A stretch of 64,000 bases of DNA, taken from NCBI GenBank assembly GCA_964016885.1, contig OZ024742.1, positions 109,616,001-109,680,000 of the forward strand. The letters are read 5' to 3'. How positions within the stretch are numbered: position 1 is the stretch's first letter; every line of letters starts with the position of its first letter. The notes beneath the pieces were generated by a model. It was not told the DNA's origin. It saw only the letters and a program-made list of their open reading frames with translations, and ran no database searches. Origin of the DNA: Eledone cirrhosa (Eukaryota). This document shows, in pieces, positions 1 through 64,000 of this stretch. The position numbers and the translations under genes are program-made.

Positions 1-100
1 TTGCCCAGAAAACCTCTAATATCGATTGGTTTCGTTCTTTCCTGTGGTGTCTTTCACGAACTGATTTGTATTTGTGAGGTAGAGAGGAACTAATTTCCAT

Positions 101-308
101 TTGTAAGGTATACATTAAGTGAATTATTTCTGTAAAGTTCGCAAGTATATGGTACATAGTAACTGGACTACAATTGTAAGGTACATACTAGCTAAACTGC
201 AGCTGTAAGGTGCATTAACTGAACTCCAATTATAAGGTATATACTAGCTAAACTGCAGTTGTAAGGTGCTTTAACCGAGCTGTAATTGTAAGGTACATAC
301 TAACTGAA
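101..308. repeat. Minisatellite, alternating 29/27-bp units (56-bp higher-order dimer)
   Basis: The GTAAGG/ATAAGG anchor recurs at 176, 205, 232, 261 and 288, with units like aattgtaaggtacatactagctaaactgc. Confidence 0.8.
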
Positions 309-879
309 ATGCATTTCTTTCTAACGGAAGTCTGTTGCTTACTAAAATTGATTGTTGATGGTGTTTCTGGCACAGACAAGCCGACAGGCAGAGTGATAGA
401 TGGATATACAGACAGAGAAACAAACATATGGACAGACAAACAGACACACAGATAGATAGATAATATATATATAGAGAGGGAGGGGGGAGAGCATGAGATA
501 GATAGATAGATAGGCAAATGGAAAGATAGGCATATATACTATTTTTACATTATATTATGAATATCACGTGCTTTTTTCATAATTTTCTGTTATAAATATA
601 ATCAAATATACAAAAGTTATTTCCAAGGGAGAGAGGCAAAACAAAATTAATTAAAATCTTGCTCAGTACATAATACTGAATCTAAATATTTGCGGTGTTT
701 GCAATTTTGGGGCGCTTTATCAGTAAATTGTGGTGGTAGTGTTGGCAACCGACCTGGATTCTGTCCTCATTGCCATTCAGTTAAAGGAAATCAATGAATG
801 GTGTCCGAACAAGGAATTCTACGTGACTTTCTCTCGATATTTTGTACTTAGCAACTCTGGGAGTTCTCTCTCATACTCC

Positions 880-1788
<909 letters not shown>

Positions 1789-2234
1789 TTCGTGCATATA
1801 TATATATATATATGCATATATAATTCAAATTAAAAGATATATGTATATAGTCATATATCATGAGAGAAACACATAGTATTTTGTACATATATTTAAAGTA
1901 TATAATATTTGGGAACGAGTATATACTTTAAGGTGGAAAGATATTATTTTCCTTACGGTCGCCGATTCATAGTTTGTAAACCGGAGCAAAAATCGATCTA
2001 ATCAATCGATTATCGATTACCAACTATTGATTTTGGTAGAACTACGGAAGACGCGGAACTAATCGTCAGAGGAAATCGTTTTCTAAGAAGTAGTCATTCC
2101 ATATCTCGTTGTGTGAAGTAAATTTTAACTGCGACGGCAGATATAAATAGGGCTGGACATTGCATCCGCTAGAAAGAAGTGAGATGTACCAGTCACAGCA
2201 CAAGCAGCTCAACAAATTAAAACTTTGGAGCAGA

Positions 2235-2388
2235 TATAAACTAATTTAAGGTATCATAACGTATATAATATTATGATGAATATGTTTCTCAGCAGAATTA
2301 TTGATGCTCTGGTCATTGAGCTTTTCTGCTGAGAAACATATTCATCAAATATATTACATATGTTGGGATAATTTAAATTAGTATATAT
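2235..2388. repeat. Imperfect inverted repeat (foldback) ending in (TA)n
   Basis: Core arms tgatgaatatgtttctcagcagaa / ttctgctgagaaacatattcatca, with degenerate outward extension. Confidence 0.7.
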
Positions 2389-3022
2389 ATATATATACTG
2401 TATATATACATATCAAGTTAGTGGTATCAACCAGGCAGTGGTTACGTCACCACCTATATTATGTGGTGATGATATACGAAATCAATCACTCCGCCCTCCT
2501 CAGAAACAATCGGTGGTGACGTAATCATGATTAATCAGCTCTCTAAAACGATCGTAAAACAATGAAGTACTCTTAACAACCTACATATGACTTGTTTTAT
2601 TTTCATTGTTCAAAATAAACTTATTTTATAAATATACATGTGTGTGTGTGTGTGTGTAAGAGGAATCAAATATGTGATTTAATCTTCCTGCGCTTATGCG
2701 AGTTTATAAGACACCGTTAAAAGTAATGCATGCTAAAAACGCTAGTTTACGAAAAACCTATCATAACAAACGAAAATTACTCCAAGATGTAAATTTGAAA
2801 TAGTGAAATCGTACGTGTTAGTTTTCGCATGCTATGGAAGAAGTATGCTATTATGTGGTGGCATTTATATAGGGATTGTAATATTTATTAAGGTAGTATA
2901 GAAGGTATACAGTATTATGTAAGTGTGGAAAGAGAAAGAAAAGCTATTACGAAAGTATATAAACCAAATAAAGGTGGTTGAAAATCAGTCAAATTTGTTG
3001 AATATTTCTACTTACCAAGTAG

Positions 3023-3600
3023 TTGGCTTTTGAGATGGAGCCATACCCTAAACAATTCGCCAAACAACTCCTTTACGATGAGCTGAGGGATGATAAACGT
3101 TCACCTCATGTACCAAAGACGAGGTTCAAGGACTGTGTCAAAATATCTTTGATGAAAGCTGGCATCTCTGGCGGAGGCTGGGAGCAAGCTGCCAATGATG
3201 GAATTCTGTCGAGGGGAAACTCTATGTGAAGGTAAAGTACACTTTGAAACGACCAGAATAAATTATAAGAGGTTAAAAAGGGATGTGAGGAAGAGCTTGA
3301 AAGTAAAACTGTCAGGAAGCCTGCGAGACCAAGGAGACCTGACATACAATGAGTATGAAAGAGGCAGCCTCGGAAAATCTGGATTAAAGTGTCACAAACA
3401 GAGCTATGTAAAAAAGGTTTATGCAGATTACGTTAGAGCGTATGGTATAACAATCTGCCATCAATATGGTAAAGTCTGCCTGAAGTAATACATGAAAGTA
3501 CATGGCAAGCAGCCACCGATTCTTGTTGCAAAAGCCATGTCTGTAACATTTGTGCCAGAAAATGTAGGACACTTGCTGGCCTAAAAAGTCACATCCGAGC
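3023..3600 (+). mobile_element. RTE-clade LINE 3' fragment (degenerate)
   Basis: Peptide KQLLYDEL..KR...PKTRFKDCVK.SL...GI....WEQAA resembles the RTE ORF C-terminus. Broken by frameshifts. Confidence 0.7.
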
Positions 3601-3882
3601 TACATACACACAGAAGCGTGTTTGTAAATTCAAGCGATGGCTATACTCGAGCGCGAGGTAGCTGCTATCATATATATATGTGTGTGTGTGTGTGTGTGCA
3701 CGTCTGGGGTGGGGGTGTATGTATATATATATATACATATATATATTTACGCATATATATGCTTACATATGCATATATATATATTTCATGTGTTATTATT
3801 TTGTTAGTGTTCACCAATAGAGCCGGTTTCTAACACAGAAACAAGATTCTTTCATTGGAATTTAGACATCAATTCGGTATAT

Positions 3883-3997
<115 letters not shown>

Positions 3998-4084
3998 TTA
4001 TTGTATGTGTAAACTTGTATCTTTTGGGTTATATGTGTACACGAGCAAATGTTTCTATATCTTCATGTGTGCATTCTGAATTTC

Positions 4085-4920
4085 TGAAATGCTTTACATA
4101 TTTTTAGAGTTCCATTAATGGAGAGTGTACTCGCAACTTCCTAACCAGTCGTGCTATTTCTGATTCTGTAAAGCCCTCCTTTTCAAGATTTGTATTGAGG
4201 CTGTTAGTAAGATATCCAAGAGCTCACAGGTACAAAAACATAATCAGAATGGAGTATCTGCAGATGCCTCATTAGTTCAGCATAAATGTAGATGTTCTTT
4301 TCGCTAATCTTTAACATTATATTACCATCTAAGGGCGGTGGATTGGCAGTATCGGTAGAGGGTCGGACGCCATGCTTTGCAGCATAGAGTTACGCCCCTT
4401 TATGATCTGAGTTCAAATCCAGCCGAGGTTAACTTTGCCATTCATTCTTACGGGGTCGATAAAATAAAGTACCAGTCACACACTGGGGTCGACTTAATCG
4501 ACATTCCCCTCCCCCAAAATTGCTGGCCTATATAAGAAACCATTATATTACCATCTGCTAGTTATCTAATTTACACTACTGTGCAAACCTTTTCATTGTC
4601 CCATATCACTATATTTAGTATTTTATGTTTGCATTTTATTGGGGTTTTGACTGGAACATTCTACCAGTACTTTCATATTATGTATGCATATGTCCTTTAC
4701 ATCACTGTTACATTTTATATTTTTATTCTCAGGATTATCCTTTCTCCGGATTACGTTGTATGGTGGATGGCCACTACATCATGCCTTATACGCTGATAGT
4801 ATCGTGATGACAGCTAGCTTTGGCAGCTGCTTATGATGTGGATGACATTTTCGATGTTTCTTCCACAGAGTCTGCATCTAGGTGTTTTGTCAGCATCCCT
4901 GTCTCTTTTGTACATCAGGG
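4085..4920 (-). mobile_element. R4/Dong-like LINE RLE-domain fragment, interrupted by a SINE
   Basis: Reverse-strand homology to 54165-54959 (RHDVVA, WNVPVKTPIKC, YAELMR, NTNLEK segments). Confidence 0.8.
4331..4540 (+). mobile_element. tRNA-derived SINE (family 1, long form)
   Basis: A box tggcagtatcggt and B box gagttcaaatcc. 16-bp TSD cattatattaccatct at 4315-4330 and 4541-4556. Confidence 0.9.
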
Positions 4921-5022
4921 TGTGTGTGTATGTATGTATGTATGTATGTATGTATGTATGTATGTATGCATTATTTATTGATTACTTTGCTGGAACTGTG
5001 GTTTCTTTATATATATATATAA

Positions 5023-5105
<83 letters not shown>

Positions 5106-5491
5106 GACTGGGGCAGTTACTTATGGATGTTTGCGATAAATTCTAAGTATATTAAAATTTTCTTCGTGGACGAAAAAGGTAAACAAAACACCTAATCGCG
5201 ATTGTTAACATCACTGAGTGAGAAAGGGGGATAATTTGAATAAATCAAGAAAATGTCATTATTAAATTAAAAGGCTTAAGAGAAAGGGATAATCTGCTGT
5301 TTATTTTGGATACGAGCGTCAGCTATGAAAACATATTTCAACTTCAAATTTACCTCTTCGCTTTTACATTATCCTTCTCACCATGGTATTAAATACCTAC
5401 TTGGCCGACAGTTAATTTGTACAATAATATTGTATATGTAAGTGTTTGTCTGTGTGCGCATATTTATGTATATATATATATATATATATTA

Positions 5492-5584
<93 letters not shown>

Positions 5585-5749
5585 GGGGAGAGAGAAATGG
5601 GGAGTGGGGAGAGAGACAGACAAAGACGATGTAGTTGTGTTAAACAGTATGGGTGATTAAGTAACCCGTGCATACCAGTCTCTCTTATCCAGGCTACCTA
5701 TGCTGTTTAAGGCTAAGGCAACCCATATATACACTTGACACCCGTACTG

Positions 5750-5885
5750 TCGCAACTCATTTATTCCCAGCTTAGTGAACTGAAGCAATGTAAAATAAAG
5801 TTTCTTGTTCAAGGATACATGTGCTGCCCGTTGGGGGAATCAAACTCACAACATTACGATTTTTAGCCCTACACCCTAACCTCTA
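5750..5885 (-). mobile_element. tRNA-derived SINE family 2 fragment
   Basis: Shares aaataaagt..cttg.tcaagga...ggaatc.aactcac with copies at 10490-10645, 18720-18848, 47690-47915 and 58790-59070. Confidence 0.65.
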
Positions 5886-6225
5886 AAGTCTTTAATTATT
5901 AAGCATTTGATTGACGTGAAGTAAAGTTATCACGTCTCCTCAAGCGTCGATCATGTCTTCACGTGGGCTGCTCGCTACATCCTGTAGATTTAGTGTGGAG
6001 GAAGCTGGTTCATCTAAACTGACATGCGCTACATATACAACAGAAATATAATGGCATCAGTACCAGTGAGTCAAAAGACATTTCTAATCACATTCTTGTA
6101 AAAGAAAAATATTTTTTTAGCCTTCGCCATTATTCTACATGCGAGATGTAATGAAGGAAAAACGTTATTTCATTTACGTAATTGCCTTTTGGGTGTGTGA
6201 GCGAGAGAGAGCGAGAGAGTGTGTG

Positions 6226-6361
<136 letters not shown>

Positions 6362-7954
6362 GTTTTTTAGTTCTTTTTGTTTTGTTTTTACTCTCAAATA
6401 AACATCTAAACGTATTTTTTTTCCATATCAAACGAACTGTCTAATTTTCCTGTCATGAAATTCTTTCGCTATTAGCAAAAAGTCTAATCATTTGAAGATC
6501 AAATAATGAATTCTTGCGAAGCATATTTTGCCCTCAACCAGAATATCTCTGTTGATTAATGGCGACAGCTACAGAATAGAAAACTTTAAAAAACTGACTA
6601 ATTTACCATTTTTATTTATTTATTCAGTTTCTTTTCAGCGTTGCTTTCCTTCTTACCATTAAATAAGTTGACTTTAATCTTTGGAACTGTCAGAATAGGT
6701 AGAAAATGTCCGATTAGATAAGCTGCTTGCTTCTTGTGTTTGAGTTCAAACCCGCTGCAAGCATTTGATGCGTCTCCGGGCAAAACATAATTCTAGCTGA
6801 TTCAATTCATTTAGAAAACAATGTCAGTGGCGATAAACTGGATTTGACAATGTACTTTTGAAAGTGTTTGAATTTGAAAGTTGAGAGTTCGAGTTTAGGT
6901 GAAAGTAAATGTATTTACCCGGCAGAATTTTGTTGCTGGGGACTGAGTAGGATAATTTTAGAAAACTATTATTGGGTTTTAACTACTAAAAAAGAAAGAA
7001 TCGAAAGTCTTAGAATGTGTCTTCGAGTCTTAAACATGAAACAAAGCATAATAGCTGTATTATCATCGTGCAAATATCTGATATACTATGTCGAGATGAA
7101 AGAAAATCGTTTTATTTTTATGAAAAATGTAAATGCCATAACAAAAGATTATCAATGGATATTATTAATCAGCGAAATACCAATAATTTTCAAAATGCAT
7201 GGAAATGAAAAATGATTAATAAAATCACTTTGTTCTGTGATAAGTTGTTGTCAAGTAGGAACATGGCATTGTCGCTCTTCAAACTAATGTGTTTGGATTT
7301 ATTTTTAATCATATTATATATTTCTCCCCTACAATAATTTAGCGTCGTCACTATAGTTTAGTTATACAATAGATGAATTACAGAAATACTGTCATAGCAG
7401 CACCACAACTCTCATAATAGAACTGCCATCACAATGCACATATCCTTCACACCATCGCTGTTATCATTGCACAATACCGCCCAAAATGGCGCATCTACAT
7501 GACAAAACATACTGTTTCTTTCGAGCAAAGCAGAGAAAATGTGAACTCCGCCCAAGACTTTTCTTGTCATTCTAGCAAATTATACATGCCTGACTTATTA
7601 CAGACTTGTTGCCTTTTCAACATCAGACTGATAAACTACAGTTGATTATCCCACGTCCACTCCACTCACAGCCTTCCCATGTGACGCCATGTTTCATCTC
7701 AGAGAACAAAGAACAGACAGCAACATTCACAATTAGTTTTAAAATATACAAATGGTGTTCTGTGATCTATTCTAATTTAATACTTAATTTAATAATAGTT
7801 TACATCTGGAAAATTTAAACACGATTTACCGTTAACTGCTCTTACGACATTAGAACTGCGCTGCGATAGATTTGGTTGTCTCAGACCATTGTTGCAATTA
7901 GTATTTTTTTTAAAATAAGTCGGACATAAAGATTTCATTATATCACAGCTAGCA

Positions 7955-8170
7955 AGGCGGTGAGTTGGCAAAGTCATAACGTTGGATAGAAGGCTTCGCA
8001 ATATCATTTGTTTCAGTACTCTGCACTCAGTTCAAATCCCAACGAAGTCAACTGTACATTTCATCCATCCTTCCGGCATTGATAAAATAAAGTACCATCA
8101 AAGAACTGGGAGGTGCCATTTGACCGACATTACCTTCCCCTCAAGATTGTTGGCCTTGTGTCTAAATTAG
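7955..8170 (+). mobile_element. tRNA-derived SINE family 1
   Basis: ggcggtgagttggca...gttcaaatccc...gataaaataaagtacca matches the copy at 4331. Confidence 0.8.
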
Positions 8171-8256
8171 ATACGATATATCACAGTGAGATATGGAACT
8201 GTTTCATAATCCCAGGACGTAAAATAACGAATGTGTTACATTTTATAGTGACGACA

Positions 8257-8382
8257 GAAGAAGAAGAAGAAGAAGAAGAAGAAGAAGAAGAAGAAGAAGA
8301 AGAAGAAGAAGAAGAAGAAGAAGAAGAAGAAGAAGAAGAAGAAGAAGAAGAAGAAGAAGAAGAAGAAGAAGAAGAAGAAGAA
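8257..8382. repeat. (GAA)n trinucleotide microsatellite
   Basis: About 40 perfect GAA units. Confidence 0.95.
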
Positions 8383-8949
8383 ATGCTGCAAATTGAGAGA
8401 AGAGAGACCATTGCTTTTACTAAATCTTTTAAACATTGAAAGAAGTTTGAACATTTATTTTTCTGACAGACAGATTAATGCTCTCCTCCTCGCCTTAATC
8501 CGGACAGCTTAATAATCCACAGAAAGCGGCTTATTTTACCCTTTCTAAACGTTTCAATACACAAGAAACATTCAATAATCGATTATTTGAAGAATTAAAG
8601 ACGAGGATATTTGTCTTTCTCAAAGGATTTTTTGAATAGGTGGTGGTGAGGGTGGGTCGAACGGGTAGAGAGTTCTGTTCTTATTCATCCTATTTTAATC
8701 ACAGGCTGGTTATATTTAAAAGGATATAAACGGGAGGAGATAAAGGAGGGACGGTGGAAAGAGGAAAGAAAGAAAGAAAGAAAGAAAGGAAGAAAGAAAG
8801 AAAAATATAGATAGATAGATAGATAGATAGAAAATATAGTGAAATCTAAATATTTTAACCCACAATCCTTACAAACCCGTTTCAATATTTTGTTTTTGTT
8901 ATTGTCTGGCTTGGGAAATTTCTGTTTATATATTATCGTACTGACAGTA

Positions 8950-9230
8950 GAATGCATGACTTAATCCATCACCAACATGCGTCTTGGGAGCATTTAGCAG
9001 AATCCACTATACTGCAATCATTTAAGCCATGTCTCAAGTTTGAGAACACCTTCGTCTCACGAGCCTTAAAGGTCCTAAAAATGTCATGGACATTGTCCTT
9101 TCTTCTCCCACTCCTGGCATTAATACTCCATTCGTTCATGACTGGAATGTTCATCCCAAGGTATAAACCTGGATATGTGGAAAGCCAGCAGTCACGCATG
9201 CATGTTCGTCGTATCTCTCAGAGAATGGCT
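8950..9230 (-). mobile_element. Possible degenerate LINE (CR1/L2-like) ORF2 fragment
   Basis: Peptide YLG...ARSGRRK..V..IFRTFKAR loosely resembles the post-RT region of LINEs. Weak match. Confidence 0.35.
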
Positions 9231-9726
9231 GATAAAGCTTGGCACAGTGCCGTCGCAACTATATATATACACTACACTACTTAGACGGAAAATTGTCAGA
9301 GTGGTTAGAACGTCAGATAGAATACTTGCAGGCATTTGATCCATCTCTTGGCGCTTTGAGTTCAAATCTAGCTAAGGTCAACTTTCGAGTTAGGTCGAGG
9401 AAAAAGTACTAATCCAGGACAGGGGTCGATTCTTTCCCCTCCTTCACAATCTCCTTCCATGTCAGAAATCGACTGTGTTCAGATCTGGAGAGGGATTGAT
9501 CCGCTAGTAAAAGCCGTATGTTACGATAGTGCCCCTTTGATCCCATCAAGTTACAGTTATATACATACATATACTACACAAACACACACCATGTGTGTGT
9601 GTTATTTTTAAAAAACGTATGAAAAACACAAACATAAACACAAGGACAATTCCCGCTCATCGGCTGTCTTCTGTGGATCGAACTCATTAAAGACAGTACA
9701 TCTCACCACAGTGCGTTGATAATTAA

Positions 9727-9795
<69 letters not shown>

Positions 9796-9807
9796 TTAAT
9801 ATAGATG

Positions 9808-9858
9808 AGATTCTACAGGACTAGAACTGTTTCATTCTTTAGAAATCATCAGGAATCT
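9808..9858 (-). ncRNA. Type I hammerhead ribozyme motif (family H1)
   Basis: Minus strand reads agattc-CTGATGA-tttc taaa gaat-GAAA-cag ttctagtc ctg-TA-gaatct. Lies in a ~125-bp island between (TA)n tracts. Confidence 0.8.
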
Positions 9859-9914
9859 GCAATGTATTGAGTACCTTACTTACTGTGGTTACCTCCGATT
9901 CAACCCGGAATAAC

Positions 9915-9959
<45 letters not shown>

Positions 9960-9962
<3 letters not shown>

Positions 9963-10340
9963 TGTTATACTTTGGGAGGGTCATGTTGCCAATAAGAAAC
10001 ACACGCACCAGTTGCTTTCACTTCAATTTATTATAATAAATTTATAAATTTATAAATTTCTGGTTGGTTGGTTGGTTCCACAACCAGATAGCTGTTTATA
10101 TATTGTCATAGTTCTTTCGTCACACACTCTGTGACCTCTTCAGTGACTGGGGATTCCTTTCTTTGTTTTTGTGCCTCTCCTTTGTTCTGTCCTACGCCAT
10201 TTTGTTTCTGTGTGTGTGTTGTGTGCTCAGTCTGCGCATGCGCCACATCTTATTGGCAACATGACCCTCCCAAAGTATAACAATATCGGTTTCAACACAC
10301 GATTTCAGATAAAGAATCTTGCTAAACAAATTCAGAAACG

Positions 10341-10345
<5 letters not shown>
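9960..10345. mobile_element. PLE1 3' end / pLTR fragments, head-to-head pair in (TA)n
   Basis: 9960-10249 (- sense) and 10249-10345 (+ sense) both match the terminus of the GIY-YIG element at 15705-16070. Confidence 0.85.
10105..10147 (-). ncRNA. Minimal type I hammerhead ribozyme motif in PLE1 pLTR (intact core)
   Basis: gtca-CTGAAGA-g gtcac agagtgt gtgac-GAAA-gaac-TA-tgac. Confidence 0.75.
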
Positions 10346-10406
<61 letters not shown>

Positions 10407-11315
10407 TTATTTATTTATTTATATGTATGTATATACATATATATTCATATTTAAGGACATGTCGTTACTACCCATATTGTTTCCACGTGATTGGGCTGGA
10501 GCAACGTGAAATAAAGTGTCTTGCTCAAGAACACAGCGTGAATTAAAGTGTCTTGCTCAAATTCTCAATGTGACGCCTGCTTCGGAAACTGCAAATTGCG
10601 ATTATACGCTTCTGAACCAAACCCTTAGAGCACCAAGCCAGGTGCCTTCACATATGAAAGTACCTATATGACATGTTTGTGCCCCCATTAATAATTCAAA
10701 CCTTATAACAATAGCCATGACTAATATGTACGTGATAGAAGAAAAGCGTGTATGTGTATATATGTACGTGTGTATATGAGCATGTAAGTATATGGATGTG
10801 TGCGTGTGCATATGCATATATATACATATATATATATGTGTGTGTGTGTGCGTGTGTGTACATGCGCACGCATCTATATGCACGTGTCTGTATATGTGCG
10901 TATATGTATACGTACAGGTGTGAATATGTGAAAGAGTGTATATGTACGTGTGTGTATAACGTGTGTGTATATATACATGTATGTATATGCATGGATGTGT
11001 GTATATGTATATATATATATATATATGTATATACGTACATGTGTGTATACATAGTTGTGTGTATACGTACGTCAGTGTATATATCAACATATGTGTTTAT
11101 GTACGTGTGTGTATAAGAATATGTGTGTTTATGTACGTGTGTGTATATGAATATGTGTGTTTATGTACATGTGTGTATGTGATTATTGATTTAAACAATA
11201 ATTGTTGTGACACGATATGGCTATTGTGAAAATGCTAATGAAAGAGAAGGGGAAGAAGAGAGACAAAGGGAAAGTGAGACATGGAGCGAGAGGTAGAGAG
11301 AAAAATGTATACATG

Positions 11316-11372
<57 letters not shown>

Positions 11373-11430
11373 TAATAATAATAATGAATAATAAAAACAA
11401 AGAAACAGTTCCTTATAATATATATATATA

Positions 11431-11493
<63 letters not shown>

Positions 11494-11665
11494 GCATGTA
11501 CATATGGTGAGAGAAAGAAAGTTAGAGAGCAGAATATAAACGAGGTAGAGTAATAATGGAAACCTGGTCGTGGGAGTATTCACGATGTTACTCCTAATTT
11601 CTTTCATTCCTCACACACACATCCTGTCTCATCTCCTTTCACTCTTTCTACCTCCCTATTACTTC

Positions 11666-11727
<62 letters not shown>

Positions 11728-11792
11728 CACTTCCCGAGAGCATTCGTTATCTTGCCCGCAACCAGAGCTTCGATTATGCTGTACTACTTTCT

Positions 11793-11951
<159 letters not shown>

Positions 11952-12018
11952 TCCTGCTATATCAAGCGTTAACCTAATATACTGTACCGATTGTGTTGTG
12001 ATTTCTGTTTTTACATAC

Positions 12019-12152
<134 letters not shown>

Positions 12153-12171
12153 TATATATATATATATATAT

Positions 12172-12365
12172 AACGAAGGAAGTGTGGTAAGGAACCAGGT
12201 GGACGATAACGCACCTGAGTACTCGATACTTTGGGTAGTTAAGTGGCTAATGGAAAGGGTTCAAGACCCCGACGGCAGAGCTCAAGCCGTTTCGACGACT
12301 ACTTCTGGACCAGAAATAGCCGTCGAAACGGCTTCAGCTCTGCTGTCGGGGTTCTGAACCTTTCC
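12172..12365 (-). mobile_element. Short (TA)n-embedded repeat family A with terminal foldback
   Basis: Fixed end aacgaagga abuts (TA)n. Palindrome 12252-12365 is centred on ttctggaccagaa. Other copies: 12398-12519, 13674-13812, 23808-23980, 33796-33848, 35802-35930. Strand inferred from the fixed end. Confidence 0.8.
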
Positions 12366-12366
12366 C

Positions 12367-12397
<31 letters not shown>

Positions 12398-12399
<2 letters not shown>

Positions 12400-12519
12400 G
12401 GTACGAGTAGGACCCCTACTAGGGGTCCTACTCGTACCTATTACCCACTCTACTACCCTAAGTATTGAGTACTTTGGTGCGTTATGTTCCATCTGGTTCC
12501 ATACCACATTTCCTTCGTT
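12398..12519 (+). mobile_element. Family A copy with perfect terminal hairpin
   Basis: taggtacgagtaggacccct-act-aggggtcctactcgtaccta (12398-12440), then family A sequence to ccttcgtt-(TA)n. Confidence 0.8.
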
Positions 12520-12538
12520 ATATATATATATACACACA

Positions 12539-12650
<112 letters not shown>

Positions 12651-12658
12651 TGTATGTA

Positions 12659-12702
<44 letters not shown>

Positions 12703-12873
12703 GCAAGCATACATAGAAACACTACCATCCGTCATTCTTTCCTTCCAACTGCGAAACTAAGACAATCTCTCCCCTACTCAACCATTGGAGTATAATCAAA
12801 GAACGGCGTTGGGATTGATTGATATATTACCTTCAGCCATCATATATTTATATATTCATATATTCAGATATTT

Positions 12874-12976
<103 letters not shown>

Positions 12977-13163
12977 GCTATTTGTAATATTATTGCTTAT
13001 CAATTGCAGTTATCTGCAGCTTGTCACTACACATATCTATTCATACACACACACACAGAGACACAGAGAGAGAGAGAGAGAGAGAGAGACACACACACAT
13101 ATATATAGATATATATATGTGTGTGTTTCTGTGTATGTGTGAATTGGTGTGTGAGTATATGTA

Positions 13164-13238
<75 letters not shown>

Positions 13239-13527
13239 ATATATTTAATGTATGCGTGTGTGTATGCATGTATGTGTAGTATGTATGTATATATATATAT
13301 ATATACATACATATATGTGTGTGTAATGGAGGCGTCTTTGAAGACCATATTATACCACCTTCATATCTTTCAGTCACCATCCGATAATACAATGATACAC
13401 CATTCATCTACATCCTATTGACAATCAATCTCTCTTACTATCGATTTCAAATCAATGCTCCTTCTTTCTCTTTTTCATGATCCCGATATCTATCTATCTC
13501 TCTCCCTCTCTTTCTCTCTCTCTCTCA

Positions 13528-13565
<38 letters not shown>

Positions 13566-13673
13566 CTATCTATACATATATTCATTTAAGTTTGGTCGTT
13601 CTCCACTGGATAGAACTGGTTACCCGGCCCCTGTCATTTTACTCAATAATTATATATATATATATATATATAT

Positions 13674-13812
13674 AACGAAGGAAATGTGGTAAGGAACCAG
13701 GTAGACCATAACGCACCAAAGTACTCAATACTTAGGGCAGTAGAGTGGGTAATAGGAACAAGTAGGACCCCCGACGGCTGAGCTCAAGCCGTTTCGACGG
13801 CTAATTTTGGAC
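13674..13812 (-). mobile_element. Family A copy, no foldback
   Basis: About 139 bp flanked by TA repeats on both sides. Confidence 0.8.
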
Positions 13813-14493
13813 TATATATATATATTATGACACACGCATATACATATATACATATACACACATATATAAATATATACATATATATATAATATATATATGT
13901 GTATATGGACATATATCCGTGAATTCATATACATATATATCTACATACTCGGACTCACAACATATACATACACACATACATATATTCATATGGAGAAACA
14001 CTCACGTTTTTCTCCTCTCTTGCTATCTGTATCACCCCTTTTATCTTTACCCACCCAACTCCACCATATCCACCAACCACACACCCCTCTTTCAACCCCC
14101 TCCTCACCCCAGTCCTCGCTCTCCCAAAGTTACGTAAATTTCATCAATTACTGTAATACCTTAATCCCACTATTTGCATATTTATTGCAAAATTTCGAAT
14201 TTAACTAAATAATCGTTGTTGTAGTAGTTTTTGCTGTAGCAAGTGTTTCTTGTTTTAAAGTTAGTTGTTGTTGTTGTTGTTGCTGTCACATGTGTTATTT
14301 CTGTTGTCATAAGTATTGTTGTTGTTGTCACAAGTGTTGTAGTTGCTGTAACAAGTGTTGTTGCTGTTGATGTTGTTTTAAAGTTCCCCCACGCTGTTCT
14401 CATTGTTTTGGTATGTTGAATGTAATAATTTCCTTTAAGTAATCCTTGGGCCAGTGTCTTCTTGATTGTTTTTAGGACCAATTTTTAAATGTC

Positions 14494-14524
<31 letters not shown>

Positions 14525-15386
14525 TGGTAATGTTTCTGTAGTTGAATTTTGTTCACAGTCTCCATGTATTGGAATATTTTATTATGATTGATAGATCTTT
14601 GATGTTATATTGCATCTACATTCTAAGTAGTTTTTGAGACCAGTTTTAAAATGTCCCCTCTGTCAGACAACAAATGTTTTTACTTTGGAACAAATAAGGT
14701 TTCTAATGTATGCACAAAGCCAACAATTTTCTGGGGAGGAGAAAAGTCGATTATACTGACTCTAGTACTTGACTGGTACTTTAGTTTAACGACCACAGAA
14801 GAATGAAAGTTGAACTAAGTACGCAAAAGGTCGTAGCTAGATGCCTTAATGAAGTATGTCCGACACTCTAATAATTCTGCAAATCCACATTGGAACAAAT
14901 GATGCCATAAAGTTTCTAGGTAATCTCCATAAAAAAAAGCAGAGATGATTCTATACATGTTCGTGATAAAAAATAGTTTAAAAGAATATATCTCATTCGA
15001 AGTCTAAATGATATATTTTTCAAAGTCCATCGCGTGTCGTTGATGACATGCCGTGTCAAAGGTTTGCCATAACCGATTTAAAAGATTTTTTTTATTTTAG
15101 CGTCATTTTTTTAAGTTTTTGCCTTATTTTTGTTTTTATATTAATTTTTGGTTATTAATTAATATGGCGGTTAATGGTCAAAATGATGCTTTTTCAGTGC
15201 TGAGTGATTTCCATTAAAATGCGAGATTCTCTTTCATATTTGGCAGCGTTCGTGTTGAGAATGATAAATCATATATCTAAAAATTAGAAACAACTGTATT
15301 AATTAAGTAATAAATATTTGTGTATATATATAAACTTATAATGATTTGAATAGTAGGTATTCTTACAATGAATTTATCTCAGATTA

Positions 15387-15431
<45 letters not shown>

Positions 15432-15432
15432 G

Positions 15433-15498
<66 letters not shown>

Positions 15499-15590
15499 TA
15501 GATATGTATGTGTATATATGTATATATATATGTGGGTACATGCAATTATTTCACATTATATATGTATATATTTATATATATGTGTGTATG

Positions 15591-15707
<117 letters not shown>

Positions 15708-15920
15708 CGTTTCTGAATTTGTTTAGCAAGATTCTTTATCTGAAATCGTGTGTTGAAACCGATATTGTTATACTTTGGGAGGGTCATGTCGCCAATAAGA
15801 AACACACGCACCAGTTGCTTTCACTTCAATTTAATTTATTATATATTTATAAATTTACAAATTTATAAATTTCTGGTTGGTTGGTTGGTTCCACAACCAG
15901 ATAGTTGTTTATATATATAT

Positions 15921-15965
15921 AGTCATAGTTATTTCGTCACACACTCTGTGACCTCTTCAGTGACT
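15921..15965 (-). ncRNA. HHR motif, PLE1 left arm (stem III G>T change)
   Basis: agtca-CTGAAGA-ggtcac agagtgt gtgac-GAAA-taac-TA-tgact. Confidence 0.65.
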
Positions 15966-16248
15966 GGGGATTTCTTTCTTCGTTTCTGTGCCTTTCTTTT
16001 CTTCTATCCTACGCCATTTTGTTTGTGTGTGGGTTGCGTGCTCAGTTTGCGCATGCGCCACATCCGGGTGTCTGTGTGTGTTTGTGTTCATTTTTCTATT
16101 TTTCTATTTATATTTTTCTATTTGTTTGTTTATTTATTTATTTATTGTTGGTTGGTTGTTTGTTCTATGTGTGTGTGTGTTTTCATTTTGTGTGTGTTTT
16201 CAATTGTAAGTTGTTTGTTCTATGTGTGTGTGTGTTTTCATTTTGTCC

Positions 16249-16853
16249 TTAATTGTAAGTTGTGATGTTGCTGTTCCACTCATATTTTCTATTTAATTTT
16301 GGTTTTAATTCTTTTATGCTTACTGCCTCTGTAATTTGCCTAAACATTGCGTCTTTCTTGTGTGTGGATTCTATTTTTATTTCTATGCTCTCTATTTACC
16401 CCTGTGTTCTATCTTAGCATGTTGGTAGAGCACAGATGATTCTTTATTATCTTGGAGGTCTCGCCAGTGTTCATTTATTCGTTCCCCTATACTACGAGCT
16501 GTCTCACCTATGTACACTATATTTTTGTTTCTACATTGTCCTTCAGTACATCTTATGCTATATACTACATTTCTAGTTTTACAGTTAATATGGGGGCTTA
16601 TTTTACAGGTTATACATTTCTTATCTATACATGAGGGTCTTTGGAACGGGTATGTCTTGCTAATAAGTGTTTTTACGGAGGTACCAGGTCTTTCTACTAT
16701 CTTAATATTGAGATTATGTTTCTTTAGGGCCCTTCTAAATTTGTAGGCTAGTTCGCCTCTAGGGGTTGTATTGATGAACATTACACTCTGGTATTTATTG
16801 CTATCATACCATGAGTTTATTCTATTGGCCTTGTTCTTAGTTCTTTCTATTTC
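16249..16853 (-). pseudogene. PLE1 GIY-YIG endonuclease region, left-arm copy with 1-bp deletion
   Basis: Same peptide as the right arm plus the upstream NSWYD segment. Frameshifts after HRGK (tctatttacc versus expected tctaatttacc). Confidence 0.85.
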
Positions 16854-17409
16854 TAGCAATAAATACCAGAGTGTAATGTTCATCAATACAACCCCTAGAG
16901 GCGAACTAGCCTACAAATTTAGAAGGGCCCTAAAGAAACATAATCTCAATATTAAGATAGTAGAAAGACCTGGTACCTCCGTAAAAACACTTATTAGCAA
17001 GACATACCCGTTCCAAAGACCCTCATGTATAGATAAGAAATGTATAACCTGTAAAATAAGCCCCCATATTAACTGTAAAACTAGAAATGTAGTATATAGC
17101 ATAAGATGTACTGAAGGACAATGTAGAAACAAAAATATAGTGTACATAGGTGAGACAGCTCGTAGTATAGGGGAACGAATAAATGAACACTGGCGAGACC
17201 TCCAAGATAATAAAGAATCATCTGTGCTCTACCAACATGCTAAGATAGAACACAGGGGTAAATTAGAGAGCATAGAAATAAAAATAGAATCCACACACAA
17301 GAAAGACGCAATGTTTAGGCAAATTACAGAGGCAGTAAGCATAAAAGAATTAAAACCAAAATTAAATAGAAAATATGAGTGGAACAGCAACATCACAACT
17401 TACAATTAA
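16854..17409 (+). pseudogene. PLE1 C-terminal linker plus GIY-YIG endonuclease (Neptune-like; clade tentative)
   Basis: Cys-rich linker C-x4-C-x2-C-x7-C, NVVY..YIGET.R....R..EH, H...H, RQITEAV.I, LNRKYEW. No RT upstream (truncated). The N-terminus of the called ORF is palindrome-derived. Confidence 0.9.
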
Positions 17410-17692
17410 GGACAAAATGAAAACACACACACACATAGAACAAACAACTTACAATTGAAAACACACACAAAATGAAAACACACACACACATAGAACAAAC
17501 AACCAACCAACAATAAATAAATAAATAAACAAACAAATAGAAAAATATAAATAGAAAAATAGAAAAATGAACACAAACACACACAGACACCCGGATGTGG
17601 CGCATGCGCAAACTGAGCACGCAACCCACACACAAACAAAATGGCGTAGGATAGAAGAAAAGAAAGGCACAGAAACGAAGAAAGAAATCCCC

Positions 17693-17737
17693 AGTCACTG
17701 AAGAGGTCACAGAGTGTGTGACAAAAGAACTATGACT
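17693..17737 (+). ncRNA. HHR motif, PLE1 right arm (G12>A, probably inactive)
   Basis: agtca-CTGAAGA-ggtcac agagtgt gtgac-AAAA-gaac-TA-tgact. Confidence 0.6.
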
Positions 17738-17892
17738 ATATATATATAAACAACTACCTGGTTGTGGAACCAACCAACCAACCAGAAATTTATAAATTTG
17801 TAAATTTATAAATATATAATAAATTAAATTGAAGTGAAAGCAACTGGTGCGTGTGTTTCTTATTGGCAACATGACCCTCCCAAAGTATAACA

Positions 17893-23425
<5,533 letters not shown>

Positions 23426-23574
23426 ATATAAATGTAAGTATGTATGTATACGTACATAAATATATGTATACAGACGTACAGTAGTATGTATATATATACA
23501 TACATGCACACATATATACTCAGCCGTTAATATGCATAACGAAAGTATGTACTTTCAGACGTTCAACCATCTGG

Positions 23575-23633
23575 CAGGAAGGTATACGATGCTGACGATA
23601 GCTAATAAGCTTGAAACTAGTACATCGTTCCTG
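23575..23633 (+). ncRNA. Type I hammerhead ribozyme motif, fully intact
   Basis: cagga..acgatg-CTGACGA-t agct aata agct t-GAAA-ctag-TA-catcgt tcctg. Palindromic stem III and bulged extended stem I. Confidence 0.85.
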
Positions 23634-23754
23634 TGTCAGTGTTGAACAAAAAGGTGACGTGGTTGCATAAACTCTGTACGGCGTAATTCGGGCTGTTTGT
23701 TTGTTTAGAAACAAATAAACCGAGCATTATATTAAATGTTCGTTAAACCGATAC

Positions 23755-23801
<47 letters not shown>

Positions 23802-23807
23802 GTATAT

Positions 23808-23980
23808 AACGGAGGAAATGTGTTAAGGAACCAGGTGGACCATAACGCACCAAAGTACTCAATACTTAGGGTAGTAGAGTGGGTAATAGGAACGAGTAGG
23901 ACCGTTTCGACGGCTAATTCAGTCCAGAATTAGCCGTCGAAATGGCTTGAGCTCAGCCGTCGGGGTCCTACTCGTTCCTA
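23808..23980 (-). mobile_element. Family A copy with foldback
   Basis: taggaacgagtaggacc...ggtcctactcgttccta inverted arms around gaattag. Confidence 0.8.
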
Positions 23981-24930
<950 letters not shown>

Positions 24931-25170
24931 CATTTGCATAGTCAGCATTCGTTGATGACGTGGTTAATTAAATAATGAATATTTATGAAGACCATAATGA
25001 ATATTAAAAATCAAATTAAGAAGAAATACTTAGTTTAAATTATAACCATCGCTTGTAACCAAATGTCAATACATTCCGTTATATTCCCCAGAAAATGCTG
25101 TGATTGTCTATATATAATTACAAATATTTCATCAATAAACGCTGCTTCTATTTATTTGTTTATTAATAAA

Positions 25171-25192
25171 TTTTCTTTTTTTTTCCTTTCAG
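25171..25192 (+). promoter_or_regulatory. Splice acceptor (polypyrimidine tract + CAG) immediately before the GPCR ATG
   Basis: ttttcttttttttcctttcag|ATG. Confidence 0.75.
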
Positions 25193-26245
25193 ATGTCTTA
25201 TCAAAGGCGGACGTTGCCCCCTCCATACTATCCGTTTAGGTTTAACAAGACTTACCTAGACTATCGGTATCGGTACGATCAACAATATGAAACGAAAGAC
25301 AATGGACCGTTCAGTATTTTCGCCACCACTGCGGCCCAACCTTCAGACACTGTCATAATTACGGACCGCTCTATAGCTGGTTGTGTGTGTTTGCTCAACT
25401 TCGTTCTGCTGTTAGCCTTATGTTGTGTGAAGGCAAAGGACAAAAAACTTTTCCGGTTACATTTAGTGAATTTAACACTAATTAGTATATTCACAGGTGT
25501 TGTTGTATTAGCCTATGCCTTGTTCGAGAAGGTCCAAGGTGTAAACCGTTTTGATAAGTTGACTTGCAAAATATTCGCCTTTGCTAAGTCGGTCCTCAAT
25601 GACGCTTTACCTCTCTGCCTTCTCGAAATACACCTTGACCGCTTCTTCTGTTTGATATCTCCAGACACGTACCGACATCCGGTACATCGCGCAATTGGTG
25701 CCATCATGGTGTTCATGCCTTGGGTCGTTGGTATGGCAATGACCCTGCCTGAGGTCATATTACAAGAGGTCACGCTACCTCTTCCTAATGAACGCTCATT
25801 GTTCGGTTGTAAACTTAACGACTCTGCTAACATGTATCGTTTAACGCAGATAGTTCGTTACATTCCTAGTGGCCTAGTGGTCATCAGCTTTCTACTGACC
25901 CTCATTGCTGTCATTGTACTCCTCTGTCCACATTGCTCGCCAGACAGAGATGATCGGGGTTCTCTACTAAACTCAATGGTTGCCCTTCTTTTGGTCGATG
26001 TATTCTTCTTCCTTATGCAAATGATTACGCGAACCATAAGTTTAGTGGCAGCCATCTGTCCAACGGGAGTGTGTACACGAGGATATTTCTATAAAATTCA
26101 TCAATTATTACTTTCAAAATGGTTACATAGTGCTAATCCAGGTCTAAATCCGATTCTATGGTTGTGCGATCGAGATATTCGACGTGGTTATCAAGCCTTG
26201 TGCTGCCTGGAGTGTATTACCAAGAAGAAGAGACGTACGGGTTAG
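25193..26245 (+). CDS. Orphan rhodopsin-like (class A) G protein-coupled receptor, 350 aa
   Basis: Seven hydrophobic segments. TM1 Asn (LLNF), TM3 Cys and HLDRF (DRY-like), TM4 Trp, ECL2 Cys, TM5 Pro (YIP), TM7 NPILW, helix 8 and C-terminal Cys cluster. Uninterrupted ORF in unique sequence. The true start could lie in an upstream exon. Confidence 0.9.
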   Translation: MSYQRRTLPPPYYPFRFNKTYLDYRYRYDQQYETKDNGPFSIFATTAAQPSDTVIITDRSIAGCVCLLNFVLLLALCCVKAKDKKLFRLHLVNLTLISIFTGVVVLAYALFEKVQGVNRFDKLTCKIFAFAKSVLNDALPLCLLEIHLDRFFCLISPDTYRHPVHRAIGAIMVFMPWVVGMAMTLPEVILQEVTLPLPNERSLFGCKLNDSANMYRLTQIVRYIPSGLVVISFLLTLIAVIVLLCPHCSPDRDDRGSLLNSMVALLLVDVFFFLMQMITRTISLVAAICPTGVCTRGYFYKIHQLLLSKWLHSANPGLNPILWLCDRDIRRGYQALCCLECITKKKRRTG

Positions 26246-26764
26246 GCAGCTCAAACCGATTCTGCAAATACTGGCGTAAGTATTTACGTTTTTTTATATC
26301 GATAAATGACAAACCCAACACATATATATATAGAAGCATTTACCCAAGAATGTTATTGATAAATTCCAACCCAAGCTAAATGAACAATAATAATGCTTAA
26401 GGGTATTACTTCTACTATGACTACGCCTACAACCATGTCGACGAGCACCACTAACAACAACAACAAAAATAATAATAATAATAATAATAAAAGTGATGGT
26501 GATGTTGATGATTGCTGAAGATTTTTTTATAAAAACCTTAGAAAATGCTTCATCATTTCTAAAAATAGCAAAACAATTGATGCTTTGGATATGGTCAAAT
26601 AGAAGTCGTTAGACATGCTGAACAAACCGTGACGTCTAAACCAATCAGCTTTAGTAATCTAGTGAAACGACACACCGATTGGTTGAAATACAGTTTGCAA
26701 AACTTAGCATTCTGTAGCCCCTTTTTACTGTATATAAGGCACAGATTTTAGCCATCTCATTACA

Positions 26765-26955
26765 GTTGAAAATTGCAAACTTCACTGTCACCACTGAATA
26801 TGAACCTGAAGATTGCGAAAGCATGAAAGTACTTGTTCAATTAACATTTAACATTTAATATTCTACCATACTATTTCATTATAATATCATTATAATTTTA
26901 AAGGATTGTAAATAAAACGAGTAAATCAGACAAAGCTAGAATTCCTTTTATTAAT
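26765..26955 (+). mobile_element. Short HHR-bearing element (family H2) ending in (TA)n
   Basis: Near-identical to both arms of the 34480-34818 palindrome. Confidence 0.8.
26801..26839 (+). ncRNA. Minimal type I hammerhead ribozyme motif (family H2)
   Basis: tgaac-CTGAAGA-t tgc gaaa gca t-GAAA-gtac-TT-gttca. Confidence 0.8.
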
Positions 26956-27006
26956 ATATATATATATAAAGCTGCAATACTTATTGTCACCTTATATATA
27001 TAAATA

Positions 27007-27172
27007 CAGGTAAAATTCCGTTATAACGAATACCATTATAACGAATTTTTCAGTATTACGAAATGTTTTCAATCCTCGGCCACGCGCTCAATATGTTAGG
27101 TCAATCTCGTTAAAAAAATTTCATTACAACGAATTTTTTATACCCCGTTAATTTCGTTATAACGGAATTTTA

Positions 27173-27175
<3 letters not shown>
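27007..27175. mobile_element. MITE, Tc1/mariner-pogo type
   Basis: TIRs cag(g)taaaattccgttataacgaa / ttcgttataacggaattttactg, TA on both flanks, internal subterminal ataacgaa repeats. Confidence 0.85.
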
Positions 27176-27206
<31 letters not shown>

Positions 27207-27620
27207 CAATTCTACATCTCCACATCCATTGAGCACTCCCATGATTAGTGACCTCCCCGGTCTCAACACAGCAAACATATATATATATGTGTGTGTGTGT
27301 GTCTATATGTGTGTGTGTGGAGAGAGACAGTGAGTGAGAAAGAGATTCAGCCTTTTCAGATCTATAAATCTACGTTAGACTTTTTCAAAGTTTATTTTAC
27401 TCTCTTTTACTCTTTCACCAGTTTCAGTCATAAGAATGCAGCCATGCATTGCTTTGAAGAGGTTTAGTCAATTATATCGGCTCCAGTACTTATATTTTCA
27501 AGTCCATTACTTGTTATATCAATGTCATTTTTACAGGACATAAAGACAAATATAGACAAGGATATACACACATATACAACACCCAAGAGACACTCACACA
27601 CACACACATACATACATACA

Positions 27621-28030
27621 TGGTGGCTGCCAACTCGTTTTCAAGTACGGCCACTACTTTATATCCATGTAGGAAAACCCCTACCGATGCGCTGAACGGG
27701 TGTGACTTCTTAGTCCAGCCAGCGACTTGAAAATTCTGGTACAAACACTACACCTGTGACAATTATTGACACATAGTGCTGGGCCCATGGTACCATGTGA
27801 TGACAAGTGCAGGGAGATCTCCAGATATAAAGCAATGCCTGTGCCGTGAAGCTTTTATAGTGAGCAAAGGCACTGCACAAAGCCAGTCCCACTCTCTTAA
27901 CCAAGATGATATTTACCAAAAAGAAGAACAAGTCAACATCATTGGATACCATCAGGGTTGCAGGTGTTATATCAGAGTTTTCCTTCTCCTAGAATTCTGC
28001 CTTGACAAAGGCTAAGGGGTCATCTCGCCC
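27621..28030. mobile_element. (CATA)n-embedded repeat family B
   Basis: Highly similar copies at 35135-35700 and 55202-55613, all starting at the same base after (CATA)n. Confidence 0.85.
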
Positions 28031-28866
28031 ATACATACATACATATATACATACATACATACATACATACATACATACATACATACATGCATGCATGCAT
28101 GCATACATACATACATACATACATACATACATACATACATACATACATACATACATACATACATACATACATACATACATACATACACACACATGTAAAA
28201 TAAATCAAAGAACGCTTACATACTCAAACCTGTTTGAGTATGTAAGCGTATGTAAGCAGAAATTGTGAGCCGAACACCCTAACCACTAAGCCACGTAGAC
28301 CTGGCTCACTAAATGTCCCAATAGAAACCAGCGTGGAAAGGAATCTAATTGCTAATGTCGTAAGCTGTTGTTTATTAAACAAGCAGCGTCGATCGTATCA
28401 GAAGTCCTACATTCCAAAGAATACATCTTAATAGCCAATCTGCTTCGAAGCAAAGCCAGTTAACTCTATTCCTTGTCCTTTATTCTGTAATTCCGTAATT
28501 CTGTTTGCCATATTACCAGTAATTTAATTTTCAATATTAATTACTGTACTAATTGAATCAGATGGTATTGAATGTTGGGAAAAAAACTCTACAACTACAA
28601 AATAACAGTGACGAATCTTTATCTCTCGTAATGATCGTTGTTTTCATTGGCACAGAGCCATACATTTTTGGTTGGGGAAGTAAATCGATTGACTGCACTT
28701 CAGTACTTGTTGAAAGGACTTCGTATTTTATCGACCCCCACGTAAGAATAGAATATAAATGAAGCCTGGCGCGATTTGAATTCAGAACGTAAACTCGAGG
28801 TGTTATAAGCATGTTAAAACCTTGTAGAGCCCATCCCTCGCCAGGTGTGAACCCAACTGGTTTCTT

Positions 28867-28898
<32 letters not shown>

Positions 28899-28901
<3 letters not shown>

Positions 28902-28975
28902 TGAAAGTGGGTCTACCGCGAGCTCAGCGGTTTCGGCTAGTTAACTCTAGAGAAGAGGTAACTAGCCGAAACCTG
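28899..28975 (-). repeat. Short foldback containing an HHR 3' half, next to (TA)n
   Basis: Arms ggtttcggctagtta / taactagccgaaacc. Minus strand reads gcc-GAAA-ccgc tgagctc gcgg-TA-gaccc. Confidence 0.55.
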
Positions 28976-29374
28976 TGTCCATTGGTGCACTTGGATAAGT
29001 TACTAACTGCCGGTAGAAATCTTGAGATGCTTGGCTTCACAGAACTAGAAAAAGAACCACTAATTAGGAAGTTACAAGTACAGTTCGTTAATGGAACTGT
29101 AAAATTATGTAAACATTTCAGACATTTAACGTGCAATAATTACATGTACCCACACATAGAAACATATGTATATATGCACATATAATGTAAAACATACAGA
29201 TTGACACATGCAAGGAGCTCCTTGAGAAATACTCACTGCTTGATAACTACAATCTCACACGAAGAGCAATTGCACAGCAATACCGCAATGAATCTATGGA
29301 TGAAAAACTGCAAAAAAAACATGCATGACTATAAAGCTTCAAAGTGACAGTAATATAGACACACAAGGCAGTCT

Positions 29375-30275
29375 CTCTTCGAACAGCAACCGGAATACTG
29401 GCTCTCACTTTGAAGGATATGATTTTGAATCCAGGAATAGGAAATCAATACAAAATACCTAATGTACAGGGATGCAGGCAAAACATCTAGATGTAACCAC
29501 AAATACAGATTCTGCGAAAGAAACATCGACGATGTCACCCGTAACATAAGCAACTGCCCAAAGTTGACATCACCATACTATCTACTTATGAGACATGATA
29601 TAGTGGCTAAAACACCATACAATGCAATCCGTGGAAAGGATAACCCAGAGAATATACATATAAAAAATTACAGTGGTGTGGAAGACGCATGCATACATAA
29701 TATAAAAGAGTACTGCTGAAATGTTCCAGTCAAAACCCCAAAAAGATGCAAATATAACATACTAGATATACTGTTATGGGATATCAGCTGAAATCGGCTA
29801 GAAATCAGTGGAAATCAGCTGTCCAGAAGATGTCAATATAATTGTTTCTATTTTGGCACAAGGCCAGCAATTACCCAGTATATTACTGGTACTTTATTTT
29901 ATCGACCCCGTAAGGATGAAAGGCAAAGTTAACCTCGACGGGATTTGAACTCTTAACTTAAAGGGACGTAACTATGCTAGAAAGCATGGTGTCCAACCCT
30001 CAACCGATACTGCCAATTCCCCGCCCTATGAGATGTCAATATAATGTTATAGAAGATGTCAATATAATGTTATAGATTAACGAAAAGGAGAACATTTATG
30101 CTGAACTAATGAGGAATCTGCAGACACTCCACCCTTACTATACTTTTAGATTTGTATCTGAGATCATTGGAGCTCTTAGATATATTACCTGCCTCAGTAC
30201 AAATCTTGAGAAGCTGGGCTTTAGAGAACTAGAAAGGGCACGACCAGTTAGAAAGTTGTAAGTATAGTCCATTAA
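29375..30275 (+). mobile_element. R4/Dong-like LINE RLE fragment with inserted SINE
   Basis: DAGKTSRCNHKYRFC...NCPKL...MRHDIVAK matches 54165-54959. Contains stops. Confidence 0.85.
29843..30028 (-). mobile_element. tRNA-derived SINE family 1 (short form)
   Basis: Reverse complement of the 53346 copy. TSD agatgtcaatataat on both sides. Confidence 0.9.
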
Positions 30276-30621
30276 TGTGCTGGAGATGTGCAGTTGCATA
30301 TAACGCAATAATTTATTAGCAATAGCACTGAAATAGAGTTGAATATATTTATATATATTTACTTATAATATGTAAATATATTGTGAAAGTGCGTAGTTTC
30401 ATAGAGTATTCGGATCATCATTATAAGGAGAGACAGCGGACTCAATCCCATTAACCAACGGAAGGTTATGGTAGAAGACACTATGTGCCGCGCAGTTGAA
30501 TCAAACTGGAACTAAAAGTGCTAAAGAAACGAACTCTGGCACAGAAAGGAAAGGAACAAATCGCGCTGGCTGAGAAAATATTTTCTTAAAACAACACCTA
30601 TGCACTTTACATTATTTCTAC

Positions 30622-30737
30622 GGTCTGAGTTCAAATCCCGCCGAGGTTAACTTTGCCTTTCATACTTACGGGGTCGATAAAATAAAGAACCAGTAATGTA
30701 CTGGGTAACTGCTGGCCTTGTGCCAAAAGTAGAAACA
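30622..30737 (+). mobile_element. 5'-truncated SINE family 1
   Basis: TSD attatttctac at 30611-30621 and 30738-30748. Confidence 0.85.
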
Positions 30738-30764
30738 ATTATTTCTACTAGGATAAACTGCACT

Positions 30765-31600
30765 AACCTGTCTGTTCCAGAGAACTTCCTGTCCGGGAAC
30801 TATGGACAATTTCTAGAAGGCCCTGGCGGAGCGGCGTTATAGAAGGACGGCCGGAGTACTGCCGATTACTGACAAACTCTACAGTCGCGAAAATGATGTC
30901 AGATGGGTTTGTCCAAGATTCACGCAGAGCAATGAACCCGTTCTGCATGCACTTCTCCAGTGTCCATGCATTACTGATTTGTGGAGTTTTGTGGAACAGC
31001 TATTATCAGGTGTAGAATATATCTGACTATCGACCGACTCCATCGTGAAGATCATTCCACCGCAGTCTTTTTGCTGGGGAGGACAGCCCTTTTTTCTCTG
31101 TCTTGTGGCTTTAGCGAAAGAGGTTGTATGATGGACGAGGCTGAAAGGACTGAAGACGGACACTTTCCTCTTGTGCCAAGCCCTTAGCAACTTTTTCAAG
31201 TTCCACTTGGAAAGGAAGGTGGGGTGGAGAGAAAAGTGCTGCACACCCAGTACATTTGTTAAAAGGTGGGTGAATGTAGCGAGGATGGCTCGAGTGAATG
31301 GGCCTACCCTGAAAGTGCGCCTGTAGGCTGGAGAGTGTGGAAAGAGGAGGGGCACCCTCTTAGGCTGCTCTTGGAGTGTATGGTGGTTTAGGATCTGTGG
31401 GTTCCAAAGTCACACTTGGGTGGTACACCTACTGTTTGTGAGTTTTGTTGTTATGTATTTTGTTATCTCTTTTTTACTTGATTTTATGTAAACCCCCACT
31501 GTCCCTGTTTAAACCCCCACTGTCCCTGTTTTTGTATTGTCCTACATGTTTCGGTCCTTGTGGCCAATAACGAAATAATAATAACTATTATTACTATTGT
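30765..31600 (+). mobile_element. L1/Tx1-like LINE 3' fragment
   Basis: Degenerate CP....E.VLHALLQCP...LW zinc-knuckle region, homology to 61975-62420, AAT-rich tail. Confidence 0.7.
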
Positions 31601-32121
31601 TATTTTATTTATCTGTTTATTTATTACCTAACAGTTGCGATAATTCCTAGATACCTTTTTTTCAAATTCATCAATAGTTTTCTCAACTTCAAAGCTAACC
31701 ACGAATACGAAAGCTAAAATACTCTTTCAACTTGAAAGGCTGTGAATATTTTATGATCTGTAAATTGTGTGAATCCACAAACTTCCATCAATAGTAGTAA
31801 AACAAATTTATAACTACTTCTTTATTAATGCATATTCAGGTTGTTAAGGTTTAGTTTAGTTTAGTTCACTATAAGTAGCTACAAAACATGATTTATATAT
31901 TTTCTGGAAAATAGAATAATAAAATAAGACGCCATATATATAAAGGTGTCTTAAATAGAAAGATTAATAACTATTATTTATTTTTTAGTTATTTTATTTT
32001 ATATATGTATTTTGTTCAGCTGCAAAGGAAACGAAAAAAAGAACGTGTACTGAGTCATCGTAAGAGCCTTTACGTGGGCAACTGACCTGCTAGATAAAGC
32101 AGGTAAATCTACTCTATTAAA

Positions 32122-32275
32122 CAATTGTTTCTACTTTAGGCACAAGGACAGCAATTATTCCAGTGCCTTACTGGTACTTCATTTTATAGACCCCGTAAGG
32201 GTGAAAGGCAAAGTTAGCCTCGGCAGGATTTGAACTCAGAACGTAAAGGGACACAAAGCATGGTGTCTAACGCTA
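32122..32275 (-). mobile_element. SINE family 1
   Basis: Reverse complement of the SINE 3' two-thirds. Confidence 0.8.
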
Positions 32276-32604
32276 ACTAAGGCCATACAGTGAATGGTGT
32301 TGTTTTAGATACAGTAAAGAAGGCGAGACAACAAAGGATCCTCAATATAGTTGTTCTACTTGCTAGTAATAGGTTACATATTTATATATACGTTTATATA
32401 GTCACACATACACATGTATATGTGTGTGCGTGCGTGAGTTTGTGTGTAGGCGAGCGTATATACAAATAAAAATTATATACACACATACATATGTACATAT
32501 AAAAGCATACATGCATTCAAACATACTAACACATACATACACACGTGCGCATACACGCACATAAATATATGTTTGTTTATGAATATGGATGTATGTATGT
32601 GCGG

Positions 32605-32902
32605 TGGGAGTGAAGGACCCCTAGCTTTTGTCAGGGCATTCTTATAGGAGAAGGCAACTCAGGAAACTGGGATAACTCCGATATAAAACCTGCAGCTCAG
32701 TAATTACCAATGATATTGATCTTTCTTCATTTCGGGTTATAGCTACTGTCGCTCAGAGAGTGGGATTGGCTCAGTGCACAGTCTTTCCTCACTTTAAAAA
32801 ATATCTTCATGCACAGGCATTGCACGATAGAATTAAGTAATAATTATTAATAATGGTATATCATGCAATGGCCATACTCGATAACGAGGGGGTAGCCATC
32901 AT
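32605..32902. mobile_element. Repeat family C (relative of B), inverted relative to 53266
   Basis: Reverse complement of 53266-53765 without the SINE insert. Confidence 0.85.
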
Positions 32903-32942
32903 ATGTGTATGTACGTACGTATTTATGTATATTTATGTGTAT

Positions 32943-33160
32943 GTTCTTCTGGTTTTATAATTTAAAAAAATGTTTACCAACAGAGAGTGAGTCGGTTTCT
33001 AACATGTACACAAGACTCTCTCATTGGAATTTACCCAACATCAACTAGGTAGATATGTATGTATGTCTGCATGCATGTGTGTGCAGGTATGGATCGTATT
33101 GTCTGTGTGGATGTGAATGTTTTGAGTTGTATGTGTGCAAGTGCATATTGTTTGTATCCG
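32943..33160 (-). mobile_element. R4/Dong-like LINE 3' UTR
   Basis: Reverse complement of 54990-55176. Confidence 0.75.
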
Positions 33161-33520
33161 TACATGTATATATGCAGTTATTATATGTATGTAGGTATTT
33201 ATGTATTTATGTATTTATGTATGTATGTATATGTGCGTACGTGTATGCGTGTGTGTTTCCAAATATATAATATTAAATTCTCAGCAAATAACCTATATTA
33301 AATAGAATTACAAAATCTATGATATTAAGGTTATGAGGATTAAATAACATTTCAAAATTTATTCCAGCTGGTTTCTGGTAAAGAAGTCGCTATGTGTAAT
33401 TAGGTTTTATAGAGATAATCTTCTCCATAAAGTTGGCGAATCTGATTAACCTGTCTTTTGATACTGAGACCTTCTCCGAACTCTTGTATTTAATGCTGAT
33501 TGAATCCCATCCATAAAAAA

Positions 33521-33569
<49 letters not shown>

Positions 33570-33603
33570 TTAGAGCAATCACGGGCGCTCTATCTCAAAA
33601 TTA

Positions 33604-33639
33604 TTTTTGAAAAGCATTAGAAATGCGCAACCGGTAAAA
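33604..33639 (+). ncRNA. HHR-like motif with U3-A8 core (A13>C, degenerate)
   Basis: ttt-TTGAAAA-gcat tagaa atgc-GCAA-ccgg-TA-aaa. Confidence 0.55.
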
Positions 33640-33847
33640 CCTTAAAACTAAAACTGAATACTAACCAATACTTATTACTAATTTTTACTTATTCCTAATT
33701 AAACTATTTTTCATTGGGAACAATTTGTCAGCATTTTCTTTTCCTTTTACCAATATATCACAACTCGTGTGTCACACCTCTATTCTTTTAAATATGAGTA
33801 CTTTGGTGCGTTATGGTCCACCTGGTTCCTTACCACATTTCCTTCGT

Positions 33848-33880
<33 letters not shown>

Positions 33881-33891
33881 ATATATTTATA

Positions 33892-33930
<39 letters not shown>

Positions 33931-34080
33931 TTATATATATATATATTTATATATTTATATATATATATATATATATATATCCCTTTTCTTTCAACCAATG
34001 ACCTCCAACCATCCCACTCCCCACCCTCTCCTACCACCTGAAAAGATATAAATACCACAACATTTATTTTGGACACCCAG

Positions 34081-34127
34081 ATTCCTGATGATTTCTAAAG
34101 AATGAAACAGTTCTAGTCCTGTAGAAT
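34081..34127 (+). ncRNA. Type I HHR motif (family H1)
   Basis: attc-CTGATGA-tttc taaa gaat-GAAA-cag ttctagtc ctg-TA-gaat, followed closely by (TA)n. Confidence 0.8.
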
Positions 34128-34242
34128 TAAAACCTATATATGTGTATGTATGTATATATATATGTATGTATATTTATATATATATATACATATGTATGTA
34201 TGTATGTATATTTATATATATATATACATATGTATGTATATT

Positions 34243-34355
<113 letters not shown>

Positions 34356-34369
34356 ATATATAGAGAGAG

Positions 34370-34442
<73 letters not shown>

Positions 34443-34479
34443 TACACAGGTGTGTATGATTGTGTATAGAAGATTATAT

Positions 34480-34816
34480 TAATAAAAGGAATTCCAACTT
34501 TGTCTGATTTACTCGTTTTATTTACAATCCTTTAAAATTTTTAATGGTATTAGAATAAAATAGTATGGTAGAATATTAAATGTTAAGTGTTAATTGGACA
34601 AGTACTTTCATGCTTTCGCAATCTTCAGGTTCATAATATGTGGTGACAGTCAAGTTTGCAATTTTCAACCTGAAGATTGCGAAAGCATGAAAGTACTTGT
34701 TCAATTAACACTTAACATTTAATATTCTACCATACTATTTCATTCTAATACCATTATAAATTTTAAAGGATTGTAAATAAAACGAGTAAATCAGACAAAG
34801 TTGGAATTCCTTTTAT

Positions 34817-34818
<2 letters not shown>
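34480..34818. mobile_element. Family H2 head-to-head palindrome with an HHR in each arm
   Basis: Arms 34480-34631 and 34667-34818. HHRs at 34595-34633 (-) and 34667-34701 (+). The spacer is the upstream continuation of the left arm (matches 26765-26800). Confidence 0.88.
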
Positions 34819-34915
<97 letters not shown>

Positions 34916-34959
34916 TACATACATATATATATACATACATACATACATACATACATACA

Positions 34960-34995
<36 letters not shown>

Positions 34996-35134
34996 TATTT
35001 ATCCTTATCGAGCCCTCTTTGGATTTTAGTCTTCAAACTTCAAATTTATTATTATTACTATATATATGTATACATACATATATATATATAAATATACATA
35101 CATACATACATACATACATACATACATACATACA

Positions 35135-35700
35135 TGGTGGCTGCCAACTCGTTTTCGAGTACGGCCACTACTTTATATCCATGTAGGAGAACCCCTACCG
35201 ATGCGCTGAACGAATGTGACTTTTTAGTCCAGCCAGCGACTTGAAAACTCTGGTACAAAGACTACACTTGTGACCATTATTGACACATAGTGCAGGGCCC
35301 ATGGTACCATGTGATGACAAGTGCAGAGAGATCTCCAGATATAAAGCAATGCCTGTGCTGTGAAGCTTTTATAGTGAGCAAAGGCACTGCACAAAGCCAG
35401 TCCCACTCTCTTAACCAAGATGATATTTACCAAAAAGAAGAACAAGTCAACATCATTGGATACCATCAGGGTTGCAGGTGTTATATCAGAGTTTTCCTTC
35501 TCCTAGAATTCTGCCTTGACAAAGGCTAAGGGGTCATCTCTCCCGGTGATTTTGGATGGCTATTGACTCTTAAGAGCTCCCTTGCCCTTTGACAGGTTTT
35601 GTTTTTAGTCCTGCAGGATGTCCAAAGTCACCCTCCTCACCAAGAAACCTTGGTGGGGTTGCCAGTTTAGTCGCCAACGACCCGACCATGAGACAGGTTG
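35135..35700. mobile_element. Repeat family B, longer copy
   Basis: Lies between (CATA)n tracts. Its extension matches 53898-54050. Confidence 0.85.
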
Positions 35701-35801
35701 TACATACATACATACATACATACATACATACATACATACATACATACATACATACATACATACATACATACATACATACATACATGTGTATATATATATA
35801 T

Positions 35802-36282
<481 letters not shown>

Positions 36283-36310
36283 GTGGTTACACAACAGTTA
36301 GTTCACCATA

Positions 36311-36350
36311 CCGAGAACAATTGTTTCACCTTCGCGGATTTTCAGCTCGG
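36311..36350 (-). ncRNA. HHR-like motif (G8>A) in a 77-bp island between (TA)n tracts
   Basis: ccgag-CTGAAAA-t cc gcgaa gg t-GAAA-caattg-TT-ctcgg. Confidence 0.65.
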
Positions 36351-36557
36351 GATGTGTATATATATATATATATATATATATGCAAAGTTTTATTTAAATT
36401 GTTGGGTTACAACGAGTAAATATTTATAACTGATATAAAAGCACTCAACAAGTATTTGGAGTATATTTACGATATTAAATACCAAATCAACTTTTTAAAT
36501 GGAAGTTGAAGTTGTAAGGTATGTCAAATCTATCTATTTATAAGACTGTTTATATTG

Positions 36558-36623
36558 TATTTTGTCTGATGAAGGCATACCATATTTTTAATATGATAAC
36601 CCTGAAATATATATAATGAAATA
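36558..36623 (+). ncRNA. Type I HHR motif
   Basis: tattttgt-CTGATGA-agg...catat tttta atatg...cct-GAAA-tatata-TA-atgaaata. Confidence 0.65.
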
Positions 36624-38022
36624 AATATGGTTTTATAAATATAGTTTCCATTTATTTAATATCGTATATATATATATATATACATACATACATATATCGT
36701 TTTGATGCTGCTGTTGTAGATATTGGTGTTGGTGTTCGTTGATCGTGTTGACTGGGTGGTGGTGATGGCAGTTAATGTTGCTCGACTTTTTATCGTTTTG
36801 ATGCTGCTGTTGTTGTTATAGATGTTGGTGTTCATAAGCTCTGACTCGGTCACTAAACACCAGGGTCAGTCTATTTAAAGATTTTGTCCTCTTACTTTCA
36901 AAATTCAAAATTGTGGGAATGGACGTTATAGACATTCAGGTAGAGTTAATTTGTGCTTTCTCGTCTTTCTTTTCACCATATTTAAAACAAAGCACATGAG
37001 AGTATTATTCAGTTTTAAAAGCCGAAATCGATAAAAAGTATTTTACCCGTTGCATCAGTGACAGAACTTTTTTCAGGGTGTCTGGGTAGTTTTCTTATTC
37101 AAACAATTGAATGAAATAAGTACACGATAGAGCCGTATTAGAACCTGGCAGACATACAACTAGATAGCTTCAGAAGTGTGTGGGATGGGGTTTGGATCTG
37201 TATCAGGTTTTTATCGATCTGACAATAGCTTTCGAAACTATCACCCGATTATAATGCAGGACTAGGCGATACCATCAGTTGTTATTTGCAGAATTATATA
37301 TCGTTGACCCCCAAACAGAGAAGAGAAGATAGAAGATAGAAAAATAGAAAATAGAAGGTAGCTGACCGATTCGATTCGGGGACAGCCTGCTAATTTCGTG
37401 TTATATCGATAACAGACGGTCCCCGAAGAGCATATATATATATGACTGGAAGAAGGACATTAAAAAAGGTGATGTACAAAACAAGTTCACACATGCATCT
37501 TCACTCTCATCAGCATATATATATATACAAAACCATTTTGCTAGTTTGAGACCTGATGAGGGGGAGATGTGTATGTGTAAACTTGTCTTGTACATCGCAT
37601 TTCTTAATTTCCTTCTTCCAATCACTTCTGTGTGTTAGCGAACTACTCCTCGTCCACCTCCACTTTCAATGTTTTTTATATTTCATTTGCCTGTCACCCA
37701 CTTCGTGGATTGTCCCTCTGTTGACCTCTAGCCACTGATCTCTGAGGCATTTTTCGTATCGCTGTTTTTGACAGCACTTAGTTTTTTTTAACGGGTATTT
37801 TAACAACGAGTTTTCTCATTTTTATATGTATTCAAATACACATCTCGCTTCATCTCGATCAGAGACAACATTATTTATTTATATATTTATATATATATAT
37901 ATACATTAATGTTAATAAATGCTCGGATTTACTCCTTGGAATCTTTTTGAGCTTATACCACAGGTGGTATGGCACATGCTTCTGATATTCTCAGACATGG
38001 CATCTTTAATCTAATTTTGGTA

Positions 38023-38060
<38 letters not shown>

Positions 38061-38181
38061 CAAGATTAGACGATTTCATCAGTTGTTATTTGCAGAATTA
38101 TATAACAGGATATCGTTGAGCCCAGAGAATAGAAGATCAATGTAGAATAAAAATATGTTTAAGTATAACTTCTCTCTATTA

Positions 38182-38260
<79 letters not shown>

Positions 38261-38399
38261 CAGGAAGTTTGATATTACCGGGAAATTTTCAGAACATCCA
38301 AAATTTTCAAAATCCATGTGTAGGAACACTGTCAAATGTTTTCTTATAGTCAATTCAAGCAGTACTCAGATTTCTGTACTTTTTATGACAGTCTTCCAG

Positions 38400-39240
38400 A
38401 ATCATGCAGTTAATGAGAAGTTGGTCTTTGCACCTGTAAGACCCACGGCGATAACCTTTCTGCTCAATAGGGAATAAATAATTTTCATCCATAAATTTGT
38501 AGGTTGTCTCCGTCAAGATTGAGGTGGGAATTTTGTATGATGTGCGAAGGCAAGTAAAGGGACGATGATTCTGGGGGAATATTTGTTTCTGTCAATTTTG
38601 GTTAGCGATGTTATTCCTTGTGCAAACCAATCAAGAGTTTTTTCAGGATTGTGCATAATTTCGTTATAACATTTTACCATCATATCATAGGTAGAAGTTA
38701 GACAAGATAACCAGAAGTTTGGCACTTTACCAATGCCACGGAATTTCCATTTGTTTGGCTTTCTTTAATGCCAACTACAGTTCTTCCATAGCTATGTCTA
38801 GCCAAGTCTGCCTTTCTAAATTATCGTGTGTTGCTTCCAAGTTCTTTATCCATTCCGCATTTGCATTGTGGGATCAATTTTTCTGTACTTTATACTGTTT
38901 TCCAGAATTCTTCAATTTCATGAATTGAAAGAGGTTGCTTTACTTGAATTGTCTGTATCCCAATTTCCCTCTAAAACCTTTTCACATCAGACACAAACAG
39001 CTTATTTTGCTTGTAAAACATATTTCGTTTGTCAAATCTTCTGATTCTTTGAGCTTTCAGCTGTACTTTCTGTTTCAGGGTTTCTTTGATTGATGGAATA
39101 TAAAGGTTTGAAGTTACATTGTATTTCTTAATACCTTTCCTTCCTTTTCTTGACTTGACAGATTTCCCAGCACAGATTTCATCCAGGATCGATATTTCTC
39201 CCCTCATCATTTCAATTTCTTTCTCAATTTTTAACTTCAA
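38400..39240 (-). mobile_element. R4/Dong-like LINE pre-RT/RT fragment
   Basis: KQKVQLKAQRIRRF.KR..FY.QNKLF, PNFW, DWFAQGITSL. Frameshifted. Confidence 0.7.
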
Positions 39241-39242
39241 GG

Positions 39243-41660
39243 GTGGTTTTTTTTTGTGACTGTTGGGTGGAGATCTTCCTAGGAACGCGCTGCTCTTTAG
39301 TGTTAGTGGGCAATTGGAACATCATCTTGGATGCACGCTGGGATTGTTTGGGACTAGCGGATAGGGGAGGAGGGTGTAAAAACATCGCAAATCTGCTCAG
39401 ATACTTTCATATGTCTGACAGATACCGACTAGATTTTCCAAATGTGCCAATGTGGACGTGGACAAACTGTTTCATCCAGATCATATCTAAGTAGGATATT
39501 TTGTAGGGAAATAACTAAGTCTAGCATAGATTGTCCAGAATTCAAGGTAGTCGACGTCACAGACCACTAATATTTGATCTGTGAGGTTGATCTAGGTCGG
39601 CTTCAAAGACAGGGACCCGGCTACTGAAAGATGAACGCATCGCTCCCGACGCGCAAAGCCTAAGAGACCGCATTAGTGAATTAGTTAAATGGGTGTTGAC
39701 TAGGGCAGTCGTCAACAACAAATGGTGGTTCGCCCTGAAAAGGGCGATTAGAATAGAATCCATTAGGTTAAGTAAAGCTGCAGCTATAGAGAAAAATAGA
39801 CTAGAGGGAGAACTAGTTAGAGCGTTAGGCGAGGCGCTCAGTAAAGGCATCGCAACCGACGTGCTTGCGGCGAGATTGGCCCTCGACTAATTATTCAACG
39901 CTAAGCACAAAGGCTGCTTTGTCAGAGCTTGGACGCGTGCTCTTATACACGAAGGAACGAAAGCCGTCCAATGGACCCGAGTGGCAGAGGTGCAGCGTGG
40001 AAACTAAGCCACAATCCGGTTTTTGGTGCACCCGACGAGCGCATGCTAGTCGATTCCAAGCAGATGTGTGCAGCCTTCCAGCAGCACTTCGCTCAACTGT
40101 TCGGAAGCAGTGGCGGGCCGGTTCACAGTATAGACTTTAGTCCCTACTTCGACGGCCTTCCGTGGCTCTCGGAGACGGAAGCGGAAGTCTGCAAAATGCC
40201 GATAACAGCCGCTGAAATATGGGATGCAATGATGCACGAGAGGTAAATCGCTTGGATTGGATAGTATGCGCTATGAGCTTTACGTTCATATGCCAGACTT
40301 GTTCGGCGACCTTTTGGCAGATGCCTAATTCAACTGGCAGTAGAACAGGAAAATTCCTAGTTCTTTGTAAGCCGAGGACGGTAGCATGCTGAGAAAGAAC
40401 CTGAACAATGGCGACTACATAAATAATTTCAGGACTATAACTCAAAGTTTTTGGCCAAGGTGTTAGCGACGAGGTTAGCGCTTATCGTCGGGAGTCTGGT
40501 GGGAGAGGCACAGATATGCACCATTCCAGACAGATCCATCCACGGCAACCTGCACATCATGCTATACATCATGGAGGGGGTAGCTGAGGAACCTAGCACG
40601 GGTGGGACCCTGATCAACTTGGGTGAATCGAAAGCATTCGATAGGGTCCACCATCGATATCTGTTGGTGGTCCACAGGGCAGCCGGCTTTTGGGCCCGTT
40701 TTCAGGGAGTTTATCACTGTAATCTACAGCGACATATGCTCTGTGGTGAGAATGAACGGACACCTTTTAGAACCGTTCAACACCATGTGCTCGGTTAGCC
40801 AAGCATGTCCCTTCTTGCCCTTGCTGTATCTATTGACTCTCGAGCCAATATTGCACATACTTGAGTCGTTTAGGAGATTCCCGCGCGTACTAGGATGCGA
40901 GAGAACCGTATCAGCTTATGCCAGTGATGTCACCGTAATGGTGTCGGGCGCCAAACACATCGAGGCGATTATCACTGCTCTGAGAGAATACGAGGTGGTG
41001 ACAGGAACAAAGATTAACCAAGAAAAGTCGGTGGACCTTCGGCTCGACACCTGGAGAGGCAGGCCCGTGCCGTCAAACAGCAGCATCGGGTGCTGGACGG
41101 GTGGATCGGTTAAACTTCTCGGGCTTTGGTTTGGTCCAGACCTCCAGACGGACAAAACCAGGAACAAGATGACGAGCAGGGTGGGTTCTCTCACTCAGAA
41201 ATGGGCCGAGAGGAAGCTATCCCTAAAAGGCTGGGTGGGAGTGGTGAATGTGTACATTGCGTCCGTCATCAACTATCGTCTAACCGTCGTGCCTTGCTCC
41301 GTTCCGCGCCTCACGTAATTGGAGCATCTGCTCTTCACCTTCTTATGGAAGGGACAGGCCCCACTGGGGGGGTCCATCTGCTGTCAACACCCGCCCCGCT
41401 GCGTGGATGACTGGGCATGCCAAGACTGATATTGACAGATATGCGTTGAGGCTACGACATCTCTAGCTTTTCCTGAACGGTGAACATGTGTTCGCCATTC
41501 GCTAGGCACGTTTTTACCCAGCTTATCTCTTTGACGGAGCTGCAGAACCGAGAGGAAGCACTTGGTGACTGGAATGTCTTCAAGCACTCACAGCCCTCAG
41601 CCAATCGAGCACTACGATTTATGAAATCTCCACCTTGGGTTCTATAGAGAGTTAGTGATG
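39243..41660 (+). mobile_element. L1/Tx1-like LINE ORF2 pseudogene (APE + RT)
   Basis: LVGNWN, WTW, AKVLATRL, SKAFDRV, VSQACP..PLLY, AYASDVT (YADD), INQEKS, KLLG. Many stops and frameshifts. Confidence 0.88.
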
Positions 41661-41664
41661 ATTG

Positions 41665-42125
41665 TCTTCATGATGTCAACTCAGTTTTCCAACCACACAT
41701 ACTGCACCCCAGAAACTGTCTAATGTTAGCTGCAATACCAAACATTTTCAAACATTCTACTATCCAACTATGTGGCTCCATGTCGTAAGCCTTGCGGTAA
41801 TCGATCCAGGCCATGGCAATATTTGTGTCTCCTTTTACAATATTTAAGGATCACTTTATCAATTATCAATTGATCCTTAAGCCCCCTACTTCTTCTCCTA
41901 CACCCCTTCTGCTCTGCAGGTAGTGTCTCCTCCAGGTATTCATACATTGCCTCAGCAATGACACCTGTCATAAGTTTCCACATAAGAGGGAGGCAAGAGA
42001 TAAGTCTAAAGTTGTCAACTGCATTTCCATTGCTGGGAAACACAAGTCCTTCAAACACAAGATCGTTCTCCCAAAGGTTAGCCATTCTGGCAACCTCTTT
42101 TCTCCATTCAAGATCTTATTCAGTT
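41665..42125 (-). mobile_element. R4/Dong-like LINE RT fragment
   Basis: [15 protein letters not shown]...EQKGCRR.SRG.KDQL.IDK. A shifted frame gives [10 protein letters not shown]. Confidence 0.8.
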
Positions 42126-42153
42126 ACTTAGATAGATAAATAGAGAGAGAGAG

Positions 42154-42249
<96 letters not shown>

Positions 42250-43183
42250 TATATATATAAACAGACATTTTATGTATTTAAGCATGTAAACATGTTTAAT
42301 CTACGCATTTCTCCATTTCTCCTTTAGTCTAAGATGTTAGCCTGATGTTCTTTATCTAAAGTAATTTCAAGAAAGAATCTACAGAAGGTATTTGTGTTTG
42401 ATAGTACCTTAGTGGATGTAGCATGGCCGAATGCTTAAGGAGTTCGTTTTGTAATCATTAGACCCAAGATTTAATCCTACTGCGTAATGTCTTGGCTATA
42501 ACTTCGAGTCGACCCATACCCTGGGTATGAAATTAGATAAACAGAAAAAGTTTGGAAACCCATCTACTGGACATTGCTAGTAATTCACAAGGCCAACCAT
42601 GTCACCTACTGCGTTACACTGAATCATCCTGAGAATTACGCTAAGGGTACATGTATCTGAGGAATGCTCAGACACTTGCTCTTTAATTTCATGTATATGC
42701 CGTTCCATTGTTCAAACAACTGGAACCAACACCGTCGGAACTGTTGGAAGTCTGACACTCACACCACAATACAATGCAATACAATACAATTTTGTTTTCT
42801 CTTCAAAGTAAAAGCTTTATAAATATTTCAAAATAGGTGTAAAGAAAATAAAGGTATTGTAATTTCTCTATAGAAAACAGAAAATGGAAATATGTAAAAA
42901 TAAACCCAGAGAAAAAATAAAAAGCTTCGCAATTTGGAAAAGTTTCTACAGTAATAATTGAGGATATATAATCAAATACAGTAATCACCTTGTTTAGTGG
43001 AAATGTTATTTTTCATGTTGACGTATGCAATTAGACACACATACATACACATACACACACCCACGTACGCGCACGCACACACACACACTCACACACACCA
43101 TATATATATATATATATGTGTGTGTTAAGTATTTCTGTAGAAAAGGTAAAGGAAAGAAGAGTGCTTTATGAATAGTATTTAAT

Positions 43184-43379
43184 TACATAATAAACAGCAC
43201 AATATACTTATTCCATTACCAAAGGTTTCAAGAAACTAGACGATCTTTACAGAAACGTCCAGCCCGTCAGATAAAATAACTATTTCATCTAATGAACGGG
43301 CTGGATGTTTCTGTAAGGATCGTCTGGTTTCTTGAAACCTTTGGTAATGGAATAAGTATATTGTGTTGTTTATTATGTA
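43184..43379. repeat. 84-bp-arm palindrome with a degenerate HHR in the right arm
   Basis: Arms 43184-43267 and 43296-43379. ttcat-CTAATGA-...-GAAA-cc ttt gg-TA-atgga at 43284-43351. Confidence 0.8.
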
Positions 43380-43417
<38 letters not shown>

Positions 43418-43486
43418 TTTATCCCGGGTTCAATCGGGGGTGGGTAACCACAGTAAGTAAGGTACTCAATACAAAGCAGAGTATAA

Positions 43487-43612
43487 ATATTTAATATAGA
43501 AAGGCTTCTACAGGACTAGAACTGTTTCATTCCGGAGAGCCCTGGGCTTCCTGATGATTCCTCCGGAATGAAACAGTTGTAGTCCTGTAGAAGCCTTTCT
43601 TTATTAAATATA
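43487..43612. mobile_element. Family H1 head-to-head foldback
   Basis: Arms 43487-43537 and 43561-43612. Confidence 0.8.
43545..43595 (+). ncRNA. Type I HHR motif (family H1 variant)
   Basis: ggcttc-CTGATGA-ttcc tcc ggaa t-GAAA-cag ttgtagtc ctg-TA-gaagcc. Confidence 0.82.
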
Positions 43613-43640
43613 TATATGAGCATATTTATTGCTCGGAATT

Positions 43641-43699
43641 TGTCTTGGAGCTTTCATTACAGGGATACGACGCGTGTCTGTAATTCTTCAGACACGACA
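43641..43699 (-). ncRNA. HHR-like motif
   Basis: tgtcgtgt-CTGAAGA-attac...gtaat-GAAA-gc-TC-caagaca. Stem I is imperfect. A diverged relative lies at 37920-38005. Confidence 0.55.
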
Positions 43700-44043
43700 T
43701 TTTCATTCCTTTTAATAATATAAATATGCTGGTAAGTTTTTTGTCTAGAGCTTCTTATTGTTGAATGGTTTTAGGCTGCTATTTCTAACTTTCCGCATAC
43801 TTATACTAGTCCTTAGATTTGCTTAGAAGCGTGAGTTCATATGGCTTAAGCTCTCTCTTGCTGATGACCCTAGCTTTTTCTATTGCCATCAAGGAATTAT
43901 ATACGAGTGAGTAAATTAATTATTTGGTGTTCCATCTGTACTGTTTAATTACTTTTTTGTTAAACAGTTTTTACTACTCATTCATAGTTGATATGTTCTT
44001 ACATTTGTTTGCAAATTATCTCCTGTGTACTGTTTGAATTTAT

Positions 44044-44168
<125 letters not shown>

Positions 44169-44325
44169 ATGTTGCTATATATTTCCACACGTGTATGCGT
44201 GTGTGAAAATTAAATTAGAAGCTTTTGGCATATTTTTTTTATTTCAGAAAATAGTATAATAACAGGGTATATCATATCAGCAACCTTTAGCATGTAAACG
44301 TGCCTTATTTCTCCGCGGCCTGAAT

Positions 44326-44387
44326 GATGAACAACTTGACTCGTGTTTCGACGTTCGTTGAGATCATCATCAGAAACTGTCTACATC
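44326..44387 (-). ncRNA. Type I HHR motif with GUC cleavage triplet
   Basis: gatg ta ga cagttt-CTGATGA-t gat ctcaacgaac gtc-GAAA-c acga g-TC-aagttg tt catc. Confidence 0.8.
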
Positions 44388-44678
44388 TTTACAATCCAGG
44401 GAGAAATACGTTACCAAAGGTTTTATCAGATACGACAGAATTAGAGAACTAGACCTACTAATTTTACGTTAGTAGTTAATTCTGTTACGTATCAAATCTT
44501 GCAGTAAGCAGCTGAAGTATATTATAAATCCCCGAAGAAGGGAATGTCTATGTAAACATATATTTTATATATTTAAGCATGTAAACATGTTTTATCTGCG
44601 TATTTTTCTGTAGACTCAAATTTGAACAGCTTGACTCGAGTTTCAATCTGTTTGTGTGTGCGTCTGCGCGTATGTATA

Positions 44679-44727
<49 letters not shown>

Positions 44728-45088
44728 GTGGGGGGGGGGGGGTCTGTGTGTGTCTAATAGTGTTTTACTTTTGCTTCTTAAACGCGTGATATTCCATTGA
44801 TTATCTGTGATTAATGGCATTAACACAGATATTAAGACCGCCATTTCGTAGAGACAGATACTAAGACGGCCATTTTGGAGACACATGATGAACATTAGCT
44901 TCTTGAATCAAACATCGTATTTTTTTTATAATTTAATGTCTTTTTATTCACTCATTTCAACTGCTAATATTTGATGGAAAATATCTTTTCATATTATTTC
45001 ATATTTTTCATATAAATTTTACAAGATTTTAAAGGAAACAGAGAAAAGAAAAAGAAATGATGTTTTATAATTGAAGAAATGTAATAGC

Positions 45089-45119
<31 letters not shown>

Positions 45120-45467
45120 TGTATGTATGTATGTATGTATGTATGTATGTATGTATGTATGTATGTATGGATGCATGTATTTGTGTGTATGTATGCATTT
45201 GGTGGTGTATATATGCATATAGTATGTGCGTATATGCATATAAGTATATTTGTATATAAGTGTGTAAATATGTTTGTATATATGTATGTGTGTGTGCATG
45301 TATGTGTATACGTATGTACGTATGTATACTTGCATACTTGTATGTATATATGTGTGTGTCCGTATGTATGTGTATGTAAGCATATATTATATATGTATGT
45401 ATGTTTATATATATATACAGATATATATATATATAGCATCTGAAACTACTTCGCATTTTCTCATTAG

Positions 45468-45506
<39 letters not shown>

Positions 45507-45513
<7 letters not shown>

Positions 45514-45856
45514 ATGAAATCGAAAATGCAACTGGAGTCTTATTTTAAAAAAATATATATATTTATTTGGTTCCTTTACCGGTTTCGCAGTTCTTCTGCT
45601 TTTCAAAAGTAGAGTTGAGATGGAGGGTCTGTGGTTTCAGACAGGTCTCACAGATGTGAGAAAAACCACAGACCCTCCATCTCAACTCTACTTTTGAAAA
45701 GCAGAAGAACTGCGAAACCGGTAAAGGAACCAAATAAATCTATATTTTATTTTTAAATAAGACTCCAGTTGCATTTTCGATTTCATCTTTTTTTCTTTAT
45801 ACTTTCACTCGTGTAGGACACTTCGGTTATTTTTCATTTTGTAAGAAAAACCTCAC

Positions 45857-45862
<6 letters not shown>
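45507..45862. mobile_element. 131-bp-arm palindrome in (TA)n with a U3-A8 HHR in each arm
   Basis: Arms 45507-45637 and 45663-45793. The right arm continues to (TA)n at 45862. Confidence 0.85.
45691..45726 (+). ncRNA. HHR motif with U3-A8 covariant core (mirror copy 45574-45609, -)
   Basis: ctt-TTGAAAA-gcag aagaa ctgc-GAAA-ccgg-TA-aag. Confidence 0.7.
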
Positions 45863-45929
<67 letters not shown>

Positions 45930-46009
45930 TATCGATATATGTACAATTGTGTGTATGTACGAATATTTGAATGTATGTATGTGTATATATTTCTATATAT
46001 ATATATATT

Positions 46010-46127
<118 letters not shown>

Positions 46128-46869
46128 TATACACATACACACCTATACAGACACATATATATATTTATATTCATACATACATACAGACATACATACATAC
46201 ATATAGTAGATAGGTGGAGTGGAATGGAGTTATATAGCGAGAGACATTGGAAGAGAAAGACAGACCAAATATTGAAGGAAGGTTGTGTAGAGGGGGTGGT
46301 AGTGTGATTATATCATTGTCTTTAATAACTGGAATAAGTTTAGTCCAAGCTAATAGCAAATTACTATCATCTTTGCATGACTGCATCTATGATATCTTTC
46401 ACTGCAGAACGTAAGCAACACACACACATAGATACACGTACATCTACACACACGCATACACACACGAACACACAAACACACACACGAACACACAAACACA
46501 CACACGAACACACACACACATAAAAACAGATGCTGCCTCAATATAGCATAGATGTAGCATGGACACATGAGCATAGATTAAAACGCTCACACATACACAC
46601 TCATATATATAACCACTTGCTAGTCCAATATAGGTTAGATATAATAATTAAAACGATATAGATAGATTCCTAGAGATTTCCAGTGAAGCAACTTATTTGC
46701 CGTTTCAATAAACTAGGCTCAGACTTTATTAACGAGGTGCATCCAGTAACCAGTATCCTGATATCATCAGCTGAAGTCTAACTGTGGAATCTTATGTCTT
46801 CTGATAGAAATAAAATGGAGTCTAATGATTAGAACTATATCAAGTTGGAGAGCGAATGCTGTGGGCTAA

Positions 46870-47125
46870 CCCTTTTGATACCAAACCACCAAAACCACCC
46901 CCGGTTCTATGATACAAAACTTTATATTTTTAAGTATATATATTTATCTAAATATTTTCCATCACAATTTTAATTAATAACGTGTGTTAAGTTATGTTCC
47001 AAGCACCAGCTTAATAAAGAAAAAGTTTGTTATATTACTAAATCCATCCAAATTCTTGATTATTTTCAAAATGATTCGAAAAACATAGGCAGTACCTTTT
47101 TTTTTAAATCATGGTAGTAAAAGGA
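46870..47125. mobile_element. Degenerate piggyBac-like MITE
   Basis: (c)taa-cccttttgatacca ... tggtagtaaaagga-ttaa. Imperfect TIRs and TTAA-like flanks. Confidence 0.5.
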
Positions 47126-48299
47126 TTAAGTTATTGTGCAAGCCGAGTCAACGATACATCTTCTATTCATTCCCCTTCATGCCCCCTTAGAGAAGTATGA
47201 ACAATTTTTAGTTTAACCTGGAGAGTTCATGAAGATTTAGTATCGGTTTCATGTTGTTCAGAAGACCTCATTTGATTTAATGGTAATTACATTTCTGTTG
47301 ACACAGAAATTCGCTTTGCAATCGTGAGATCTCGAATTCGATCCCAATATAGAGTATTTTGGGTCAACCAAAGTCGTGTAAGTGAAATTCGGTCGACAGA
47401 AATTATAAGAGAATCCTTCGGATGGATTGTACCTAGAAATTAAAAAATCCAGCCTTGTCATGTATTGTGTCACTCTGGTTTTGCTTGGGGTGTTACGTTA
47501 AGAGTACACATGCCTACGGAGTACTCAACCACTTGATTGATAATTCATGAGTTGGAATTTGAATTAAATGCTCGTCGTCGAAACCGACTGATGAGCTATC
47601 ATCATCAGTGACATTCCTAGAAAGTGTACCATTCCTGTTCGACTTGGTACAGTTCCTACGATGAGTGATCCAATTGTTTGATCAACGGAACAGCCTGCTC
47701 CTGATATTAAAGTCTAGGTAGCTGTTCGTTCCACAGACATGTGTCCCCTTAAGTTAGTTCTCAGAGAGATTCAGCGTCTGGTCCTTTAAAGCACCTCATT
47801 ATATTCCAGCTGGGGGGATTGAAGCAACATAAAATACGGTGTTTTGTACAAGAGCAGAACGGTGCCCGGTCCGAGAACCGAAGTCACAACCTTACGATTG
47901 TGAGTCAAACATTACTAAACCTTTATAAAATACCTCTAGTATAAATACCAGTAATATATTGTGGTAGTTCCAGTCAACAACAACCCCCCACCTTCCGCGC
48001 GCCTTCCAACTACAACTAAAAGGGATTATTTTTCTATTTGAAATAGAACAAAAACAAAAATCAATATTTTGTTTTAAGAAACTAAAAATTGAATAACAGT
48101 ATGTTATCTTTTGAATTTACTAAAATATGGTATTTTTCAATAGAAAATCAATATCTGAATCAATGTTGCTTTATATGAAGAACTGCACCAGGTTTTTCTT
48201 TGAATAACACGGTTTCCTGGTTGAATGGTACTTTGCCAGAGACTAGTGATTGTTGCAGCAATGGAATCTTATTAACAGTTTACATGATGTTTCTGTTGA

Positions 48300-48802
48300 G
48301 TGTCATATGTAAACGTTTGTGTATATATGCAATTATACACACTAATGTTTGTGTATACATGCAATTATATACACTAGTGTTTGCGCATATATGCAATTAT
48401 ATACACTGTTTTCGTATATGAACAATTTTATGCACTAACGCTTGCGTATATATGCAATGATATAAACTCTTCTTTGCGTTTATATGTTATATATACACAA
48501 ATGTTTGTGTATATATACAATTATATACACTATCGTTTGTATATATATATGCAATTATATTGCGTATATATGCAACCATATACACAAATGTTTGCGTATA
48601 TATACAATTATATACACAAACCTATGCGTATGTATGTAATTATATTCACAAATGTCTGTGTGTATATGTTATTTTACGCACAAACGTTTGTGTATATATG
48701 CAATTATATAAACATATACACAATTATATAAACATATACACAAACCTTTACGTATATATGCTATTATATATTTATATACACTAACCTTTCCCTATATATG
48801 CC
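48300..48802. repeat. ~32-34-bp minisatellite (tatatgcaattatatacac...)
   Basis: More than 12 degenerate units. The same unit resumes at 51985-52060. Confidence 0.85.
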
Positions 48803-51800
48803 ATTCTTCTTCTATACATCCGTTACCGGTGTCATGACAAAGTTCCTCCTCCAGTTCACCCTGTCCAGCAATGCCATCTGAAGTTCCCTTGCCTCTAACC
48901 CGGTGTCATTTTCAAGGGCATCTTCCAGTGTGATGGATGGTCTCCCAATTCGTCTCCATAGATCTGGTTTCCAGAATAGAACTCAGTCAACAGGTTCGTT
49001 GTGATGTTTCACATGTCCGGTTAATGGGAGCCTCCGTCACCTTATGATTGTAAACCGTGAAAAAAATTTAAGTGTTTTCCAAATGCTCTGAATCTTTCTC
49101 AACATTCGCGTGAATGAGCCATTAATAATTGTTTCTACTTTAGGCACAAGGCCAGCAATTACCCAGTGCATTACTGAGCCATTAATAATGTTTGTAAGTG
49201 TTTTAATTAATGTGCATGACTCACATCCGTATAGGAGAATGGACTCAACTGCTGCTGAATAGTATCATTTTCGTTGTTTTCTTAATCGGTGATACCCGCA
49301 CCTTCGATAGGGAGTTGAGAGCCCTCCATCCCTTACCTGTCCTGGTGTACACATCGTGCTCTGTGTTTCATGGAACTACCAAGTTACTAAGTCACCTACT
49401 TCTTCAATCTCCAAACAATCTAGCGCATGCGTTTGTTCATTTGATGTTGCATTTGATGTTGCATGAATTTTGTTTCGTCAGCATTCGAGAAGAGTCCATT
49501 GGATTGTGCTGCAGCCTCCAGACTGTTTAACGCGTACTCGGCTAACTTTGCAGGTGTTTTCCAGTAGAGTATGTCATCTACTGGAGTCAATTCAGGTATA
49601 ATTTCCTCCGGATATCGGGTACTTTGCCCACTTTTCAGTGTTATCCCATCTGATGGTGCAATGGTATAATCAAAGCATATCTCAAAAAAGAAAGGAGCTT
49701 AGAGTACTCCGATATCAATGGGGAACGGGTCTGAGTTTCCTTTGGGTATCATAAGTGCTGAAGTATTCTCATACATGACTAATTGCAATATGATGAGATA
49801 TCCCTTACGTAAGAAGAATTTTGGGCATCTTCTTTCGGTCCTTCGAATCAAAAGCCTTTTTGAAATCTATGAATGCAGTTGCTGTCTTCTTGTGATTTCG
49901 TACCTCCTCAACACTCCTTCATAGACCCGAGATGTGGGAGGTAATAGTGGTGTGCGATGAGCGAAGTCCATTTTGGGTAGAGCTTAGAATGTTGCCGATA
50001 CATGATCAGATTCTATTCATAATCATCCTATTGTAAATCTTTTCTGCAATTTCCATTACGCTGATACCTCTATAGTTGATACAGATGGTGGTTACCTTTC
50101 TTGGATATTAGCACTATTCCTGATATTCCCCATTCCTCAGTCTATGAAAGGTTTCGATGCAGAAATCTCTTAGAAACTTGCGAGCTTTAGGTAGTGTCCA
50201 TAGCTCTATAGTTAGGCAATGAACCCCAAGAGCTTTTCCTGGTGTCATTGCCTTTAGCGCATTGTCCACTTCTTCTATAGAGAATTCAGCAAAACTTATC
50301 TCTGGATGGACTTCAAATATTGGGTCAATCGCTACGTCTGACTCACAATTATTGTCAGTTGATAGGAGTTTGTGAAAGTATTCCCTCTATCACACAGCGG
50401 TTTTCTTCTTGGATATATACCTCATTCTTCCTCTTCTTACCAGAAAGTTCTTTTATCAGTCTCCAGCCTTCTCTGGGGGTATTGTAGTTACTATTCTCAA
50501 AATCAGTTATGGTTTGGTTGATTCTTTCATCCTCCAGATGGAAATTATAGCGCTGAATTCTCTGGTGATGCTGTACATCTGAAACTGTAGATTTGAGGGT
50601 GTAGTTGCTGACTGTAGCCATTGTTGCACTTTCCACAGTAGGTGTGACACGAAGATGCCTTGAGAGGATTTCCTCACCCATTTCATTACAGATAAATACA
50701 AATTAAATGTCATTTTCCTCTTCAGCTGGCAAGGATTCAAATTTATCAGCAATTGAATCATCAATTGTTCTTGCAAGGTTGACATTATCCCTTAGTGCCC
50801 TTTAGTAAAGCTGTTTCTTACTCGATCTCCTGTTTGGGTGAAGGCTGATTTTAACTTTGGCCAAGATGATGTCACGATCTCCCCCTACAACCGCAGCGGA
50901 AGTGCGTGCCTGACAATCATGAACTGTTTCTCCATCGTTTCCTGTAAATGATAAAATCAATTTGGGCAAGATTCCAAGCTGGGTATCCCAAGTCCACAGT
51001 TTTCGTTTCCGTTTCTGGAAAATGTTATTCTCGGCTAGGAGTTTATATAGATGTAGAAATTCTTCTAGAAATAAATTTGCGAGTTGAAGTTTTCTCAAAT
51101 ATTAAGCATAGAATGTGTGGGTACTTCGAAAACAGTGGCACCAAGTTGATGGTAAAACTGTGCTGCTTCCTCTTCCGGCAGATAATAGTTTGGGGATTTC
51201 CTTTTAATACTGCTGTGACAACCCGGTCATTGACCTTGGTTTACCTTTGTAAGTAGAGGAAGGAGGTGTATTTGTACTGTCGAACCTTCAATTGCAGCTC
51301 CGCTGTGAATTTTTGGTGCTAAACAGAGTGCGCTTGTTGATGTTATGGGAGATTATGTCTAGATCATTTTTTTATGGATAAATTGGTGTTCTTTAACACA
51401 TACAATCACAATGTTATAGGTGTTGATATCTTTTTTTAGCTCCTCACGGGAAAAGTAGCATGTGAGTGAACGAGTTTAGAGACCCGAAGATGTATGGTCT
51501 CTTTGATTGAGATTAGAGGATGCTCATCCAGTTGGATTTAGAACATCATCTGCATAGTGAGAAATTGAGCCTTCTTCAGGTCTATGCAGAAACAGAAAAT
51601 CACGGGCTCTAACTGTGGAGCTGTTGTTTGCACCAGTCATGTTTTCTATTAGCAGAATTACTGTGATGACTTGCCAGGTCTCTCATAGGCGCAGTGCCTC
51701 ACTGTTGGAGGTAGAGTTCCCCTACCGTTGATTCCTCCACTAGGCAAACAAGCACTGAAAACTGAGACAACCGTTTATCGGTGTTCACTTTTCAGCACAA

Positions 51801-51980
51801 TCACTATTCTTGCTTCCCAAATGGATCTTTGCGAAACCCGGCACGGTTGCTTACCAGGTACTAAGCCTTGCCAATGGGCAACAGGGAATTTGATCCAGGA
51901 CTGGTTATTCAATATATTCACAGCTGACCCTCATATCTGAAGGTCGTTCCTCTATCCGCCACCTGGGGACCCAGTGTTGT
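48803..51980 (-). mobile_element. RTE-clade LINE, near full-length, degenerate
   Basis: Minus-strand APE motifs (LWTW, QIDFI) and RT motifs (NYRGIS...EKIYNR, FIDFK.AFDS), short (GAA)n tail at 48803. Inserted into the minisatellite. Contains a 3' SINE stub at 49130-49175 with TSD tgagccattaataat. Confidence 0.8.
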
Positions 51981-52245
51981 GGGAGTTATATATTTATGCA
52001 TACATGCAATTATATACATTAACACCTGGATATATATGCAATTATACAAACTATGCATATAAACTAATAGATTTCTTCAATGTACTGTGCTGTTTGCTTT
52101 GTTATTTCTGTTTACTTTTTTCACATACATATATACACAAGCTTCAGCGTATGAGTGCAATTATTAGCGCGTGTGTGTGTGTGTGTGTGTGTGTGTATAC
52201 ATATGTGTATGTGTGTATGTGGGTGTGTATGTGTATGCGTGTGTA

Positions 52246-52282
<37 letters not shown>

Positions 52283-53007
52283 ATATGTGGGGGGGGGGGG
52301 GGACAGTGAATCGGCAGAATTGGTAAATCGTGGAGTAGAATGTTTTCCGGTATCTGTTCACGTTAATCTTACACGTTATTTTCACTAGCTATCTGATGCG
52401 TTCAAACAAATGGTACATTTATCGTCGGAACCGACGGAAGCACAACACCACCACCACCACCACCACCACCACCACCTCCACCACCACTACCACCACTGGG
52501 TTCGGTACATCTCAGAGAATTTTGAGGGGTTTTTTTCTTTATATAATTTCCTAATCAAATAACTGGAACAGTCTTCGTCGAAAGCGACGGAGATTCAATG
52601 CATGCTTATGTATATTTTGATTTCTAAGCTTAACATTGTTTTCTTTTATATTTTATCTCTTGTATGAGACTAGATCAGATTTAATATGAACAACACACTA
52701 AATAAAACAACAGCTACATTTCAGTAAACATGGCATACATAATATATATATATAAAATCTATGTATTCTCTACATAACAGGCAACATGTGGTGAAACAGT
52801 GAACAATCAGTGAGATAAAGTCTATTGTATAAACCTTCAACATTTAATCCTTAACAACTTGTAAAATAAGATGTTTTCATGGTTTTAAGCGTATTTTGTT
52901 ACCGATAAATACTTTGGCTTCTCAAAGAAAAATGCATATACATACAATGTGTGTTCATATATACATACATATATTTATGTGCTCGTGTCTGAGAGAGAGG
53001 GGGGTGA

Positions 53008-53047
<40 letters not shown>

Positions 53048-53229
53048 TTGCATACATGTACATACACAGATACATGTATATACATATATTCAGTATACAG
53101 GCATCTATATACATATATATATATATGTGTGTGTATGTATGTATGTATACATACACACGCACATATATACACACATGCATACATGCATACACATTTACAT
53201 GCATAAATACCTACACATACATACATACA

Positions 53230-53263
<34 letters not shown>

Positions 53264-53265
53264 CA

Positions 53266-54091
53266 TGATGGCTGCCCCCTCGTTATCGAGTATGGCCATT
53301 GCACGATATACCATTATTAATAATGATTAATTAATTCTATCGTGCGGTGAATTGGCAGTATCGGTAGAGAGTTGGACGCCATGCTTTCTAGCATAGTTAC
53401 GTCCCTTTACGGTTTGAGTTCAAATCCCGTCGAGGTTAACTTTGCCTTTCATCCTTACGAGGTCGATAAAATAAAGTACCAGTAATGTACTGGGTAATTG
53501 CTGGCCTTGTGCCAAAAGTAGAAACAATTCATTAATTCTATCGTGCTATGCCTGTGCGTGAAGATATTTTTTAAAGTGAGGAAAGACTGTGCACTGAGCC
53601 AATCCCACTCTCTGAGCGACAGTAGCTATAACCCGAAAAGAAGAAAAGATCAACATCATCGGTAACTACTGAGCCGCAGGTTTTATATCGGAGTTATCCC
53701 AGTTTCCTGAGTTGTCTTCTCCTATTAGAATGCCCTGACAAAGGTTAGGGGTCCTTCACTCCCAGTGGTTTAACCATGCGATCGGGTGTCCAGCCCGACT
53801 ATTTCTATGTCCCCGCGCATATACATACACATGCACCCATGTATATACACATATAAATATACATACATATGTACATGTGTATATACATATTTACACACTT
53901 TTGGATGGCCGTTGACTCTTATGAGTTCTTCCGCCTTTTGTCAGGTTTTGTTTTTTGTCCTGCAGGGTGTCCAAAATCACCATCCTCACCAAGTAAACTT
54001 GGTAAGGTTGCCGGTTTAGTCACCGACGACCCGAACATGCAACAGGTTGTACTGGGTTACATGTTACCAGTAGCACTCAAGGCTAACCCGA
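53266..54091. mobile_element. Repeat family C, long copy between (CATA)n tracts
   Basis: Homologous to family B along its length. Interrupted by a SINE and a simple repeat. Confidence 0.8.
53346..53530 (+). mobile_element. SINE family 1 (short form)
   Basis: 16-bp TSD attaattctatcgtgc at 53330-53345 and 53531-53546. Confidence 0.9.
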
Positions 54092-54162
54092 CATACATAC
54101 ATACATACATACATACATACATACATACATACATACATACATACATACATACATACATACAT

Positions 54163-55176
54163 GGATGAAAGAACTGCATGCTTATCAGCAAAAAATCATG
54201 CATGGATATGTTGCCAGGAAGCTCCAGAGTGAGAGTAATATAGATAAGGAAAGTAGTTTATCTTGGACCAACAACCGCTATATTGGCTCCCACTTTGAAG
54301 GATACGCTTTTGCAATCCAAGAACAGGAGACTAACACGAAATACCTGATTCACAAAAGAGATAGGGATGCAGGCAAAACACCTAGATGTGATAACAAGTG
54401 CAGACTCTGCAGAACTAACATCGAGGATATCACCCATGTCATCAGCAGTTGTCCAAAGATGCCATCGCGGTACTATCTACCTATGAGGCATGATGTAGTG
54501 GCCAAAACACTGTACAATGCAGTTCGTAACATAGATAGCCCTGATAATAAACACATTAAAAGCTACAGCAATGTGGAAGACATCCATGTACAAAATATGA
54601 AAGAGTACTGGTGGAATGTTCCAGTAAAAACCCCAATAAAATGCAGGCATAACAGACCAGATATTATATGGGACAGGGAGAAGAAAGCATGCACAGTAGT
54701 GGAAATTAGCTGCCCAGCAGATGCCAATATAATATCAAAGATTAGCGAAAAGGCGAATATTTATGCAGAACTGATGAGAAATCTGCAGATACTCCACCCT
54801 GATTACACCTTCAGATTTATGCCTGTGATTATTGGGGCACTGGGATATGTTAGTAACTGCCTCAATACAAATCTTGAGAAGCTAGGCTTCACAGGAACAG
54901 AAAGAACACAACTAGTTAGGAAATTACAAGTACAATCCGTTAATGGTAAAAATATGTAAAACATTCCAAATATTTTGCATCTAATAACTGCATATACAAA
55001 GCATATACACATGCACACATACAACTCAAACCATACACATCCACATCTACACATGCAGACATACATAATCTACCTAGTTGATGTGTAAATTCCAATGAGA
55101 GAGTCTTGTGTCTATGTTAGAAACCGACTCTCTCTCTATTGGGAAAAAATTTGTGAAATTATAAAACCAGAAGAAC
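54163..55176 (+). mobile_element. 5'-truncated R4/Dong-like LINE (CCHC + restriction-like endonuclease + 3' UTR) in (CATA)n
   Basis: Open 264-aa frame at 54165-54959 with CRLC..EDITHVISSC, RHD, NRPDI, VEISCP, K...Y, PVIIGALG. Confidence 0.9.
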
Positions 55177-55201
55177 ATACATACATACATACATACATAC
55201 A

Positions 55202-55613
55202 TGGTGGCTGCCAACTCGTTTTCAAGTACGGCCACTACTTTATATCCATGTAGGAGAACCCCTACCGATGCGCTGAACGAGTGTGACTTTTTAGTCCAGC
55301 CAGCGACTTGAAAACTTTGGTACAAACACTACACTTGTGACAATTATTGACACATAGTGCTGGGCCCATGGTACCATGTGACGACAAGTGCAGAGAGATC
55401 TCCAGATATAAAGCAATGCCTGTGCCGTGAAGCTTTTATAGTGAGCAAAGGCACTGCACAAAGCCAGTCCCACTCTCTTAACCAAGATGATATTTACCAA
55501 AAAGAAGAACAAGTAAACATCATTGGATGGCATCAGGGTTGCAGGTGTTAAATCAGAGTTTTCCTTCTAGAATTCTGCCTTGACAAAGGCTAAGGGGTCA
55601 TCTCTGCCGGTGA
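55202..55613. mobile_element. Repeat family B copy
   Basis: Matches 27621-28030. (CATA)n on both flanks. Confidence 0.85.
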
Positions 55614-58143
55614 CATACATACATACATACATACATACATACATACATACATACATACATACATACATACATACATACATACATACATAATCACTGCAGA
55701 TTATTATTAAATTGAAACTAGGTAATATGACGGCCGCAACTTGATGACGTCCGACACCATACCAATAATTGGTGCAGATCGGTGGCTGTTTTGCAGGGAA
55801 ACTTGGAACATAGTTTAGAAGGACATGAGTGGTTTAACTCTACCTTAAGCGGTTCGAGTCGGGTGAATGAGGTCGAATGTAGGTGTATAGTTTAAATTTG
55901 CTTGAGTTCGTGGTTGCCTTTGGTTTAATCGGGTATTTACGTTCAAGTCAGCGCAATTGACGATCTTAGTTACATATACATAGGAAGCGATATCACTGCA
56001 TTTACATCCCTAATGCCATCAACAATGGCATGACCATCACATTTATCCTCTCCATTGTTTAGCTTTATATATTTTTTTATCGTTTAGTCAGAAAAAGATG
56101 AGCAGATGTTTTATAAAGGTCTCCTTTACTGGTGGAAATAAAAGAAGTTATTTTCAAACTGGATATCAGGCTTCAATCCTTGTAACTCTGTTAAAGGCAT
56201 TCAAGGACCGTGAGTTGGTGTTAAACTCTGCGACAGGTAAAGTTCTCTATCTAAGTTCGAGATCAGTCTCTCCAACTGACTTTCACATAGCTGCATCTAC
56301 TGGAATTGAATATTAAACTATGTAGTTGTGGAGAGAACTTCTTAATCACATATTTATGCCTGTGCGATATAAGTTCGATGGGCATAATCAACGTGCGTTT
56401 CCTTAGTTTGCGTGACCTTATTACAGTATTTCTAATGAAAGACATTGCTTCATGGTTTTCAAATAATTTTGAAAAAAAGCCAAGAATTTGGTGGTATTTA
56501 GTAACATAACTAATGTTCCTATTATCAATCTGGTGTGTGAACATAACGTAACAAACGTTCATGCATAAAATTGTGATGGAAAGTTTTTAGATTAATATAA
56601 GCGCCTTAAAATAAACACTTTCGATTATAAAAACGGGCGATTTCTGACAGTTTGGTTTCAAAAGAGTTTTCCCCGTCTGTCTCAGTATGGATGAATAAAG
56701 CCTTTGAAATATATTCCATTCCTTGATACTATCATGTCATTCATGTCCGCAAAACGATTCCTTATCAACTCAACAAGCCCCGATTCTCTATCTTTAGAAA
56801 TATTGATTTTCTTCTTAACCCAATATAATAATAATATTCCTCACAATATTATTAAATTATTGGTGCGTTAACAGTTCTTTGTATGAATGCTACACTGTAC
56901 TACATAATATATCAATAGATTTTTAGCCTTCAATATTAATATTCTTTATCGTTAACAATGTCAATCTCTACTGATAGAAACGAAAGAACATTGAATTAAA
57001 TACTTTATAGTTTATATGAAACATTGTGAAATGTGTGACTAGCATTGTTTGGGGAAAGCCGGTACAATGTAAATTAGAAATACAAGTGTGTAAACTAGAG
57101 AAAAGTAGGAATACAAAACAACAGTTTACACTGTTACCTTATATTTCATGATTTACCTGGTTTGGTTTCGTCTTTCTATTGTCTGATTTCAAATCCCATG
57201 TGGGTTTGGTTCCATATTTTGTCCTCAGTGAACAACGTGAACAAAATTAAGATTTTTTCCAGACATTACTAAATAACACATAATCAACATCGAGTTTAAC
57301 TTCGTTGATACTTCGTGATGCCGGTTGACAGAATGCCAAATGTGTTACCTCGGAGGGTAGTAAGTGGGGTACGCTGAATGAGCGAGTCCATACTGTGGTG
57401 CTCTTTCTTGTAAACGGTCATCTCCATCCCGATCGCACGAAAACAGGGAGGTGGTTCGAAGACCTAGGACATCATATGTTTCCACCGCTGTGGGTTCGAC
57501 GGTGAATCTAACGGAGAGCTGGTACTATCTCAGCTTGAATCTTTAAAATATATTATTGTTAACCAATCGATTCTATTTCTCGCCAGTAAATGTGTAGTTG
57601 TATACCAATTTAAAACATCGATATTAATCACTACAGAAACCATTCAGTATATTTATGAAAATTATAATTTCATTTAGTCAGATGAAATATAAACTTATTT
57701 TTACGAATCAGTTTTATGTTTTCGTCATTTTTACATATATTTGTCTTTAATTGGCTCATTTAGTCAAATTTATTTCTGACGTGTTTGTAACTTTACATAA
57801 CTGCTGCAATATAGTCAAATTTTAGACAATTAATGTTGCAATTATTGATGCTAAAATTTGTGGTTATTTGTGATTATGGCAATGGAACTTAATGTAATAG
57901 TAATAAAATCTTATGCAGTGAGTTGGCAGAGTCGTTAGTGTGTTGTATTAAATGACTAGCTACTTGTTCCGACTCACTGCGCTCTGAATTCAAATCCTCC
58001 TGAGATCAGCTTTGCCTTTCATCGTTTCGAGTTCATTAAATATAGTACCAGTCCAATGCTGAGGTCGATTTTTCTACTATCTCACTTATTTTATTTATTT
58101 CTCGCTCTCTTTCTTTCTCGATCTGCACTCTATTTCTCACCCC

Positions 58144-58194
<51 letters not shown>

Positions 58195-59935
58195 AGAAGA
58201 AATAGGCCGTGTTCCGACCTGTAGCAGGTTGGGTTCCGCCAGGTTTAAATTTCCAAAGACACGCCATGTGTCAGAACAGCTCCCCTATACTCCATCAAGA
58301 GTTAAAGGCCCTTTACTTCCCAATGAAGTCTTACATTGACAAATACAATATGAGTAGGAGAGGGATGTAAGTAAATTGAATAGACCTCAAACCATGACTC
58401 TTATACTTTGACGTCTCAGGTAAGTTAACAAAACAAGGACGACACTAGGTGGACATAAATTTGCCATTAATGTCAGTTAGTGTAAAATCAACGTCGGTGG
58501 ATTCCTTCATCACATCCCAATCAATCCATTCATTCAATGTACCTTCAAGTTTGAGAGAACCTAATGGTAAGCGTGCGGATGGATTAACTTCTTTTCCATA
58601 ACAATACTAGAGATGTGTGTTGTAGAGTGTTACATTATACAGTCCTCGATGGAGGCCTCTTCAGTCTTGTATAAGGGCAAGTAAAGAAGTGCTGCAAATC
58701 TTAGTAACTAATTAACCAGAACTTGTTTCTAACTTTTATGCTTTTGAGATTATGGTCGCACACAGTCCATAATTCTGGTGTTGGGTGTGTTGAACCAGTT
58801 GTTTGATCAACGGAACAACCTGACCATGTAATTAACGTGCTAGTGACTGAACATTTTATAGACATAATTCCCTAGGTTATTCAACTGGATACAGTGTGTA
58901 ATGAGGTTACTCTTTGAATTACAAGTACAAGTCATTTTTGTTAACTGAGTGAACTGGAGCATCATGAAATAAAATGTCTTGTTCAAGGACACAAAGCACC
59001 GCCGCAAATCGAGTTCATGACATTACTATTGTTAGCTGAACACCCTAACCACTAAACCACGAGCCTCCACAGTTTTCAACTACTCTCTGCCTAGATCATC
59101 TCGCTCCTTGATATATGCGATGATAAAAGAGAAGCCCCTTGGTTGTCTCAATTTCAATTGAAATTATTCGTAGAAATGCCGCCAGCATTATAGTTTTTTC
59201 CAAGGAATCCATTCTCCCTCATATTGTCTAAAATAAACGTTTAAACAAATATAAACAAAAATAAGTGAAATCAAAAAGGCTATTCTAGAGCCAGACTTCT
59301 CAAAGGCATGAATATATACCCCCTAAGGTTGAATAAAATTTTAGGTGACCGCAGGGAATGGATTTACTAATTTACATTAATTTATTCCTTTATAACTGTA
59401 AATCATGTACACAAGCTACCAGACATCATACACGAAGCAGAATGAATGATAGTCTAATGATTTGTTTCTTATATAAGTTGCATTATAATTTATATGCTTT
59501 GTAAATTTATATTCGATTAATTTGTTTAGGTGTAAATAGAAATTAAATTTTGTTACCAGGCGATCTATCAAACACAGATATGATTGTATAAAAATCTAAT
59601 GCAAATATACAGATTCTGTTAATTAACGTATAATTGTGTATGTTTAATTCTTAACTTCCGCTAAATCATTAGCGGTAAATGTTTAAAAGCAGGTTTGTTA
59701 ATTTAAATGTTTATAGTATCTTTTCTAGTGAACAGTTCGTTGTAAAAATCTGTAATGATAGAGTAAATACTTTAATTTTTAATGTGACATAGTCATTATT
59801 CTGTTTTGAACTTTGCAGTTTCATTCAGTTTCATGTGGTTAAAAGTTAAAACTTAATTACTCTCGCGCTACTAATAATTCTTGAGAAAGGCGTAAAACGC
59901 CCTGCTTGATTTCATATCATTATTTTTTGCTCATT

Positions 59936-60041
59936 CAAATCCCGCTGAGGTTGACTTTGCCTTTCATCCTTACGGGGTCGATAAAATAAAGTACCAGTAA
60001 TGCACTGGGTAATTGCTGGCCTTGTGCCTAAAGTAGAAACA
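59936..60041 (+). mobile_element. 5'-truncated SINE family 1
   Basis: 17-bp TSD attattttttgctcatt at 59919-59935 and 60042-60058. Confidence 0.88.
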
Positions 60042-60141
60042 ATTATTTTTTGCTCATTTCTATGTAAACACCTCGCCCTAATGCTGTAACTTGTTTTTGT
60101 ATCGTCTCCACTATCTAATACCCGTGGAGCAAATAAAAGAA

Positions 60142-60353
60142 ATTATTATTATTATTGTTTCTTCGCTCAGCTTCTAACGCTGGAGATGTATTACAGTGTT
60201 ACCTGTTCACTGACAGTGAACTGAGGTAACATCCCTTATTTTTCGACTACTCCCCGGAGTATTCGAGCTGTTCCAAGCAATGCTGTGTTTTGTCAGTGTT
60301 CCAATCCCTATTTGTTTAATGTATTTCTCAAGATCTTTACTCACTGTTCCCAA
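60142..60353 (-). mobile_element. Dong/R4-like LINE extreme 3' end with (AAT)n tail
   Basis: Minus strand LGTVSKDLEKYI...QNTALLGTARILR, then a short UTR and aataataat. Confidence 0.7.
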
Positions 60354-60699
60354 ACAAGACAAACCTAGCAAACCAGACAAACCTAAAATTTCGTGCTAAT
60401 GAGGAGGGTTAACAAAGATTTGGTCGCTCTCATAAGTAAAGATATTGAGAGAGACAGGGATACTTTCTGCACCAGTACTTTTAAAGTGCCATAAAATCTA
60501 ATGATGGTGGACATGTCCCTTGAAACCTACAAGGTCATTAGAGAGCGCTTCCCCGCAACTAATATAAAAGCCGAAAGTAGTCTTTTAAAGGAACCCCAAC
60601 CTGATATGGAGATCGAACCACCCGATATCCAACAGCATCCGGAGGATATGTAAACCCCACCCCACCTTTTTTATCTCAACTCTATCCAACCAACATGGC

Positions 60700-62430
60700 A
60701 GTTCTAAGAATAGGGTGTAAAACTGTATGTGGCCTGAGGTCGTCATAGAAGCAAGGTTGCTTGCTCAGCGACCTCAGATTAATAGCTATGGATGTGACTG
60801 CAGTTAGCGACTATAAGATCTATGTATTTTTAGTCGGCCTGGAACGGAGGGGCGGTGGCAGAATGGCAGTGCTGTACAGAAAAGGCCTGGATATCGAGGT
60901 ACGGATGATTTCCGAGACTCGGACGTAAGTTGGTGGTCCTGGATGTGAGCACTAGCGAGAGAGGACGGTCGGATTTCTTCAGGTGTTTGCAAGCCTTTCC
61001 AAATGCACGCTGTGATTAAGTAGGAGTAGCTGATAGATGTTGGGGGTGCAAAAGCCTCAAGAACCTGATCAGGCAGTTTCAAGTGTCTGACAGGTAGCGA
61101 ATCCGCCAGTGAACCAATTGCATAGGGTAGTCTAGATTGTATTTAGATAAGTTTTTGATTATGTTAGAAGATAGGAATAGCATGGAACATTTCTTCAATG
61201 CGAAACATGAAGGTTGCATTGTCAGAGCGCGTACTGAAAGAAACGAGGGAACGAAAGGTGTTTGATGGGATCGAGTGGCATGAAAGCCACAATTAGGTCT
61301 TTGGCGGACCGAGACAGGCGCTAGATACTCAATTCCAAGCAGATGTATACATCTTTTCGCCAGCACTTTGCACAACTGCCCGGGGCGAACGGGAGGTCGG
61401 AGACGGAAGCAGACTACAGTTCCTAACTCGAAGGCTTGCTGTGACCCTTGGCGATTTATGCGGAGTGCTGTGAAAAGCCGATAACAGCAGCCGAGATACG
61501 AGAAATCCTGGCCATCAGTACAAAGTGCAAATTATCTGGTTTGGATGGTCTGCCCTTAAATTTTCCGTAGAAATGCCATGCATGTTTTCCGATGTCCTCG
61601 AAGCTGTCTACTGCAACTGACAACAGAACGGTAGAATTCCCAGTTCTGTGATTCCGGGAATACAAATACAGATGAGGAAAGACGAGAACAAAGGAGGGGT
61701 TATCAATAATTTCTGACGTATAACTCTTCTAATCACAGAGTTTAAGATTTTGGTTATGATGTTAGAAACGAGGTTGGCGCTTGCCGTTAAGAGTCTTGTA
61801 GAGGAGGGGTAGACGTTTGCAATCCCCACCAGGTCCATACACGACAACCTCCTCCTTATGTGATATATCATATAAAGGATGGGGACTAAATCTGGCTTCG
61901 GTGGGGCTGTGATCAATTTTTATCAATCGAAAGCTTTCGGTAGGGTCGACCATCGATACCAGTAGGACAGGCAGTTTTCCTCTGTCTGGTGGCTGTAACG
62001 AAAGAGGCTGTATAGTAAACGCCACTGAAAGGGCTGAAGACCGACACTTTCTTCTTGTCCCAAACCCTCATCACCTTTTTCAAATTCCACTTGAAAAGGA
62101 AGGTGTGGGTTGAGAGGGAAGGGACACCCGCCAGTACATTTGTTAAAAGGTGGGTGAATGTAGCGAAAATGACCCGAAGGGGTGGTCCTACCCTGACCAT
62201 GTGCCTGTAGGCTAGTTTCGAGAAGAGAGAGGCACATGCCTTCAGTGTAAATTGGGGTGGTTTACGATCTGTGGAGTTCCTAAGTTACCCCTTCGTGATG
62301 CTCCCCCTATTTTTATTGTCATTCATTTATTGGTTATTGTTGTCTTTATTTGTTTACACGTTTTCAATTTTTTTGTAAATCTCCCCTGTCCCTGTCTTTT
62401 GTATTGTCCTACATTTGTTTGGCCCTTTTG
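60700..62430 (+). mobile_element. L1/Tx1-like LINE, degenerate, internally deleted
   Basis: Colinear with 39243-40660 up to SKAFGRVDH, then jumps to the C-terminal region seen at 31060-31560. Confidence 0.8.
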
Positions 62431-62433
62431 GTC

Positions 62434-62648
62434 AATTGGCAGTATCGGTAGAGCGTCGGACAACATGCTTTGTATCATAGAGTTACGGTCATTTACGTTC
62501 TGTGTTCAAATCCGGCCGAGGTTAACTTTGCCTTTCATCCTACGGAGGTCGATAAAATAAAGCACCAGTAATGTACTGGGTCGATTTAATCGATTTTCCC
62601 CTCCCCAAAAATTTCTGGCCTTGTGCGTAAAGTAGAAACAATTATTAT
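62434..62648 (+). mobile_element. SINE family 1 (long form)
   Basis: A/B boxes and gtagaaacaattattatt tail. Further degenerate copies at 57915-58070 and 63685-63960. Confidence 0.85.
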
Positions 62649-64000
62649 TCTGATTTTCCCTTTTTCAGTTGGGGTCTCTAACTTTCTTTTCTGCCGTGAA
62701 GAATACCTGCTAATTTGACATTGTATTTTCTACTGTGCAGGTTAGATTGTTTTAAACATATTACTTCCCTTTCATTCGTCTTGATGCCACAAATAATTGA
62801 AATGTCGTTTCGTCTTTTGTAACTGCCTTTTGTTTCTATTTGATTTCTATATTTCCTCCATTTGTTCTTGGCATGGGCTGGGGTTTTTATATCTTCTCTT
62901 GAAATAAATCTGTCAGTTCCTTTAAGAATCTGGGGTCAGTTAGCTAATATCAACAAACTATTCATGATTTAGTATCTACAAGATTACTTGATTTGATTCC
63001 ACATTAGTTTTTTTTTTTTTTTGTTTAAAAAAAGACGTTTTACTTTCTCCGAATGAGAACTAGACATTTTTTTTTATATTTTCCCTCCAAGCTTGTAATC
63101 TTGTCGGATTTCTTATATATTGTTTCATTTTGTATGCTTTTAGTTGTATTTTCAAGTAGCAATTCTCTTGGCAGACTTTCATTGTCTGGCTTTGTGTATT
63201 TTGGTATTTATTGCTTGATTAATTTTAGTATTTTAAATTGTCTTTATTTACATTTCTTAAGCTGATTGTTTTTTCGTATTTGTTGTTTTAGCATAATCTA
63301 TATCTGATATTTTATTTGGTATCAAAATGAGTTACCTGATATTCTATAACTTATTCGAGTCAAGTAAATTGACGGGTTAACGTACTTAATGTAGGGAGCC
63401 AAAATTAATGTTTATTTAATTGGAATTACACCCGGAATGAGAAAAAACACCCTTAATGTAATCAAACTTAATTAAAAGGTATACAACTGTTCATCATATT
63501 TTTTTATTGGCGTTTTTTCTGATGCTAAAACATTTCATCTCGTAAGGATTAAATGAATAAACCCTGTCAGACTACCGTTTCATAAATACACTGGATAGAA
63601 ACAAAATTTGTGGAGCTACCATTACCAGATTTATGGTAATGGTATCTCATTTATGACGTGTTTATTATTTACTCCAAGATTCTGACTCTTTACCTTCTGA
63701 GTTCAAATACAGCTGAGGTCTACTTTGGCTTTCATCTTTCTAGGGTCGATAAAACAAAGTACCAGTTAAGTACCGAGGTCGATATAATCGACTTTCTCTT
63801 TCCCCAAATTGCTGTGTTTGTGCCAATATTAGAAAGAATTATTATTAACGAGGTCGACTTTGCCCTTCATCCTTCCGAGGTCGATAAAATAAAACACCAC
63901 CTATATACTCTGGTAAAATTTAATTGATTTCTCCTCCCCACAAATTGCTAGCGTAGTATCGAAATTAAAAATGTTTGTCTACTTCAAGAAAGTGTTCTTG

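What the first reader, a model, noticed from the sequence alone, without database searches (positions are those of the whole stretch)
45574..45726. Hammerhead variant with UUGAAAA core (U3-A8) supported by covariation in a second locus
Seen: ctt-TTGAAAA-gcag/ctgc-GAAA-ccgg-TA-aag at 45691 and ttt-TTGAAAA-gcat/atgc-GCAA-ccgg-TA-aaa at 33604. Stem I (C-G to U-A) and stem II (G-C to U-A) both change compensatorily while the odd core is kept. Established: positions 3 and 8 form a Watson-Crick pair in the active fold, so U3-A8 can substitute for C3-G8. Standard CUGANGA searches would miss this family.
Basis: partly seen in the sequence, partly recalled or inferred. Interest (0 to 1): 0.75.

Follow-up and report, generated by a model that had tools for sequence, protein, structure and literature searches.

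The report
Penelope retrotransposon's minimal U3-A8 hammerhead
This is a mirror-image stub of a Penelope-type jumping gene whose hammerhead-shaped RNA motif occurs about 26,000 times in this animal genome with a core variant already described in such elements; the motif likely cuts weakly at best, and most copies appear to have been made from uncut RNA.

Summary
The motifs are real. 45574-45726 is a palindrome holding two inverted copies (+ core 45694, - core 45606); 33607 is a sister family. Both sit in the pseudo-LTRs of full-length Penelope-like elements (RT, CX4CxxC linker, GIY-YIG; Neptune type). The motif pattern has 26,092 hits in this 3-Gb genome, reversed control 0. The two families' RTs are 56% identical with saturated four-fold sites, yet the motif is 81% identical, so it is under selection. 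U3-A8 is not new: it was reported in nature in 2011 and in Penelope-like elements in 2014. Covariation is thin: one clean double change in helix I, while the helix II change passes through mismatched subfamilies, and 3-8 never covaries here. Of 100 copies, 85 run through the whole hammerhead, 42 starting at a predicted TATA/initiator start, so templates were mostly uncut; a peak at the cut site is inconclusive. This locus would fold as one hairpin and is predicted inactive. The scan noted similar stubs in other genomes. Verdict: new member of a known kind; useful for testing whether cleavage matters.

The parts
45652..45863 (+). Plus arm of the insertion: pseudo-LTR piece of PLE family 1 from the predicted transcription start to the long (tailed) 3' end, followed by (TA)n
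   Evidence: 93% match to the pLTR of full-length copy L053 over window 45651-45869; ends match the two genome-wide end peaks
45691..45726 (+). Minimal type I hammerhead motif: helix I 3 bp, U3-A8 core (45694-45700), helix II 4 bp, GAAA, palindromic ACCGGU helix III, GUA triplet, predicted cut between 45723 and 45724
45574..45609 (-). Second, identical hammerhead motif on the minus strand (core starts at 45606)
45506..45637 (-). Minus arm: 5'-truncated inverted pLTR copy ending at the short 3' end in (TA)n
   Evidence: 91% match to L053 pLTR, window 45637-45500; arm comparison
45638..45651 (.). Junction filler between the arms (partly the reverse complement of the first bases of the plus arm)
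   Evidence: sequence
45801..45863 (+). 'Tail' between the short (+109) and long (+172 to +178) 3' ends, present on one arm only
   Evidence: 36 of 100 copies end at +109 and 59 of 100 at +175 to +179
33567..33795 (+). Solo pLTR piece of sister family 2, from its predicted transcription start to its long 3' end
   Evidence: 96.6% match to pLTR of full-length copy L150
33604..33639 (+). Family 2 hammerhead-like motif: U3-A8 core at 33607, A13C, helix I of three A-U pairs
   Evidence: 11,123 genomic matches, control 0

Best explanation
The locus is a mirror-image, promoterless stub of a Neptune-type Penelope-like retrotransposon whose pseudo-LTR carries a minimal type I hammerhead motif with a U3-A8 core, predicted to cleave only as a dimer and weakly, and predicted inactive in this copy. 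Shown: the motif lies about 170 nt upstream of the ORF start in both pLTRs of full-length elements, the stub sits in (TA)n, and its two arms end at the family's two fixed 3' ends. Inferred steps: (1) a CCAAT/TATA/initiator promoter in the pLTR starts RNA 42 nt upstream of the core; (2) the element's endonuclease cuts (TA)n on both strands and each DNA end primes reverse transcription at one of two internal sites (short end, long end); (3) the cDNAs run through the mostly uncut hammerhead to the RNA 5' end and join head to head, giving the palindrome; (4) in tandem or paired element RNAs the self-complementary ACCGGU forms a 6-bp helix III between two motifs, allowing slow, probably protein-assisted cleavage after GUA that would remove the 72-nt capped leader and is not required for insertion.
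For: Full-length copies pLTR-ORF-pLTR (L053, L058 and others; family 2 L150); RVT_1 (E 5e-6, below the curated cut-off) and GIY-YIG (E 8e-8, above cut-off); CX4CxxC linker in both families, the Neptune/Nematis mark (PMC8557442 passages). 26,092 matches vs 0 control. Motif 29/36 identical between families whose four-fold sites are 21/75 identical (P 4e-4 against the 52% downstream flank, 0.025 against the 64% promoter-side flank). TATA-like box 30-32 nt before a CAGAT start in 4 of 4 subfamily representatives; 42 of 100 copies begin at -45 to -37 and 85 of 100 include the whole motif. In 23 of 24 head-to-head pairs one arm has the short and one the long end (15 of 15 within 400 bp; counted by eye). 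Monomer hammerhead fold +2.4 kcal/mol against MFE -6.5; dimer fold -15.5, and -21.1 for the 4-bp-helix-I subfamily against a dimer MFE of -22.5. Literature: PLE minimal hammerheads cleave poorly and as dimers (PMC4209133); the Anolis PLE hammerhead needs the protein and is dispensable for insertion in vitro, with two internal RT starts bounding the tail (PMC11167929).
Against: No cleavage data and no RNA run was listed, so steps 1 and 4 are untested. Helix I is only 3 bp here (4 bp in one subfamily), shorter than the 4-5 bp reported, and the unpaired base after A9 and long helix II typical of minimal PLE hammerheads are absent. The family 1 tail (63-69 nt) is longer than the 30-40 bp described. 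None of the 20 fetched family 1 elements had an unbroken ORF (longest piece 613 aa). Clade assignment rests on the linker motif, not on a tree. A13C in 11,123 copies shows that the catalytic box is not strictly conserved.
Confidence: 0.7

Rival explanations
1. The motif is catalytically dead in both lineages and is kept as a structural element: the palindromic ACCGGU pairs two element RNAs, or the fold binds the RT-endonuclease, which would help the two-ended, head-to-head insertion.
For: A13C lineage spread to 11,123 copies with a three A-U helix I; its dimer hammerhead fold (-6.3) is far above its dimer MFE (-16.7), which still holds the ACCGGU duplex; ACCGGUA invariant in 8 of 8 subfamily representatives; 85 of 100 copies come from uncut RNA; arms pair short with long ends in 23 of 24 cases.
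Against: U4, G5, A6, A9, G12, A14, the 3-8 Watson-Crick pair and an H17 triplet are all kept over saturating divergence, more than a 6-nt palindrome needs; a related PLE hammerhead does cleave with protein help; junctions exactly at the cut site are somewhat frequent (66 vs 4 at +24).
Confidence: 0.22
2. An efficient ribozyme whose cleavage sets the 5' end of the transposition RNA.
For: The first base after the cut (+30) was the most frequent junction, 8 of 51; 66 genome-wide junctions exactly at +30; U3-A8 pairs were active in vitro according to PMC3088659.
Against: Only 3 of 100 copies begin at +29 to +32 against 42 at the predicted start; +32 has 50 junctions and +28 and +35 have 6 of 51 each; A/T microhomology with (TA)n pools two true positions at +30; the monomer fold is unstable.
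Confidence: 0.07
3. The hammerhead look is a coincidence of an A/T-rich repeat, and the locus is a fold-back element or microRNA-like hairpin.
For: The span matches miRNA hairpin models below their gathering scores; the single motif folds no better than shuffles (z -0.44).
Against: Position in the pLTR of full-length PLEs, where hammerheads are the rule; conservation above neutral sites; no terminal inverted repeats other than the inverted pLTR copy.
Confidence: 0.01

Closest known systems
Minimal type I hammerheads of metazoan PLE pseudo-LTRs, U3-A8 variant of Schistosoma mansoni Cercyon elements (Cervera and de la Pena 2014, PMC4209133; parts 1-2 of 4 read, supplements not opened)
   Same: Type I topology, U3-A8 core, short helix I, palindromic helix III/loop 3, G10.1-C11.1, position in both pLTRs, mostly solo or opposite-strand paired copies.
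   Different: Helix II is 4 bp with no unpaired base after A9 (7-8 bp and one unpaired base there); about 26,000 matches against about 1,300; a sister lineage has A13C fixed.
Poseidon element of Anolis carolinensis, PAc (Frangieh et al. 2024, PMC11167929; parts 1-2 of 4 read)
   Same: Two RT start sites bounding a tail, AT-rich targets, hammerhead near the pLTR-ORF junction, uncut RNA as the main template.
   Different: PAc has C3-G8 and its hammerhead overlaps the start codon; here the motif is about 170-200 nt upstream of the ATG, the linker is of Neptune/Nematis type and the family 1 tail is 63-69 nt.
Neptune/Nematis-clade PLEs (Craig et al. 2021, PMC8557442; 12 passages read)
   Same: C-terminal GIY-YIG, CX2-5CxxC linker, (TA)n targets, inverted 5'-truncated copy, tail at one end only.
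   Different: No tree was built, so Neptune versus Nematis is open; I found no paper describing these two families.
Natural U3-A8 hammerheads (Perreault et al. 2011, PMC3088659; passages read)
   Same: Same 3-8 substitution.
   Different: Those were seen as covariation against C3-G8; here U3-A8 is fixed in the lineage and C3-G8 copies (2) are at about chance level.

Membership tests
Hammerhead ribozyme (type I, minimal) | Core N3-U4-G5-A6-N7-N8-A9 with a Watson-Crick 3-8 pair | tested here: met
   U3-A8 at both loci; fixed in 8 of 8 subfamily representatives; U3-A8 is a published natural variant
Hammerhead ribozyme (type I, minimal) | G12-A13-A14 box (locus 45694, family 1) | tested here: met
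   GAAA at 45714-45717
Hammerhead ribozyme (type I, minimal) | G12-A13-A14 box (locus 33607, family 2) | tested here: not met
   GCAA; A13C in 11,123 copies; A13 is part of the consensus core in PMC3088659 and PMC7151607
Hammerhead ribozyme (type I, minimal) | A15.1-U16.1 pair and H17 cleavage triplet | tested here: met
   A-ccgg-U then A17 (GUA) in 8 of 8
Hammerhead ribozyme (type I, minimal) | Helices I and II closing the core, supported by covariation | tested here: inconclusive
   87.5% of cells paired, slid controls 22-55%; only 2 of 10 pairs change on both sides; helix II outer pair mismatched in 3 of 8; helix I 3 bp
Hammerhead ribozyme (type I, minimal) | Palindromic helix III/loop 3 allowing a dimer | tested here: met
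   ACCGGU; 6-bp intermolecular duplex in the dimer MFE of all 3 motifs folded
Hammerhead ribozyme (type I, minimal) | Site-specific self-cleavage | not testable with these tools
   Indirect test by 5' junctions inconclusive
Penelope-like element (EN+) | Single ORF with RT and C-terminal GIY-YIG endonuclease | tested here: met
   the copies read are broken by stops or frameshifts; RVT_1 score 26.7 is below the 29.6 cut-off, GIY-YIG 32.9 above 22.6
Penelope-like element (EN+) | Direct pseudo-LTRs flanking the ORF, holding a hammerhead | tested here: met
   L053, L058 (family 1), L150 (family 2)
Penelope-like element (EN+) | Inverted 5'-truncated copy and a tail at one end only | tested here: met
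   Window locus; 23 of 24 head-to-head pairs short plus long; tail longer than the 30-40 bp described
Penelope-like element (EN+) | Spliceosomal intron in the pLTR (some PLEs) | not tested
   No RNA run listed
Neptune clade | CX2-5CxxC linker between RT and EN (shared with Nematis) | tested here: met
   C-x4-C-x2-C in both families; definition from PMC8557442
Neptune clade | RT phylogeny | not tested
   No named reference PLE sequences were on hand
Animal non-LTR retrozymes | Non-coding head-to-tail tandem units, each with a hammerhead | tested here: not met
   The locus is an inverted pair; the family has coding full-length elements

The most novel reading that the evidence does not exclude
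The Penelope hammerhead works first as an RNA pairing device, not a cutter: a lineage with a catalytically broken core (A13C) spread to over 11,000 copies while keeping the fold and the ACCGGU palindrome, which would hold two element RNAs together so that both ends of a cut (TA)n target are primed, one at each RT start site, giving the head-to-head insertions.
Probability: 0.15. Interest if true: 0.7.

Novelty: new member of a known kind. Interest (0 to 1): 0.3.

Why it matters
The core variant and its link to Penelope-like elements are published, so the finding as posed is ordinary. What this genome adds is a large natural experiment on an open point, the role of hammerheads in PLE mobility (called unclear in PMC8557442): two sister lineages of comparable abundance, one with an intact and one with an A13C core, and genomic 5' ends showing that most insertions were copied from uncut RNA, which matches the in vitro result for the Anolis element.

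Tried and rejected
Rfam scan: only sub-threshold miRNA hairpin matches among the 150 rows shown; rejected as low-complexity and palindrome matches. C3-G8 relatives as proof of 3-8 covariation: 2 copies found against 111 C3.A8 and 66 U3.G8 single variants; about 0.28 expected by chance, P 0.03; of the 29 nearest relatives of one of them, 26 were U3-A8, 1 U3.G8, 1 U3.C8, none C3-G8, and 1 was mis-oriented and dropped, so I read them as decay. Splice-site reading of the CAG/ATGTGAG boundary: dropped in favour of a transcription start because of the TATA spacing; not tested with RNA. Cleavage footprint in 5' junctions: +30 highest (8 of 51) but +28, +32, +35 close, and 66 at +30 against 50 at +32 and 4 at +24; inconclusive. 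Expression: no RNA holder listed. Contig lay on four runs showed loose ends at the predicted start and at both 3' ends, nothing on expression. A canonical-core pattern with the same helix III gave 107 hits against 158 in the control: no enrichment. Lunse et al. 2017 and Przybilski and Hammann 2007 were not held; I saw only their citations, so an A13 variant or a cephalopod family may be described there or in the supplements of PMC4209133, which I did not open. Searches for A13C with hammerhead found no paper (one search listed one unrelated paper).

Full report
Observation. Both strings are in the window. A relaxed scan for type I minimal hammerheads gave four hits: 45694 (+), the same motif at 45606 (-), 33607 (+) and an unrelated canonical-core motif at 36566. 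The finding's span 45574-45726 therefore runs from one motif to its mirror image: the locus is a palindrome of about 130-bp arms between (TA)n runs, which folds into one hairpin (-121.7 kcal/mol for 45574-45723, z -19.9). Locus 2 has GCAA where the hammerhead consensus has G12-A13-A14-A15.1. Positions below are counted from U3 = 0, so the predicted cut lies between +29 and +30.

It is a repeat, in two sister families. DNA searches of the own genome (3.0 Gb, 1,796 contigs) returned 40 scored copies each, at 96-100% identity (328 candidates for locus 1; 1,597 for locus 2). A pattern covering both has 26,092 matches, reversed control 0; the A13C family alone has 11,123. The genome is rich in (TA)n and (TATG)n; an octopus-like animal is my inference, not a tool result.

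The repeat is the pseudo-LTR of a Penelope-like element. One family 1 locus led to an ORF start. Among 20 fetched 10-kb stretches several have the order pLTR, ORF, pLTR (L053, L058, L048, L050, L057), none with an unbroken ORF. The pieces give RVT_1 (E 5e-6, below the curated cut-off) and GIY-YIG (E 8e-8, above it), with a C-x4-C-x2-C linker between them. L150 is the same arrangement for family 2. Craig et al. 2021 (PMC8557442, 12 passages) give this linker for Neptune and Nematis, and describe the inverted 5'-truncated copy, the one-sided tail and (TA)n targeting. In L053 the core is at 2541, the cut after 2570 and the ATG at 2741.

Is the motif under selection? The two families' RT regions are 233/419 identical in protein and 21/75 at four-fold sites, which is saturation, while the motif is 29/36 identical, the downstream flank 37/71 and the 100 nt upstream about 64% (P 4e-4 and 0.025 against those flanks). 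The covariation itself is thin. In eight subfamily representatives 87.5% of cells pair, but only two of ten pairs change on both sides; the helix I change C-G to U-A is clean (one event), the outer helix II pair is mismatched in three of eight subfamilies, and the 3-8 pair is U-A in all. Two copies with C3-G8 exist against 111 C3.A8 and 66 U3.G8; 0.28 are expected by chance, and 26 of the 28 correctly oriented nearest relatives of one of them are U3-A8, none C3-G8 (one mis-oriented row dropped). I read these as decay, not covariation.

Which RNA was copied? I took the first 100 matches of a 32-nt anchor lying downstream of the cut (12,331 in the genome) and mapped their ends. 5' ends: 42 at -45 to -37, 33 further upstream (24 of them ran to where my extension stopped), 10 between -35 and -8, 3 inside the motif, 3 at +29 to +32, 9 further down. 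Thus 85 of 100 include the whole motif. The peak lies 30-32 nt after a TATA-like box, at a CAGAT, in four of four subfamily representatives, with a CCAAT box upstream in three; I infer a polymerase II start at -42, in line with promoters in pLTRs (review PMC6765202, section 11 part 2). 3' ends: 36 at +109 and 59 at +175 to +179, all in A/T repeats. In head-to-head pairs one arm has the short end and the other the long end in 15 of 15 pairs within 400 bp and 8 of 9 wider pairs (counted by eye); the window locus is of this kind. This matches Frangieh et al. 2024 (PMC11167929, parts 1-2 of 4): both target strands are cut and extended, RT starts at two internal sites bounding the tail, and uncut RNA is the main template.

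A footprint of cleavage? Among 51 junctions next to (TA)n between +6 and +36, +30 was commonest (8), then +28 and +35 (6 each) and +32 (5) (from the first 100 of 716 redundant matches, and biased towards inversions near the anchor). Genome-wide exact-junction patterns gave 66 at +30, 50 at +32 (many at a quasi-palindromic inversion centre) and 4 at +24. A/T microhomology pools two true positions at +30. This is suggestive at most; such copies are under 1% of the family.

Folding. The single motif folds no better than shuffles (z -0.44). The monomer hammerhead costs +2.4 kcal/mol against an MFE of -6.5; the dimer form, with ACCGGU paired between two molecules, gives -15.5, and -21.1 for the subfamily with a 4-bp helix I (dimer MFE -22.5); family 2 gives only -6.3 against -16.7. 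The window copy lacks the TATA box, and any read-through transcript holds one sense and one antisense motif in a long hairpin, so it is predicted inactive.

Known or new. Perreault et al. 2011 (PMC3088659, passages) report natural C3-G8 to U3-A8 covariation. Cervera and de la Pena 2014 (PMC4209133, parts 1-2 of 4) report U3-A8 minimal hammerheads in Schistosoma PLEs, about 1,300 hits with a dedicated descriptor, opposite-strand pairs 100-700 bp apart, and low dimer-dependent cleavage. Searches for these elements in octopus listed only Craig 2021, and A13C with hammerhead gave no paper; Lunse 2017 was not held and the supplements of PMC4209133 were not opened, so either could hold such variants. 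For bioRxiv 2026.07.22.740005 I saw the listing and two passages. Earlier scan notes describe similar U3-A8 PLE stubs in other genomes and two-ended hammerhead repeats in this one; they were seen after my reading was set.

Verdict. A real, selected, very abundant minimal hammerhead motif of a Neptune-type PLE, with a known core variant: new member of a known kind, interest 0.3. The A13C lineage and the uncut-template ends make the question of why PLEs keep hammerheads easy to test.

Noticed in passing
window 36558-36623 (+): A third hammerhead-like motif with canonical CUGAUGA core, 8-bp helix I (with G-U pairs), long helix II and palindromic UAUAUA loop III; probably the pLTR of another PLE family.
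   Followed up: no
window 15762-17896: Large inverted repeat (641-nt arms, 99%) around an inverted GIY-YIG fragment (16747-17409, Pfam GIY-YIG E 4e-5): another head-to-head PLE insertion.
   Followed up: partly
window 20624-22539 (-): Two ORF pieces that look like a PLE RT and GIY-YIG-type endonuclease of another clade (recalled resemblance; no Pfam hit).
   Followed up: partly
window 25139-26245 (+): Intronless 368-aa ORF with hydrophobic stretches that resembles a G-protein-coupled receptor (recalled resemblance).
   Followed up: no
L096-L098 and most rows: A separate repeat family with CUGAUGA and GAAACCGGUC whose helices do not close in type I order; earlier scan notes propose scrambled hammerheads in this genome, which may be this family.
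   Followed up: no
window 45809-45822 and 33766-33782: A short hairpin (GTGT-nnn-ACAC) in the tail is shared by both families although the surrounding sequence is not; a candidate signal near the RT start sites.
   Followed up: no
L295, L298, L308, L279: Intact motif followed by a second copy that begins exactly at the first base after the cut, inserted in the element's own internal (AT)n run.
   Followed up: partly
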